Positions 1 through 64,000 of a stretch of 64,000 nt of DNA are shown one piece after another. The stretch lies in the NCBI GenBank assembly GCA_963793305.1, contig CAWBZV010000005.1, forward strand, positions 256,001 through 320,000, read 5' to 3'. The translations under genes were made by a program, and so were the position numbers. Source of the DNA: an uncultured Gemmatimonadales bacterium (GTDB lineage Bacteria > Gemmatimonadota > Gemmatimonadetes > Gemmatimonadales > Gemmatimonadaceae). Position 1 is the stretch's first letter. Each line of letters opens with the position of its first letter. The notes under the pieces are model-generated. The model worked only from the letters and a program-made list of their open reading frames with translations, ran no database searches and was not told where the DNA came from.

Positions 1-1743
1 GGCATCGCCCCGTCGTTTACGTATGCCGTCGTGCTCCCACCGCTCCTGTACTCGGGCTACGTCCTGTCGCAGGAAGTGTTTGCGCTGTTCGTGCTCGGCG
101 CCGTCGCCTGGCTCTTCTATCGTCGCCTGGTCATCCGCCCGAAGCGTCTCCAGGGCGATAAGCTGGAGCAGTGGGACGCACTGCTGATCCTGTCGATGAT
201 CGCGGCGCTCATGATCACGTTGTTCCTGCTGAACGCATTCGCAATTATTGCCGGCCAGGAATCGAGCACCCGCATGCTTTCGAGTGGACTGGCTCGCGTC
301 CTGTCGAGTATACCGCCGGATGCGGCCGCCACTTCGCGCGACGTGATGTGGTGGTCGCACGTGCTGTTGATTCTGGCTTTTCTGAACTATCTGCCGTACT
401 CGAAGCATCTCCACGTGATCACGTCGCTGCCGAATGTGTATTTGTCGAACACGAGCGGCCCGGGCACCGTCGGCGCGATGCGGCCCATGGATCTCGAGGC
501 GGAGGGCGTCGAGCAGTTCGGCGCGGCGGACGTCAAGGATCTGCCCTGGAAGAACCTCCTCGATGGATACTCGTGCACGGAGTGCGGACGGTGCACGGCC
601 GTGTGTCCGGCGAATCTCACCGGCAAGGTGCTGAGCCCGCGCAAGATCGTGATCAACGTGCGCGAGCGCCTGTTGGAATTTGGCGGGATGCCCACGGGGT
701 TGGTACACGGCGAGGGCGAGCACGAGCCGGACGCGCGGTTGCTCGACGGCTACATCTCCGAAGAGGAGCTCTGGCAGTGTACGTCGTGCCGTGCCTGCGT
801 CCAGGAGTGCCCTGTATCGATCGACCAGCTCGACACGATCATGGAGCTGCGGCGGAACCTCGTGCTCATGGAATCGCGGTTTCCGCCCGAGCTCCAACCC
901 GCATTCCAGTCGCTGGAGCGCAACGGGACTCCGTGGGCGTTCAACGCCGCGGATCGCGGCGAGTGGGCCGAGGGGCTCTCCATTCCGACCATGGCCGATC
1001 TCTCTGCTCAGGGCCGCGAGCCCGAGGTGCTCTTCTGGGTCGGGTGCGCCGGGTCATTCGATGCCCGCGCGAAGAAGATCACCGTGGCCTTCGCCCGCAT
1101 CATGCAGGCCGCCGGCATCGACTTCGCCATCCTCGGCCAGGAAGAGAAGTGCAATGGTGACCCCGCGCGACGCATGGGCAACGAGTACCTGTACCAGATG
1201 CTCGCCAAGGAGAATATCGGCACCTTGAACGCGTATCGCGTCAAGACCGTGGTGACCATCTGCCCGCATTGCTTCCATCAGCTCGGCAACGAGTATCCGC
1301 AGCTGGGCGGCCACTACGAGGTCATTCACCACTCGCAGTACATCGAGCGCTTGCTGGCCGAGGGTCGCGTGCCGCTCGCCAATGGGAATGGCGACGAGCG
1401 CACGTTCACGTATCACGACAGCTGCTATCTCGGGCGCTACAACAACATCTACGACGCCCCGCGCCGCGTGCTGCCGGTCGTGAATCTCGTCGAGCCCGTC
1501 CGCAACAAGAGCCGTGGGTTATGCTGTGGCGCCGGTGGTGGGCGCATGTGGATGGAAGAGACCCAGGGGAAGCGCATCAACATCGAGCGCACGCAGGAGT
1601 TGCTGGCGACGGGCGCCGAGGCGATCGCGACGGCGTGCCCGTACTGCATGACGATGATCAGCGACGGGGTCAAGGCGAACGAGTCGGCCGTCCCTGTCTA
1701 CGACATCGCCGAGGTTGTCGCGAGCCGGCTCAGCGCGGTCTGA
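1..1743 (+). CDS. Membrane-bound Fe-S oxidoreductase, FadF/HdrD-like (5'-truncated by window edge)
   Basis: N-terminal TM helices, two CxxCxxCxxxCP ferredoxin motifs ([24 protein letters not shown]) and CCG-domain motifs ([16 protein letters not shown]); frame is open to position 1. Confidence 0.85.
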
Positions 1744-2320
1744 TCGCGCTCGAGCCCCTGGCCGGCGTACCCATACCGTAACTGACCGTGACGTGGAGCC
1801 GGTCGCCTTCGACCTTGGTCGTCACGCGCCGGCTGCAACCCGGGCACTTCTGCATGGTCGGCCCCGGCTCCGAGCGCTGACCGATCACGGTCCGGCAGAC
1901 AGGGCAGTGGATCGGCCCCGTGACGAGCGCCGCGGCCGGAATCGGTGGCGCTTCGGCCTGCGCGGGAGCAGCGGCGGCGCCACCAGCGCCCGCCGGAGGG
2001 CGCACGAGGCGTGGCCCAGTGCCGTCGCCGAGTCGCGCACTCATCGTCTCGAGAAAAAACTGCTGCTCGGCCGCGCTCATCCCGGCCAGGGCAGCGGTGG
2101 ACACGCCCTGCTCCTTGAGCTTGCGCGCCATGTTGTAGTTGTCGCGACTCATCGCCGCGGACTGCAGAGAGCTGCCCGAGCGGCCGCCGCCGGATCCTGC
2201 CGATGGCGATACCTGACCCTTGAGCTCCTTGCCGAACCGGACGATCGCGACGCTCGCCAGGAGCAATACGCCGCAGGCCACGGCGGCGAGCACGAATTGG
2301 ATCCAGGAGGTCGAATTCAC
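1730..2320 (-). CDS. Hypothetical membrane-anchored protein with C-terminal zinc ribbon
   Basis: N-terminal hydrophobic helix; CPVC...CPGC; 4-bp overlap with the moeA stop. Confidence 0.6.
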
Positions 2321-3567
2321 AGGGCGAAATGCGTCGTCAGTGAGGCGTCGTCAGTCAGAGGCAACGCGTGCAAGTGTTCCCCGGGTTCCACCCGAGTGCG
2401 GTCTTCAGGGACGACGAGCAACGCGTTCGCGAGTGACATCAATGTGACGATCCCCGATCCTTGCGGTCCCGTTAGCCGCGCCGTGAGCGTCCCATCTGTA
2501 TGCGTTGTTACAATTATGCGCAAGAAGTGCGTGAGGCGTGCGTTGATCGTCACGGGCTCCTCCAGGATCACATCGACCGGGCGGCGAAACAACCGTACGT
2601 GGCCGAGCATACGGCGGATGGCTGGCCGGGCGAACAGTTCGTACGTCACCATCGTTGACACGGGGTTGCCCGGGAGGCCGAGCCACGGCGTCTTCCCGAG
2701 GAGCCCGAACCCGAGTGGTGCGCCGGGCCGCATGCGCACGCGCCAGAACTTCATCTCGGCGCCCATGTCGCGGAGCACGTCGCGCAGGTAATCGTGCTCG
2801 CCGACCGAGAGCCCGGCGGTTGTGAGAATCAGATCGCAGTCGGCGGCCGCGGCCAGTCGCTCTCGCAGCGATTCCCGTGTGTCGATCGCGACCCCGAGGT
2901 CTCTCGGCACTCCGAGCGCATCGGTCACCGCCGCCACGAGCGCGTAGGTGTTCGACGACACGATCTTGCGGCCGGCGAGCACCTGGTCGAATTGCTCGAC
3001 CGGAACCAACTCGTCGCCCGACCCGATGATCGCGACCCGCGGCTGTCGCACGACGTCGAGGTACGCCGCCCCGACCGAAGCGAGCACGCCGATCTGCGCC
3101 GGCCCGATCGGTTGTCCGGCGGCCAGCACCACCGCGCCTTCGCGAATGTCCTCGCCTCTCGGGCGCACATTGCGCGTGGCATCGCGGTCAGACCGGATCG
3201 CGACCCGCTCGGTTCCGCCATCGGTGTCCTCGATGCGCACGACCGTGTCGGCGCCGGCGGGCAGTGGTGCGCCGGTCATGATGCGCGTGGCTTCGCCGAC
3301 GCGCACCGTGGCACTCGGGAAGCCTCCAGCGGCAACGCTCTCGATGACGTTCAATACGACGGGCCGATCCGTGCTGGCTCGAGCGATATCAACCGACCGA
3401 ACCGCGTAGCCGTCCATCGCCGAGTTATCCCACGCGGGTAGCGTGACCGGGGAGCGAATCTCGGCGGCGAGGACGCAATGCAGCGCGTTGGCGAGCGGTA
3501 CCCGTTCCGCGGGTAACGCCGTGACATGTGCCAGAATCGCCTGCAATGCCTCGGCGACCGACAACAC
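2317..3567 (-). CDS. moeA: Molybdopterin molybdotransferase MoeA/Glp
   Basis: NSAMDGYAV, RIMTGAPLP.GAD, GDEL, GLPGNPVS motifs. Confidence 0.95.
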   Translation of the reverse strand: MLSVAEALQAILAHVTALPAERVPLANALHCVLAAEIRSPVTLPAWDNSAMDGYAVRSVDIARASTDRPVVLNVIESVAAGGFPSATVRVGEATRIMTGAPLPAGADTVVRIEDTDGGTERVAIRSDRDATRNVRPRGEDIREGAVVLAAGQPIGPAQIGVLASVGAAYLDVVRQPRVAIIGSGDELVPVEQFDQVLAGRKIVSSNTYALVAAVTDALGVPRDLGVAIDTRESLRERLAAAADCDLILTTAGLSVGEHDYLRDVLRDMGAEMKFWRVRMRPGAPLGFGLLGKTPWLGLPGNPVSTMVTYELFARPAIRRMLGHVRLFRRPVDVILEEPVTINARLTHFLRIIVTTHTDGTLTARLTGPQGSGIVTLMSLANALLVVPEDRTRVEPGEHLHALPLTDDASLTTHFAL

Positions 3568-3571
3568 GCGA

Positions 3572-5098
3572 CTATCGCCGATCGAGCGTCATCGCGGCGA
3601 GCCGCGCGGCGATCTCGTCTTGCACGCGCTCGACATCGCGGACCGATGTCGTCCAGTTGTTGCACAGGAAGCTGAACACGAGCGGCGTGCCATCCGCGGT
3701 CGTGACATACCCGGAGAGCGACCGGGCCTTGTCCACGAATCCGGTCTTGGCCCGCACATTGCCCGCGGCCATCGTGCCGCGCATGCGATCGGCGATCGTG
3801 CCGTCGACGCCGGCAATCGGCAGCCCGTCATAGAATACCTGAAACGCCGTATCGCGGCGCATCGCGGTCAGCACGCGGACGATGGTCTCCGGCGTGAGAT
3901 AATCGTGTCTCGACAACCCCGACCCATCGTGCAACACAAATCCATCGGGCGCCGCGCCCCAGCTGATGAGCAGGTCGCGCACGATGCGCACGCCGCTATC
4001 CGCGGATCCCACACCCGTCTTCTCGAGGCCGATCGTCTTGAGCAGCCCCTCGGCGATCTGATTCTGCGACGGTTTCAGTAACGCCGGTTCGATGTCCCTC
4101 AACGGCGGCGATAGCATGGTGAAGAGGGTATCGAGCGTCCCCACGGAATCCGTACTCGGGTCGACAGCGTTCGCGCGCAGCGCGACGCCTTGTGCCGACA
4201 GCGCCGATGCGAACGCGTGCAAGTACGCCGCGGCGGGATCCCGATAGGCCACGAGCGCGAGCGTGCTATCGCGCGGCGCGACGGTACCGTTGACCACGAG
4301 CTCGCCACTGGCCGTGTCATACACCACCGTGACGGGTTGCGCCGGTGCGTCGCCGGTCGGCGCCGCCGTACGCACATGGTTTCGCAGGCTGGGAAAGGTG
4401 ACCGCAGGTGCCGTCGCCACGGTCGCCGGTGCGCCGGGCTTCGCGCCGCCACGCACGACGACCGACGTGAACCCCTCATTGAACATGAGCTCATCGACGC
4501 CGGCCGCGTACGGCTCGTTCAAGTCGTCCCACGCCCACCCGTACCCCCAGTTCGCATCGGGAAACGCGTCGCCGCCCCGCACGACATGTCCCGTGATGCG
4601 ATGGATCCCATGCGCCGCGACCGAGTCCGCCGCGGCGCGCAGCGGGATCATGGCGTCGTGCAACATGTGATCGCTGACGGTCGGATCGCCGCGACCGATC
4701 ACGACCAGATCTCCGTGGAGCACGCCCCGCACGATCTTTCCCCGCGCCGCGTACGTCGTTCGGTACTGGTAATCGGGGCCGAGCTCGACGAGCGCGGCCG
4801 ATCCCGTGACGATCTTCATGTTTGACGCTGGCAAGAAGAGCTTGCCGGCGTTCAGCGAATACAGCGTGTCGTTCGCGTCGGGGTTGACGATGAGAATGCC
4901 CCAGATCGCGCTTCGAAACCGCGAATTTTCAACCATCGAGTCGATGGCGGTTTTCAGCTCGGCGACTGCCGACGGCGCTGGCGGCGGCGAGATCATCGCG
5001 GCAGGGGTGGGCTCAGGAGAAGGCGCAGGGCGGGTCGTGCCGCCGCATCCAATCGCTGCCGTCGCCGCCAGGACCACGGCAGCCACTCGTGGGCTCAT
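3572..5098 (-). CDS. dacB: D-Ala-D-Ala carboxypeptidase/endopeptidase PBP4 (S13), probable lipoprotein
   Basis: PASNMK (SxxK), S.N (SQN), DGSGLSR and KTG motifs; start set at MSPRV...AIGC lipobox overlapping the mobA stop. Confidence 0.92.
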   Translation of the reverse strand: MSPRVAAVVLAATAAIGCGGTTRPAPSPEPTPAAMISPPPAPSAVAELKTAIDSMVENSRFRSAIWGILIVNPDANDTLYSLNAGKLFLPASNMKIVTGSAALVELGPDYQYRTTYAARGKIVRGVLHGDLVVIGRGDPTVSDHMLHDAMIPLRAAADSVAAHGIHRITGHVVRGGDAFPDANWGYGWAWDDLNEPYAAGVDELMFNEGFTSVVVRGGAKPGAPATVATAPAVTFPSLRNHVRTAAPTGDAPAQPVTVVYDTASGELVVNGTVAPRDSTLALVAYRDPAAAYLHAFASALSAQGVALRANAVDPSTDSVGTLDTLFTMLSPPLRDIEPALLKPSQNQIAEGLLKTIGLEKTGVGSADSGVRIVRDLLISWGAAPDGFVLHDGSGLSRHDYLTPETIVRVLTAMRRDTAFQVFYDGLPIAGVDGTIADRMRGTMAAGNVRAKTGFVDKARSLSGYVTTADGTPLVFSFLCNNWTTSVRDVERVQDEIAARLAAMTLDRR

Positions 5099-5700
5099 CC
5101 CGTAATCTGTCCAGTCGCCAACCCCTCGGCCAGCGCCAAGTCGCTCGGCGTATTGACGTTCATAAACGTTTTGTCCGGGTCTGCCGGCGGAGGGAGCCGA
5201 ACCACGCGCACGCTCTCGAAGAACCCGACCACGCGCAGATCGCCGCCGTCCATGTGCCGTTCGATCGGCGCGATGCACGTCGGCCGGTAGAACGCGCACA
5301 GCGGCTCGACACCACGCGTCGACCGGCTCTCGAACACGACCACATCAGCGTCCGCCCCGGTCTTGCGAAGCGCGTCCAAAACGCTTGGCTCGACGAAAGG
5401 CATGTCCCACGCGACAACCAGAACGGCCTGACCCTTCGCGTGCACGAGCGCCGAGTAGATGCCGCCCAGACTTCCGAACCCCGGGCGCACGTCGCCAACG
5501 GTCCGTATCCCTGGTAACCACGTGCTGGCCTCTGGCTGATTCGCGACCAGGAGCAGCTCATCGGCGACCGCGCGCAGCGCGGCGGCGACCCGATCAATGA
5601 TACGTGCACCACCAACGAGCTCCAACCCTTTGGGTTGGCCGCCGAAGCGTGTCGCTTGCCCGCCGGCGAGGATGACGCCGGTAAGGCGCTCAGCCGCCAC
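5095..5700 (-). CDS. mobA: Molybdenum cofactor guanylyltransferase
   Basis: GVILAGG...RFGG.PK, DMPF, FMNVNTP.DL; GTG start inferred. Confidence 0.9.
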   Translation of the reverse strand: MAAERLTGVILAGGQATRFGGQPKGLELVGGARIIDRVAAALRAVADELLLVANQPEASTWLPGIRTVGDVRPGFGSLGGIYSALVHAKGQAVLVVAWDMPFVEPSVLDALRKTGADADVVVFESRSTRGVEPLCAFYRPTCIAPIERHMDGGDLRVVGFFESVRVVRLPPPADPDKTFMNVNTPSDLALAEGLATGQITG

Positions 5701-6116
5701 CGTTATACGTGGCCCACAGCGTCTCGTCCTCGGCGAGTCGGACCGAGACCACCGTCCCGCGATCGCCGAGGCTTTCTTCGATCCGCTCGAAGATGAACCG
5801 CGCCAGGTTCTCGCCGCTCGGCACCAATCGCCCTTCCTCGAACTCGGGCACGTCACGATTGATGTTGCGCTTGTCGAAGCGCACGATCACGAACGTCCCG
5901 GATCACATCGTCGAGCGCCTCGAGGTCGACGACGAACCCGGTCGTGTGATCGATCTCCCCGCCGACCGTGACGTCGCAGAGATAGTGGTGCTCGTGAAAG
6001 TCTTTCCCGGCGCAGGCGCCGAACACGAGGCGATTGTGCTCCTCGTCCCACTGCGGCAATCGGTACCAATGCTGCGCGGTAAAGGCGACGCGTCGAGTCA
6101 GCAGCGCGCGCGACAT
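5690..6116 (-). CDS. queD: 6-carboxytetrahydropterin synthase (QueD/PTPS family), apparent +1 frameshift near 5895
   Basis: FTAQH...N...FGAC...HEHHY...TGFVVDL in one frame; PSGENLA...VRLAED in the adjacent frame. Confidence 0.8.
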
Positions 6117-6802
6117 TAGCGGAACGCGGTGAGCGAGAGCCCCACCGTCGGAGCGAGATTCTGTCGCCACGCCGTCAAGGCGGCGTTCGCCGGGACGACC
6201 GGCGGGCCGGCCGTTGTTCCGCGGAAGCTGCCGGGGTAGCGGGTGGCGTAAAAATAGTCCGTCACGTCGAACCGCATCTGGATCGGACCGCCCGGTACCC
6301 ATCGAATGCCGGCGCCGGCGGACATCTCGAACTGCGTGCCGAACCGGAACAGAGCGGAGTCGCGCGCGGCGCCGAGATCACTCGCCACACCAACGTCCAC
6401 GTTGATCACGGGGATGAGGCCGTGCCAGGTGCGCTCGCCCACGAGGTTGAGCGCCATGCCAACGTCGACCAGGTTGAGCTGCGTCGGCTTGGTCCCGTGA
6501 TCGCGGATCGTGGGCGGCTCCGTCGGGAATGTGACATCGTGGTCGGTGAACACGTGCGCCCACCGCGCCTCGAAGTACGCGGGCCCGCCGATGTGAATGT
6601 CCCAGCGTATGCCGGCGAGCGGCCCGCTGTGCGGATTGACGTGACCGCGGGTGTACGGCGCGAGGAGATACCCGCCGAAGAACGAGAGATTGCGCGGATC
6701 CTCAATGTCCTGGTAGGGACTCGATTCCGGCGCGTGGCCGACGATCTGCGCCGCCGCACTGTGGGCGAGCAGCAGGGAGAGGACGAGAGCAGTTGGCTTC
6801 AT
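6116..6802 (-). CDS. Exported protein, probable outer-membrane beta-barrel
   Basis: Signal peptide (AAAQ cleavage) and alternating hydrophobic beta-strand pattern. Confidence 0.6.
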   Translation of the reverse strand: MKPTALVLSLLLAHSAAAQIVGHAPESSPYQDIEDPRNLSFFGGYLLAPYTRGHVNPHSGPLAGIRWDIHIGGPAYFEARWAHVFTDHDVTFPTEPPTIRDHGTKPTQLNLVDVGMALNLVGERTWHGLIPVINVDVGVASDLGAARDSALFRFGTQFEMSAGAGIRWVPGGPIQMRFDVTDYFYATRYPGSFRGTTAGPPVVPANAALTAWRQNLAPTVGLSLTAFR

Positions 6803-8388
6803 GGGTCCCGCAAATCTACCCCGGTCATCTCGGAAGGTGGCCTGATTCCGAGCATTCCCAGGATCGTCGGTCCCACATCTTCGAGGGCACCGCCCTCGCG
6901 CAGCGGGCGCTCTCCCCCCACATGGATAAAGGGGACCGGATTGGTCGTATGCGCCGTATGCGGACCCCCGGTCTCGGGGTCGATCATGAGCTCACAATTC
7001 CCATGGTCGGCGGTCACGAGCACCTCGGTCTTCGATCGCCCGGCCGCCGCGAGCACACGCCCCAAACACTGATCGACCGTCTCGACCGCCTGGATCGTCG
7101 CGGGCAACGACCCGGTATGCCCGACCATGTCGCCATTCGCGTAGTTACAGAGAATGAACTCGTGCTGCCGTTTCTCGATGGCCGTGCACAGCACATCGGT
7201 CACTCCGGGCGCGCTCATCTCCGGCATGAGGTCATAGGTCGCCACTTTCTGACTCGGCACCAGGAGTCGCTCCTCACCCGCGTACGGGGTCTCCTCGCCG
7301 CCATTGAAGAAGTAGGTCACGTGCGGATACTTCTCGGTCTCCGCGGTCCGAAATTGCGCTTTGCCGTTCGCGCTCAGGACCTCGGCCACGATCCGTGCCA
7401 TCGACTGCGGCGGAAACGCCACCGAGAGCGCGAACTGCTGCGCGTAGGACGTCATCGTCACCACACGCAGCTCTGGGCGCGCGGAGACGTCGAAGCCTTT
7501 GAACGCGGGTTCGGTCATCGCGCGCACGATCTGGCGCATGCGATCCGAGCGAAAATTGAAGCAGATCACGGCGTCGCCGTCTTTCATGGGCGCGCCGGGG
7601 AACCCCGGCGCCCGTAAGGGCGACGGGCTGTTGGAGCAGGCGACGCCAGTTGCCTGCTCCGAAATCACCGTCGGGAGAATAAATTCGTCCGTCTGGCCGT
7701 TCTCATATGCCGCGCGGATCACGGACAGCGGGTCCGTGCCACTCGGCCCCACGCCGTCGACCATGGCCCGGTACGCGAGCTCGGTCCGCTGCCAGCGGCG
7801 ATCGCGATCCATGCCGTAATACCGCCCGCCGACGCTCCCGATGACCGTCGGCACGCCGGCCCGCGCCACACGCGCGGTCAGGTTCTGCATGTAGCCGAGC
7901 GCGGATTTTGGCAGCGTGTCCCGTCCGTCGAGCATCGCGTGGATGGCCACGCGCGGCACATGCTGGCGATCGGTCAGGTCCAGCAGCGCGTACAGGTGCC
8001 GGTCGGCGGCATGCACGCCACCCTCGCCAAGAAGGCCAACCAGGTGCAGGGTCCCGCCAGTTCGGCGCACCGCATGGCACGCCGCCAGAAACGTCCCGTT
8101 GCACTGAAATGACCGGTCGGCGATGGCCGTGTCGATGCGGACAAGGTCCTGCATCACGACTCGGCCCGCGCCCAGGTTGAGATGGCCGACCTCGCTGTTG
8201 CCCATCTGTCCAGCCGGCAGTCCGACTCGTAGTCCGGACGCCTCCAGCAAGGTGCGTGACGGACGGCGCCACAACGCGTCCCAGGTCGGCGTCGTCGCTA
8301 ACGCAATTGCGTTTCCTTCTCGCTCGGCTCGATATCCCCAGCCGTCGAGAACGACGAGGACTACCGGTGCAAGGACGGATCCAGCCAT
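6799..8388 (-). CDS. gpmI: 2,3-bisphosphoglycerate-independent phosphoglycerate mutase
   Basis: LDGWG, GQMGNSEVGH, DGRDT, GRYYGMDRD, AETEKYPHVT, ADHGN. Confidence 0.97.
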   Translation of the reverse strand: MAGSVLAPVVLVVLDGWGYRAEREGNAIALATTPTWDALWRRPSRTLLEASGLRVGLPAGQMGNSEVGHLNLGAGRVVMQDLVRIDTAIADRSFQCNGTFLAACHAVRRTGGTLHLVGLLGEGGVHAADRHLYALLDLTDRQHVPRVAIHAMLDGRDTLPKSALGYMQNLTARVARAGVPTVIGSVGGRYYGMDRDRRWQRTELAYRAMVDGVGPSGTDPLSVIRAAYENGQTDEFILPTVISEQATGVACSNSPSPLRAPGFPGAPMKDGDAVICFNFRSDRMRQIVRAMTEPAFKGFDVSARPELRVVTMTSYAQQFALSVAFPPQSMARIVAEVLSANGKAQFRTAETEKYPHVTYFFNGGEETPYAGEERLLVPSQKVATYDLMPEMSAPGVTDVLCTAIEKRQHEFILCNYANGDMVGHTGSLPATIQAVETVDQCLGRVLAAAGRSKTEVLVTADHGNCELMIDPETGGPHTAHTTNPVPFIHVGGERPLREGGALEDVGPTILGMLGIRPPSEMTGVDLRDP

Positions 8389-8416
8389 CTTGAGCGCAAA
8401 TGTACAGCGGGGCTCC

Positions 8417-9061
8417 GTGACGTTCACGCCGGTTCTGTGGCGAGCGCTGATAGCGCTTGGCATTGCTGCTGCGACGGTGCAGGCTCAATCCGCCACGAAG
8501 AAGAGCGCAAAGGTCGCGTCCTCACAGAAGCCAAAACCGCCGGAGCCCGACTCACAGCCGCTCGTCGCCGGGGCAGGCAATGTCGTGTTGAGAGCGGAGC
8601 CGGAGGGCCATGCGCTTGCGACGCTGGGGTCAGGCACGCCGTTGACGGCGATCGCGCGAGACCGCGGCTGGGTTCGCGTCCGCGTAGAGGGGTGGGTTCG
8701 CGAGGACTCGGTACAGATCTCCAACGGGTCAACGGGATCACTCAGCGCCGCTGACCTACGGGTCGATCCGAAGGGCGCCAAGGGCAAGACGGTGCGCTGG
8801 GATGTCCAGGTGCTCGCCCTCGAGACCGCGGACTTCTTGCACCGCGACCTATCGCCCGACGAGCCGTATCTGCTGGCGAGAGGCCCGGGTTCCGAGAATA
8901 CGTTGCTGTATGTCGCGGTGCCGCCCTCCATGCTCGCCGCCGCCAAAACGCTAGCCGCCGCCGCCCCCGTGAGCGCCACGTTGGTGGCGACCGTCCGTGT
9001 CGGCCGGAGTGAACCGGTCGGCGTCCCGGTACTCGACGCCCAAAGCATCTCCCGTCGTTGA
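8417..9061 (+). CDS. Exported SH3-like domain protein
   Basis: Signal peptide (VQAQ); LRAEP...LATL..G......RGWVRVRVEGWV resembles bacterial SH3_3; GTG start inferred. Confidence 0.6.
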   Translation: MTFTPVLWRALIALGIAAATVQAQSATKKSAKVASSQKPKPPEPDSQPLVAGAGNVVLRAEPEGHALATLGSGTPLTAIARDRGWVRVRVEGWVREDSVQISNGSTGSLSAADLRVDPKGAKGKTVRWDVQVLALETADFLHRDLSPDEPYLLARGPGSENTLLYVAVPPSMLAAAKTLAAAAPVSATLVATVRVGRSEPVGVPVLDAQSISRR

Positions 9062-9769
9062 CAGAACAGCAGCCACAGCGGGAACGCCGGGATCCACGCC
9101 GCGCCGAGTTCCGGTTGGCGTACCCGGGCCTGCTCGTGAGCCTCTGGCTCGCGCTCGTCGTGCTCGTCGCGCTCAATGTCTACTTGATGTCCCAGCGCGA
9201 GAACTACGCCCGGGAGATCAGTCGATTGCGCGCGGGAATGACCGCGGTCGAGCGCCGCTCGGCCGACCTCGCGGTCGCGGCGAACGTCAATCATCTCCGC
9301 GTAATGGTCGCGCTGCTTCGCCGCCAGGCCCAGGGCGACCGCGTGCTGCATCTCTCGATCGAAGTCGACAGTGGCGTCATGACGCTCGAGCAAGAGGGCA
9401 ATGTGCTGCGCGAGATGCCGGTGGTCGTGGCGCCGACGCGTCGGGTCGGCGTGCCGCCCGACACCATCATGCTGCCGGCCCCGCAGGGGACTCGCCACGT
9501 CGAGCGATTGCTGACACCCGATAGCACGTGGACGGTGCCGAGAATGGGTGTACGTCGACCGGCATCTCCCGGCAGACGCCACGCCGGTGCAGGGAGGTCT
9601 GGGGTTCGGGATCGTGCTCGACGGCGGCACAGTGATCTACAGCGACCCGCACGCGGGGCCACTCGCGGACACGGCCTACGTGATGCCGGGGAGCGTCCGC
9701 GCGCGCGAGGCGGACGTCAAGGCGATCCAAGCGAATCTCAAGCCGGGCACGAGCGTCTACTTTTACTGA
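9058..9769 (+). CDS. Membrane-anchored YkuD/L,D-transpeptidase-like protein lacking the catalytic His/Cys; apparent +1 frameshift near 9542
   Basis: TM plus coiled coil, then W.VP.WVY and IYSDP...MPGSVR...PGTSVYFY, collinear with the next gene's WVPPDWHY and IHGT...SHGCVR...GTVVYIY. Confidence 0.7.
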
Positions 9770-9770
9770 T

Positions 9771-10616
9771 ATGCGCGAACTGCGCTCGGGACTCCGCGTC
9801 ATTTGGGTGCTCGCGCTCTGCGTGGTGGCGGCACTCGGCGCCAGCGCGTGGCTGTTGAACAACGTGCTGCGCGAGAGATTCCGCCGCGACATCACGCGGA
9901 TGGCGTTCAACCACAACCTCGACCTGCTCGAGGACGTGCGCCGCAGCGTCGGCGCCTCGCGCGATACGCTGGCGGCGTCCCAACATGACGTGCCCGATAC
10001 GCCGGATGACAAGCCGTACATCGTGGTCAGCATCGAAGACCACCGGCTCTGGTACAAGCGGGGCGATGAGGTCCTGTTCACCGCGCGCGTCGCGACCGGG
10101 AGCGGCAAGGAGTTGGTCAACGAGGGTGGCATACACTGGAAGTTCGAGACGCCGCGCGGACGGCTCGTCGTCCTGAGCAAGGAGATGGATCCCGTGTGGG
10201 TGCCCCCCGATTGGCACTACATGGAGCTCGCCAAGAAGAAGAAACTCGGCACGATCAAGCTGCAGCGCGGGCAGTCGATCCTCATGCAGGGAGGCGGCAA
10301 GATCGTCGTCTCCGGCAACAACGTCGTCACCCAGTATCCCGACGGGCACATCGAGCCCTTCGAGGTGAAAGAAGGCCACGAGATCGTGGCGAACGGCAAC
10401 CTCATCATTCCGCCGTTCGGCACCAATCAACGCAAGTACATCGGAACGCTCGGCGTTGAGCGGCTGTATCTAGGAGATGGATACGGCATCCATGGGACCA
10501 ATGAGCCCATGAGTATCGGCCAGTCCGCGAGTCACGGATGCGTCCGCCTCAGGAACGAGGATATCGAGACGCTATTCCGGGTGGTTCCGATAGGAACTGT
10601 TGTTTATATCTACTGA
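9771..10616 (+). CDS. L,D-transpeptidase (YkuD family)
   Basis: VATG, FETPRG, GIHGT...[13 protein letters not shown] catalytic motif; N-terminal TM. Confidence 0.92.
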
Positions 10617-10669
10617 TTCGCGCTGGTCGTCTATAAGTTGCCTAGCTTTGCCTCAAGGGGGCTCACACG

Positions 10670-11623
10670 GTGCATCGCGTCGTTCGCCTTTTGTTCGGTA
10701 CGGCATTCGCCGCGAGCATAGCCAAGGCGGCGCCCTCGGTGCCGTCCGATACGCTCGTCGACTCGAGCGCCAAGGTGGACACTGCGCGGACCGTGCTGGC
10801 GTCCTTTGTGGGCCGCAGCGGCAAGCTAAGGGCGCATTTCGTCACCGAAGCCCGCCGCGCGCTGGAAATCCCGATCATTCGCCAACTCTTCGGCGGCGAC
10901 TCGGCACTGACGCTGCCGGGCGTCTACGCGGTCCCTGACAATTCGTTCGCGTTCATCACGATGCTCCCGTTCACGAGCAAGACCAAGGGCCGCATCGGCG
11001 ACTATCGCGTCGGCTTCTGGCCAGCCGAACGCCACCGGAAGCGCTCGTCGCTCGAGGCGTACGAGAACCCGGACGGGTTCATCATGGTCACGCCCGAGAA
11101 CGCCGACACGCCGATCTCCGAGCACTTCACGTTGCGCGACTTCCTGACGCACGATCAACAGGATGTCTGGCCGAAGTACATGGTCTTGCGCGAAGAGCTC
11201 GTCGACAAGCTGGAACTGATCATCGACGACATGGAAGCCCACGGCCACCCGGTGAACAGGCTTGTGGTCATGTCCGGATTCCGCACACCGGAGTACAATA
11301 TTCAGGGTGTGGGGCGTCGCGGTGGCCGCGCGCTCGACAGCCGGCACCAGTTCGGCGATGCCGCCGATATCTACGTCGACAACGGAGACGGGCAGATGGC
11401 CGACTTGAACGGCGACGGCCGGGTCGACACGCACGACGTGCGCGTGCTGCTCGAATCCGCCGAGCGAGTCGAGGCCGAGCACCCGGAGCTCGTGGGCGGT
11501 GAGGGGATCTATCGGGCGAATCGCCAGCACGGACCTTTCTTGCACGTAGACGTACGCGGCTGGCCGGCGCGCTGGGCTCTCATCGAGCCCCCACGCCGAA
11601 AAGCACGGAGACACACGGCGTGA
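10670..11623 (+). CDS. Exported peptidase M15-family (Zn D-Ala-D-Ala peptidase fold) protein
   Basis: SEHFTLRDF, SGFRTP.YN, SRHQFGDAAD, FLHVDVRG. Confidence 0.85.
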   Translation: MHRVVRLLFGTAFAASIAKAAPSVPSDTLVDSSAKVDTARTVLASFVGRSGKLRAHFVTEARRALEIPIIRQLFGGDSALTLPGVYAVPDNSFAFITMLPFTSKTKGRIGDYRVGFWPAERHRKRSSLEAYENPDGFIMVTPENADTPISEHFTLRDFLTHDQQDVWPKYMVLREELVDKLELIIDDMEAHGHPVNRLVVMSGFRTPEYNIQGVGRRGGRALDSRHQFGDAADIYVDNGDGQMADLNGDGRVDTHDVRVLLESAERVEAEHPELVGGEGIYRANRQHGPFLHVDVRGWPARWALIEPPRRKARRHTA

Positions 11624-11924
11624 ATGAGCTGTTGCGCGAGCGAATCCTTCGGAATCTCGACGCGCTGAGTGACGACCGGCTGTACCAGGTGCTCGACTAC
11701 GTCGAGTTCCTGAGCTCGAAGTACGCGGAACGCCAGAATCCGCCCCCAAATATCTTCTCGCGCTTCGCGGAAACCGTCGAAGACCAGCTGCGCGCCGGCC
11801 GCGTCTCGACGGCCGCGATCGGCGATGCCATGAACCTCATGAATCGGGCCATGGGCGTGCTGAGCGGCGTGGCCGCCGCTGGCAAGTCTGTTGCAACGGA
11901 TCTCGTGAAAGGAGGGGATAACCC

Positions 11925-11928
<4 letters not shown>
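11620..11928 (+). CDS. Small conserved-type hypothetical protein (DUF2281-like N-terminus)
   Basis: L..LSDDRLYQVLDYVEFL..KY pattern; 4-bp overlaps on both sides. Confidence 0.65.
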
Positions 11929-13930
<2,002 letters not shown>

Positions 13931-13947
13931 CCCACCAGGAGAACGGC

Positions 13948-15426
13948 ATGGCCCTCGGGTCAACGAAAAGCATCGCGATGCTGCAGGCGGAAGCTGCCGA
14001 CGAAGGCAGCCACAGTCTCAAACGCGTCCTGACGGTCTACAACCTCACGTTCTTAGGTATCGGCGCGATTATCGGCGCCGGTATCTTCGTCCTCACGGGA
14101 CACGCCGCGGCGGAGAACGCGGGGAACGCGGTGGTCCTGTCGTTTGGCCTTGCCTTCTTCGGTTGCTTGTTCGCCGGCCTCTGCTACGCGGAGTTCGCGT
14201 CGGTCGTGCCCATCGCGGGGAGTGCCTACACGTACGCCTATGCAACGCTCGGCGAGTTCATGGCCTTCTTCATCGGCTGGAATCTGGTGTTGGAGTACAT
14301 GTTCGGCGCGGCGACGGTCGGCGTGGGTTGGGCGGGCTACTTCTCCGATTTCATGGCCAAGATGGGCATCGTTCTGCCGAAGGCCTTTTCGCAGGCTCCG
14401 GTCGCGTGGAGCGAGACCTTGCACCGGCTCGTGGCTGTCCCCGGGGGCATCATCAACCTGCCCGCGTTCCTGCTCGTCATACTGATGACCGTCGTGCTCG
14501 TGATCGGCATCAAGGAGTCGGCACGATTCAATAACTTCGTCGTGTTCATCAAGCTCGCGATCGTGCTGATCGTGATCGGCGTCGGCTTCTTCTTCGTCAA
14601 TGTGGCGAATTGGCACCCGTTCATCGCGCCGAGCTCCGGTACGTTCGGCAAGTTCGGCTTGAGTGGCGTGGTGCGAGGGGCCGCGGTCGTATTCTTTGCG
14701 TATATCGGATTCGATGCCGTCTCGACGGCTGCTCAAGAGGCGAAGAATCCCCAGCGCGACCTTCCGATCGCCATGCTGGGCTCGCTGGTCATCTGCACGG
14801 TGCTGTACGTGCTCATGTCCCTCGTCCTCACCGGGCTCGCGCCGTACAACCAGCTCGACGTCCCGCACCCGGTCGCCTACGCGCTGAGTCACATCCCGCA
14901 ACTCGGCTGGTTGGAGATCTTCGTCGACATCGGCGCGATCGCGGGCCTCGCGTCCGTCGTACTCGTCATGCTCCTGGGCCAGTCGCGCGTGTTCTTCTCC
15001 ATGTCCCGCGACGGCCTCCTGCCGCCGGCGTTGAGCCGGGTGCACCCGAAGTTCCGCACGCCGTACGTGACCACCATTCTGAGCGGTACGGTCGCCGCGG
15101 TCATCGCCGCCATCTTCCCGATCGACATCCTCGGTGAGTTGGTTTCGATCGGAACACTGTGCGCGTTCACGATTGTCTGCGCGGGTGTGATCGTCCTGCG
15201 GGTAAAGCGCCCGGACCTGCATCGGCCGTTCAAGACGCCGTTCGTCCCGTACGTGCCGCTCCTGGGGATCGGGAGCTGCCTCGGCCTCATGGCGTTCCTG
15301 CCGCGCGCGACGTGGATCCGCTTGATCGTCTGGATGCTGGTCGGGTTCGTCGTGTATTTCGCCTATGGCCGCTATCATTCCAAGTTGGCCACTGAACGCG
15401 AACCCAGCCTGGCACCCGCCGACTGA
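13948..15426 (+). CDS. Amino acid permease (APC family, cationic amino acid transporter-like)
   Basis: GIGAIIGAGIF, GSAYTYAY, FAYIGFDAVST; about 12 TM segments. Confidence 0.93.
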   Translation: MALGSTKSIAMLQAEAADEGSHSLKRVLTVYNLTFLGIGAIIGAGIFVLTGHAAAENAGNAVVLSFGLAFFGCLFAGLCYAEFASVVPIAGSAYTYAYATLGEFMAFFIGWNLVLEYMFGAATVGVGWAGYFSDFMAKMGIVLPKAFSQAPVAWSETLHRLVAVPGGIINLPAFLLVILMTVVLVIGIKESARFNNFVVFIKLAIVLIVIGVGFFFVNVANWHPFIAPSSGTFGKFGLSGVVRGAAVVFFAYIGFDAVSTAAQEAKNPQRDLPIAMLGSLVICTVLYVLMSLVLTGLAPYNQLDVPHPVAYALSHIPQLGWLEIFVDIGAIAGLASVVLVMLLGQSRVFFSMSRDGLLPPALSRVHPKFRTPYVTTILSGTVAAVIAAIFPIDILGELVSIGTLCAFTIVCAGVIVLRVKRPDLHRPFKTPFVPYVPLLGIGSCLGLMAFLPRATWIRLIVWMLVGFVVYFAYGRYHSKLATEREPSLAPAD

Positions 15427-16484
15427 CCGACCTCCTCGCTGTACCCGCCCGCCGGGCGGCCGCCGCCCGCCGGCTCGCCACCGAGCTGGTAACGGGACGT
15501 ACAGTCGCACTCTCGACCCACATCAACGCCGACGGCGATGGATGTGGGTCGGAGGTCGCGCTCGCCCATTTGTTAACCGCCTTGGGGCTCAAGGTTTTCA
15601 TCGTGAACCCGACCCCGTGGCCCTCGGCCTTTGATTTTCTGCTCGGCCAAGTCGAAGACCGCTCTGCCGACGGCGCATCGGCGCTCGCGCGCGCGGACGT
15701 CATCCTGGTCGTCGATATCGGCGATGTGCGGCGTCTGGGGACGCTGACCGATACAGTCCGGGCGTCACGCGTGCCAAAACTCGTGATCGATCACCACGAG
15801 GCGGGCGATGAGCCACCCGGCCCGATCCAAATGATCGACACGACTGCCTGTGCGACTGGAGAGCTCGTCTACGATCTGGCCGTCACGCTCGGGCTGCCGA
15901 TCGACACGGCCACAGCGACAGCGCTGTACACCGCGATTTTGACTGACACCGGGGGCTTCCGGTTCAGCAACACCACTCCGCGATGTCACGCCATTGCCGG
16001 GCAGTTGCTGGCGGCCGGCGTCGACCCGGAAGACATGTACCGGCGCGTGTATGCGTCGGTACCGCTCGGGCGGTTGCAACTGCTGCGCGATGCGCTCGAG
16101 ACGCTCGAGGTCGACCCGGAATATGCCATCGCGTGGATCTCGGTCCCCGCTGGTGCAGTCGAACGCTACGCACTTCGCTCTGAAGACCTTGACGGCATAG
16201 TCGAGCATCCGCGTTCGATCGCTGGAACGCGGATGGCGCTCTTCTTCCGCGACCTCGGTCACGGGAAAATCAAAGTCTCTTTCCGCTCGACGGGCAACGT
16301 CGACGTGAATCGCTTCGCCCGCGCGTTCGGGGGCGGAGGGCACGCGAAAGCGGCTGGCGCCCTCATCTCAGGGACCCTTGAGGAGGTGCGCTCGCGCGTT
16401 GTCGAGGCCGCGCGGGCCTTTGTGCAGCCATTGGGCCTCGCACCGCACAACGGCGTCCCTGCAGACGACTCGCTCGCGCTGTAA
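15423..16484 (+). CDS. nrnA: DHH/DHHA1 oligoribonuclease / pAp phosphatase
   Basis: THINADGDG (upstream of the called ORF, so start inferred at CTG 15423), IDHH, TDTGGFRFSNT, GGGGHAKAAG. Confidence 0.88.
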   Translation: MTDLLAVPARRAAAARRLATELVTGRTVALSTHINADGDGCGSEVALAHLLTALGLKVFIVNPTPWPSAFDFLLGQVEDRSADGASALARADVILVVDIGDVRRLGTLTDTVRASRVPKLVIDHHEAGDEPPGPIQMIDTTACATGELVYDLAVTLGLPIDTATATALYTAILTDTGGFRFSNTTPRCHAIAGQLLAAGVDPEDMYRRVYASVPLGRLQLLRDALETLEVDPEYAIAWISVPAGAVERYALRSEDLDGIVEHPRSIAGTRMALFFRDLGHGKIKVSFRSTGNVDVNRFARAFGGGGHAKAAGALISGTLEEVRSRVVEAARAFVQPLGLAPHNGVPADDSLAL

Positions 16485-16493
16485 CTTTCGTCC

Positions 16494-16751
16494 ATGGCGC
16501 GAGCCGAGCATATCGAAATCCGCATTCGTCAGGTGATCACCGCGCTGAGGCCGTTGCTGCGACTCGAGCCCGCGGCTGGTTGTATCGAGCTCGTGCGATT
16601 CGACGCCGAGTCCGGTGTGGTCAGCGTCCGCGTGTCCGGTGGGTGTCCGGATTGCGACATGTCGGCCACCGCCCTCATTGCTGGCATCGAGGCGCACCTC
16701 ATGCAGCGCGTCCCCGAGATTCGCGCGGTCCAAGCGGTCGGCTCGACATGA
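16494..16751 (+). CDS. NifU C-terminal domain protein
   Basis: LRPLL...IELV...V.V.GGCPDC.MS...GIE..L...VPEI. Confidence 0.85.
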   Translation: MARAEHIEIRIRQVITALRPLLRLEPAAGCIELVRFDAESGVVSVRVSGGCPDCDMSATALIAGIEAHLMQRVPEIRAVQAVGST

Positions 16752-17845
16752 GCGACAACCTGCAGGACCTCGTGCGCGCCGCGCTCTCTCGCGTCCGCAA
16801 CGCGCGCCTCGGCGTGAACGTGCTCGACGCCGAGATGATCCGCGACATCGCGATCGCCCCGGGCGGCCGCATTCGGTTGACGCTCCTCCTGACGCCCGAG
16901 GACGACGCGACGCTGGTGCGCAATGTGTACGCCGCGGTCGCGGCGGTCGAGGGCATCACCGATGTCCGCGTGGACCCGAAAGACGCCTCATCGACGCCGC
17001 CCCCAACGTCCCGTCGCATGCTGCCGGTCTTCGACGCCGCGCCGAAGACGCCGGCGCGCCCCGCGGCCCCGACGCCGACCGCGTATCCGAATTTGGGCCG
17101 CGTGATCGCGGTGTCGAGCGGCAAGGGCGGCGTTGGCAAATCGACGGTTGCCGTCAACCTCGCGGTCGCCCTGAGCAAATCCGGCGCTCGCGTCGGGTTG
17201 ATGGACGCCGACATCTACGGACCAAACGTCCCGCGGATGCTCGGCGTCAGCGCACCGCCGCCGGTTATCGACCAGCGCATCATCCCGCTGGTGGCGCATG
17301 GGATCAAGGCCATCAGCCTGGGGCTCCTCATCCCGCGCGATCAACCGGCGATCTGGCGCGGGCCGATCGTCATGAAGGTCATCGGCCAGTTCCTGAAGGA
17401 CGTCGACTGGGGTCAGCTCGACTTCTTGATCGTCGACATGCCACCGGGCACCGGCGACGCCCAGCTGTCGCTCGTGCAGTCGACGCACGTGCACGGCGCG
17501 ATCATCGTCACGACGCCCCAGGCGGTGGCCACCGGTGACGCGCTCCGCGGGGTGAAGATGTTCGAGCGCGTGAACGTGCCCGTGCTCGGCATTGTCGAAA
17601 ACATGAGCTACTTCGAGTGCCCGCACTGTGGGAAGCCCTCGGCGATCTTCGGCGAGGGTGGCGGCGAGCGGCTGGCGACCGAGGTGGGTCTCCCGGTCCT
17701 CGCTCGCATCCCGCTCGACCCACGCGTCGTTGCGGGCGGCGACACGGGCGCCCCCATCGTCGTCACGGCCCCCGAGTCGGGCGCCGCCGTCGCGCTGACT
17801 GCCCTCGCCGCCCGCGTCACCGACGCCGTAGCCGTGCCCGCATGA
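16748..17845 (+). CDS. mrp: Mrp/ApbC (NBP35) Fe-S carrier ATPase
   Basis: SGKGGVGKST, DADIYGP, WRGP, DMPPGTGD, ENMS..CPHC. Confidence 0.95.
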   Translation: MSDNLQDLVRAALSRVRNARLGVNVLDAEMIRDIAIAPGGRIRLTLLLTPEDDATLVRNVYAAVAAVEGITDVRVDPKDASSTPPPTSRRMLPVFDAAPKTPARPAAPTPTAYPNLGRVIAVSSGKGGVGKSTVAVNLAVALSKSGARVGLMDADIYGPNVPRMLGVSAPPPVIDQRIIPLVAHGIKAISLGLLIPRDQPAIWRGPIVMKVIGQFLKDVDWGQLDFLIVDMPPGTGDAQLSLVQSTHVHGAIIVTTPQAVATGDALRGVKMFERVNVPVLGIVENMSYFECPHCGKPSAIFGEGGGERLATEVGLPVLARIPLDPRVVAGGDTGAPIVVTAPESGAAVALTALAARVTDAVAVPA

Positions 17846-19221
17846 GCGAAGGGGCGCTGCCCGTCGATGTTTATGACGGCGCGGCGCCAGTAGCACCAGG
17901 CGGACCGTCTCTCGTCCACGATCCGATCACGCGCGTCGTCTGGCGCGTCGGCGTCCCGGCGGTCGCGTCGAACCTCCTGATGATCGTCTTCAGCGTGGTC
18001 GATGCGTTCTGGGTCGGCCGACGCCTCGGCGCGGTCGCGCTCGCCGCCGTCACGACGTCGCTCTTCTGGATCTGGCTCTTCATCTCGATCGCCGAGATGA
18101 TCGGCGTCGGCCTGACGGCGCTCGCCGCGCGCCGGCACGGTGAGGGGCGCCCGGCGGAGGCAGCGCTCGCGGTCGGCGATGCGCTCCAATACGCGCTGGT
18201 GCTTGGCGTTGCCATCGCCGTCCTGGGAACCATCGCGCTCCCGGCGCTGTTCGCCGCGATGCACACACCAGCGGAAGTGACGGCGCTTGGCAGGATCTAC
18301 CTTGGCACGTACCTGCTCGGCGCACCGGGCATCTTCTGCTACTTCGCGGTCGATGCGGCATTTCGCGCGCAGGGTGATACGCGTACGCCATTGCTGCTGC
18401 TGGCGTCGTCGGTCGCGATCACCCTCGTGCTCGACCCCGTGCTGATCCTGGGGTTGGCCGGTGCACCCAAGCTCGGCCTCATGGGCGCCGCGATCGCCAC
18501 GGTCTCGGTTCGCGGCGCCGCCTGTGTCGCCGGCGCCGTGCTGCTCGCGCGCCGCAAAATGGTGCGCTTCGGAGGTGTCCACCCTCGTGTCGTCGCCACG
18601 ATCTCCAGTATCGGTGCGCCGACCGCGCTGACCGGTGTCCTGTTCAGCCTGATCTATGTCGTCGTGACGAGGACGGCCAGTCAGTTCGGGACGCCCGCCC
18701 TCGCGGCGATGGGTCTCGGGTTTCGGGTCGAGAGCTGGGTCTACGTCATTGGCGTCGGCTTCGGAGCCGCGGCTGCGGCGATCGTAGGCCAGAATCTCGG
18801 CGCGGGCGACCCCGTGCGCGCGGAGCGCGCCGGATGGATCACGGTCGCGTTCGCGACGGCGCCCGCGTCGATCGCCGTCGCCGCCGAGTTGCTGTTCCCG
18901 ACGCAACTCGCGGGCATATTTACTCGCGAGTCCGCCGTGATCACGGAGACCGCGCACTATCTCCGCATTGCCGCGCTCTCGCAGCTCTGCGTCGGCGCCG
19001 AGGTGGTGTTCGAGGGCGCGATGGGCGGCGCGGGCGACACGGTGCCGCCGATGGTGTGGTCGACGAGCTGCACGGCAGCCCGTGTGCCCCTGGCGTCGTG
19101 GGCCGCGGCCCGCTGGGGAACGGGCGGCATCTGGGTCGTTATTTCCGCCACCGCCGCGCTCCGCGGGCTCGGCATGGCGGTGCTGTGGAGTTTAGGCTGG
19201 TGGAAAAAGCGCCGGGTATGA
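17842..19221 (+). CDS. MATE family efflux transporter
   Basis: VD.FWVG.LG..ALAA, GDTRTP, LDPVLI.G, GQNLGAG; 12 TM. Confidence 0.92.
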   Translation: MSEGALPVDVYDGAAPVAPGGPSLVHDPITRVVWRVGVPAVASNLLMIVFSVVDAFWVGRRLGAVALAAVTTSLFWIWLFISIAEMIGVGLTALAARRHGEGRPAEAALAVGDALQYALVLGVAIAVLGTIALPALFAAMHTPAEVTALGRIYLGTYLLGAPGIFCYFAVDAAFRAQGDTRTPLLLLASSVAITLVLDPVLILGLAGAPKLGLMGAAIATVSVRGAACVAGAVLLARRKMVRFGGVHPRVVATISSIGAPTALTGVLFSLIYVVVTRTASQFGTPALAAMGLGFRVESWVYVIGVGFGAAAAAIVGQNLGAGDPVRAERAGWITVAFATAPASIAVAAELLFPTQLAGIFTRESAVITETAHYLRIAALSQLCVGAEVVFEGAMGGAGDTVPPMVWSTSCTAARVPLASWAAARWGTGGIWVVISATAALRGLGMAVLWSLGWWKKRRV

Positions 19222-19979
19222 TCGTCACCCTGCTGACCGATTTCGGGACGGCCGACGGCTATGTCGGCGAAATGAAAGGTGTGCTGGCAGCCTTGGCGCC
19301 GGACGCGGAGCTGGTCGACATCACACACGATATCTCGCCCCAGGATATTGAGGGCGGCCGGCTCGCGCTCGCGCGATACTGGCAGCGTTTTCCAACGGGC
19401 ACGGTGCATCTCGCGGTCGTCGACCCCGGCGTGGGTGGATCTCGCGCCGCGCTCGCCGTCAGCGCCGCCGGACGCTATCTCGTGGGACCCGACAATGGCC
19501 TTCTCTCGCCTGCGCTCCTCATGCCCAGCGCGCGAGTGGTCGAGCTCCCGATTCCCCCAGGCGCATCAGCCACGTTCCATGGACGCGACGTATTCGCCCC
19601 CGCGGCTGCACGATTGGCACTCGGCGCGACCATCGAGACCCTGGGGCAGCAACCGGCGATCGAGCCCATGATTCGCCGAACGCCCGAGCCGAAGCGCGGC
19701 GTCGACGGTGGGCTGCACGGGATCGTGATGACGATCGACCGGTTCGGCAACGCGATCACGAATCTCGTGGGGCTGCGCGGCGGGTCGATCACGGTCGGAG
19801 ACCGGACCCTACCCGTCGTGCGATCCTACATCGATGTGCCTGCCGGCGCGGTGACGGCGGTGTGCGGGTCGAGCGGATTGGTCGAGATCGCCGAGCGCGA
19901 TGGGAACGCGGCGCGCTCGCTCCAGCTTACGCGCGGAGCGAGCGTCGTCTACTGGCCGCCCGCGCCAGCGAGCTTGTGA
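19218..19979 (+). CDS. SAM hydroxide adenosyltransferase / chlorinase-fluorinase family (DUF62)
   Basis: TLLTDFG..D.YV, VVDPGVG, GPDNG, TFHGRDVF, IDRFGN.ITN. Confidence 0.93.
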   Translation: MIVTLLTDFGTADGYVGEMKGVLAALAPDAELVDITHDISPQDIEGGRLALARYWQRFPTGTVHLAVVDPGVGGSRAALAVSAAGRYLVGPDNGLLSPALLMPSARVVELPIPPGASATFHGRDVFAPAAARLALGATIETLGQQPAIEPMIRRTPEPKRGVDGGLHGIVMTIDRFGNAITNLVGLRGGSITVGDRTLPVVRSYIDVPAGAVTAVCGSSGLVEIAERDGNAARSLQLTRGASVVYWPPAPASL

Positions 19980-20980
19980 TCGACCGTGATCTCGCCTAGC
20001 GTCGCGCTGCCCACGAGGTGCAGCGTGAACCGCGGCGCCGGCGTGGTATCGCTGACCTTCACGATGGTCACGTCTTTCGTCTTGACGATGACCGGCTTTG
20101 CGCCTTTCATCGCGGCCTTCGCGCTCGCTTTGGCGACCGCGGCGTCGGTCGCGCGCGCGACGGCGTTGTCAACCGAGCTGTCGTCGTCGCTCGTATCCGC
20201 CGCGTCCTCGTCGTCCGAGGTATCCCGAGCCGGGGCCGCCGCCCGCTCGTGACCCGTCCGTTCGTGACCGCCATCGACGGCGCCCAGTAGGGCCTTGACG
20301 TTCTGCTCCACGCGCACGTCGTCAGGCACGTGGATCGTGAGCGAGCCCAAGCCGACCTTGGCGTCGAGCGTGATGTCGCCGGTCCACGTGCCGTCAAAGT
20401 AGAGATCCCAGTCGCCGATGCCGGCGCGGAGCATGATATGGTCGGCGTTCGCGTTCGCGAGCCCCGTCGCCTTGAATCCCGCGGCGCCGACGGTGAGATC
20501 CATCGAGCGCATGTGGATGGTGTTCGGCGACGAGAACGCGAGGGTCGCATCGGTCGCGCCGGTCTTGAACTTCAGCTGCTGCACGGCGAGACCGCCCAGG
20601 TCGATCTTGACGTCCGCGGCCGCGATTTCCGTCGTGAGGTCGAGCGGGACGCCGCGCGCGAGCCCGATATGGAGCTCGTTCTGGTCGACGTCGCCCCCGG
20701 GCATGGTGAAGTTCTGAGACTTGATCCCTAAGTGGACCGAGTGGCTGGCGGCGTCGTACGTCGCGACCGGCGCGGTCCGTCCCGTGGGATAGCGCAGGTG
20801 CATCTCGTACAAGTCCGGGCCCGTCGCCGGTCCGAGCGTAAACGTGCCGGCGCCGTAGGTGATACTCACGTTGAGCGGAGCCGGGTCGCGCAACTGTCGC
20901 GTGACATCGAGCGTCCGCCATTCCTGCGCGCTGGCGCTACTCCACGCGAGCGCGACGGCGAGAAGTGTCAGTCTCATCAT
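19949..20980 (-). CDS. Exported hypothetical protein, LiaF/'toast-rack'-like beta-repeat domain
   Basis: Signal peptide (ASAQ); repeated beta-strand-Gly units, KVGLGSLTIHVP; acidic low-complexity insert. Confidence 0.6.
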   Translation of the reverse strand: MMRLTLLAVALAWSSASAQEWRTLDVTRQLRDPAPLNVSITYGAGTFTLGPATGPDLYEMHLRYPTGRTAPVATYDAASHSVHLGIKSQNFTMPGGDVDQNELHIGLARGVPLDLTTEIAAADVKIDLGGLAVQQLKFKTGATDATLAFSSPNTIHMRSMDLTVGAAGFKATGLANANADHIMLRAGIGDWDLYFDGTWTGDITLDAKVGLGSLTIHVPDDVRVEQNVKALLGAVDGGHERTGHERAAAPARDTSDDEDAADTSDDDSSVDNAVARATDAAVAKASAKAAMKGAKPVIVKTKDVTIVKVSDTTPAPRFTLHLVGSATLGEITVDHKLAGAGGQ

Positions 20981-22476
20981 GATGACGGCGTCTGCGAAGG
21001 CGGTGGGGTCGGCCGACGAGCGGCTGCGACGCCGCCCACCGGCGTCGGTGTCTGCCATGCCATGCCTGGCAGCGACGAAGCACCCGCGGTTCTCATCTCG
21101 CCGCGCGCGGCTTTGCGTGCGTCGTACCGCGTGGCGATAACCGAACCGAATCCCGAGGCCAGCGCGATGAACGTGACGGCGCTGGCGATGACGTGCAGGA
21201 GCGCGCCGGCGACCGGGATCCAGCCCGCGGCGGCGGCGATCACCCAGAGTCCCATATAGATCGCAATGCCGGTCACCACGGCGCGCAACCGTGCGCCGCG
21301 GTCCGTCAACGCATGCGCCCGCTTCCGGAAGAACGCCTGCCCGGTCGTCTCGGCGACGGCGGTGAATCCGAGCACCGCGACGCCGAGCACGAGCAAGACG
21401 TAGGCAATGGCGGCGAGCGGCGCGACGACGATCCCGATGATCGTGATGCAGAGCAGCACGATCATGATCACACCCACCGGAATCACGGCGAGAAGCCCAA
21501 TGATGCCGAACAGCAGCGAGCGGCCGAACTGCTCGGAGAGCGAGAGCGACGCCGCGTCCAGGCGGTCACCGGCGAATGTGAGGACGCCGATGCCCATGAC
21601 GAGCGCGAGACACAGCCAGGCGATGGACAACTCGAGCGAGCGCCACGGTGACCGGCCGGCTCTTGGCGCAGCGGCGATCGGAGACATCGGACCGATCGCT
21701 TCCGGGAGTGAGCGGATCTCGCCGTCGACCTCGCCGCCCGGCATGACCACGACGTTCCCGTGCGCGGCGAACGCGTTGCCCGTGATGTGTCCCGACGGAT
21801 GGACGTGAATGTCGCCATCCACGCTGACCACGTCGCCCTCGACGAGCCCGCTCACTTCAATCGGGCCATCGACGGTGGCGACGACTTGGTCCAACTTGGC
21901 GGTCGAATCCACGGACCGCATGCCGACGCTGAACGCGCTGGTAGCGGGAATCGAGATCGAGGCCGGATCACGCCGCGCGCGGTCGATCTCCCTGCGCATG
22001 GCATCGGTCATGGAACTCCCGGGTGGCGCCATCATCGGCGGCATGGGCGGGATCGGCGGTACTGGCGGCACCGGCATGCCGTGGGGACCAGCGAACCGGC
22101 GATGGTGCCGGTCCATGGCGCGGTGCAGGGCGTCCTGGAATTGCTGGCGTGCTTCGGCTGCGTGGGGATCGTGGTGGACGCTGTATTGGATGTAGCGCTT
22201 CATGGCGGCCTTGACCTCGGGGTCGCGCATGACATCGGGATCGTTGTTGATCGCGTCTTGCATGGACGAGTCGCCGAATGCCTGGCTCATTGCCTGGCCC
22301 AGGGATTCGCCCCACCGGCCCATTTGCTCGCCGTATTTCTGGCCCCACTGTCCCATCCGCTCGCCCCATGCGGCCATGGAGTCGGCGTTAGTCGGCGGCG
22401 GTGGCGGGGCAGGCGGTTGCGCTGTGGCGACCGCGGCAAGCCCTAAGAACGTCAGTCCGGCAACGAGTATGCGCAT
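20977..22476 (-). CDS. Membrane protein with bactofilin-like beta-helix and C-terminal TM bundle
   Basis: Signal peptide; Pro/Met-rich linker; V.G.VEGDVV..DGDI.V...G.ITGN...G.V.GEI; five or more TMs. Confidence 0.65.
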   Translation of the reverse strand: MRILVAGLTFLGLAAVATAQPPAPPPPPTNADSMAAWGERMGQWGQKYGEQMGRWGESLGQAMSQAFGDSSMQDAINNDPDVMRDPEVKAAMKRYIQYSVHHDPHAAEARQQFQDALHRAMDRHHRRFAGPHGMPVPPVPPIPPMPPMMAPPGSSMTDAMRREIDRARRDPASISIPATSAFSVGMRSVDSTAKLDQVVATVDGPIEVSGLVEGDVVSVDGDIHVHPSGHITGNAFAAHGNVVVMPGGEVDGEIRSLPEAIGPMSPIAAAPRAGRSPWRSLELSIAWLCLALVMGIGVLTFAGDRLDAASLSLSEQFGRSLLFGIIGLLAVIPVGVIMIVLLCITIIGIVVAPLAAIAYVLLVLGVAVLGFTAVAETTGQAFFRKRAHALTDRGARLRAVVTGIAIYMGLWVIAAAAGWIPVAGALLHVIASAVTFIALASGFGSVIATRYDARKAARGEMRTAGASSLPGMAWQTPTPVGGVAAARRPTPPPSQTPSS

Positions 22477-22477
22477 T

Positions 22478-23077
22478 CTAAGCGCGCCTCCGCCGCGACA
22501 CAGCCGCGGCACGAAGAGCAAATGCTGCCGCCAAAAAGACGACAATATAGAGACTTATTGACGCCACTATAACAGCAGTAGCGTTACCACCAAGGGCTTG
22601 GGTAGCGGAGCGGCCCAAGAGGGCCTGCACAACCGCAGCGCCGGTCGTTGCCAGGCCCCGGACCAGCGTCGTCCGGACCAGGCCGGCAAAGAACAGGGTG
22701 GCGTCCGCGTGGCCTGCGAGCCACACAGTGGCCACTGTCACCAGGGTGGCCAATGACAAGGCCGCCCCACCCAGGGCCAGCCGGACGGGCTGGGAACGGG
22801 GCGCTAGGGGCCGAATCAAGCCCACGACGCTGTCACGGGCGGCAACATGCCAGGGTTCGTATATCTGGACCTGGGCCATGACCCGGGACGTAAAGTCCGG
22901 GGACGGGGCCAAGCGCGGCAAATGTTCCAGGGCCTCGACCACCTCACGCTCCTCCTCGAACGCCGCGCGGCACTGGTCGCACTCGCCCAGATGCGCCTGG
23001 AGGGGGGCAACGCCAAAGCCGACCTCTCCGTCCAGGAGCTGGTCGATTTCGTCGGGGAGAAGGTGGCGGTGATTCAT
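22478..23077 (-). CDS. Zinc-finger (zf-HC2) membrane anti-sigma factor
   Basis: HL..C..C (HLGECDQC) followed by TMs; directly after the ECF sigma gene. Confidence 0.85.
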   Translation of the reverse strand: MNHRHLLPDEIDQLLDGEVGFGVAPLQAHLGECDQCRAAFEEEREVVEALEHLPRLAPSPDFTSRVMAQVQIYEPWHVAARDSVVGLIRPLAPRSQPVRLALGGAALSLATLVTVATVWLAGHADATLFFAGLVRTTLVRGLATTGAAVVQALLGRSATQALGGNATAVIVASISLYIVVFLAAAFALRAAAVSRRRRA

Positions 23078-23701
23078 GGCTCTGTATCAGGTGTACGGAG
23101 GTCGGCGTCTTCGGGTTTCAAAGCTCTTCTCAGTTCCAATCGAGCCCTGTGTATGTACGTCTTTACGGTGCCGAGCGGGAGGTCCAGGGTGGTTGCGATC
23201 TCCTCGTACGACCGCCCTTCCACGTGCCGCATCAGAGATGCACGAACGGTACTCCGGCCGCAGCGCCGCGATCGCCTTCTCGATCGCGCTCCCCAGCTCG
23301 CGCGACTCCAACTGATCGAGCGCGCTCGGCGCGTGCGAGGCGATCTCGAACGACGTCGCCTCGACCTCGGCCTCCGTCGCCGCATGCGGCGCGCCCGAGA
23401 CGCTGACCGTCGCCAGCCGGCGCTTGCGCAGATGATCGATCGCGACGTTGTTCCCGATCTTGAACAGCCAACTCGACAACTTGAAATCGGCGCGATACCG
23501 GTCGATATGGTTCAGCGCCTTGAGAAACGTGTCCTGCGCGAGCTCTTCGGCCGTCTCCCGATCGCGCACCATGCGATAGATCAGCGAGAACAACGGACGC
23601 TCGTACCGTCGAAGGATCTCCCGGAACGCGGGCTCGCGGCCTTGCTGCGCGAGCGCGACGACATCCGCGTCCGGTAAGTTGGCGAGATCGAACACGGCCA
23701 C
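23074..23701 (-). CDS. ECF sigma-70 factor (SigW/RpoE-like); apparent +1 frameshift near 23236
   Basis: AEELAQDTF, SWLFKI.NN..IDHLRK; region 4 SYEEIA..LDLPLGTVKTYIHRAR in the adjacent frame. Confidence 0.9.
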
Positions 23702-23735
23702 AGCAGGGAAGCTACCGTCCCCTTACTTTTCCCGC

Positions 23736-24437
23736 ATGTTGGTCGACGCCAAGCGCCAGCACGTCCAGCGGATGTTCTCGGAGATCGCGCCGCGCTACGA
23801 TCTCTTGAATCATCTTCTGAGCTTCAACGTCGATCGGTCGTGGCGTCGCCGCGCGATCGCCGCGCTCGCGTGGGAACGCGCTCCCGCCGGCACGTATCTC
23901 GACCTGTGCGCGGGCACCCTCGACGTGTCCTCGGCCCTGGCGACCCACCGGGGTTTCTCGGGCCGCGTGTTCGCCGCCGATTTTGCGGAACCCATGTTGC
24001 GCGCGGGCGCTGCGAAATCCCGTGCGTCGATCAGCCCCGTGGTCGCCGACGCCCTCGTGCTGCCACTGCGCGACGAGAGCGCCGACGGCGCGATCGTGGC
24101 GTTTGGAATAAGAAATGTCGAGCACCTGGACGCCGCTCTCACCGAAGCGCTCAGAGTGTTGAAGCCGGGCGGCCGCTTCGTGATCCTCGAGTTCTCGACC
24201 CCCCCGTCGCCAATGATCCGCACGGCCTACCACGCATACTTCCACCACGTGCTGCCGGCCATCGGCGGCGCCGTCAGCGGTCATGGTGCCGCGTATCGCT
24301 ATCTCCCGCGCTCAGTCGCGCACTTCCCAAATGCTGAAGATCTCGCGGGCCACATGCGATCCGCGGGATTCACCGGCGTGACCTGGGAGCCTCTCACTTT
24401 CGGCGTGGCCGCGCTCCACGTCGGGCAGCGCCCGTAA
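23736..24437 (+). CDS. ubiE: Demethylmenaquinone methyltransferase UbiE/MenG
   Basis: MF..IAPRYDLLNHLLS, LDLCAGT, AFGIRNV, RVLKPGGR..ILEF. Confidence 0.92.
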   Translation: MLVDAKRQHVQRMFSEIAPRYDLLNHLLSFNVDRSWRRRAIAALAWERAPAGTYLDLCAGTLDVSSALATHRGFSGRVFAADFAEPMLRAGAAKSRASISPVVADALVLPLRDESADGAIVAFGIRNVEHLDAALTEALRVLKPGGRFVILEFSTPPSPMIRTAYHAYFHHVLPAIGGAVSGHGAAYRYLPRSVAHFPNAEDLAGHMRSAGFTGVTWEPLTFGVAALHVGQRP

Positions 24438-25907
24438 GTGTCGCTCGACACCCTCAGCGCCTTCATCTCCGCGATCGAACACGCCGGCGAGCTTCGCCGC
24501 ATCAGGCAGCCGGTCGCCGCCCGCTTGGAACTGTGCGAGATCGCCGACCGCGTAATGAAGCAACCCGCGGGCGGCGCCGCGCTGCTCTTCGAGAACGTCA
24601 CGCTCGACAATGGATCGCGCTCGCCGTACCCGGTGGCGATCAACCTCTTCGGCTCCGACCGCCGTATGTCGCTCGCCTTGGGCGTGACCAGTCTCGACGA
24701 CCACGCGGCGCGCATCACCGAGCTCCTCTCCACGCAGGTTCCCCCCGGCATCATCGCCAAACTGGGTCTGCTCCCCCGGCTCCTCGAAGTCGCCAAATTC
24801 CCGCCACGCCATAGCTCCTCGGCGGCATGCCAAGAGGTCATCTGGCGTGGCGATGAAGTAGACCTGGGCCGCTTGCCCATTATCACGTGCTGGCCAGAGG
24901 ACGGCGGTCCGTACATTACCCTACCAATGGTGATCTCGCGAGACCCCGTGCGAGGGATCCGCAACGTCGGGATGTACCGCGTCCAAGTACTCGGGCCGCG
25001 CACTATCGCGATGCACTGGCAGCGCCACAAAGTCGGTGCTGCTCACTGGCGCATCATGGCGGAGCGCGGCGAGACCATGCCGGTGTGCATCGCGATCGGC
25101 GCCGACCCCGCATCGATCTACTCCGCGTCGGCCCCGTTGCCACCAACCGTGGACGAATTCTTGTTCGCGGGATTTCTGAGGACAGCCCCGGTCAAGCTGG
25201 CCAGAGCCGTGACGTGTGATCTCGATGTCCCGGCTGAGGCCGAGTTCGTCATCGAGGGTTACATTGATCCCCGCGAGCCATTGGTCACCGAGGGACCATT
25301 CGGCGATCACACCGGTTTTTATTCGGAGGCGGATCTCTACCCGGCGGTCCACGTTACTGCGGTGACGATGCGCACGAGCCCCATCTATGCCACGACCATT
25401 GTCGGACGCCCCCCGATGGAGGACTACTACCTCGGGCACGCCACCGAGCGCATCTTCCTTCCACTGCTCAAGCTGACGATCCCGGAGATCGTCGACTATC
25501 ACATGCCGGCGGAGGGGATCTTCCACAACCTCGTCTTCGTGTCGATCGATAAGCAGTATCCGGGGCAAGCCTACAAGGTCATGAACGCGCTGTGGGGCGC
25601 CGGACTCATGTCGCTCGCCAAGATGATCGTGGTCGTCGACAAAGAGGTCGATGTGCGCGACCCGCGGAATGCGTGGTGGATCGCGCTCAACAATATCGAT
25701 CCCGAGCGCGACGCGCGGTTCTCGATGGGCCCGATCGACGTCCTCGACCACTCGAGCCGCGCGTTCACCTATGGCTCCAAGATCGGATTCGACGCGACGC
25801 GCAAATGGCCGGAAGAAGGCTACACGCGCAACTGGCCGCCCCTGATCGAAATGGACGCCGCGACACGGTCCCGCGTGGATGCGCTCTGGCCGTCGTTGGG
25901 CCTATGA
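24438..25907 (+). CDS. UbiD-family menaquinone biosynthesis decarboxylase (MqnL-like)
   Basis: WPEDGGPYIT, RNVGMYR, EGPFGDHTGFY, GRPPMED, DVLDH. Confidence 0.92.
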   Translation: MSLDTLSAFISAIEHAGELRRIRQPVAARLELCEIADRVMKQPAGGAALLFENVTLDNGSRSPYPVAINLFGSDRRMSLALGVTSLDDHAARITELLSTQVPPGIIAKLGLLPRLLEVAKFPPRHSSSAACQEVIWRGDEVDLGRLPIITCWPEDGGPYITLPMVISRDPVRGIRNVGMYRVQVLGPRTIAMHWQRHKVGAAHWRIMAERGETMPVCIAIGADPASIYSASAPLPPTVDEFLFAGFLRTAPVKLARAVTCDLDVPAEAEFVIEGYIDPREPLVTEGPFGDHTGFYSEADLYPAVHVTAVTMRTSPIYATTIVGRPPMEDYYLGHATERIFLPLLKLTIPEIVDYHMPAEGIFHNLVFVSIDKQYPGQAYKVMNALWGAGLMSLAKMIVVVDKEVDVRDPRNAWWIALNNIDPERDARFSMGPIDVLDHSSRAFTYGSKIGFDATRKWPEEGYTRNWPPLIEMDAATRSRVDALWPSLGL

Positions 25908-26812
25908 CACAGCGCTCACGAGAACGGCAGACGTTCGCGGGCACCTCACGCTTGGTGACCTACGCGAATTTCGTCCGGCTCCCGCACACGATTTTCTTAT
26001 TGCCGTTCGCGCTCGTGGGCGTGACACTCGCGTCCGATGTCGCGCCCGTGACGGGACGCGTTGTGGCGTGGGTCGTCGTGGCGTTTACCGCCGCGCGGTT
26101 CGCGGCGATGGGCTTCAACCGCGTCGTCGACCGCCATATCGATGCCCGGAATCCCCGCACGGCCCAGCGCGAGTTGCCGCGCGGGGCGATGAGTGTGGCC
26201 GAAGCGCGTTGGGCGGTCACGCTGGCGTCGCTCGTTTTCTTTGGCGCGGCGTGGATGCTGAGCCTCATTTGCTTCGTGCTCTCGCCATTCGCGCTGGCGT
26301 GGGTCTTTTTCTATAGCTACACCAAGCGCTGGACGCGCTGGTCGCACCTGGTGCTCGGCTTCGGTCTCTCCATCGCGCCAGTTGGGGGCTACCTCGCGGT
26401 CACCGGACGGTGGAGCCATCCCTGGTGGATGCTGATCAGCCTGGCCGGTGCGGTCGCCTGCTGGTCCGGCGGCTTCGATATCCTGTACGCGTTACAAGAC
26501 ACCGCGTTCGATCGGGCAAACGGTCTGTTTTCATTGCCGGCCGCTCTCGGGGAGGCGCGTGCGCTGCGCGTCGCTCGCGGTTTCCATGTCGCGGCGGTCC
26601 TGGGCCTCCTGCTTACAGGACTATCGACGAATGTCGGTTGGCTCTACTGGCTCGGTTGGGCCACCGTCGCCGCATTACTCGCGTATGAACATTCGCTGGT
26701 CCATGAAGACGACCTCTCGCGCCTCGACGCGGCATTCTTCACCCTGAACGGGATCATCTCGATCTTGTTCATGGTGTTCGTGGTCGCCGACCGCGTGATG
26801 CGCGCATGGTGA
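25904..26812 (+). CDS. UbiA-family prenyltransferase (MqnP-like)
   Basis: HTIF.LPF, AMGFNR.VDR.IDARNPRT..RELP, YSYTKR, GFDILYALQD. Confidence 0.92.
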   Translation: MTQRSRERQTFAGTSRLVTYANFVRLPHTIFLLPFALVGVTLASDVAPVTGRVVAWVVVAFTAARFAAMGFNRVVDRHIDARNPRTAQRELPRGAMSVAEARWAVTLASLVFFGAAWMLSLICFVLSPFALAWVFFYSYTKRWTRWSHLVLGFGLSIAPVGGYLAVTGRWSHPWWMLISLAGAVACWSGGFDILYALQDTAFDRANGLFSLPAALGEARALRVARGFHVAAVLGLLLTGLSTNVGWLYWLGWATVAALLAYEHSLVHEDDLSRLDAAFFTLNGIISILFMVFVVADRVMRAW

Positions 26813-27411
26813 CGGAGCCGCTCGTCTTCGGGATCACGGGCGCCTCCGGCGCACCGTACGCCGTCCACACACTGCGCGCATTGGCCGCCGCTGAGCGCCC
26901 CGTCTCGCTGATAATTTCCTCCCACGGTCTCCGTCTTCTTCATACCGAGATGGGGATCCAAACCCTCGATGCGTTACGCGAGGCAGTCGGTGGCCCGGTC
27001 TGGGATCGGTGGGTGACCGTCTACGATGATCGCGATCGCGGCGCCGCGCCGGCGTCGGGTTCGGCGCCGAGTGCCGGAATGCTCGTGTGTCCCTGTTCGA
27101 TGGGCACGCTCTCGGCGATCGCCGCGGGCAGCTCGCGGTCGCTTATTGAGCGCGCGGCCGATGTGACGCTAAAGGAGCGGCGCAAGCTCGTGCTCGTCCC
27201 GCGGGAAACGCCGCTCTCCGAGATCCATCTCCGCAACATGCTGCGCGTCACCCGCGCGGGCGCGGTCGTGCTCCCAGCCGCGCCGGGATTCTACCACCGG
27301 CCGACGACCATCGACGCGCTCGTCGATTTCGTGGTCGCCCGTGTGCTCGACCAACTCGGCATCCCGAATGCGCTCGCGCCGCGATGGACCGGATCCATTC
27401 GATCGGTCTGA
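26806..27411 (+). CDS. ubiX: Flavin prenyltransferase
   Basis: GITGASG, ASGS, PCSMGTL, RAADVTLKERR, PRETP, PGFY. Confidence 0.95.
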   Translation: MVTEPLVFGITGASGAPYAVHTLRALAAAERPVSLIISSHGLRLLHTEMGIQTLDALREAVGGPVWDRWVTVYDDRDRGAAPASGSAPSAGMLVCPCSMGTLSAIAAGSSRSLIERAADVTLKERRKLVLVPRETPLSEIHLRNMLRVTRAGAVVLPAAPGFYHRPTTIDALVDFVVARVLDQLGIPNALAPRWTGSIRSV

Positions 27412-27863
27412 TCGCCGACACGCACGGGCTCCTGCGGCCGGACGTTTTCACCGCACTCGATGGGGTCGAGCTGATCCTCCACGCCGGTGATGTCGGTGGC
27501 GATGGAATTCTGGATGAGCTGTCGCTCATTGCTCCAGTGCTCGCCGTGGCGGGCAACACCGACCCGCCAGGCGATCCGCGCCTCGCGCCAAGTCGTGTGT
27601 GTGAGGTGGCGGGCACGAAGATTCACGTGAGCCACGGCCACGAGCTCGGGTCTCCGACACCGGCCGCGCTGTTCGCCCGCTACACCGAGCCGATCATCGT
27701 GTACGGCCACACGCACAAGCAGCTCGTGTCACGAGACGGCGAACGATGGGCGATCAACCCCGGCGCTGCTGGGCCGCGCCGGTTCAATCTGCATCCCAGC
27801 GTGGCCCGGCTGCGCCTGTCGGGCTCGAGTATCGATGTGGAAATCATACCGCTGAACGACTAG
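27384..27863 (+). CDS. YfcE-like metallophosphoesterase
   Basis: DTHG, HAGD, GNTD, HGH, GHTH, NPG. Confidence 0.9.
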   Translation: MDRIHSIGLIADTHGLLRPDVFTALDGVELILHAGDVGGDGILDELSLIAPVLAVAGNTDPPGDPRLAPSRVCEVAGTKIHVSHGHELGSPTPAALFARYTEPIIVYGHTHKQLVSRDGERWAINPGAAGPRRFNLHPSVARLRLSGSSIDVEIIPLND

Positions 27864-27881
27864 AGCTCAGCTTCACCGAGC

Positions 27882-28100
27882 TCAGATCAACTTGAAGTGG
27901 CCTGCTGGGTACAAAAAGTCGTCGTCCGAATCATCATTGATCCGATAGAGCGCGCCATTGGCTTCCACGGCGAGCAATTCATAGATCCGCCCGAGCGTCA
28001 GGTCGTGACACCCGCCTGGCTCGTCTTCGCCGGGGATCTTGAGCCAGGGTCGAACACTGATACACTGAACGAGGCTTGTGGGCTCCCACGAAGTCGCCAT
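27882..28100 (-). CDS. Small hypothetical protein
   Basis: 72-aa ORF (MATSWEP...) with a plausible SD (GGGAG); DLTLGRIYE...INDDSDDDFLYP. Confidence 0.55.
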   Translation of the reverse strand: MATSWEPTSLVQCISVRPWLKIPGEDEPGGCHDLTLGRIYELLAVEANGALYRINDDSDDDFLYPAGHFKLI

Positions 28101-28128
28101 CGCGTCGCTCCCGCGTTGGAGGTGGTCG

Positions 28129-29223
28129 TTACGCGGTGCAAGAGGCCGGCCACTGCGACGTACGCTTAAGCTCCACCGGAAAGCGCCTGAACCAGGACGA
28201 CAATAACTGCAGCTCGTCGATCTCGTGCGCGGGCACGGCCAAGGTCGCCTTCTGTTTTGGCGCGAACACCCCGTGGACCAAGTCACGCCACTCGCGCCGC
28301 TCTCCGGCGGTCCGCGGCGCGCTTCGGTCCGCGCGGATACACCCGCGCCGAATCGCGTAGACATGACGACTACCGTCCCAACCACGCACTGTATACACGA
28401 ACGACAATGTCTCGACCGCAAACCGGAGCCGCCCGAACTGGTCCCTTAAGCTTTCCAATCGCTTGAGCTTGTCGCGCAACGCCGCCGCGCGCTCGAACTG
28501 CAGGCGCTCGCTGGCTTCACGCATCGCTTCACTAATAGACCCAAGCGGCCCGTCATCGGTTCCATCGAAGAACGCCCGCGCGAGCCTTACCCGCTCGTCG
28601 TACTGCGCAATCGAGGTTCCCCCGATACACGGCCCCAGACATTTCCCGATCTCGAATCGAATACAGCCCGGTGTCCGCTGCGGGGCGCCGAACAACTCCC
28701 CTTGGTCACTGAAGCGCATCGGGACGTCTTTTGCGCAGTCCCGGAGCCCCAACGCGTCACTCAATTCTCTCGTGGCCTCTTCCAACTGTCGCGCACCGTG
28801 AAACGGCCCGTAGTAGGTCTCCGTGTGGTCAGTCCCGCTGGCCGTACGCACCACAACTAATTTTGGCGCCGGCGGCGCGCTCATCTTAATGAATGCGTAA
28901 TGCCGCGCGTCCGACTTCATCATGACGTTGTAGCGCGGCCGAAGCCGCTTAATGAGGCGCAGCTCGGTGATGAGCGCGGCGAACTCGCTGGGGCAGTACT
29001 CCCAGTCGATCGAGCGGGCCTCACGGAGAATCCGCGCGCCTTTTTCTTCCGGGTACTCGCACCGGAAGTAACTCAGCAGGCGAGACCGAACCTGTTTCGA
29101 CTTGCCGACGTAGACGATTTCACCGTCGGCCGACAGCATCCGGTACACGCCAGGCCGATCCGCCGCGTTCGCGCGAACATGCGCGCGCATGGCTTCGAGC
29201 TCGCTATCGCTGGCAGTACGCAC
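28129..29223 (-). CDS. GIY-YIG nuclease, UvrC N-terminal/Cho-like
   Basis: PGVYR...IVYVGKS..VRSRL.SYF, E..LIK...PRYN, CLGPC, UVR motif L.FERAAALRD; lacks the UvrC RNase H and HhH half. Confidence 0.88.
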   Translation of the reverse strand: MRTASDSELEAMRAHVRANAADRPGVYRMLSADGEIVYVGKSKQVRSRLLSYFRCEYPEEKGARILREARSIDWEYCPSEFAALITELRLIKRLRPRYNVMMKSDARHYAFIKMSAPPAPKLVVVRTASGTDHTETYYGPFHGARQLEEATRELSDALGLRDCAKDVPMRFSDQGELFGAPQRTPGCIRFEIGKCLGPCIGGTSIAQYDERVRLARAFFDGTDDGPLGSISEAMREASERLQFERAAALRDKLKRLESLRDQFGRLRFAVETLSFVYTVRGWDGSRHVYAIRRGCIRADRSAPRTAGERREWRDLVHGVFAPKQKATLAVPAHEIDELQLLSSWFRRFPVELKRTSQWPASCTA

Positions 29224-29227
29224 AGAA

Positions 29228-29325
29228 CGCGGCTCCGCCGCGCGTCGATGCAGCGCTACGCGCTGCTCGACTGGTCGGTTCGCCTCCGGGGGGCAAACCC
29301 CAACTACGCCCCCCGGACCCCCCGG
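29228..29325. repeat. Intergenic palindrome cluster (REP-like)
   Basis: CGCGGC-tcc-GCCGCG, GCAGCGC-tac-GCGCTGC, CCGGGGGGC...GCCCCCCGG followed by ACCCCCCGG. Confidence 0.6.
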
Positions 29326-29331
29326 CTATCC

Positions 29332-30144
29332 TCATCGCTGACACGTGGCGCAGAACACCGTGGCACGCCCGTCGATCGCATGCGTGCCGACGAGCCGCGC
29401 ACCGCACCTCTGACACGCCCGTCCGGCCCGCCCATAGGCCGCGAGCGCGGCGGCAAATGATCCGCGCTCGCCGTTGGCGTCACGATAATCCCGAAAGCTC
29501 GTGCCTCGCGCGGCGATCGCTTCGGTCAGCACGTCGACGATCGCGTCCCGCAACGTGCCGGCCTCCGTGGTCGAGACGCTCCTCGCTTCTCGCGACGGAT
29601 CGATCCCGGCGCGCCACAGGGCCTCGTTCGCGTAGATGTTGCCGATCCCGGCGATCAGCCGCTGGTCCATGAGCACCTTCTTCACCGCCTGTCGCGAGCG
29701 TGCGAGAAGTTGGGAGAGATGATTGGACGTGAACGCGGAATCAAGGGGTTCGATGCCGAGCGCGCCGGTATATGCCTCAAAGCGCTTCGGCGTCATCAAG
29801 GCGACCGTGCCCAGTCTTCTCACATTGCGATAGTGCACGACGCGCCCATCGTCCAGTTGGAGCGTGACGGTCACATATCTCTCGTCGCTGGGATTTATCA
29901 ACAACGCGCCGGTAAACCGTGGCTGCACCACGAGGCGGTCCCCGCTTGAGAGATCGAGGACGACGAGTTTAGCGCGCCGCCAGGCGCGCAAAATAGTCGT
30001 ACCGGTTATCCGACTCGTGAGCGTGCGAGCGCTGACCTCGCGCAGCACGTCGGCGTGACGCACACGAACGCCGACAATCGTGCTCCCGGCCACCGCGCGG
30101 TCGAGATCCCGCGCGATCGTCTCCGTCTCAGGTAGCTCGGGTAT
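29332..30144 (-). CDS. mutM: Formamidopyrimidine-DNA glycosylase Fpg (start codon reads ATA)
   Basis: PELPE N-terminus, RRAK, GIGNIYANEAL, C-terminal CQRC...CATCQ zinc finger. Confidence 0.93.
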   Translation of the reverse strand: MPELPETETIARDLDRAVAGSTIVGVRVRHADVLREVSARTLTSRITGTTILRAWRRAKLVVLDLSSGDRLVVQPRFTGALLINPSDERYVTVTLQLDDGRVVHYRNVRRLGTVALMTPKRFEAYTGALGIEPLDSAFTSNHLSQLLARSRQAVKKVLMDQRLIAGIGNIYANEALWRAGIDPSREARSVSTTEAGTLRDAIVDVLTEAIAARGTSFRDYRDANGERGSFAAALAAYGRAGRACQRCGARLVGTHAIDGRATVFCATCQR

Positions 30145-31381
30145 GGCGAAACCCGATATCAGATCGGAACTGCTTGCCGTCGAGACCCACGCGCTCGACA
30201 AAGCCGTGGCTTTTCGCGTGCGCGTCGTTGAGCGTAGTCCCGACGCCGGTCACGCTCAACACCCGCCCGCCGGCCGAGATGAGCCGCCCGCCGCTGTCCC
30301 TCGCCGTCCCGGCATGGAACACGTAGACGTCATCCTCGGGATCTGGCAAGTCGATTCGGTCGCCAGCGCGTGGCGTATCCGGATACCCCGCGGCCGCGAT
30401 GACGGTCGTGACCGCGTAGCCGCCGGGCGATCGGCCGAGCTCCGGCAGATCATCGCCGACGGCGACGGCATGCAGCAACGCACCCAAGCCCTCGCCCGTG
30501 AGCGGCATGATGGTCTGAGTCTCCGGATCGCCAAACCGGGCATTGAACTCGACGACCTTCGGCCCGTCGTCGGTCATCATCAGGCCAGCGTAGAGCAGGC
30601 CCGTGAACGGCCGCCCCCGATCACGCATGACCTCGAGCACCGGTCGGATGACGTTGATCGCGACGTCATTCGTGAGCTGACTGTACTTGTCGCATCGCTC
30701 AAACGGGGCATACGCGCCCATGCCGCCGGTATTCGGCCCGCGATCCCCATCCAAAAGCCGTTTGTGATCCTGCGACGGCATGAGCGGCACAATCGTCGTG
30801 CCGTTGGTCACGCCAAATACCGAGACTTCTTCGCCTCGCATAAACTCTTCAACTAGAATCTCGCCCCGCTCGAGCAAGGCATCGATCGCCGCATCCGCCT
30901 CGGCGAGTGTCTCGGCGACAATCACACCCTTGCCCGCGGCGAGTCCGGACGCCTTGATCACCACCGGCGCGCCCAGGTCTCGCGCCGCGCGCTTTGCCGT
31001 CGCCGCCTCCGTATGTCGCGTCGCGCGAGCCGTAGGCACCCAGGCCTCGGCGAGTATCTCTTTCGCAAACGCCTTCGACGATTCGATCTCCGTCGCGGCC
31101 TGAGTAGGCCCAAAAATTGGTAGCCCCTCGGCTCTGAACTTGTCGACAATTCCCGCGGCGAGAGGCGCCTCAGGTCCAACTATTGTGAACGCTGGCCGCT
31201 CGTCACGCGCGAGCGCAGCGAGCGCGCTCAAGTCAATTGCCGCGATGCCGACACACCGGCCGAGCGTAGCGATGCCAGGATTGCCCGGGGCAGCTACGAT
31301 GTCGACGGTGGGATCGTCGCGGCGGAGGCGCCAGGCCAGCGCGTGCTCGCGCCCCCCGCCGCCGACGATCAGCACTTTCAT
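30128..31381 (-). CDS. purD: Phosphoribosylamine-glycine ligase
   Basis: GGGGREHAL, VGPEAPL, GLAAGKGV, QDHKR..DGD.GPNTGGMG, EFNARFGDPE. Confidence 0.97.
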   Translation of the reverse strand: MKVLIVGGGGREHALAWRLRRDDPTVDIVAAPGNPGIATLGRCVGIAAIDLSALAALARDERPAFTIVGPEAPLAAGIVDKFRAEGLPIFGPTQAATEIESSKAFAKEILAEAWVPTARATRHTEAATAKRAARDLGAPVVIKASGLAAGKGVIVAETLAEADAAIDALLERGEILVEEFMRGEEVSVFGVTNGTTIVPLMPSQDHKRLLDGDRGPNTGGMGAYAPFERCDKYSQLTNDVAINVIRPVLEVMRDRGRPFTGLLYAGLMMTDDGPKVVEFNARFGDPETQTIMPLTGEGLGALLHAVAVGDDLPELGRSPGGYAVTTVIAAAGYPDTPRAGDRIDLPDPEDDVYVFHAGTARDSGGRLISAGGRVLSVTGVGTTLNDAHAKSHGFVERVGLDGKQFRSDIGFRHTRAT

Positions 31382-32383
31382 TTCTTGCGAAACGCCGACG
31401 TGAACGCGTCGCGCGCGCGATCGACTACGCCCTCGATGTCATTGAGGACCGTCTGGGCCTTATCCGAGTAATGTTTCGCGGCGTCGCCGTAGTCTTTCTT
31501 GAGATCGCGATCGTCTTCCGATCCACGCCGCGGATAATCCCCGGCGAGGATCTTCGCGTAGTCCCCGCTCGCGACCCACCGCTGCAACTCGGCCACCCGC
31601 ACGGTCGCGAAGGGATGATCCTTCCCGACGGTATTCAGCAGCTTGAGGATGTTGTCCCACACGCCGCCCGATGCCTCATACTCGGCCGCCTGCTTCAAGA
31701 ACTCGTCGAGGTTGAGCTCATCATCGCCCGCGGAGCCACCGGCCATTTTGAAGTACGTCATCATGGCCTTGTTCGTGTCCTGCCCGCCGAGCAGCCCGGC
31801 GCGGTCCGACGACAACTCGGCTTTGCGGAACCACTCCAATAACGCCAGCCTGAAGGGCAAAAGCGCGACTTCCGCTATCCACGGCAAATTCGACAGGCCG
31901 AATTGCAACAGAATGATGGCGATCGTGCTATAGGTGACGTGCCCGCTGATAATATGGCCGAGCTCGTGCGCCAAGACGTTCGCGTTGCTCCTCACGATCG
32001 AGGAGCTTGAGCGCGGCCGAGTTGACGACGACGAACGGATCGTCGAACCCCACGGCCATGGCGTTGACGATCGGAGTCTGCGTCACATAGAGCTGTGGGC
32101 GCTTCGGCCAGTCGAGCGTCGCAAGAACCTCGGTCCACAGCGCGTCCAACTTTGGCCGTTGGCGCGGTCCGACGCGTACCGCACTCGCCGTAAACAGATG
32201 CCTGACACCGCGGTCGCTGATCGCCGCCGCGACCTTTCGTATGATCTCGTCGAACCCCGGCAAGGCCCGCAGCGTTTGCAGCGCGGCCCGGTCCGCCGGA
32301 TGCTCCCATGCGACGGACGAGATCTGCGTGAGCACCACTCTCCCGCCGCCAGGTCTCGCCGACTGCACCGGCAATTCACTCAT
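31378..32383 (-). CDS. M48 family Zn metallopeptidase; apparent +1 frameshift near 31985
   Basis: WEHPADRAAL, P.VNA.A.G; AHELGH...AELSSDRAG...HP in the adjacent frame. Confidence 0.85.
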
Positions 32384-32434
32384 GTGTGTCCTCCGTTGGA
32401 CCGCACTACGTGTGCGCCGCGGCCGGAGTTGCGT

Positions 32435-32788
32435 TCAGAGGCAAGAGTGCCCCACGTAACAGCCGTACCCGAGTCCCGTCACCAGAAGCGCCGGCACCGA
32501 GAGAAGCGCGACCGCGAACGCCGCTGCCCTGGGAAGAATGTGGCGGTGCCCCAACCAGAATCCGGCCCACACGAACGCGAGCGCAACGCCATAGCACAGC
32601 GCGGTAGCCACCACGTCATCCCTGGAGTGAGGCATCAAACCCATCAAGACGATCGTCGTAATCGCCACGAACGCGGCGTAGAGAAGGCCAATAACCCAGG
32701 GACGCAACGTCGGCCGCCAGATGAGCACGAGCCCGAACACCGCCATTGGCAAGCAGAACGGCGGCAGCTGTACCCAGAAAAAGTTCAT
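32435..32788 (-). CDS. Small hypothetical membrane protein
   Basis: About 4 hydrophobic helices; 4-bp overlap with the upstream gene stop. Confidence 0.5.
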   Translation of the reverse strand: MNFFWVQLPPFCLPMAVFGLVLIWRPTLRPWVIGLLYAAFVAITTIVLMGLMPHSRDDVVATALCYGVALAFVWAGFWLGHRHILPRAAAFAVALLSVPALLVTGLGYGCYVGHSCL

Positions 32789-33960
32789 AACCCCAGGAAC
32801 GCCTGTTCCAAATCTTCGAGCAGATCCTCGACATCCTCGACGCCACACGAGAGCCGAATGAGGCCGTCGCCGATCCCGAGCTCCGCCCGCCGCTCAGGTG
32901 GCACTGACGCATGCGTCATCATGGCAGGGAGGCTGATCAAACTCTCGACACCGCCGAGCGACTCGGCGAGTGAGAATACCCTCACGCGCTCCAACACTTT
33001 CCTCGCGCAATCAGTCGTACCGAGGTCGACGGAAATCATGCCGCCGAACCCGCTCATCTGCCGAACCGCGAGCTCGTGCTGCGGGTGAGAAGGGAGCCCA
33101 GGATAGATGACGCGGTCTGCGCCAACCCGGTCGACGAGCCAGTTGGCGATCTGCCGGCCGTTCGCGTCGTGTCGGGGCATGCGGAGGTGCAGCGTTTTGG
33201 TTCCTCTGAGCGCGAGCCACGAGTCAAAGGGCCCAGGTACGGCCCCGGCAGCGTTTTGCAAAAATGTGAGTCGCTCGGCGAGACCGTCGTCCCGCACGAT
33301 GGCGATGCCGCCGACCATATCGCTGTGGCCATTGAGGTATTTAGTCGTCGAGTGATATACAATGTCCGCTCCCGAACCAATTTCCAGCGGCCGTTGGAAA
33401 AACGGCGTGGCGAACGTATTGTCAACAATCAGCAAGGCGCCGGCGCGGTGAGCGATCTCGGCCATAGCTGCGAGATCAGTCAGCCGCATCAACGGGTTGG
33501 TCGGCGTCTCGACCAGCACCGCGACCGTCTTTTGACTGATCGCGTCGACTACGCGCTGGGGATCGCGCGTATCGACAAAGGTGAAGCGGAGACCGAAATG
33601 CTCCAGCACCCGGTCGAACAGCCGAAACGTTCCGCCGTAGGTATTGTCGCCACAAATGATGTGGTCGCCCGAGCGGAACAATTTCATGATCGTGTCCAGG
33701 CATCCCATGCCGCTCGAAAACGCGAATCCGTGTGTGCCGCCCTCGAGGGCCGCGACATTCCGCTCCAGCGCCTGCCTGGTGGGATTCGTGCCACGCGCGT
33801 ATTCGTACCCCTTGTGCCTGCCCAGTCCGTCCTGTACAAAGGTGGAAGTCTGGTAGATCGGGGTCATGACGGCGCCGGACACAGGGTCCGGCCGCTGGCC
33901 AGCGTGGATCGCGCGCGTCGCGAACCGCGCTACTAGGTCGTCGTCGAAGACGCGAGTCAT
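32785..33960 (-). CDS. PLP-dependent cystathionine gamma-synthase/gamma-lyase
   Basis: TRAIHAGQ, YARGTNPT, ETPTNP, DNTFATP, STTKYLNGHSD, AESLGGVESL. Confidence 0.93.
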   Translation of the reverse strand: MTRVFDDDLVARFATRAIHAGQRPDPVSGAVMTPIYQTSTFVQDGLGRHKGYEYARGTNPTRQALERNVAALEGGTHGFAFSSGMGCLDTIMKLFRSGDHIICGDNTYGGTFRLFDRVLEHFGLRFTFVDTRDPQRVVDAISQKTVAVLVETPTNPLMRLTDLAAMAEIAHRAGALLIVDNTFATPFFQRPLEIGSGADIVYHSTTKYLNGHSDMVGGIAIVRDDGLAERLTFLQNAAGAVPGPFDSWLALRGTKTLHLRMPRHDANGRQIANWLVDRVGADRVIYPGLPSHPQHELAVRQMSGFGGMISVDLGTTDCARKVLERVRVFSLAESLGGVESLISLPAMMTHASVPPERRAELGIGDGLIRLSCGVEDVEDLLEDLEQAFLGL

Positions 33961-33975
33961 GGAGCGATCAAGATA

Positions 33976-35064
33976 ATGGACGGGGTACCAGGCGGCGACC
34001 CGACACGCCGCTGCCTCGTCGTGGACGACGAGCCGCGGCTGCGCCAAGTGCTCATGCGCCTCATGGAAGGCGAGGGCTTCGAGTGCTTCGAGGCCTCGTC
34101 TGGCGCTGGTGCAATAGAGGTATTGCGCCATACGCCGGTCACGCTCGTGCTCACCGACCTGCGGATGCCGCAGATGGACGGCATCGAGCTCTTGCGGCAA
34201 GTGCGGCTCCAGTACCCGGACACGGCCGTCGTGCTCGTTACCGCCGTCGCTGACGTCGATATCGCCGTCAGCTGCCTGGCGATCGGCGCGATGGACTACC
34301 TCATGAAGCCGTTCAATCTCGATGAGGTCCGCGCGCGCGTCGCCCAAGCCCTCGAGAAACGCCGGCTCTTAGTCGAGAACCGAGGCTACCAGGAACGCCT
34401 GGAAGAGCGCGTCCAAGCTCAAGCACGCCGCCTGGAAGAATTATTCCTGGCCAGCATGCAAGCGTTCGCCGAAGCGCTCGAAGTAAAGGACAGATACACC
34501 CGCGGCCACTCGGTCCGCGTGAGCCAATACTCGGCTGCTATCGCACGCGCCTTGGGACTGCCGTCGGAAGTTGTCCGCCAAATCGAAATCGGCGGCCACG
34601 TTCATGATATCGGCAAAATCGGCGTGCGCGAGTCGGTTCTCAACAAGCCGGGACCGCTGACCGACGAAGAGTACGAGCACATCATGACGCACCCCATGGT
34701 GGGATGGAGGATCCTCGCTCCGATCCTGGGTGATGCCCCGCTCGCGCTCAATATCGTGAGATCGCACCACGAACGATTTGATGGCCGTGGCATTCCGGAT
34801 GGCTTGGCGGGAACAGCGATCCCACTCGAAGCGCGAATAGCGGCGGTCGCTGATGCGTTCGACGCGATGACGAGCGGCCGCGCCTATCGCCGCGGAGGCC
34901 GCCTCGGTCTCGACGCGGCGTTGGCCGAGATGCGACGCTGTAACGGAACGCAATTCGATCCCGAAGTCCTGACAGCATTCGTGAATGCGATCGACACCGG
35001 GGCGATCACACTCGCGGCCATTTCGATCAGCGGCGACTACCCGGCCGTGGGCCGGCTCACCTAG
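33976..35064 (+). CDS. Response regulator with HD-GYP phosphodiesterase domain
   Basis: REC (VVDDE, TDLRMP, KPF); YTRGHS.RV, HDIGK, HHERFDG.GIP. Confidence 0.92.
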   Translation: MDGVPGGDPTRRCLVVDDEPRLRQVLMRLMEGEGFECFEASSGAGAIEVLRHTPVTLVLTDLRMPQMDGIELLRQVRLQYPDTAVVLVTAVADVDIAVSCLAIGAMDYLMKPFNLDEVRARVAQALEKRRLLVENRGYQERLEERVQAQARRLEELFLASMQAFAEALEVKDRYTRGHSVRVSQYSAAIARALGLPSEVVRQIEIGGHVHDIGKIGVRESVLNKPGPLTDEEYEHIMTHPMVGWRILAPILGDAPLALNIVRSHHERFDGRGIPDGLAGTAIPLEARIAAVADAFDAMTSGRAYRRGGRLGLDAALAEMRRCNGTQFDPEVLTAFVNAIDTGAITLAAISISGDYPAVGRLT

Positions 35065-35073
35065 CTTTGAGCG

Positions 35074-36610
35074 ATGTCCAATGCTGGGTTGATGATCAGT
35101 GTCTCCGGAGTCCGGGGCCGCGTAGGCGAAGCCCTGACCCCGGAAGTGATCGCGACCTACGCCGCCGCCTTCGGCGCCTGGGCTAAACAGAACCGCCTGC
35201 ACGACCGCCCACTGGCAGCACCGACCCGCCCACACGACCGCCCACTGGCGGCGCCGACCCGCCCACACGACCGCCCGCTTGCAGGACCAACCCGCCCAGA
35301 TGCGACGAGTGGCGAAGCCACACCGGTAGTAGCACCGACCCATCCAGAGGCGACGAGTGGCGAAGCCACGAGGAGTGCAGTTGTCGTCGGCCGCGACAGC
35401 CGCGTCTCAGGCCCGATGTTCACCCGCGTGGTAATCGCAGCGCTGCAGTCGGTCGGCTGCGACGTAATCGACGTTGGCCTCGCGCCGACACCGACCGTCC
35501 AACTGGCCGTCGAGTGGCATCACGCCGCCGGTGGCCTGGCGATTACGGCCAGCCATAACCCGATCGAGTGGAACGCCCTCAAGTTCATCGCGCCGAGCGG
35601 CCTATTCTTGTCGAGCGCCGAAGGCGCCGAGATGCGCACGGCGATGGAGCGCGGCATCCCCCGCGCAACGTGGGACTGCCTCGGCCAGGTCACATTCCGA
35701 CCCTGAGGCGATCTCCCGCCATATCGAGGCAATCCTCGCGCTGCCGTACGTCGACGTACCGGCAATGCGCCGTCGCCGCTTCCACGTCGCGCTCGACTGC
35801 GTCCGGGGCGCCGGCGCGACGATCATGCCGGAGCTCTTAGACCGTCTCGGCTGCCGCGTCACCGCCATAAATCTCGAAACCGACGGCCGCTTCCCCCGTC
35901 CGCCAGAGCCGGTCGCCGAGAACCTCGGCGATCTGGAGCGCTTGGTCCGCGAATCGCACGCCGACATCGGGATGGCCGTTGACCCGGATGTCGACCGCCT
36001 AGCCCTCGTGGACGAAACGGGCTCGGCGATCGGCGAAGACTACACGCTAGCCTTGGCCGCCGGCGCCGTGCTGCGCCGCACGAAAGGCCCGGTGGTGACC
36101 AACCTGTCCACCAGTCGGGTGGTCGACGATGCCGCCGCCCTCGCGGGCGTCGAAGTGATCCGAGCCCCGGTCGGCGAGGTCAACGTCGCCATCCGGATGC
36201 GGGACGAAGGCTCCCCGGTCGGCGGTGAAGGCAACGGCGGGGTGATCGTCAAAGACTTGCACCTCGGCCGCGACGCACCCGCTGGCGCGGCCCTGGTGCT
36301 GCAGTTGCTATTGGAAGCCGATGCGCCGCTGTCGAGAATCGTCGGCGACCGGCCACGTTATGCCATCGTAAAGGACAAACTCGACCGTCCGTCGGGAAGT
36401 TTAGATTCCGTCTACGCAGCGTTGCGGACCGCCTTTGCCGGAGCCGGGGTAAATACCGCCGACGGCATCCGGTTCGCTTGGGCAGATCGCTGGGTCCACG
36501 TCCGGCCGAGTGGCACGGAGCCGGTCGTTCGGGTGATCGCCGAAGCGCCGACGGAAGCTCTCGCTCGCGAATTAGTGGAGCGGTCTCGCTCTTATCTCTT
36601 GGGTCAATAA
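35074..36610 (+). CDS. glmM: Phosphohexomutase, probably phosphoglucosamine mutase; in-frame repeat insert and apparent +1 frameshift near 35698
   Basis: SGVRG, GRDSR, TASHNP, DPDVDR, GGEGNGG, RPSGTEP; directly upstream of glmS. Confidence 0.8.
35200..35373 (+). repeat. In-frame coding repeat: 3 x 33 bp plus 2 x GCGACGAGTGGCGAAGCCAC
   Basis: Encodes (HDRPLA[A/G]PTRP)x3 and ATSGEAT x2 within glmM. Confidence 0.9.
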
Positions 36611-36613
36611 ATC

Positions 36614-38437
36614 ATGTGTGGAATCGTCGGATACGTCGGCCCGCGCTCGGCCGCCCCGGTGCTCATCGACGGCCTCAAGCGCCTCGAATACCGCGGCTAT
36701 GACTCCGCGGGCGTGGCCGTCATGAACGGGCGGCTCGAAACGCGGAAGCAAAAGGGAAAGATCTCCAATCTGGAGTTGCTGCTCGACGCCGAGCCGGTCG
36801 AGGGGTCAATCGGGATCGCGCACACCCGCTGGGCGACGCACGGCGCGCCGAACCAGTGCAACGCGCACCCGCAGCTCGACTGCAAGGGTGAGATCGCCGT
36901 CGTTCACAACGGCATTATCGAGAACGCCACCGCGCTCCGCCGCATGCTCGAGGAGCACGGGCACCTCTTCGTCTCCGAGACCGACACCGAAGTCCTGTCG
37001 CACCTGATCGAGGCCGCGTTCGATGGCTCGCTCGAGGACGCGGTCATGGAAGCGCTGCACCAGGTCGAAGGCGCGTACGCGATTGGCGTGCTGTGCAGCC
37101 GCGATCCCGACAAGATCGTCGCCGCCCGCCGGGGCGGTCCCCTCCTCGTGGGCCTCGGCGACGGCGAGTACTACATCGCGAGCGACGCGTCGGCGATTCT
37201 GGCGCACACCCGCGAGGTGGTCTATCTGGAAGACGGCGATCTCGCGGTCCTCGACCGGAACGGCTACCGGATCCTCGACCTGAACGCGACGACGCTCCAC
37301 CGGCGGGTGACCAAGATCGACTGGGACCTCGCCCAGATCGAGCGTGGCGGCTACGCGCATTTCATGCTCAAGGAGATCTTCGAGCAGCCGGAGACGATCG
37401 CCAACACCATGGCCGGCCGGTTGCTGGCCGACGAAGCGACCGCGAAACTGTCCGGGCTCAACCTGACCGACGACGAGTTGCTGGCGATCGACAACATCAT
37501 CATCACCGCCTGCGGCACGAGCTGGCACTCGGCCCTGATTGGCGAGCAGATGATCGAAGAACTGACTCGCGTGCCGGTCGAAGTCGAATACGCGTCCGAA
37601 TTCCGGTATCGCAACCCGATCGTCACCAATCGCACACTGTGTATCGTGATCTCGCAGTCGGGCGAGACAGCCGACACGCTCGCCGCAATGCGCGAAGCGC
37701 AGCGGCGTGGTGCCCGTACCTTAGGGATCGTGAACGTCGTTGGCTCAACGATCGCCCGAGAGGCAGGCGCAGGGATATACCTCCATGCTGGGCCGGAGAT
37801 CGGCGTTGCCTCCACGAAGGCATTCACGAGCCAGGTCGTGGCCCTGGCGATGTTCACGCTCAAACTCGGCCGACTCAAAGCCCTCTCGTCGCTCCGCGGT
37901 AGCGAGATCATTCACGCGCTCGAAGCACTGCCGGGTCAGGTGAAGGGCATTCTCGACCGAGCGCACGAGATCGAGGAGTTGGCCGAAGAGTTCAAGCGAG
38001 CCACGAATTTCTTGTACCTCGGCCGCGGCTACAATTTCCCGACGGCGCTCGAAGGGGCGCTCAAGCTGAAAGAGATCAGCTACATCCACGCCGAGGGCTA
38101 CCCGGCGGCGGAGATGAAGCACGGCCCGATTGCGCTGATCGACGAGATGATGCCGGTGGTCTTTATTGCCCCACACGATTCTGTGTTCGACAAAGTGGTG
38201 TCGAACGTGCAAGAAGTGAAGGCGCGTCGCGGCACCGTGATCGCGATCACGAGCCGCGACGAGCCATCGCTCAAGGGAAAGCTGAACTACGACTTCCGCA
38301 TTCCCGAGACGATCGACATGCTGACGCCGATCCTGGCCTCGGTGCCATTGCAGCTGCTCGCCTACTACGTCGCCGTCAAGCGCGGCGCGAACGTCGATCA
38401 GCCGCGCAACTTGGCCAAGTCCGTCACGGTCGAGTAG
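36614..38437 (+). CDS. glmS: Glutamine-fructose-6-phosphate transaminase
   Basis: MCGIVG, LEYRGYDSAG, HTRWATHG, SQSGETADT, PRNLAKSVTVE. Confidence 0.98.
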   Translation: MCGIVGYVGPRSAAPVLIDGLKRLEYRGYDSAGVAVMNGRLETRKQKGKISNLELLLDAEPVEGSIGIAHTRWATHGAPNQCNAHPQLDCKGEIAVVHNGIIENATALRRMLEEHGHLFVSETDTEVLSHLIEAAFDGSLEDAVMEALHQVEGAYAIGVLCSRDPDKIVAARRGGPLLVGLGDGEYYIASDASAILAHTREVVYLEDGDLAVLDRNGYRILDLNATTLHRRVTKIDWDLAQIERGGYAHFMLKEIFEQPETIANTMAGRLLADEATAKLSGLNLTDDELLAIDNIIITACGTSWHSALIGEQMIEELTRVPVEVEYASEFRYRNPIVTNRTLCIVISQSGETADTLAAMREAQRRGARTLGIVNVVGSTIAREAGAGIYLHAGPEIGVASTKAFTSQVVALAMFTLKLGRLKALSSLRGSEIIHALEALPGQVKGILDRAHEIEELAEEFKRATNFLYLGRGYNFPTALEGALKLKEISYIHAEGYPAAEMKHGPIALIDEMMPVVFIAPHDSVFDKVVSNVQEVKARRGTVIAITSRDEPSLKGKLNYDFRIPETIDMLTPILASVPLQLLAYYVAVKRGANVDQPRNLAKSVTVE

Positions 38438-38447
38438 GTCGAGCCCA

Positions 38448-38886
38448 CTGCGCGCGCTGCTGCAGCGCGTCTCACGCGCCGAGGTCCGCGTCGGCGCCCG
38501 CGTGGCGGGCCGCATCGAGCGCGGCCTGCTCGTCTTGGTCGGCTACACGCACGATGATGGCGAAGCACAACTGGTCTGGATGACCGACAAGATCCTCGGC
38601 CTCCGTATTTTCAGCGACGCGGACGACAAGAATGAATTTGTCTCTCGCCAACGTCGACGGCGCGGTGCTCGTCGTCTCCCAGTTCACGCTCTATGGCGAC
38701 GCCGTGAAAGGTCGCCGGCCGAGTTTCATTGACGCCGCGCGCCCGGAAGTCGCCGTGCCCCTCTATGAGCGCTTTGTCGGGCTCCTCCGGGAGCGCGGCG
38801 CCAAAGTCGAGACGGGTGAGTTCGGCGCCATGATGGAGGTCGAGTTGGTGAACGACGGCCCGGTGACGCTGTGGCTCGAGCGCTAA
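38448..38886 (+). CDS. dtd: D-aminoacyl-tRNA deacylase; CTG start, apparent +1 frameshift near 38631
   Basis: (M)RALLQRV..A.V, LRIF.D...KMNLS, VSQFTL, GRRPSF, NDGPVT. Confidence 0.9.
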
Positions 38887-40073
38887 AAGTCTGCCTCGTC
38901 TCTCCGGCGCCGATCTGGGTCAACCCGCGGCTCCGGAAAGAAGCCGACGCACTCCATGCCGCGGGCTACGATGTCGTCGTCGGCTACCGCCTCGATGGCG
39001 ACGCCACGCGCGATGACGCGATCCTGGCGACCAAGCCATGGCCGTGGTACCGGTTGGATGTCAGCCGCACCCGCGCTCCCGTCCGTTGGCTAACGTCAGC
39101 CCTCCGCGAGCGCCTGGCGGGGATGCTCGGCCTCGACGCCCAAGCCTATTGCCGCGGCTATCCGGCGCTTTTGCGCTGGGCGATCGCGCAGCGAGCCGAC
39201 CTGTACATCGCCCACACACAGCCGGCATTGGCGATAGCCGCCGAGGCCGCGAAGGCGACCGGCGCGCCCTACGCGTTCGATTGCGAGGATCTCCTGGCCG
39301 AGGAGACGGCGGACGGCTTGCGGTCCGCCCCTCGTCGAGAGATGATCCGCCGGCTCGAACGCCGATATTTGCCGGGCGCCGCGTACGTCTCCGCGACGTC
39401 GCAGCCAATGGCCGACTATCTCGTGCGGCAATATGGCCTGACGCGGGTGCATGTCTGGCACAACTGCTTCCCGCGGTCTGAGCTCTCCACGCTCGCCCCA
39501 CCCGCGGCCCGCCCGCTAGGCGAGACGGTCGATCTCGCCTGGATGGGTGCGACGATAGGCCACGGCCGCGGTCTCGAAGATGTCTTCGCCGTACTCCCCA
39601 CACTCGATCCGCGCATCCGCCTGTATCTCTACGGAAACCTGATGGAGTCGCACCGCGAATGGTTGTCGGCGCTCGGCCAGCGGGTGGTAGTCCGCCCACT
39701 CCCGCCGGCGGCCGAGGTGATGCCGACGCTCGCGCGCCATCACATTGGCCTGACGCCCGACCGCGCCGACTCACTGAATCTCAGTCTCACCATCTGCAAC
39801 AAGTTCTTTCTGTATCTGCAGTCCGGACTCGCGCTGGTCGCCACCGACCTCCCAGGCCAGATGTCGGTCCTGGGTCCGCACCCCGAGATCGGCGCGGCGT
39901 ATCGTCCAGGCGACACCGATGCGCTGAGGTCGATCCTGCGCTCGCTGACCGACCGCGCCACACTCGCGGCGCGCCAGTCGGCCGCCTGGGAGCTCGGTTG
40001 CACGACGTATTCGTGGGACGTTGAACAGGCGCTATTCCTCGACGCGGTCCGGGCGACGGCGGGCGCCGATTAG
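38871..40073 (+). CDS. Glycosyltransferase (GT4-like)
   Basis: NPRL.KEADAL..AGYDV, RGLED, NKFF.YL.SGL..VATD. Confidence 0.8.
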
Positions 40074-40724
40074 GAGACCCTGCCAACCCACGATCACGAT
40101 CCACAGGGTGCTGGCGACCCAGAAGAGGGCGAAGATGTTGTTCAGCACATCGAGATCCCTCGCGCGGAAGAGCCTAACGAACAGAACGACTTCGACGATG
40201 CCGATGAAAAACAGTCCCGCCGAATACAGCGCGATGATGACGATGCGCCGGAGCGGCGACGGCATGGCGGGATCCGGTGCGTCCTTGACTCGCTCGGCGT
40301 GATAATCGCCCGCCACGGCGCGATCCAGGTCGCGAATCTGCACCGTCGTGTGCGTGAGCTTGTCGTGAAGCGCTTGGTGCCGGCGCGTGAACGCCATCGC
40401 GATGCCCGACGGCAAGCCGAATACGGTCTTGAGCACGAACCGCACGAACGCGCGCCAGAACGGCGGATTGCCGCCGGTTGCGTCATCCACCACGCGCAGG
40501 TTCGCCGCGCGCTGGCCAATCGTCGCGCCGAAGCCCCACACCAGGAGTGGCTCATAGAGGAAGATGAGCCCGTAGAAGAGGACGACGAGCACCCGACCGG
40601 AGCCCGGCACGTTCCGCGTGAAATCTCCCCCGATCGCGATGGCCACGATGCCGAATCCCACTACCATCGCATCCAGAGCGACCGCCCAGAGGCGGCGGCC
40701 GAACGCCGCGTAGGCCGGCGTCAT
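40032..40724 (-). CDS. RDD family membrane protein
   Basis: YA.FGRRL.A..LD, GAT.G.R...LRVVD, RHQALHDK. Confidence 0.85.
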   Translation of the reverse strand: MTPAYAAFGRRLWAVALDAMVVGFGIVAIAIGGDFTRNVPGSGRVLVVLFYGLIFLYEPLLVWGFGATIGQRAANLRVVDDATGGNPPFWRAFVRFVLKTVFGLPSGIAMAFTRRHQALHDKLTHTTVQIRDLDRAVAGDYHAERVKDAPDPAMPSPLRRIVIIALYSAGLFFIGIVEVVLFVRLFRARDLDVLNNIFALFWVASTLWIVIVGWQGLLIGARRRPDRVEE

Positions 40725-41083
40725 TGGATGACTGCCAGGGCAAGCAGAGCCCCGACGAATACGAGTGGAAAGAGCTTCGCTGCGAGGACAAACGGACCCT
40801 TCATGGGCTCAGCCGTGAGGTGTGGGCCGAGACGGAACCCCGCGATGAGTAACCCCGGACACGCGATGAAAACCAGAAATGCGAATCCGAGTGATGCCGC
40901 GCCGGACCAATACCAGAATAAGTCGGTCAGCAGCAATTCGAGCAGCCCGCCGTAGGCGAAGTAGCACCAGAACGCGAGCCAGCGGAGCCGGCGGTCAGCC
41001 ATGCGTCGCCGCAGCACGAGATAGTGTGCCAATCCTAGGGGCGGCGGCACGAAATTGACGACGATCCCCACCCAGCTGGGCAT
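40721..41083 (-). CDS. Small hypothetical membrane protein
   Basis: About 4 TM helices; coupled to the RDD gene by a 4-bp overlap. Confidence 0.55.
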   Translation of the reverse strand: MPSWVGIVVNFVPPPLGLAHYLVLRRRMADRRLRWLAFWCYFAYGGLLELLLTDLFWYWSGAASLGFAFLVFIACPGLLIAGFRLGPHLTAEPMKGPFVLAAKLFPLVFVGALLALAVIQ

Positions 41084-41090
41084 GGCGTGA

Positions 41091-41603
41091 TCAGGGAATC
41101 GGCACGCGCACTCCAAACTGGAACGGAATGAACGCGTAGCTGGACGGCAAGTAGTCAATGTGGTACCGGAATTCGAAAAATGGCTGGACCGGCCCGATTG
41201 GATAGCGGGCCCCCGCTCCGATGTTGAGCCCAGGGTCGACGCGATTGGCGCTGTAGATGCTGAAAATGTAGGCGCCGCCACCAGCGAGCACGTACGGGCG
41301 GAGCCGCGTCCCGGGGAGCGGGGGATCGACGATCACGTCGAAGGCGATGCGCGTGACATGCTCCGCGACCTGGGAGAATCCCCCAAAACCGACACGGTCC
41401 CACCCGACTTCGGCGCGAAACGCGATCGGCAATTTGGGGGCCGGATGCCAGTCGACCGCGCCCATGAGATCCAACCCCGCGGTGCGACCTTCGCTCAGAC
41501 CAACGGGCACCGTGACGCCGACGCTGCCATCCACGGCCCACTGCGCCGACGCAGGTGCGGCCGACGCCATCACGAGCGCCGCAACCACGATTCGTGTGTT
41601 CAT
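41091..41603 (-). CDS. Small outer-membrane beta-barrel protein (OmpA/OmpW-like TM domain)
   Basis: Signal peptide (ASAQ), RPYVLAGGG, N.GAG.RY, terminal aromatic strand. Confidence 0.75.
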   Translation of the reverse strand: MNTRIVVAALVMASAAPASAQWAVDGSVGVTVPVGLSEGRTAGLDLMGAVDWHPAPKLPIAFRAEVGWDRVGFGGFSQVAEHVTRIAFDVIVDPPLPGTRLRPYVLAGGGAYIFSIYSANRVDPGLNIGAGARYPIGPVQPFFEFRYHIDYLPSSYAFIPFQFGVRVPIP

Positions 41604-41681
41604 GGGCGATGAGTGTGCCGCGCCGCTCCAGTTGTGGCAAGAGTGGGCGATCCGCCGTTACAGACGCTACTCTTTCGCGCC

Positions 41682-42290
41682 ATGCAGGTGATCCTGGCAT
41701 CGCAGTCGCCGCGGCGGCGCGACCTCCTGAACCTGATCGGCATCGCGCACACCGTGCGCCCAGCAGATATCGACGAGACGCCGTTGCCGGGCGAATCTCC
41801 GGTCGCCTGCGTCGAGCGCCTCGCGCGAGCGAAGGCGCGACGGATCGCCTCGAGCGAGCCGGAAGCGCTGGTGATCGCCGCCGACACCATCGTCGTGATC
41901 GACGATCGGATCCTCAACAAGCCGACGGACGTCGACGACGCGCGGCGGATGCTGCGCACGTTGCAAGGTCGCCGGCATGATGTCTACACGGCGGTTTGCG
42001 CGACGTTGGATGGCCGCGAGGCAGCCGGTGTCGAGGATACCGGTGTCTGGTTTCGCCCGCTCACGGATGCGGAGATCGACGCCTACATCGCCACGGGCGA
42101 GCCAATGGACAAGGCCGGCGCGTACGGCATCCAAGGCTACGGCGCCACGACCGTCGAACGCGTCGACGGCGATTTCTTTACGGTCGTCGGGTTGCCTCTG
42201 GTTCGCCTCACTCGCTTATTGACCGGGATCGGAGTCACGTACGATTTCGGCCAATTACGGCACTCACCCTCTGGGTCGGCGCGTCCGTAG
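41682..42290 (+). CDS. maf: Maf nucleoside triphosphate pyrophosphatase
   Basis: ILASQSPRRR.LL, DIDE, AADTIV, KP, EPMDKAGAYGIQG. Confidence 0.93.
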   Translation: MQVILASQSPRRRDLLNLIGIAHTVRPADIDETPLPGESPVACVERLARAKARRIASSEPEALVIAADTIVVIDDRILNKPTDVDDARRMLRTLQGRRHDVYTAVCATLDGREAAGVEDTGVWFRPLTDAEIDAYIATGEPMDKAGAYGIQGYGATTVERVDGDFFTVVGLPLVRLTRLLTGIGVTYDFGQLRHSPSGSARP

Positions 42291-42303
42291 CTTCAGGACT
42301 ACC

Positions 42304-43383
42304 ATGCTCACACTTGCCTTGCTCGCCGCACTGCTGCGGCCGCCCGTCGACACGTTCGTCGTCGACTCGTTCAAGTTCGAGAGCGGCGTCACGCTGCCGA
42401 ATGTGAAGATCGTGTACGCGACGTACGGCCAGCTCAACGCCGCTCGCGACAACGCCGTCCTGGCGCCGTCGCACTACATGGCCGACCACAACGGCTACAA
42501 CTGGCTCCTCGGTCCCGGTCAGGCGTTGGACACGACTCGCTATTTCGTCGTCGCGACGGAGATGTTCGGCAATGGCCACTCCTCGAGTCCGAGCAACACC
42601 CCAGAGCCGTTCCACGGGCCGCGGTTCCCGGCGGTTTCGATTCGCGACAACGTGCGCATCGTGCACCAGTTGCTGACCGACTCGCTGCACCTCACGCACC
42701 TGCGGGCGATCGTCGGCTTCTCGATGGGCGCCGAGCAGGCATTCCAATGGGCGGTATCGTATCCGGCCTTCGCCGATCGCATCGTCGCCACGTCCGGTAC
42801 CGCGAAATGCTATCCACACGGCGTGGTTCGCCTCGAGGGCCAGATCGCCGCGCTCGAGGCCGATGCTTCGTTCCAGGCTGGCGATTACACGGCTGAGCCA
42901 CTGCGCGGCATCCGCGCGTTCGGCACCGTCTGGGCCGCCTGGCTTTTCTCTCAGGAATGGTGGCGTACCGAGCTGTGGAAAGCCGACACGTCCAACGGTC
43001 ACTCGTTCGAGGACGTCCTCTCGCGCATCGTCGACGATTTCACGCACAACGATGCCAACGACATGATCCTTCAAGCCCGCATGTGGGAGAGTCATGATAT
43101 CGGCACCACGCCGGGCTATAACGGGGACATCGAACGCGCATTGCGCGCCATCACGATTCCCGTGCTCTACATGCCGTCAGAGACCGATCTCTATTTCCCG
43201 GTGGGCGATGCGAAATACGAGGCGCAGTTCATCCCGCACGTCACGCTCGCGGCGATTCCGTCTTTGTGGGGCCACCCCGCCGGCGCCGGCGCCAGCCCCG
43301 CCGACCTCGCGTTCCTGAACCGGACGATCAGCGACTTCCTACGAGGATCGGTAGCGGTCCTGCCACAGGGCAACGCGCGCTAG
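42304..43383 (+). CDS. Exported alpha/beta hydrolase, homoserine O-acetyltransferase-like
   Basis: Y.TYG.LN..RDN, SSSPSN, GFSMG, DLYFP, WGH. Confidence 0.8.
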   Translation: MLTLALLAALLRPPVDTFVVDSFKFESGVTLPNVKIVYATYGQLNAARDNAVLAPSHYMADHNGYNWLLGPGQALDTTRYFVVATEMFGNGHSSSPSNTPEPFHGPRFPAVSIRDNVRIVHQLLTDSLHLTHLRAIVGFSMGAEQAFQWAVSYPAFADRIVATSGTAKCYPHGVVRLEGQIAALEADASFQAGDYTAEPLRGIRAFGTVWAAWLFSQEWWRTELWKADTSNGHSFEDVLSRIVDDFTHNDANDMILQARMWESHDIGTTPGYNGDIERALRAITIPVLYMPSETDLYFPVGDAKYEAQFIPHVTLAAIPSLWGHPAGAGASPADLAFLNRTISDFLRGSVAVLPQGNAR

Positions 43384-44370
43384 CACTTGGTCGACGGTGA
43401 TCCGAGGCATTCGGCCTCGTCTTCGGGTCCAGATGACCGCATCACCGTCACCCGGCTCGCGGAACGCATCGACCACCAGGTCGTGATATTTGCGATAGGG
43501 ACCCGTGCGCCTGGGATCGGCCTGCGCCATGAGACTCACCACCGGCCGGTCCAGCGCGACGGCCATGTGCAATGGCCCCGTGTCGAGCGAGATCACCAGC
43601 GCGGCGCCATCCACAATGGAGACCAGGCGCCGGAGCCCTGAGCCGAGAGCGTTGCGCACCGGATACCGTGCGAGCATCTGAATGCGATGCGCCGTCTCGT
43701 GTTCACGCTGAGATTGGCCACCAACGATCACCGGCTCGAGGTCATACGTCACCGTGAGCGCGTCGGCGACCTTGGCCCAGCGCTCGGGTAGCCACTCGCG
43801 ATCCGAATCCCCGGCGCCGACGACCAGGGCGGCAACCGGTCGGTCCATCGAAGCGAAGAACGACTGCTGCCACGACCGCTCCTCGCCCCGCGGCCCCAGT
43901 TGCCAGGCAATGGGCTCCGCCGGAATCTTGAGCGCCGTCAAGAACTCGAAATACTGATCCTGGACGTGCGCCCGCGGCCCCGGATCGATGCGCGACGTCG
44001 TGAACAGCCAGTTGAGATCCCGCGCCCGGGCGCGATCGAACCCCAGCTTGACCGTCGCCGGCGTGACCGCGGTCACGAGCCCGCCTTTCAACGCCACCTG
44101 CAGATCGATCAAGAGATCGAATGGCTCGCGCTTGCGGAGCGCCAGGTGATAGGCGGCGAACGCGCTCAATCCGCGATGCGGATCGATCTCGATGATCTCG
44201 TCGATCGATGGATGACCGCGGACGAGCGCGGCCGGGCCGGGCTCGATCACCCAGGTAATCCACGCCATCGGATACTCGCGCTTGATCGCGTTGATCACCG
44301 GCAGCACGTGCACGCTGTCGCCGATCGCGCTCAGCATGACGACGCAGATCCGGTCGAACGGCGACGTCAC
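43339..44370 (-). CDS. GT9 LPS heptosyltransferase-like (paralogue 2)
   Basis: SAIGD.VH.LP, IDLQ, DTGPLH.AVAL. Confidence 0.9.
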   Translation of the reverse strand: MTSPFDRICVVMLSAIGDSVHVLPVINAIKREYPMAWITWVIEPGPAALVRGHPSIDEIIEIDPHRGLSAFAAYHLALRKREPFDLLIDLQVALKGGLVTAVTPATVKLGFDRARARDLNWLFTTSRIDPGPRAHVQDQYFEFLTALKIPAEPIAWQLGPRGEERSWQQSFFASMDRPVAALVVGAGDSDREWLPERWAKVADALTVTYDLEPVIVGGQSQREHETAHRIQMLARYPVRNALGSGLRRLVSIVDGAALVISLDTGPLHMAVALDRPVVSLMAQADPRRTGPYRKYHDLVVDAFREPGDGDAVIWTRRRGRMPRITVDQVLARVALWQDRYRSS

Positions 44371-45386
44371 GGCCGATACCGCACGCGCCAGAGCTTCACG
44401 CGGTCCATCACCATCGGTACGGTGATGTGCATCATCCCATCGAGCCGCCGCTCCTTCATGCGCCGCGACGGCTCGCCAAATCCGTTGGCGATGAGGTCGT
44501 GGTATTTGCGATACGGGCCGTAGACGATCGGGTCGTTATATCCGATGAGACTCACGACGGGCCGGTCGAGCGCGACCGCGATATGCAGCGGCCCCGTATC
44601 CAGCGACACGACGAGCGCGGCGCCGTCGAGGATGGCCACCAAGCGCCGGAGCCCTGATCCCAACGCATTGCGCACGGGATAGCGCGCGAGGGTCTGGATC
44701 TGGTGCGCGGTCGCGATCTCGCGCGGTGTGCTCCCGCCGACCATGACGGGCGCGAGCCCATACTCGGTCGTGAGCGCATCGGCCACGGCGGCCCAGCGCT
44801 CCGGCAGCCAGTTCTTGGGCTCCCGACTCGACCCGATCACGAGGGCCGCGACTGGCCTATCAATGGCCGCGTAGAACGACGATTGCCATTCCCGCTCTTC
44901 CGCCCGCGGCGCCAGGTCCCAGATCACCGGCTCGGCGTTGACCCCGAGCGGTCCCAGAAATTCAAAAAACTGATCCTGAATGTGCCGGGGCCCTTTGACC
45001 CGCGGGATCCTGGCGTTAGTAAAAAGCCAGTTGAAATCCCTGGCGCGCCAGAAATCGAACCCGAGCTTTGTTTCGCCCTTGATCAGCCAGGTCAAAATCC
45101 CAGCCTTGAGATACGGCTGCAAGTCGAAGACAACGTCGAAGACGCGCGCGCCGCAGGCGCGCCGTACTTCGTAAAACGCGCCAAGCCCTCGATCGCGATC
45201 AAAGACGATGAGCTCGTCGATGGCGGGATGCCCCGCCACGAGCTCCGCGGGCCCGGGCTGCACGATCCACGTCGTCTTCGTCGCCGGCGACCGTCGCTTG
45301 ATCGCATTGAGCAGCGGCAACACGTGCACCGCGTCACCGATCGCGCTCGGCATGACGATGCACACACGAGATCCGAGCGCGATCAT
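44367..45386 (-). CDS. GT9 LPS heptosyltransferase-like (paralogue 1)
   Basis: SAIGD.VH.LP, FDLQ, KNW..ERW, DTGPLH.AVAL. Confidence 0.9.
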   Translation of the reverse strand: MIALGSRVCIVMPSAIGDAVHVLPLLNAIKRRSPATKTTWIVQPGPAELVAGHPAIDELIVFDRDRGLGAFYEVRRACGARVFDVVFDLQPYLKAGILTWLIKGETKLGFDFWRARDFNWLFTNARIPRVKGPRHIQDQFFEFLGPLGVNAEPVIWDLAPRAEEREWQSSFYAAIDRPVAALVIGSSREPKNWLPERWAAVADALTTEYGLAPVMVGGSTPREIATAHQIQTLARYPVRNALGSGLRRLVAILDGAALVVSLDTGPLHIAVALDRPVVSLIGYNDPIVYGPYRKYHDLIANGFGEPSRRMKERRLDGMMHITVPMVMDRVKLWRVRYRP

Positions 45387-46013
45387 CGGCCGAGTTTTTT
45401 CGCTGACCGCATGAGCCGAGATCTGTTGCGTTCATCGACGCGCCGATCGCGGGGCGGCAAAAAATACACGGTGTCGATGTCGAGAACGTACGCGGTTCCG
45501 CCATCGACGATCACATTGCGCATGTTGAGATCCGGGTGCACCGCGCCCGCCCGGCTCATCGCTTGTATCAGGGTCTCCGCTTCCTCGGGGCTCGTCAATT
45601 CCCGTCCAGCGATCTCCCGAGTGACAACGTCCGCGCGCTCAATGCCCGGGATGACCGTGTACGTCGCATACGCGACGATGTCAGGCGTCGGGACGCCGGC
45701 GGCCCGCAGCCGAATGGCGACGTTCGAGCTCGTGCGGTGCGCGCGTCGGCGCCAGAAAGAGGTCTTGTGTGAGCGGCGCCAGCAGTCCGCCATGTCGCGA
45801 GTGCCGGACCACGACGGGGACGTTGGCGAGCACGGTCGCGTACGCAACATCACGCCCGCGCAGAGGCTTGGCGTTCGGCGCGCGCGCGGCCCAGCCATGC
45901 AGCGTCTCGCCGCTTGCCAGAACCGCGTCGACCGCTGCCGCAAACGCCTCGAGCACGACCGCTCGGGTGCGGCCGCGGCGGAGCAGGGAGTAACCTGCCG
46001 GAACGTGGCTCAG
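45383..46013 (-). CDS. LPS/Kdo kinase family protein (KdkA/InaA-like); CTG start, apparent +1 frameshift near 45725
   Basis: VVRH..HGGLL....D.F....R...EL, GVPTP, HPDLN..N, YVLDID, RLMRSAKK. Confidence 0.8.
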
Positions 46014-47569
46014 CCGGCGACCCGAAAAACGGGAATCGCGTGCGCTTTCCCCTTGAGATCCATCGGCGGCCGCTCTTCGAGCCTCGGCGGCGCCTTGAGC
46101 GCCCGCCGCATGGCATCCGACAACAAGATCTCCCCCGCCTCGGCGGCCGAGCAGAGCCGGCTGGCCGTATTGACGGTGTCGCCGATCACGGTGAACTCGA
46201 GCCGGCGCTCCGAGCCGATATTCCCGGCGAACGCCTCGCCGAAATTGAGCCCGATGCCGATGCCGAGCGCCGGCCGCCCCGCCGCGAGCCACTTCACGTT
46301 CAGCTGCTCGAGCGCGCGCATCATGTCGACCGCCGCGCGCATCGCGCGATCGGCGTCGTCGTTCGTGCCGATCGGCGCCCCCCACTGCGCCATGACGGCG
46401 TCGCCCATGAACTTGTCCAGCGTGCCGCCGTGTCGGAACACGCAATCGACCATCTCGGTGAAATATTCGGAGAGCAGGGTCGCCATGTCATCGGGCTTCA
46501 TCGTCTCCGACAGCGCCGTGAATCCTCGAATATCACTGAATAGCACGGCAATGGGCCGCTTATCGCCCCCGAGCTTCACCGCATCCAACGACGTCGCGAT
46601 TCTCGCCGCGAGACTCGGCGCGAAGTATCGCTCGAAATTGCTACGCACAATGAGCTCTTGCCGGATGCGCTCCGAGAACTGCCCGTTCTCAATGGCCGCG
46701 GCGGCAATCGATGCAAACGCAATTAAAAAGTCGAGATCGTCCTCACCGAAGCGATGGGTAGACGTAACGTTGTCCACGTAGAGCACGCCAAGCACGCGCC
46801 CTTCGCTCCCGACGAGCGGCGCACACATGGTCGATCTGACGCGTTGCATAAGAATGGACTGCCCGCCAAATCTCATATCCTCGGGAGCGTTGTCAGACAG
46901 AATGCCAACTTTGTCCTGCACCGCTGTTCTCACAATGGACTGCGGCACGGTTCTCTGAGCAGCTGTACCATGTCGATCCCGCGAGACTTTCGGAACGTTG
47001 TCGAGCAGTATCGACACGTAGTCGACGTTGAAGATCTGCAAGCAGAACCCGGCGATCGTATCCAGCAGCGCGCCAGTGTCGACGGTCCGCGTCAGCCCTT
47101 TCGAGACTTCCAATAGCAGCGCCAACTTCTTGGCCGAGCGCTGCTCGTCTGATCCCGTCGGGTGCGTGATGCCAAGCACCGCGCCATCAGTGGCCGGCAA
47201 CTGCCGCACGATCGTCGCGCCCTTGGGCGGCGTGGCCAGCGCGGGCGGCGCGGGCGGGACAACGTGCTCCAACGACGGCGTCAGCTGCGTGACCTTGAAT
47301 GGCACCTTCCCAAACGAGATGACGTCGCCGGATGCCAGCCGCGCCGTTTCGATGCGCCCGCCGTTCAGATAGGTGCCGTTGCTCGACCCGAGATCCCGAA
47401 CCTCGACGCCGTCGTCCCCAGCCACGAGCTCGGCGTGCCGCCTCGAGATGGTCGGATCGAACACGGGGATGTCGCTGGTGAGCGCCCGGCCGACTACCAC
47501 GGTCGACCCCGCGGGGAGATCGAACGTTTGCTCGTGCTCGCCGCCGACGCTCGTCAGCTTGAACGGCAT
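46010..47569 (-). CDS. FHA-GAF-class III adenylate/guanylate cyclase
   Basis: FHA (GR...ISRRHA...DLGSSNGT), GAF (CAPL...GVLYVD), cyclase (FSDIRGFT, DKFMGDA, IGDTVNTASRL). Confidence 0.92.
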   Translation of the reverse strand: MPFKLTSVGGEHEQTFDLPAGSTVVVGRALTSDIPVFDPTISRRHAELVAGDDGVEVRDLGSSNGTYLNGGRIETARLASGDVISFGKVPFKVTQLTPSLEHVVPPAPPALATPPKGATIVRQLPATDGAVLGITHPTGSDEQRSAKKLALLLEVSKGLTRTVDTGALLDTIAGFCLQIFNVDYVSILLDNVPKVSRDRHGTAAQRTVPQSIVRTAVQDKVGILSDNAPEDMRFGGQSILMQRVRSTMCAPLVGSEGRVLGVLYVDNVTSTHRFGEDDLDFLIAFASIAAAAIENGQFSERIRQELIVRSNFERYFAPSLAARIATSLDAVKLGGDKRPIAVLFSDIRGFTALSETMKPDDMATLLSEYFTEMVDCVFRHGGTLDKFMGDAVMAQWGAPIGTNDDADRAMRAAVDMMRALEQLNVKWLAAGRPALGIGIGLNFGEAFAGNIGSERRLEFTVIGDTVNTASRLCSAAEAGEILLSDAMRRALKAPPRLEERPPMDLKGKAHAIPVFRVAG

Positions 47570-49080
47570 GCCGCCCGCACCTGTCCGATAGCGGTCAGTA
47601 GCGCCCGCGCCTTATTCTCGGTCTCCTCCCACTCGCGCGCGGGATCGGAATCGGCCACGATGCCGGCGGCAACCTGCACCGATGCGGTGCCGTTGGCGAT
47701 GATGCACGTCCGGATCGTGATCGCGAGGTCCATGCGACGGCCACCCGCGGCGACGTAACCGACCGCGCCGCCATACGGCCCGCGCCGCTCAGGCTCGAGC
47801 TCGTCGATGATCTCCATCGCTCTCACCTTGGGCGCCCCACTCAGCGTTCCCGCGGGGAATGTTGCCCGGAACACATCCAGCGCATTCGCATCGCCGGCAA
47901 TAGTCCCTTCGACCTGACTCACGATATGGAGCACATGCGAGTATCGCTCGATCTTCATGAGCTCCGTCACGCTCACCGACCCGAACTCGGCGATGCGCCC
48001 GATATCATTGCGGCAGAGATCCACGAGCATGACGTGCTCGGCCCGCTCTTTCTCGTCGGCAATGAGCTCCGCGCTCAGCGCTTCATCCTCCGCCGCCGTC
48101 TTTCCTCGTGGACGTGTCCCCGCGATGGGTCGTAACGTGACGCGCCCGTCCGCAACTCTCACGTGCACCTCGGGTGAGCTGCCCACCAACTCGACCCCAT
48201 CGAGGATGAGATGAAACATGTACGGCGAGGGATTGATGGCCCGCAGCGCCCGGTAGAGAGCAGCCGATGGAAAATCATGCTCGACATCAATGCGCCGTCC
48301 GAGCTCGGCCTGAAAACAATCCCCGGCAAAGACATACTCGCGAATGCGCTCGACGTCGCGCATGTAGTCCTGCCGGGCATAGGTCGATCGTCCGGTCGCC
48401 GGCGGAGCCGAAGGGTCGAGATCGAGCGGCGCGAGCGCCTGCGACGCCCGCAGGCGCGCCAATGTCGCCTCGATGTCCGCGAGCGCCGCGTCGTAGCGCG
48501 CCCGAATCTCCTGGCTCGTGAGATCGGCCGACACAGGCACGCTCATGACAACCCGAGCCCGCGCGCGAAAGTTGTCGATGATCACGACACCCCGCGTCAT
48601 GACGAAGATCGCGTCGGGCACGCGCAAACCCGCCGGTGGCGGAGAGGCCAAGTGCTCGATGTATCGCACGACGTCGTAGCCGAAGTAACCGACGGCGCCC
48701 CCCCAGAACGCCCCGAGCTCCGAGTCGAGCTCGCCGAGCGGCGGCGGTGTGTCGCGAGCCAAAACGGCGTCGAGGTCGGCCAGGGGGTCGGCAGGGCGGC
48801 GCGCGCCGTGCCACCCGCGCTCGGGCGTCCAATCTTCCACAACCCCATCCGTCAGCCGCCAGGCGCTTCTCGGCTCGGTCCCCATAAACGTGTATCGCGA
48901 CCAGGTCTCAGAACCCGCTGGAGCGGATTCGAGCAGGAACGCGAACGACCCGCGCCGGAGCTTCGCGAACGCCGACACAGCGGTATCGGTGTCCAGTAAG
49001 CAGTCCCGCCAGACCGGGATGACGCCACCCGCGGGGCCGACGGCTTGCGCCAGCGCGCAGAATCGCTCAAATCCGGGCAT
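47554..49080 (-). CDS. trpE: Anthranilate synthase component I family (start uncertain, 49080-49113)
   Basis: FLLESA, NPSPYM, SSPE, KERAEHVMLVDL.RND, FPAGTLSGAPK.RAMEII, E..NKA. Confidence 0.88.
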   Translation of the reverse strand: MPGFERFCALAQAVGPAGGVIPVWRDCLLDTDTAVSAFAKLRRGSFAFLLESAPAGSETWSRYTFMGTEPRSAWRLTDGVVEDWTPERGWHGARRPADPLADLDAVLARDTPPPLGELDSELGAFWGGAVGYFGYDVVRYIEHLASPPPAGLRVPDAIFVMTRGVVIIDNFRARARVVMSVPVSADLTSQEIRARYDAALADIEATLARLRASQALAPLDLDPSAPPATGRSTYARQDYMRDVERIREYVFAGDCFQAELGRRIDVEHDFPSAALYRALRAINPSPYMFHLILDGVELVGSSPEVHVRVADGRVTLRPIAGTRPRGKTAAEDEALSAELIADEKERAEHVMLVDLCRNDIGRIAEFGSVSVTELMKIERYSHVLHIVSQVEGTIAGDANALDVFRATFPAGTLSGAPKVRAMEIIDELEPERRGPYGGAVGYVAAGGRRMDLAITIRTCIIANGTASVQVAAGIVADSDPAREWEETENKARALLTAIGQVRAACRSS

Positions 49081-51055
49081 GTTCAACAAGGGGCTGGCCG
49101 CGTGTGCCATCATGTCGCTGTCACTGGCGGGGGTCGTCGAGGCTCAAGTATGGAACAGCGCCGAAGCGCGCGCCCTGGTCGAACGCGCGACCGCTCTCCG
49201 TACGCGCCAGCTCGCCGATACCGGACTGGTCGACTACCACGCGACGGCCCACGGCTACGTGACGTTTCTGGCGCAACTCGGAGACGGGCTCCGCGAGCCG
49301 CCCAGAATCGTCCGCGCCGACCAGCTCGCGCTCGAAGTCTATTGGCGGGCACCGAACTTCAGCAAGCAGATTATCGAGGGACGACGCGACACGCTGCTGC
49401 TCCCCACGGACATCGTGTACCACCGTGATCACCTCGGCATCGTGCAAAATAATTTCCCCGATGCGATTCGGTTGGGGGAAGGGGACGAGGTGAAAGATGT
49501 GCCCCACCCGCTCTCGCGCGTAGGACTCGCGCTCTACGACTTCGCCATCGACGACTCGCTCACTATTTCACCCCCACCCGTTCGCGTATACCGAGTCCTG
49601 GTACGTCCGCATGATCCCAACTCGGCCGGTATCGTCGGCGCAATCTATATCGAACCGCGTGAAGGCCAGGTCGTGCGCATGGTGTTCGACTTCACCCGCC
49701 GTGCCTTCCTCCAGCCCGAGCTCGAGGGCATCTCGGTCGCATTGGAGAATGCGCTCGTCGACGGGCGATTTTGGCTCCCGAACCGTCAGGAGATCGAGAT
49801 CCGCCGCTCCGGCACGTGGCTGGATGCACCGGTGCGCGGGATCATCCGCTCCCACTGGGAGATCGCGAACTATGTCGTGAACCGGGGGGTGCCGTCGTTC
49901 TTTGGCGGCGCCGAAATCGTCTCGGTCGACGCGACGCATCTACAACAGTACCCATGGCACGGCGGCATCCTCGACTCGCTCGAATCCGGATCGCACGTCG
50001 TCACCGACGCCAATGTCGTGCGGCTCCAGGACTACGTCCGGGACTACGGCGTCCGCCACGTGACCGAGACGGCCATCGCCGCGCGCTCCGCATCCGACTT
50101 CGTCCGCGTCGACCGCGCCGAAGGCCTGGCCCTCGGCGCCGGCCTCACGCAACACTTCGGCTACGGCTTCTCGGCCACGGCCCGAGCGCGCTATGGCTTC
50201 GCCGACACCCGAGCGAAAGGCGAGGCTGACCTGTCGTGGAACTGGCTCACGCTCTCCGCCTACCGCGACTATCGGGACGTGGGCAATGTCCCAGAAAGCT
50301 CTCGTCTCATAAACAGCCTCGCCGCCCAAGAATTTGGCACTGATCACACAGACCCCTACGACACACGTGGGGTGGCCGCTTTCGTCTCGCTACCCACGTT
50401 GGGCGGCTTCACCTGGCAGCTCGGCGTCCGCCGCGAACGCCAGGACTCATTGGCCGTCCGCGCGCACCCGACGTCGGGCCATTTCGCTCCCACCGTCCCC
50501 GCCGTTTCCCTCTGGCAGACGTTGCCCTCCCTCACTGTCTCGCACCCCACTTCCCCAGGTCCCCTCGGCACAGAGATCCGCCTGGATGCCGCTTTCACCG
50601 GAGCATTCGGAACGTTCGCCCGAGCGAACGCCGTATTGTCGATCGAGCGTCCGGAGGGCGCCGACAGATTAGTCACGCGAACAACGCTCGCCGGAGTCAC
50701 CGCCGGCCCGGTCCCAATACAAGACGACGTGTTTCTCGGCGGGCCGATCACGGGCCCGGGCTACGCGTACCACGAGTTTGTTGGCCGTGCGGGAGCGACC
50801 GAACACATAGAATGGCAGTTCCCGATTCCTGCCCCCGGGATCACCTTGGGCCGCTACGGAACCAGCCCCAGAACGGTGACGCTCGCCCCGTTCGTACACG
50901 TGCTGTACACGTCCCGCGATGGGTACTACCCGTCTGCAGGCATGGGTGTGCTAGCGCTCTTCAATCTGGTCCGATTTGATGTCGCCCACGGCCTACGACG
51001 GGGCGCCTGGACGTTCGCATTCGACCTCGATCGCACCCTCTGGCCGGTGCTGTAG
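49079..51055 (+). CDS. Exported hypothetical protein, probable outer-membrane beta-barrel C-terminus
   Basis: Signal peptide MFNKG...VEA/Q; C-terminal strands (G.G....LVRFDVA.G...W.F.FD). Confidence 0.7.
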   Translation: MFNKGLAACAIMSLSLAGVVEAQVWNSAEARALVERATALRTRQLADTGLVDYHATAHGYVTFLAQLGDGLREPPRIVRADQLALEVYWRAPNFSKQIIEGRRDTLLLPTDIVYHRDHLGIVQNNFPDAIRLGEGDEVKDVPHPLSRVGLALYDFAIDDSLTISPPPVRVYRVLVRPHDPNSAGIVGAIYIEPREGQVVRMVFDFTRRAFLQPELEGISVALENALVDGRFWLPNRQEIEIRRSGTWLDAPVRGIIRSHWEIANYVVNRGVPSFFGGAEIVSVDATHLQQYPWHGGILDSLESGSHVVTDANVVRLQDYVRDYGVRHVTETAIAARSASDFVRVDRAEGLALGAGLTQHFGYGFSATARARYGFADTRAKGEADLSWNWLTLSAYRDYRDVGNVPESSRLINSLAAQEFGTDHTDPYDTRGVAAFVSLPTLGGFTWQLGVRRERQDSLAVRAHPTSGHFAPTVPAVSLWQTLPSLTVSHPTSPGPLGTEIRLDAAFTGAFGTFARANAVLSIERPEGADRLVTRTTLAGVTAGPVPIQDDVFLGGPITGPGYAYHEFVGRAGATEHIEWQFPIPAPGITLGRYGTSPRTVTLAPFVHVLYTSRDGYYPSAGMGVLALFNLVRFDVAHGLRRGAWTFAFDLDRTLWPVL

Positions 51056-51520
51056 CACCCAGGCCAGGAGAAACGCGCCAACCGTGACGGCAACGTCCGC
51101 CACGTTGAACGTCCAGAACCGCAGGGAGCCTACGCCGAGGTCCACGAAGTCGACCACCCCGCGTGACCACCGCACGCGGTCGATCACGTTCCCGAGGGCG
51201 CCGCCCGTCAACAGGGCAAGCGCAATGACGCGCGCGGTCTCACCGGGCGCCGTGCGCCGATAGGCCCGCCACAGGATGCCAATGACCACCAGCGCGGCCG
51301 CGGTCAACAGCCACCGCGACTCGCCCCGATTGAGAATGCCGGTCGCGGCACCCCGGTTGTAGGCGAGGGTCAACCGAAACACATCGCCCACGATGTCGTG
51401 CGGTACATCGGGTGGCGACAAGGCCTCGACCGCGAGGCGTTTGGTCGAGCAGTCGAGCAACAATACGGTCAGGAGCACCGGCCAGTACCGCTTTGCCTTA
51501 ATATTGTTGGACGATGCCAC
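50993..51520 (-). CDS. lspA: Lipoprotein signal peptidase II
   Basis: LD..TK, N.GAA, GGALGN..DR...GVVDF, FNVAD. Confidence 0.93.
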   Translation of the reverse strand: MASSNNIKAKRYWPVLLTVLLLDCSTKRLAVEALSPPDVPHDIVGDVFRLTLAYNRGAATGILNRGESRWLLTAAALVVIGILWRAYRRTAPGETARVIALALLTGGALGNVIDRVRWSRGVVDFVDLGVGSLRFWTFNVADVAVTVGAFLLAWVLQHRPEGAIEVECERPGAPS

Positions 51521-51885
51521 TCGTACTCCTGGTCGAAGATGAGGAGACGCTCCGTAAGGTCCTTCGCAATCTGCTCGAACGCGATGGCTTCGAAGTCGCC
51601 GAGGCGGCCGACGGCGCCGAGGCGTTGAGCGCGGTCGATCGGCTCTCACCCAATGCCATCGTGCTCGACCTCAATCTGCCCGTGCTCGACGGCTACGACG
51701 TGCTGTCTCGCCTCCGTACTCGAAGTACGAGCGCGACGCTCCCGGTGTTGGTCTTGACCGCGAATGGCGATGAGGCCTCGGAGGTCCGCGCCCTCAAAAT
51801 GGGCGCGAACGAATTCCTGACAAAACCGTTCCGCCCCCGCGCCCTCGGCGCACGGCTCAAGCTGCTCCTGTCGCGCGACGGATGA
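51514..51885 (+). CDS. Single-domain response regulator
   Basis: LVEDE, LDLNLP..DG, LTA, KPF. Confidence 0.92.
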   Translation: MPLVLLVEDEETLRKVLRNLLERDGFEVAEAADGAEALSAVDRLSPNAIVLDLNLPVLDGYDVLSRLRTRSTSATLPVLVLTANGDEASEVRALKMGANEFLTKPFRPRALGARLKLLLSRDG

Positions 51886-52337
51886 CCGACATCGTCGTCG
51901 GGGTCGTGGATGTCTATGTGATCCGTCCGTCTTGGCACGTCCTCCTGCTCCAACGCCGCGAGGGCACGCGCTGTCCGGGAAGCTGGGAAACCGTGCACGG
52001 TCATATCGAGCGTGACGAACCCCCCGAATCCGCCGCGGTCCGCGAAGTCCGGGAAGAGACAGGCCTTGTCGTGGAACGCCTGTATAACGTCACCGTGCAG
52101 CCATTCTATCTGCACCGGTACGGAGCGGTTCAACTGGCGGTCGTCTTCGCCGCATTTGTGGCGGAAGACTCGCACGTCGTACTCGGCACGGAACATCAAC
52201 AGGCCGAGTGGCGCACCGTCGACGAAGCGCTGGCGCGCTACACGTGGCCGAGGTCACGTGCCGCGCTCAACGACATCGTCGATCTACTCGCCTTTGGCGA
52301 TGCAGGGGTCGTAGAAGACGTCCTGCGCGTGCTCTAG
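51882..52337 (+). CDS. NUDIX hydrolase (NudB-like)
   Basis: G.IE.DE.P..AAVREVREETG; EH...EW. Confidence 0.88.
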   Translation: MTDIVVGVVDVYVIRPSWHVLLLQRREGTRCPGSWETVHGHIERDEPPESAAVREVREETGLVVERLYNVTVQPFYLHRYGAVQLAVVFAAFVAEDSHVVLGTEHQQAEWRTVDEALARYTWPRSRAALNDIVDLLAFGDAGVVEDVLRVL

Positions 52338-52340
52338 TCG

Positions 52341-53186
52341 TCAGAACCCGCGGCGACGCAACGTCGGCAAGCAGTCCTCGTCGCGAAAATCCGGCGGCAC
52401 GTTCGGCTTGACGCGAACGCTCTTCGCGGGGATGCCGACATTCACGTGATACGCCCGCACGTCCTTGGTCGCGACGGCCATGGCGCCGACCATGCCCTGG
52501 CAATGCACATTGACACCAGCGAGCACAGTCGCGTGATACGTGATGCGCACGCCGTCGTCGAGCCGCGTGACGGCGTTCGTCACCTCGCGCCCGTCGACGA
52601 TGCTGTGCGTATGCGAATAGATATTCGCGAAATCGGAGATCGACACGTTGTTGCCGATGATGATCCCACCGCGATCATCGAGCAACACATTCCGATGCAC
52701 CACGACGTTGTCGCCGACCTCGAGGTTGTACCCGAACGAGAATTCGACGCTCTGAAACGCCTTGAAATTCTCGCCAACCCGCTTGAAGATGTGCTGCGCC
52801 AAGACACGCCGTAACCGTACGCCCAGATCAACGTCCTGACCGCCCAACGGGCTGCGGTCGAACGAATACCAGAGCCACAGGAGCGGCTTGATCGGCTGAT
52901 ACTGCGCGTCATCGCACTCGGCGTAGTACTCGGGCTCGAGCGTGATGTTACGCGGATCGAGCGATGCCAACGCGAGCCGCACGCCCGCCGGGACTTTCGT
53001 GTCCTGGATGGCGGTCTCCCAGTTCGCCGCGTACGCGGGGTACCAGAGCTCCGCCAACGTTCGTCGACAGAGTGTGGCGCGATCGGTCGCAGGATTCGCG
53101 AGTGCGTCGGCTAGCCCGTCGAGCCACTCCTGGGCCAGCGGCAACGAGGGATGCTCGGCCAACTTGCGCAGTGGGAGGAACGTCAT
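52341..53186 (-). CDS. Hexapeptide-repeat acyltransferase with N-terminal extension
   Basis: GDNVVVH.NV.LDDRGGI.IGNNVSIS, VGIPAK. Confidence 0.85.
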   Translation of the reverse strand: MTFLPLRKLAEHPSLPLAQEWLDGLADALANPATDRATLCRRTLAELWYPAYAANWETAIQDTKVPAGVRLALASLDPRNITLEPEYYAECDDAQYQPIKPLLWLWYSFDRSPLGGQDVDLGVRLRRVLAQHIFKRVGENFKAFQSVEFSFGYNLEVGDNVVVHRNVLLDDRGGIIIGNNVSISDFANIYSHTHSIVDGREVTNAVTRLDDGVRITYHATVLAGVNVHCQGMVGAMAVATKDVRAYHVNVGIPAKSVRVKPNVPPDFRDEDCLPTLRRRGF

Positions 53187-53190
53187 AGGC

Positions 53191-53791
53191 TCAAGATAAC
53201 ACGAGCGCGGCGAGCGCGTCGGCCAGCTCGTCCCGTCCGGTTCCTGTTACAGCGCTGAAAGGAATGATCTGCTCGGGATCGAGCTCCAGCTCGCGCCCCA
53301 GCCGCTCGAATGTGCTCCGTGACCGCTCGCGAGCTCAGCTTATCGATCTTGGTCACGACAACGATAGTCGGTACGCCCGTCTCGGCGAGAAAATCGAGCA
53401 TTTGCCTATCATCCGGGCTCGGCTCGCGTCTCACGTCGAGCAGTTGGACCACGCCACGCGGCCCGGGCGTGCTTTTGAGATACCCCTCGATGAGCGGCCG
53501 CCACGCCTCCTTTGCGGCCTTTGACACCCGTGCGTACCCATAGCCGGGCAGGTCAACGAGTACGAACTGGTGATTGACGCGGAAGAAGTTGATCTCGCGC
53601 GTTCGCCCAGGGGTGTTACTGACCCGGGCAAAGCCGCGGCGACGAACGAGACGGTTGAGCAGGGACGATTTCCCGACGTTCGACCGTCCCGCAAACGCGA
53701 CTTCCGGCAACTCGGGCGGCGGCCGCCACCCACCCGGCGACGCTTGCCCGCCGAGGAATTCCAGATCCCGAATCGGGAGCGGGTCGGTCAG
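53191..53791 (-). CDS. engB: GTP-binding protein EngB/YihA; CTG start, apparent +1 frameshift near 53305
   Basis: GRSNVGKSS, TPGRT, DLPGYG, TKIDK; C-terminal FSAVTGTG.DEL in the adjacent frame ending at 53191. Confidence 0.92.
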
Positions 53792-56208
53792 TGTGTCACC
53801 GTGTCGGCGACAGGGGCGGGAATGCTGGGGGTCTTGGCACTGCGCCGTGGGCCAACCGTAGGCGCCGGTGCCGGTGGCGCCGCGCGCAATGCGATCACGA
53901 GCACGTCGTCCATGGACTTCACGGCGTGGAACGTGACAGTCTGGCGGACTTCCTCGGGCAGCTCCTCGATCTCACGCTCATTGCCGTATGGCACGATGAT
54001 GTGTCGCACGCCGGCTCGATGCGCGGCCACGGCTTTCTCCTTCAGCCCCCCGATGGGCAACACGCGCCCACGCAGGGTGATCTCCCCGGTCATCGCGATA
54101 TCACCGCGAACCGCCCGGCGCGTCAGCGCGCTGACGATCGCGGTCGCGATGGCAATCCCGGCGCTTGGCCCATCCTTTGGCGTCGCTCCCGCGGGGATAT
54201 GGACATGGATATCGCGATTGCGGTAGAAATCGCGATCAATCCCCAATTCCTTGGCCCGGCGGCGCGCATACGAGAGCGCCGCCGACGCCGACTCTTTCAT
54301 GACTTCGCCGAGCGTACCGGTGAGTTGCAACTTCCCGCGACCACGCACGACGCTGACCTCGATCTCGAGCGTCTCGCCACCGACGGACGTATACGCCAAT
54401 CCCCGCGCGACGCCCACGACGTCCTCGAAGGACAGGTCGTCGGGATCGAACGGCGCGGGGCCGAGCAACGCCTTGAGATCACTCGCCCCGACGAGCGCCG
54501 TCGTCTCCGCCGGTGCGGCCTCGGCGCGTCTCCGCGCGAGCTTGCGCGCCACGCGAGCGATCCGGCGATCGAGCTCGCGCACGCCCGCCTCGCGCGTGTA
54601 CCCGCGGAGTATGCCGGGCAACGCATCGCTCGCCCACGTCACCGATTCGGGCGCGAGACCGTTTCTCGCCAATTGCCTGGGTACCAGAAACTGCCGGGCA
54701 ATCGCCAGCTTCTCGTGATCGAGATATCCGCTGAGCCGCAAGATCTCCATGCGATCCCGTAACGGCTCCGGGATAGTCTGGAGCGAATTCGCGGTCGTGA
54801 TAAACAGCACTTGCGAGAGATCGTAATCGAGCTCGAGATAATGATCGTTGAATGCTCGATTCTGCTCGGGATCCAGCACTTCGAGTAACGCAGCCGACGG
54901 GTCCCCTCGATAATCGGCGCCGAGCTTGTCGATCTCGTCCAGCAAAATGACGGGATTCACCACCTCGGCTCTCTTCATGGCCTGAATGATCCGTCCAGGC
55001 AGAGCCCCAATGTATGTGCGGCGATGACCCCGTATCTCGGCCTCGTCCCGCACGCCGCCGAGGGACATGCGCACAAATCGCCGCCCAAGCGCCCTGGCTA
55101 CCGATTGCCCGAGCGAAGTCTTGCCGACACCCGGCGGACCGACGAGACACAAAATGGGTCCTTCCAGTCGCCCAACCAGAGCCAACACCGCTATGTAGTC
55201 GAGAATGCGGTCTTTCACGTCCTCGAGCCCGTAGTGGTCTTGGTCCAGCACGGTCCGAGCATGTTCGACGTCCAGAACGTCATCCGTGCGCGCGGTCCAC
55301 GGCAGGGACAACAGCCAATCGAGATAATTGCGCCCGACCGTAGTCTCGGGAGACATCGGAGCCGTTCGGCGGAGTTTTCGCAACTCACGCCGTGCCCGCG
55401 CCGCGACCGGTTCGGGCAATCCGCGCTTGGTGATCTCCGCGTCGACCTCACCGAGGTCGTCGCCCTCGTCCTGCCCGAGCTCGCGATTGATCGCGCGCAG
55501 TTGCTCCTGCAGATAAAATTCGCGCTGATTCTGAAACAGCGACCCTCGGACATCGTCGTCGATCTTCCGCTCGAGCCGCAGGAGCTCGATCTCGGCGCCG
55601 AGGACCCGCCCGAGCGCGGTCCACAGCTCGACGGCCGTCTCCGCATCGAGCAACGCCTGCTTCGCATCGTGCCGCAGCACGAGATGCGCGGCGATCGCCA
55701 TGGCGCGCCGCTCGTCTGATTCGATCGCCTGCACGAGCGCGACGACTTCGTCGGGAATCCGCCGGTGCAGGGCGACGTACTCCTCGAACCGCGCCATGGC
55801 CTGGCGACTCTCGACGGCCGGCGTCTCGCCAGCCAGCGCATAAGGCGCGACGGCCGCGCGCAAGAGCTTCGCGCTGGGCAGATACCGCGTCACACGCGCC
55901 CGCGCGAGGCCCTCGACGAGGACTTTCGCCGTTCCACCGGGCATACGAGCGAACTGCAGGACCCGCCCGATGACGCCGACGCGGAACAGGTCGGACGCCG
56001 CTGGGTCCTGGACTTCGCCGCTTTCCTGCGCTACGAGGAGGAGATACTGGTCGCCGGCAATCGCTGCCTCGACCGCGGCGAGCGATGCCGGGCGGCCGAC
56101 GAGCAGCGGGATGACGACGTGCGGAAAGACGACGACTTCGCGCAACGGCAGGACCGGCAGACGGTCCTCGGTCGTGATCTGCTCGCCGTCACGGGCAAAG
56201 GTGGGAAC
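53788..56208 (-). CDS. lon: ATP-dependent protease La
   Basis: LPVLPLR N-domain (upstream of the called ORF), GPPGVGKTS, GHRRTY.G, PKDGPSAG; exact start uncertain. Confidence 0.95.
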   Translation of the reverse strand, partial: VPTFARDGEQITTEDRLPVLPLREVVVFPHVVIPLLVGRPASLAAVEAAIAGDQYLLLVAQESGEVQDPAASDLFRVGVIGRVLQFARMPGGTAKVLVEGLARARVTRYLPSAKLLRAAVAPYALAGETPAVESRQAMARFEEYVALHRRIPDEVVALVQAIESDERRAMAIAAHLVLRHDAKQALLDAETAVELWTALGRVLGAEIELLRLERKIDDDVRGSLFQNQREFYLQEQLRAINRELGQDEGDDLGEVDAEITKRGLPEPVAARARRELRKLRRTAPMSPETTVGRNYLDWLLSLPWTARTDDVLDVEHARTVLDQDHYGLEDVKDRILDYIAVLALVGRLEGPILCLVGPPGVGKTSLGQSVARALGRRFVRMSLGGVRDEAEIRGHRRTYIGALPGRIIQAMKRAEVVNPVILLDEIDKLGADYRGDPSAALLEVLDPEQNRAFNDHYLELDYDLSQVLFITTANSLQTIPEPLRDRMEILRLSGYLDHEKLAIARQFLVPRQLARNGLAPESVTWASDALPGILRGYTREAGVRELDRRIARVARKLARRRAEAAPAETTALVGASDLKALLGPAPFDPDDLSFEDVVGVARGLAYTSVGGETLEIEVSVVRGRGKLQLTGTLGEVMKESASAALSYARRRAKELGIDRDFYRNRDIHVHIPAGATPKDGPSAGIAIATAIVSALTRRAVRGDIAMTGEITLRGRVLPIGGLKEKAVAAHRAGVRHIIVPYGNEREIEELPEEVRQTVTFHAVKSMDDVLVIALRAAPPAPAPTVGPRRSAKTPSIPAPVADTVTH

Positions 56209-57461
56209 TACGCCTCCTTCTTCTGTCGCTTAGGCGCGATCTCCAGCAGCGGTGGCGCGGCGTTGGTCACCGTCGATTCGATGACCTTGACCTCCACCAC
56301 ATCCTCCCGGCTCGGGAGGTCGAACATGATTTCCGTCAGCATCTCTTCGAGGATCGCTCTCAGGCCTCGAGCGCCCGTCCCTCGCTTGAGGGCCTTATTC
56401 GCGATCGCCTTGAGCGCGCTCTCCTCGAACGTGAGCTTGACCTCTTCCAGGTCGAACAACTTGGCATACTGCTTGGTGAGCGCATTCTTCGGCTCTTTCA
56501 GTATGCGCACCAGCGACTCTTCGTCCAGCGCCTCCAACGGCACCGCGACCGGGAGTCGCCCAACCAACTCGGGAATCAACCCGTAGCGCAGCAAGTCGTC
56601 CGGCTCGACATCGGCGAACGGATTTTTCACCGCCCGTTTCGCGATCAGGCCGACACTCATCTCATCCTTGGAGAACCCAATCTGCTTTCTCCCGGTCCGC
56701 GCCTCGATGATTTTTTCCAATCCGTCGAAGGCGCCACCGCAGATAAACAGGATGTCTTTCGTATTGATCTGAATGTATTCCTGTTGCGGGTGCTTCCTGC
56801 CGCCCTGAGGCGGAACAGAAGCGACCGTTCCTTCGAGAATCTTGAGCAGCGCCTGTTGGACGCCTTCGCCCGACACGTCGCGTGTGATGCTGGGATTCTC
56901 CGACTTGCGAGCGATCTTGTCGATCTCGTCGATGTAGACGATCCCGCGCTCGCACTCGGCGACATTAAAATCGCCCGCTTGCAGCAGGCGAACGAGGATG
57001 TTCTCGACGTCCTCGCCGACATACCCGGCTTCCGTGAGCGTCGTGGCGTCGGCGATGGTGAACGGCACATCGAGAATGCGAGCGAGCGTCTGCGCCAACA
57101 GCGTTTTCCCGACGCCGGTCGGCCCGATCAGCAGGATGTTCGACTTGTCGAGCTCCACTTCGTCATCGCGCAGCGACGCCGAGTTGATGCGCTTGTAGTG
57201 ATTGTAGACCGCGACCGCCAGCGCCTTTTTCGCCCGCTCCTGCCCGATCACATATTGATCGAGCACGTCCTTGATCTCCTGAGGCGACGGCACCTGCGTA
57301 ATCGCTTCCGCAACCTCCCGCTCTTCGTCCTCGGCGAGGATCTCGTTGCAGAGCGCGATGCACTCGTTGCAGATGTAGACGGACGGGCCCGAAATGAACT
57401 TCCGGACCGAGTCCTTCGACTTTCCACAGAACGAGCAGCGGAGGTGTTTATCGTGGGACAT
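56208..57461 (-). CDS. clpX: Clp protease ATP-binding subunit
   Basis: CSFCGK..ICNEC zinc finger, [21 protein letters not shown] loop, TGARGLR. Confidence 0.98.
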
Positions 57462-57531
57462 AGCGACGCCAGGGGACGACTGGGATACGAGCCTGCCGAG
57501 AACTAACAGCCGTGCTAGGACCGGTCAATAT

Positions 57532-57599
57532 GATAGCGATGCGGCGCGCAATGATCATGTGAAGCTTTTCACAAAGGTATCGTGCGCCGCATCACTATC
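57532..57599. other. Long inverted repeat between clpP and clpX
   Basis: 18-bp arms 57532-57549 and 57582-57599, 16/18 complementary; no U-tract. Confidence 0.7.
57557..57574. promoter_or_regulatory. Rex-like (also CRP-compatible) operator palindrome upstream of clpX
   Basis: ATGTGAA-GCTT-TTCACAA versus Rex consensus TTGTGAA-N4-TTCACAA; contains TGTGA-N6-TCACA. Confidence 0.55.
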
Positions 57600-57606
57600 G
57601 TGTAAG

Positions 57607-58236
57607 TCATGCTGTCACGGTGGGTTGTTTCGAGGCCTCAATGACCTCGCCGCGTTGAGCGACGATATTGTCGATCAATCCGTAGCCCTTTGCCTCCTCC
57701 GCGGACATGTGATAATCGCGCACGATGTCGCGCTCGATTTGCTCGACCGGACGGCCCGTGTGCTTCGACATGAGCTCATTCATCTGCGCCCGCAGATACA
57801 GAATCTCGCGTGCCTGGATCTCGATGTCGGCCGCGGTGCCCGACGCGCCACCGGACGGCTGGTGGATCATGATCCGCGAGTGCGGGAGCGCCGAGCGGCG
57901 ACCCTTTCTGCCCGCTGAGAGCAGGAACGCGCCCATACTGGCCGCGAGGCCCATGCACGTCGTGTTCACCGGGCTCCGCAGGTATTGCATCGTATCATAG
58001 ATCGCCAGACCAGCCGACACGCTGCCGCCGGGCGAGTTGATGTACAGATAGATATCGCGGTCCGGGTTGTCGGCATCCAAGAACAACAACTGCGCGATCA
58101 CAATGTTCGCGACATCGTCGTTGATCGGCGTGCCGAGGAAAACGATGCGGTCCATGAGGAGCCGCGAGAAAATGTCGTACGTGCGCTCGCCGCGGCTCGA
58201 CCGCTCGATCACGTACGGAGGATAGATCGTCGCCAT
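57607..58236 (-). CDS. clpP: Clp protease proteolytic subunit
   Basis: [29 protein letters not shown]. Confidence 0.98.
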
Positions 58237-58299
58237 ACTCACCAAAGCCTCGTGTTCGCCCTTCGTTGAGACTGCACTTGTCCGATGGCACTCGCTTCG

Positions 58300-58527
58300 C
58301 TTCGTGCCGCAGGTGCTCTCACTTCGTGTCCGCAGGTGCTCCCACTTCGTGCCCGCAGGCGCTCTCACTTCGTGTCCGCAGGTGCTCCCACTTCGTGCCC
58401 GCAGGCGCTCTCACTTCGTGTCCGCAGGTGCTCCCACTTCGTGCCCGCAGGTGCTCCCACTTCGTGTCCGCAGGTGCTCCCACTTCGTGCCCGCAGGTGC
58501 TCCCACTTCGTGCCGCAGGTCCTCTCG
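58300..58527. repeat. Tandem array, 10 units of 22-23 bp (CTTCGTG[C/T]CCGCAGG[T/C]GCTC[C/T]CA)
   Basis: Directly visible head-to-tail repeats with no spacers, in the tig-clpP intergenic region. Confidence 0.95.
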
Positions 58528-58643
58528 CATCACACGCCTGTAACTTCGCCAACGTCACAACGTTCTCTACTCTTGCCGCCCGTCATTGCGTCGCCGCCCC
58601 TACGTTCGCTACACACGGTCGCGCCGAAGGCGCGCTGTGTACC

Positions 58644-59892
58644 TCACGCCTCGGTGACGGCGTTCCGTTCCATAAGCCACTTGAACACTTTATCCTCGGT
58701 GACGCCGCGCTCGATCTCACGAAGCCGCCCGGCTTTCTGGAGCGACGCATACACCTCAGCCACGTTCGCTTTCCGTTTCGCCGCGGTCTCGGCGATCCGA
58801 TCATCGACCTCGGCCTCGGTCGCCCCGAGTTTCTCTTTCTCAGCCACCGCATCGATGATGAGATCGCGCCTCACCTGCCGCTCGGCCATCGCATTGAACT
58901 CGGTCGTGAACCGCCCACGATCCTCCTGCGGGATCTGATATGCATTGGCATACGCGTCGACGAGCTGCGCCACCCAACTCGGCGGGACGTTCGAACGGAT
59001 TCGCGCTGGCGATCTCGTCGAGCAACTTCTGCCGCACTGCCGCATCCGCGTCGCGCGTCGCATGCTCCTCGAGATCCGTCCGCACGGTCTTTTTCAATGC
59101 GTCGAGCGAATCAAAATCCCCGACTTCCCGCGCGAACGCATCGTCGAGCGGAGGCAACACTTTGCGCTTGACGTCCTGCAAGGTCACGCGCACGGGCTTC
59201 GTCTTGTCTCTTTGGGTCTCGTCGGGGAAGTCCGAAGGCCACTTGACCGGCCGCTCGATCGTCTGACCGGGCTTGGCCTCCATGATCAGCTCTTCGATCC
59301 CGGGAATCGCCTGGCCGCCGCCGAGCACGATGCGATACTCCTTGCCTTCGGCCGGGATGGCCCCGTTGTCGTCAGCCGTCGCCAGCAGCACCGTCACGAG
59401 GTCGCCCGGCGACGGGCTCTCGTCAAGCGGCGCCCATGTGGCGCGCTGATCGCGCATCTGCTCGATCTGCTCGGTGACATCGTCGTCCCGCACCACATTC
59501 GTGGGGCGCTCGACGCGGAACCCGGCGAGCCGCGGCAGCGGCACTTCGGGCCGAACCTCCAGGTGCAACTCGAACGTCAGATCCTGACCTTCAGCGAACT
59601 TCACATCGTGCACGTGTGGCTGAGCCGCCGGCTTGAGATGCTCTTTCTCCAGCGCCTGCTTGGCCGCTTCCTGGATCAACGACTCGATCGCCTGCTGCCG
59701 GATCGCTTCCCCAAACCGCTTCCTTACCATCGCCGCCGGCGCCTTGCCGGGGCGGAACCCCGGCAGCCGCACGTTCGACGCATATCGCTGCGCCGCCGAC
59801 TCCTCGGCCACCAGCACGTCGGCGGCCGGCACCGAGACCTCCAGCAGCCGTTCGGCGCCCGTTGTTTTCTTAGCTGTTACCTGGATGTTCAT
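58644..59892 (-). CDS. tig: Trigger factor; apparent +1 frameshift near 58992
   Basis: LPGFRPGKAP ribosome-binding signature, EVRPEV, IPG.EE, LP.LDDAFA; upstream of clpP. Confidence 0.93.
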
Positions 59893-59901
59893 AGGGGAAT
59901 A

Positions 59902-60342
59902 TTAACCCCCGCCCTTGGGCCGCGCTCGCAGATGCCGCTGCTGGCCCACGGCGTATGCCTCACGGAGCCAGCTCACAAAATCGCTATCGATCTCGCCGGG
60001 TTCGGTCAGGCGGAACACATGCACATGATTCCGCGCCGAAATCGTGTCAATGCGCCGGAACCTTGGGTGCTCCAAACGCCTCGCCAGCACGACATGGCCG
60101 TCGAGCCATTTACGCCGGGGCGTCACCTGCGCAAACGACATTCTCACCTGAAACGCTATTCGGGTCTTCTCAGGGAGAACGATGACGGGGCCGATGCCTT
60201 TGACGGCGGCCACCACCGCCTCGTAAAGCGCCTTGACCCGCGGCTCGACTTTCTCGAAGTGGTGCGCCAGGTCGTGGCGCCCGCACGCATGCGACTGATT
60301 CGCATTAGCGAATCGCCGCCCACACTTGGCGCAGCGCCACAT
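59902..60342 (-). CDS. DUF5655-like protein with N-terminal zinc finger
   Basis: MW.C.KCGR.FAN.NQSH.C, KT.IAF..R..FA, H.FRL....EID. Confidence 0.75.
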   Translation of the reverse strand: MWRCAKCGRRFANANQSHACGRHDLAHHFEKVEPRVKALYEAVVAAVKGIGPVIVLPEKTRIAFQVRMSFAQVTPRRKWLDGHVVLARRLEHPRFRRIDTISARNHVHVFRLTEPGEIDSDFVSWLREAYAVGQQRHLRARPKGGG

Positions 60343-60345
60343 AGA

Positions 60346-60402
60346 TGCTCGGGGCGGGACTTGAACCCGCACGTCTTTTGGACACAGGATCCTAAGTTCT
60401 GC
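60346..60402 (-). pseudogene. 3' half of tRNA-Leu(TAG); probable att junction of an integrated element
   Basis: Minus strand: CAGAA-CTTAGGA-TCCTG anticodon arm (one mismatch), long variable arm, GCGGG-TTCAAGT-CCCGC T-arm, CCCGAGC-A acceptor 3' strand; no D-arm or correctly spaced 5' acceptor strand upstream. Confidence 0.85.
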
Positions 60403-60913
60403 CCAGTCGCAGCGAGCGGTCCCGCCCCCCTCTAAAGATAGAAGCAAGAAACGGCACGACGAACCAACGAACGGCAGGGTCGCGGTCACAGTTCTGATCA
60501 CAGCGCGACCCGTTGGAAAGTCCCGCGCACATCGCGATACCGAGGGCCACGCGGTAGGTCGTGAGACGGCGCGAACGCTCGCCCCGCCCTTACCCGTTAA
60601 GGTACAACCGGGGCCCGCCAGGGCGCCGGCTAGGCCGGCATCAGCCGGCCGTGGCGCTGTTGATCGTCTGGAGCGCGTCGCGGGCAATCGCGGTCATACG
60701 GAGCGCCTGGACGGCATCCTCGCCCGCGCGCTCACAGGAATCGCGCGTCGCACCGCCCAGCGCGGCGACCTGGGCCGCGCCCGTCTGCTGCGCGCCGTTG
60801 CCGGCGACACTGTGCCACACGCCCGCCGCGCCGAGTGGCGGCCGTGACGGCGATTGTGCCGGACCGCAATGCGCCCTCTACTAGCTGGCGCGCAGCGCGC
60901 GGGCGTAAGCGCG

Positions 60914-60924
60914 CTTCTCGATAC
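60914..60924 (+). other. Candidate double-strand origin nick site (CTCGATA)
   Basis: One mismatch to the pC194/phiX174-type CTTGATA; about 50 bp upstream of rep, same strand, preceded by GC-rich palindromic sequence. Confidence 0.5.
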
Positions 60925-60975
60925 GTTAGCACATCTCGTCACGACCGGCGCAAATCGAGACCCGACCGGCTCGTC

Positions 60976-61885
60976 ATGGCGGCCCGCGCCAAAGGATTGA
61001 CATACGCGATGGCCACGCGGCTCATGATGCTCAAGAGCCCACTCTGGCGGTCATATCGCAACACGCTGTTCTGCACGGACTGCATCACGTCGACTCCAGA
61101 GGGCGGACGGGCGAAACGTTGCGGCAATCAGATGGTGCATGGTGTGCGGCCGCATCCGCGCGGGCAAGGCGTTCCGGCGGTACTACCCCATCGTCAGCCG
61201 ATGGCGCGATGCCCAACACGTCATCCTGACGATCCCCAACGTCGCGCGGCTCGCGCTCGCCGGCGCCATCGACGCAATGTTCGTGGCAACGTCACACGTC
61301 ACGCGCACGATGCTACGTGTTCACGGTGTCCGCCTCGAGGCGCTGCGTAAGCTCGAGAACACTCACAACCCGGCGCCCCTCGACGGCGTGCGCGAAATGC
61401 ACCCGCACTTCCATTTCGTGGTCAAGACAGCGCGCATGGCCACGCTGATGGTGGACCTTTGGCTAGCGGCGTTCCCCGACGCGGTGCGTTGCGCGCAGAA
61501 GATCGTCCCTGCCGACGCGACCGTGGTCCACGAGCTTTTCAAGTATTTCACCAAGCTGGTGGCCAAGCGCGGGCATGCTGACGGATCGACGGCGACAGAG
61601 TTAGCCGATCCCGATGCGCTCGACATCATGTTCCGCGCAATGCGGCGCCGCCGCGTTTTTCAGCCGATCGGGTTCAAGGGGCTCGCGGTGGATGAAGAGG
61701 AGCCAATCCCTGACGATGAGATCGAGGCCGGCATCCGCACGCGCCTCGGCGAGCCCGGCACCGCGTGGTATTGGTCGCAAGATCGGCTCGACTGGTTGAA
61801 CGCGGCGGGCGTCGCGCTCGCCGGCCACGACCCGGGTAATCGGTTCCGTGAACTGGTCGAGGGCTACGGTCGCGGGCCGCCGTAA
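60976..61885 (+). CDS. rep: Rolling-circle replication initiator, Rep_1 (pC194-like) HUH endonuclease; apparent +1 frameshift near 61129
   Basis: Cys cluster (C...CGNRWCMVC after correction), motif 1 VILTIPN, motif 2 HPHFH, motif 3 ELFKYFTK. Confidence 0.85.
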
Positions 61886-61955
61886 GGGGCCACGGTTCCC
61901 GGCAAAATCCATCCGAAATTCCGCGCGAAATCCTGGGGGCCGAGGGCCGACACCC

Positions 61956-62062
61956 CGGAGACCGAGCACGAGACCGAGCGTGAAACCGAGCGTGAATCTG
62001 AGCCGGAATCTGAGCCGGAATCTGAGCGGAACCCGAACCGGAACCCGAACCGGAACCCGAGC
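61956..62062. repeat. Nine degenerate 12-bp tandem repeats
   Basis: cggagaccgagc/acgagaccgagc/gtgaaaccgagc/gtgaatctgagc/cggaatctgagc x2/ggaacccgaac/cggaacccgaac/cggaacccgagc. Confidence 0.85.
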
Positions 62063-62088
62063 GCCCCCTGTTCCGCGCGATTCCCTCG

Positions 62089-62262
62089 CTACTTCCGCTT
62101 CGGCTCGTCGGCCCGTCGATCGGCTTCGCGCAGCAGAACCAAGCGCGCCCACGAGCTCATGTCGCGATGGTCGACCCATGCGGCGTGCTCTATGCGCTTC
62201 TTCTCTGCCAGGCTCAGCCGTATCACGAACCGCTGATCGCGCGTCTCAGGCGTCTTAGGCAT
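62089..62262 (-). CDS. Ribbon-helix-helix-like DNA-binding protein (MobC/CopG/TacA-like)
   Basis: RDQRFVIRLS.AEK..IE.AA......MS.WAR..LL. Confidence 0.7.
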   Translation of the reverse strand: MPKTPETRDQRFVIRLSLAEKKRIEHAAWVDHRDMSSWARLVLLREADRRADEPKRK

Positions 62263-62385
62263 ACGAGGGCAACATAGGTACAATGGGGCGCCTTGTCTGT
62301 TTGCCTATGGGACATCTTAGGCGTCTTGTTGCACTCTGAGGCACACATCGCCTACATTCTCCGCCGACCTCACAACGGAGAGAAC

Positions 62386-62601
62386 ATGCACATGTCGAAC
62401 GTTGCGGCTCCCTGGTGGCTCGGCACCGCTATGGACGCGGTCATGTGCGGTGTCCTGATCTGGTCGATCATCACGCTGACGAAGCGGGCCAAGCGTACCA
62501 TGGACGAAGCGGACAAGGCCTTCGGCGGCATGGGTCGCGACATCGACCGCATACGCCGCGACCTCGGCGATGACGACGAGCCGTGGCAGCGGGAGAGTTG
62601 A
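62386..62601 (+). CDS. Small single-TM hypothetical protein
   Basis: SD GGAG; hydrophobic segment followed by KRAKR and an acidic tail. Confidence 0.6.
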   Translation: MHMSNVAAPWWLGTAMDAVMCGVLIWSIITLTKRAKRTMDEADKAFGGMGRDIDRIRRDLGDDDEPWQRES

Positions 62602-62813
62602 CCAGCGTGGCCCCCGACGGCCGACGCCTAGCACCGCGAGACATTGACCGTCTGTTCGCTCTGTGCGATGCACTGACGGACTCGCTCATCTTCAAGTCGT
62701 GGCCGCCGACGCGCCGGGTATCCGTGCGGAGACTTTGGCGTCTCCATACGCAAGGGCGCCGATTGGCCGAGTACACGGCAGCGCTCATTGCACGACTCGA
62801 TCGGCGCCAATGA
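62598..62813 (+). CDS. Small hypothetical protein
   Basis: TTGA and ATGA overlaps with both neighbours. Confidence 0.5.
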   Translation: MTSVAPDGRRLAPRDIDRLFALCDALTDSLIFKSWPPTRRVSVRRLWRLHTQGRRLAEYTAALIARLDRRQ

Positions 62814-63079
62814 TCGAGCCGGCTCCCGTCGTGGGCGTGATCGGGATCGTTATACGGCGCCTCCGAAAGCGCGCGGGTATATCGCAAGAACGCCTCGCTG
62901 CCGAGTCCGGAATCGACCGGAGTTACGTCGGGCGGGTCGAGCGGCACGGGGCGAGCGTCGGCATCGCGACCATGGACGCGTTACTCACCACGATCCGCGT
63001 ATCGTGGGCCGAGTTCGGCGCCGTCCTCGACGCCGAGCTAGCCTGTGCCGCGCGCGACAAAGACCGGGGGACGCGATGA
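62810..63079 (+). CDS. XRE-family HTH regulator (copy 1)
   Basis: IRRLRKRAGISQERLAAESGIDRSYVGRVER. Confidence 0.88.
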   Translation: MIEPAPVVGVIGIVIRRLRKRAGISQERLAAESGIDRSYVGRVERHGASVGIATMDALLTTIRVSWAEFGAVLDAELACAARDKDRGTR

Positions 63080-63354
63080 TCCGGCGCTACACGGCCGAGA
63101 CATCCGTGATGGTCGCGGAGATTCTAAAGCGCCATCGTCGCCGGATGAATGTCTCGCAAGAGCGCTTGGCGCACATGGCCGACGTTGACCGCACGTATGT
63201 GGGCAAGGTCGAACGTGGCATCTTGAATCCAACACTTGCTAGGTTCGACCGGTTGTTGGGTGCAATGGGCGTCACGTGGAAGGACTTCGGCGAAAGCCTC
63301 GATACGGAACTGGCCAAGCAGTTGGCAGGGTCGCCGCCGCACCCGCGCTCCTAG
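63076..63354 (+). CDS. XRE-family HTH regulator (copy 2)
   Basis: RRRMNVSQERLAHMADVDRTYVGKVERGILNPTL. Confidence 0.88.
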   Translation: MIRRYTAETSVMVAEILKRHRRRMNVSQERLAHMADVDRTYVGKVERGILNPTLARFDRLLGAMGVTWKDFGESLDTELAKQLAGSPPHPRS

Positions 63355-63480
63355 CCGCTTTATGCGCCCACCCAGGGGCGGCCGCGCGCCAGCTACGCGG
63401 CGGCCCATTGAACATCGGCGTTATGGATGTTATTCGTCCAGTGGTTCCATAAACCACTAACCACAAACCCACGAGGTGAA

Positions 63481-63777
63481 ATGGCGTACTGGCAACCGCA
63501 GAACGGCGTGTTCAAGGATAGAGCGGGGAACTACCACATCCGCCTGTACGCGCGCGACAAGTGGGGGATCGAGTGGCGTGCGGAGGTTCCGCTTCAAGGA
63601 CGTGTGCCGGCTGCGGTGGCCGCCCGAGTGCTAGGGGTCAGTCCACAGACGATCAGCAACTGGATCGCGTCCGGAGGTTTTTCGACGGCGGCCCGAATTG
63701 TAGGGAACGCGCGCACCGTAGCGGTGCGGGACATTGTCGCTCTAGCTGTCAAAAATGGGTGGGTACAGCCCGAGTAG
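63481..63777 (+). CDS. Excisionase/MerR-like HTH DNA-binding protein
   Basis: SD GAGGTG; AARVLGVSPQTISNWIASG. Confidence 0.7.
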   Translation: MAYWQPQNGVFKDRAGNYHIRLYARDKWGIEWRAEVPLQGRVPAAVAARVLGVSPQTISNWIASGGFSTAARIVGNARTVAVRDIVALAVKNGWVQPE

Positions 63778-63809
63778 AGATCGTTTGCAAACCACTTAGG
63801 GAGGAGAAC

Positions 63810-63962
63810 ATGTCGCCGACAAAACGGGAATTAGAGGACCGGGTCGATGAATTGGAGTCGCTTGTAGAGGATCTCACGGAGCGCGGGCGCCAGGCCCTCG
63901 GCTACGATAACGCCGAGGATGCAAGCGAATCCGATCAGGATTCGTCCGAGGACGACGAGTGA
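63810..63962 (+). CDS. Small acidic coiled-coil protein
   Basis: SD GGAGGAG; TKRELEDRVDELESLVEDL heptads; acidic tail. Confidence 0.6.
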   Translation: MSPTKRELEDRVDELESLVEDLTERGRQALGYDNAEDASESDQDSSEDDE

Positions 63963-64000
63963 ACGGCACGAAACGCAGACCGCCCGCACGATCGGACTAG

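Follow-up and report, generated by a model that had tools for sequence, protein, structure and literature searches.

A complete element of 5,186 bp (attL-to-attR start-to-start spacing) occupies the right end of the window, the 64,000-nucleotide stretch analysed here, and 1.6 kb of it lies outside the window. Positions beyond the window are given for the element locus, L001, of the source genome, G000 (window position minus 59000). We propose that the element is probably a non-autonomous integrative rolling-circle replicon, either an integrative plasmid or an IME-like island; its best reading is a hitch-hiking integrative rolling-circle plasmid, similar to the IMEs with Rep-type relaxases or to pSAM2 without Tra, in agreement with the RC integrative plasmid option of the preliminary description. 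The element entered tRNA-Leu(TAG) by site-specific recombination, which left the 3′ half of the host tRNA as attL, while the half carried by the element restores the tRNA. Its sequence includes the genes of Int, Xis and a Rep_1 initiator and a nick site conserved in the family, with no recognisable virion or conjugation gene.

The gene order is tRNA-Leu(TAG) 3′ half (attL), pC194-type nick site, Rep_1, RHH gene and two orphan ORFs, followed by two XRE genes, an HTH gene, an acidic 50-aa peptide, Xis, the tyrosine integrase and the intact tRNA. The attL site (60345..60402, minus strand) is the host's own tRNA half, pushed aside by the insertion, and aligns over 58 bp with the intact tRNA-Leu(TAG) (G000:C5 c[321532-321613]; 91%, E 1e-15). 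The identity between attL and attR begins at the anticodon loop, and from this point on attL shows 0/52 differences to the empty site of the congener G001. The attR site (L001:6531-6587) lies within the intact tRNA-Leu(TAG) of the minus strand (L001:6532-6613), found where the preliminary description had predicted one; its 3′ half is supplied by the element and presents 4/52 differences to G001 and 1/51 to the congener G005. Because attL equals the empty site of one congener and the restored half resembles that of another, the sequences indicate a site-specific insertion and a probably horizontal arrival. The empty locus, which had been proposed as a check, was found with a single tRNA copy and no element protein in 8/8 published relatives; nine relatives were read, and the unpublished L030 (G012), in agreement with the others, was left out of the count. 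The claim that a tRNA-integrating element has its left end here is upheld by attL, the intact tRNA, the integrase and these empty sites.

The end-to-end comparison revealed a putative arm-type site of the integrase at 60481..60506 (plus strand), formed by two 8-bp direct repeats 12 bp apart, with a second copy inside the other element end (L001:6444-6469); 23 of the 26 nt are identical (E 7e-6). Comparable paired repeats occur at equivalent positions in L033, L166 and L057, and their function as arm sites is presumed. The tyrosine integrase sought in the flanking contig lies at L001:5357-6442 and has 361 aa, matching PF00589 with 31.9 bits (above the cut-off) and phrog_1 (E 2e-27); its model matches XerA, Tn1549 Int and lambda Int. 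Residues K242, R305, H328 and Y338 are invariant, and the box-I position, which we take to be normally Arg, is Glu or Asp in 8/8 sequences. In this copy Int is intact, its frame being uninterrupted. The adjoining xis-like HTH_17 gene (L001:5076-5357) has matches at E 1e-3 in Pfam and E 0.03 for phrog_66. The Xis-like HTH reported earlier is another gene: an HTH_17-like gene is present in the window (E 7e-6, just under the cut-off), but its identity as the Xis next to Int did not hold, as that Xis lies beyond the window.

The HTH_17-like gene of the window (63481..63777, plus strand) encodes a 98-aa HTH_17/AlpA-like protein, the first conserved gene of the family, with homologues in the same slot of L033, L059, L066, L162, L163, L166 and L173. 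Its profile matches 24/401 genomes of the phylum, including G000 and the unpublished G199, which is counted in this tally alone. The second conserved gene, orf50 (63810..63962, plus strand), encodes a 50-aa coiled-coil peptide with an acidic tail (net charge −14) and has homologues in 8 other loci (9 in all); it has no family match and no Atlas match at 0.9. A spacer (63963..64000, plus strand) follows up to the window edge. On the left, short 12-bp tandem repeats (61961..62062) separate rep from an Arc/NikA-like RHH regulator (62089..62283, minus strand; phrog_3431 Arc-like, E 7e-5), which is divergent from the rightward operon and shares 47% identity with a NikA-like gene located at G000:C5:616.2 kb. 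A sigma70-like site at 62256-62284 (plus strand) is weak, with 1 found in the promoter scan for 0.8 expected. The next ORFs are in the plus strand: orf71 (62386..62601) is an orphan with one weakly hydrophobic segment (maximum Kyte-Doolittle 1.68), whose best Atlas match of 0.82, under 0.9, is a lead only; orf76 (62583..62813), also an orphan, has no match in Pfam, PHROGs or NCBIfam, was passed over by the codon model and may not be a gene; and two tandem XRE regulators (62810-63079 and 63076-63354) match HTH_3 (E 1e-10 and 4e-10). These matches confirm the RHH-like gene and the two XRE genes of the preliminary description, and the clear SD sequences that it noted correspond to SD-like stretches ahead of orf71, the HTH gene, orf50 and xis. 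Terminators are not in excess in the element (4 for 3.6 expected), and no Rfam family besides the tRNA was found in it.

The putative double-strand origin (60917..60935, plus strand), recognised by the family motif, is composed of a variant pC194-type nick heptamer, with C at position 3, and conserved downstream bases. It differs by one change from the CTTGAT-type family motif, CTTGAT being named as the nicking site of the pC194 family in the available text of PMC2440964. In 77/84 homologous loci the motif precedes the Rep core by 49-229 nt, for a background of 0.09 per 260 nt, and one of these 77 has a second copy at 16 nt; the extended motif is expected 0.0035 times per shuffled element. In 71/73 members of this Rep clade the nick site is in frame within the 5′ end of rep. 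No hairpin signal surrounds the nick site (folding z 0.49), and the folding of 60420-60860, relevant to a single-strand origin, is unremarkable (z −1.3).

The rep core (61130..61885, plus strand, frame 2) encodes a Rep_1 HUH initiator, 43% identical to P0004 over 256 aa, with GC3 of 0.82. The three motifs described previously, VILTIPN, HPHFH and ELFKYFTK, are present, as is the Cys cluster; motif 3 has a single Tyr, and 21 columns are invariant in an alignment of 81 sequences, including H91, H93, Y139 and K142. The Pfam Rep_1 match (E 1.3e-5, 25.2 bits) is under the cut-off of 33.2, yet PF01446 is present in all 119 relatives besides Rep itself among the best 120 of 242 matches, and the assignment to the pC194-type HUH Reps stands. 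The predicted structure of the core (pLDDT 87) has no Foldseek match in the PDB at E 0.001, where no sequence relative was found either. VIA-align gave a best Z of 7.6 to generic ferredoxin-like folds and 6.2-6.3 to parvovirus NS1 nucleases; in BFVD the best match is unnamed (E 2.5e-12), and the named ones are Microvirus replication initiators (E 9e-5).

The N-terminal part of rep (60976..61131, plus strand, frame 1; 42% identity to P0004 residues 80-129) is out of frame with both the upstream nick-site codons and the downstream core. Instead of the single break assumed before, rep therefore has two, a +1 at about 61132 and, in the interval from the nick site to 60976, a net −1. The first fits the error mode of the assembly, since, over 96 kb, the frameshifts in genes with an intact G001 version are +1 in 12/12 cases; the chance of such an error per rep-sized gene is about 12%. 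The second is outside this mode (0/12 of those frameshifts, and 4/31 non-triplet indel clusters overall). The chances that the rep of this copy is truly broken are even, and with only one of its two breaks matching the error mode the copy may be decaying. Both the breaks and the branch of this Rep, the longest in the tree (1.78), count against our reading; the tree is a quick one with forks open, and the position of Rep in it is unsure.

Assembled contigs of 4/12 listed sequencing runs were also inspected. In run X1, possibly the source sample, one contig bridges attL without difference (L001 500-1924). None of the contigs listed reaches across the whole element or over one of the rep breaks, and no attP-type joint is among those listed. 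The element interior has a depth of 2-4.5 and the flanks 8.6 and 10.6, values which, being per-contig depths with patchy cover, are uninformative on copy number. Two joints of run X4 that skip the element have sides of only 20-21 letters and probably belong to other organisms.

Rep_1 and an integrase lie between tRNA repeats in seven other loci of 6-10 kb (L033, L059, L066, L162, L167, L055 and L057, the last with a Rep remnant only). Most of them carry restriction-modification or other defence genes, and the defence genes of the family include an OLD-nuclease and UvrD pair and an AbiJ-like gene; no recognised defence gene is present in this copy, where small orphans occupy the slot. Six other genomes among the 401 have this Rep type; in five it is linked with a tRNA att half and in the sixth with Int plus a tRNA. 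A scan with Pfam Rep_1 matched 12/401 genomes, missing G000 itself, and 5/12 are loci already known. In G245 tRNA-Pro repeats are the bounds and a recombinase adjoins rep; in G214 the tRNA, Int and rep are adjacent; in G388:C4 a tRNA-Met half is 2.2 kb from rep; G160 has no tRNA or Int within 19 kb of the match; and in G020 and G035 the matches are at contig ends. The G376 match looks spurious. The HTH gene also marks a second class of islands, with no Rep found in 20/20 loci read, which counts against our reading. Sister Reps are on circular contigs of 1.6-6.0 kb in 31/73 metagenome loci, none with the integrase cassette, and some of them group with integrated Reps in the quick tree.

A chance cointegrate or relic, in which an ordinary integrase island acquired a small free rolling-circle plasmid by recombination without its Rep ever serving the island, would account for the two breaks and the long branch, for the Reps broken or absent in five relatives (L055, L056, L057, L058 and L166) and for the absence, in the quick tree with its open forks, of a demonstrated single clade of integrated Reps. 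It is nevertheless highly unlikely. In six complete relatives, at three different target tRNAs, rep and its origin are no more than about 1 kb away from attL and are oriented towards Int, and the Rep frames of L033, L059 and L066 are uninterrupted. This slot can hold either of two Rep_1 subtypes, and each of the two has a conserved upstream motif of its own, which argues for a maintained slot and not a single accident; the broken or missing Reps in turn indicate that Rep is dispensable after integration.

The 11 ORFs of the element were compared with Pfam and PHROGs, and 10 of these with NCBIfam. They include no terminase, capsid-size, primase or packaging gene, nor do 29 long ORFs of the relatives; neither a canonical relaxase, a TcpA coupling protein nor an FtsK/SpoIIIE Tra gene was found among them, and the PF01580 matches of the genome map elsewhere. 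No Zot, portal or TerL match was found in the genome (four models; 92% complete). A dedicated phage satellite (PICI, PICMI or TLC-like), whose HTH gene and acidic peptide would sense or subvert a helper phage packaging the replicating circle, is unlikely on this evidence. It would agree with the conservation of the peptide in its nine loci, with its best Atlas neighbours (phage hypotheticals at 0.78, a lead only) and with this Rep on 3 IMG/VR contigs. The size, the Int-Xis-HTH core and the defence cargo are also satellite-like, as far as PMC11389934 is available, and the accessible part of PMC12595487 describes a jumbo phage moving tyrosine-integrase defence islands without transfer genes. The inovirus-like or other ssDNA prophage suggested before, to which scattered inovirus Reps in several plasmid Rep clusters (PMC6668415, available part), six records named Inovirus matching a homologue at 27-33% identity and the small, weakly hydrophobic orf71 could point, is barely credible and largely refuted by the closed boundaries, because all ORFs of the 5.19 kb between the two ends are accounted for, none of the unassigned ones has the size of an ATPase or a capsid protein, Pfam and PHROGs gave no match to a Zot/pI ATPase or to a coat, jelly-roll, relaxase or coupling protein, and orf71 has no homologue besides itself, being absent from the other family members, which fill its space with defence genes.

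As an integrative rolling-circle replicon, and by analogy with its protein families, the element would recombine by an Int crossover in the anticodon loop, through the paired arm sites. Upon induction, Int and Xis would excise a 5.19-kb circle; Rep would nick the origin and copy the circle via a ssDNA intermediate, so that the excised form would not be lost, with the RHH, XRE and HTH genes controlling the switch. A cargo slot would occupy the middle of the element. Horizontal spread would need a helper: Rep acting as relaxase for a co-resident conjugation system is slightly short of an even chance, phage transduction or passive packaging is somewhat less probable, and another route is a minor possibility. 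As a possible helper, the genome carries genes for TrbB/C/E, VirB8/9 and TrbI at C3:776-784 kb, and two for VirD4; its sole extra FtsK-domain gene is at C5:618.8 kb. No oriT-like stretch longer than 14 bp is common to the element and the co-resident MOBP elements. It is rather unlikely, but conceivable, that this is the first member of an undescribed Gemmatimonadota defence-island family that repeatedly recruits Rep_1 replicons from small free plasmids and, in a Gram-negative host, employs Rep as relaxase via a VirD4-type system, with the acidic peptide as a dedicated establishment factor (a DNA mimic or helper-hijacking).

Gemmatimonadota is a little-studied phylum that reaches up to 10% of community diversity (PMC11271474, available part). 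The relatives found there mostly ferry anti-phage defence genes, and the family is a defined vehicle for them; no description of it was found in the literature searched, a scope that excluded subscription papers and bioRxiv supplements. The native integrase-att pair and the small replicon are potential genetic tools, and the mobilisation of an integrated element by Rep_1 could be cleanly tested with the family. Elements of this kind are already known, though, and this copy is small, possibly decaying and without defence cargo.

Among known systems, the streptococcal IMEs with MobT/Rep_trans, Rep_2, PHA00330 or Viral_Rep relaxases are likewise small and site-specific, with a tyrosine integrase and Xis and no DNA-processing gene other than an RCR initiator, and 35/118 of them lack a coupling protein, according to the available text of PMC5357655 and PMC5704250. 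In the same sources, Rep_1/PF01446 is outside the nine listed IME relaxase superfamilies and appears only as relaxase of plasmids mobilised by ICEBs1; the Rep-as-relaxase route is known only with TcpA in Firmicutes, and those IMEs have a compact rel-xis-int run, whereas here rep is far from xis-int, with cargo between. In the part of PMC5704250 available, Rep-type relaxases pair with TcpA and not VirD4, and the broad IME definition requires neither a canonical relaxase nor TcpA. The element has no TcpA and comes from another phylum. It shares with pSAM2-type AICEs the tRNA target, Int, Xis and a rolling-circle replicon assigned to the pC194 family by its motifs and nick site, but has Rep_1 instead of RepSA, lacks the AICE-defining FtsK/SpoIIIE Tra and is half their size, as described in the accessible portions of PMC2440964 and PMC3218068. 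The I55 family (PMC12595487) and PICMI (PMC11389934), as far as these texts are available, resemble the element family in having Int, an AlpA-like HTH, defence cargo and no autonomous transfer genes; the available I55 text has 0 whole-word matches for 'rolling' or 'Rep', and no helper phage is known for the element. Finally, the pC194/pUB110-family plasmids share with the element a CTTGAT-type nick site and a Rep_1 that has a single catalytic Tyr, and Rep is 27-30% identical to those of 5.6-kb Bacteroides plasmids. The element differs from these plasmids and from the 1.6-6 kb circles in being integrated and integrase-bearing, and its Rep clade differs by the in-frame nick site in the 5′ end of rep (71/73).

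The element is a site-specific insertion at tRNA-Leu(TAG), and its GC content equals that of the host (0.647 vs 0.649). The tRNA half at 60345–60402 has its partner 5,186 bp away (58 bp at 91% identity), within an intact tRNA-Leu(TAG) that sits 1.5 kb beyond the window end. This intact tRNA had been predicted further along the contig in the preliminary description, as had a tyrosine integrase; the latter was found, uninterrupted and 361 aa long, between the window end and the tRNA (5357–6442 of locus L001, where positions equal window positions minus 59000), together with a 93-aa Xis-like gene. The predicted empty locus was also recovered: all eight published relatives read across it have one tRNA copy and no element proteins, and in the congeners G001 and G005 the flanks abut directly. 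The DUF5655 gene adjoining attL (59905–60342) is on the host side, and G001 keeps only deleted remnants of it (L023:13161–13324).

Counted from the anticodon loop on, the displaced half (attL) has 0 differences in 52 positions from the empty site of G001 and 5 differences from G005. For the half inside the intact tRNA, the count is 4 differences in 52 from G001 and 1 in 51 from G005. Since attL is G001-like and the other half G005-like, the host half was displaced and the element supplied its own, which apparently derived from a G005-like lineage. The anticodon loop, where identity between the element ends sets in, is the likely point of crossover. A 26-nt paired repeat inside either end (E 7e-6), with comparable pairs at equivalent positions in the related loci L033, L166 and L057, can be read as putative integrase arm sites.

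The predicted model of the integrase resembles the XerA, Tn1549 and lambda integrases in fold. Box I of tyrosine recombinases normally holds the first catalytic Arg. In an alignment of eight integrases of the element's clade (A5), this position is occupied by Glu (7) or Asp (1), and R246 and R248, downstream of the catalytic Lys, are invariant in all eight; the active site of this clade is possibly rearranged.

The pC194-type HUH motifs attributed earlier to the Rep were confirmed: motifs 1–3 are present in a core with 43% identity to full-length relatives, and all 21 columns invariant over 81 Rep sequences are kept. Its own Pfam Rep_1 score is below the cut-off, and PF01446 is carried by all 119 other Rep homologues among the matches listed (best 120 of 242). 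The closest genome-borne relatives are records titled Gemmatimonadales or Gemmatimonadota, and these loci recur among genomes of the source genome's order, which points to a Gemmatimonadales host. PMC2440964 gives CTTGAT as the nick site of the pC194 family. A pC194-type nick heptamer with conserved downstream bases precedes the Rep core in 77 of 84 loci, where chance would give 0.09 per 260 nt; that of the element, at 60917, has one change, which is found in three other loci. Of 73 loci, 71 have the motif in the reading frame of rep with no stop in that frame, so that the putative origin is probably located within the 5′ end of the gene; the alternative frames are free of stops in 10 and 2 loci only.

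The element rep is one of the two exceptions, which indicates two breaks, a −1 before 60976 and a +1 near 61132. Assembly error is one explanation: where a gene that G001 has intact is frameshifted in the source assembly, the shift is +1 in 12 of 12 cases, those of tig and degP next to the element among them. With about one +1 frameshift per 7 kb of coding DNA relative to G001, split genes in the source genome are suspect, and the chance of a +1 error is about 12% per rep-sized gene. This error mode can account for one rep break, not readily for the other, unless the start is now at 60976. The long branch of this Rep (1.78, quick tree) suggests that it is decaying or changing fast; a GC3 of 0.82 and a stop-free core point the other way. 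The chances that rep is truly broken are about even. The tig gene (58644–59892) is itself split by a +1 indel, and a 23-bp tandem repeat (9.9 copies) occupies the clpP-tig interval (58300–58524).

The element is real and represents a family in a poorly mapped phylum. A profile of its Rep matches 7 of 401 phylum genomes; in five of the six others (G029, G104, G188, G219 and G404) the Rep is near a tRNA att half, and in G388 it lies at the end of a contig, in a row with Int and a tRNA. Complete elements, with both repeats, Rep_1 and integrase, are integrated at tRNA-Met in L033 (6.4 kb), L066 (7.8 kb), L059 (10.2 kb), L057 (10.1 kb, Rep remnant) and L167 (10.2 kb, second Rep_1 subtype), at tRNA-Leu(TAA) in L162 (7.8 kb, also the second subtype) and at tRNA-Ile in L055 (8.3 kb, other integrase clade, Rep frameshifted). 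The second subtype has its own motif, 301–303 nt into the stretch adjoining attL. The right end conserves the order HTH gene, acidic peptide, xis, int; all four are present in the source genome, L033, L059, L066, L162, L163, L166 (Rep absent) and L173; L057 and L167 are without the HTH gene and acidic peptide, and L056 is a 1.9-kb relic.

Among 29 long ORFs scanned in the relatives, the named cargo comprises restriction-modification types (EcoRI-like, XamI, MmeI, Eco57I, GmrSD, MT-A70 and other methylases), a Gabija-like pair of OLD-TOPRIM ATPase and UvrD, Mrr, AbiJ-N, a STAND NTPase, a subtilase and a permease; no virion or transfer gene is among the named cargo. The HTH gene is more widespread than Rep (24 of 401 genomes, including the unpublished G199). 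In 20 further loci read it marks islands, often at a tRNA, that have an integrase of another clade, carry CBASS, Argonaute or type I restriction-modification and yielded no Rep. In L205–L219, a second class of tRNA islands in the phylum (7–16 kb), this HTH gene is combined with a MerR-HTH protein of ~290 aa, with Xis and with an integrase of another clade; among the cargo are CBASS in L207, Argonaute with REase in L211, and restriction-modification of type I or ISP in L209 and L210.

The element's Rep clade is also free-living on small circles: 31 of the 73 best metagenome Rep loci (best 80 of 310 relatives kept) are circular contigs of 1.6–6.0 kb, and only one of the 73 (L066) has the right-end cassette. 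Integrated Reps intermingle with high-GC circles in a quick tree with weak forks. The 3.4-kb contig L037 consists of two diverged tandem copies (75%) of a 1.66-kb Rep unit, and more than one Rep match occurs also in L065, L104, L107 and L124. Three viral contigs of 14–15 kb from IMG/VR (L044–L046) carry the same Rep_1 clade, with the nick motif in two, unannotated genes in common, an endolysin in L044 and no PHROG capsid match in 12 ORFs scanned; they are possibly non-tailed phages.

For the element itself, the inovirus-like prophage suggested in the preliminary description fails, since no Zot, coat, capsid or terminase gene is among its ORFs (11 scanned against Pfam and PHROGs, 10 of them against NCBIfam), and Zot, portal and two TerL models have no match across the source genome (92% complete). 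The same ORF scan detected no relaxase or coupling protein; the only relaxase-named matches were weak MobT ones, far under cut-off, to the HTH part of the two XRE genes. The element belongs neither to the inoviruses nor to the AICEs.

Judging from the gene families, Int and Xis would excise the element, rolling-circle copying would start from the putative origin, and the RHH, XRE and HTH genes would regulate. Transfer would be borrowed, through a conjugative helper or phage carriage. Plasmids mobilised by ICEBs1 use Rep_1 proteins as relaxases (PMC5704250, PMC5357655), with TcpA used in every such case reviewed in PMC5704250, and phages carrying transfer-less defence islands are documented in PMC12595487. 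A partial P-type mating system (TrbB, C, E, VirB8/9, TrbI) is encoded in the source genome, which also has two VirD4 genes; its tRNA-Met and tRNA-Pro loci harbour MOBP elements. A Trb-type mating-pair cluster is located at C3:776–784 kb (L225), with no relaxase seen nearby, and tandem MOBP/NikA elements with a short FtsK-domain gene at tRNA-Pro (C5:615–629.5 kb, L227). The tRNA-Met element (C2:869.5–891 kb, L174–L175), with a MOBP relaxase, VirD4 and an integrase 41% identical to that of the rolling-circle element, is a canonical IME whose integrase belongs to this clade.

No published description of the family was found in the literature searched. In its working the element may be likened to those streptococcal IMEs that have an RCR-type relaxase, its mobilisation being putative, or to a pSAM2 without Tra; its Rep type, Rep_1, is outside the nine relaxase classes that PMC5357655 gives for IMEs. 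We consider the element a variant, newly found in Gemmatimonadota, of an already known element type.
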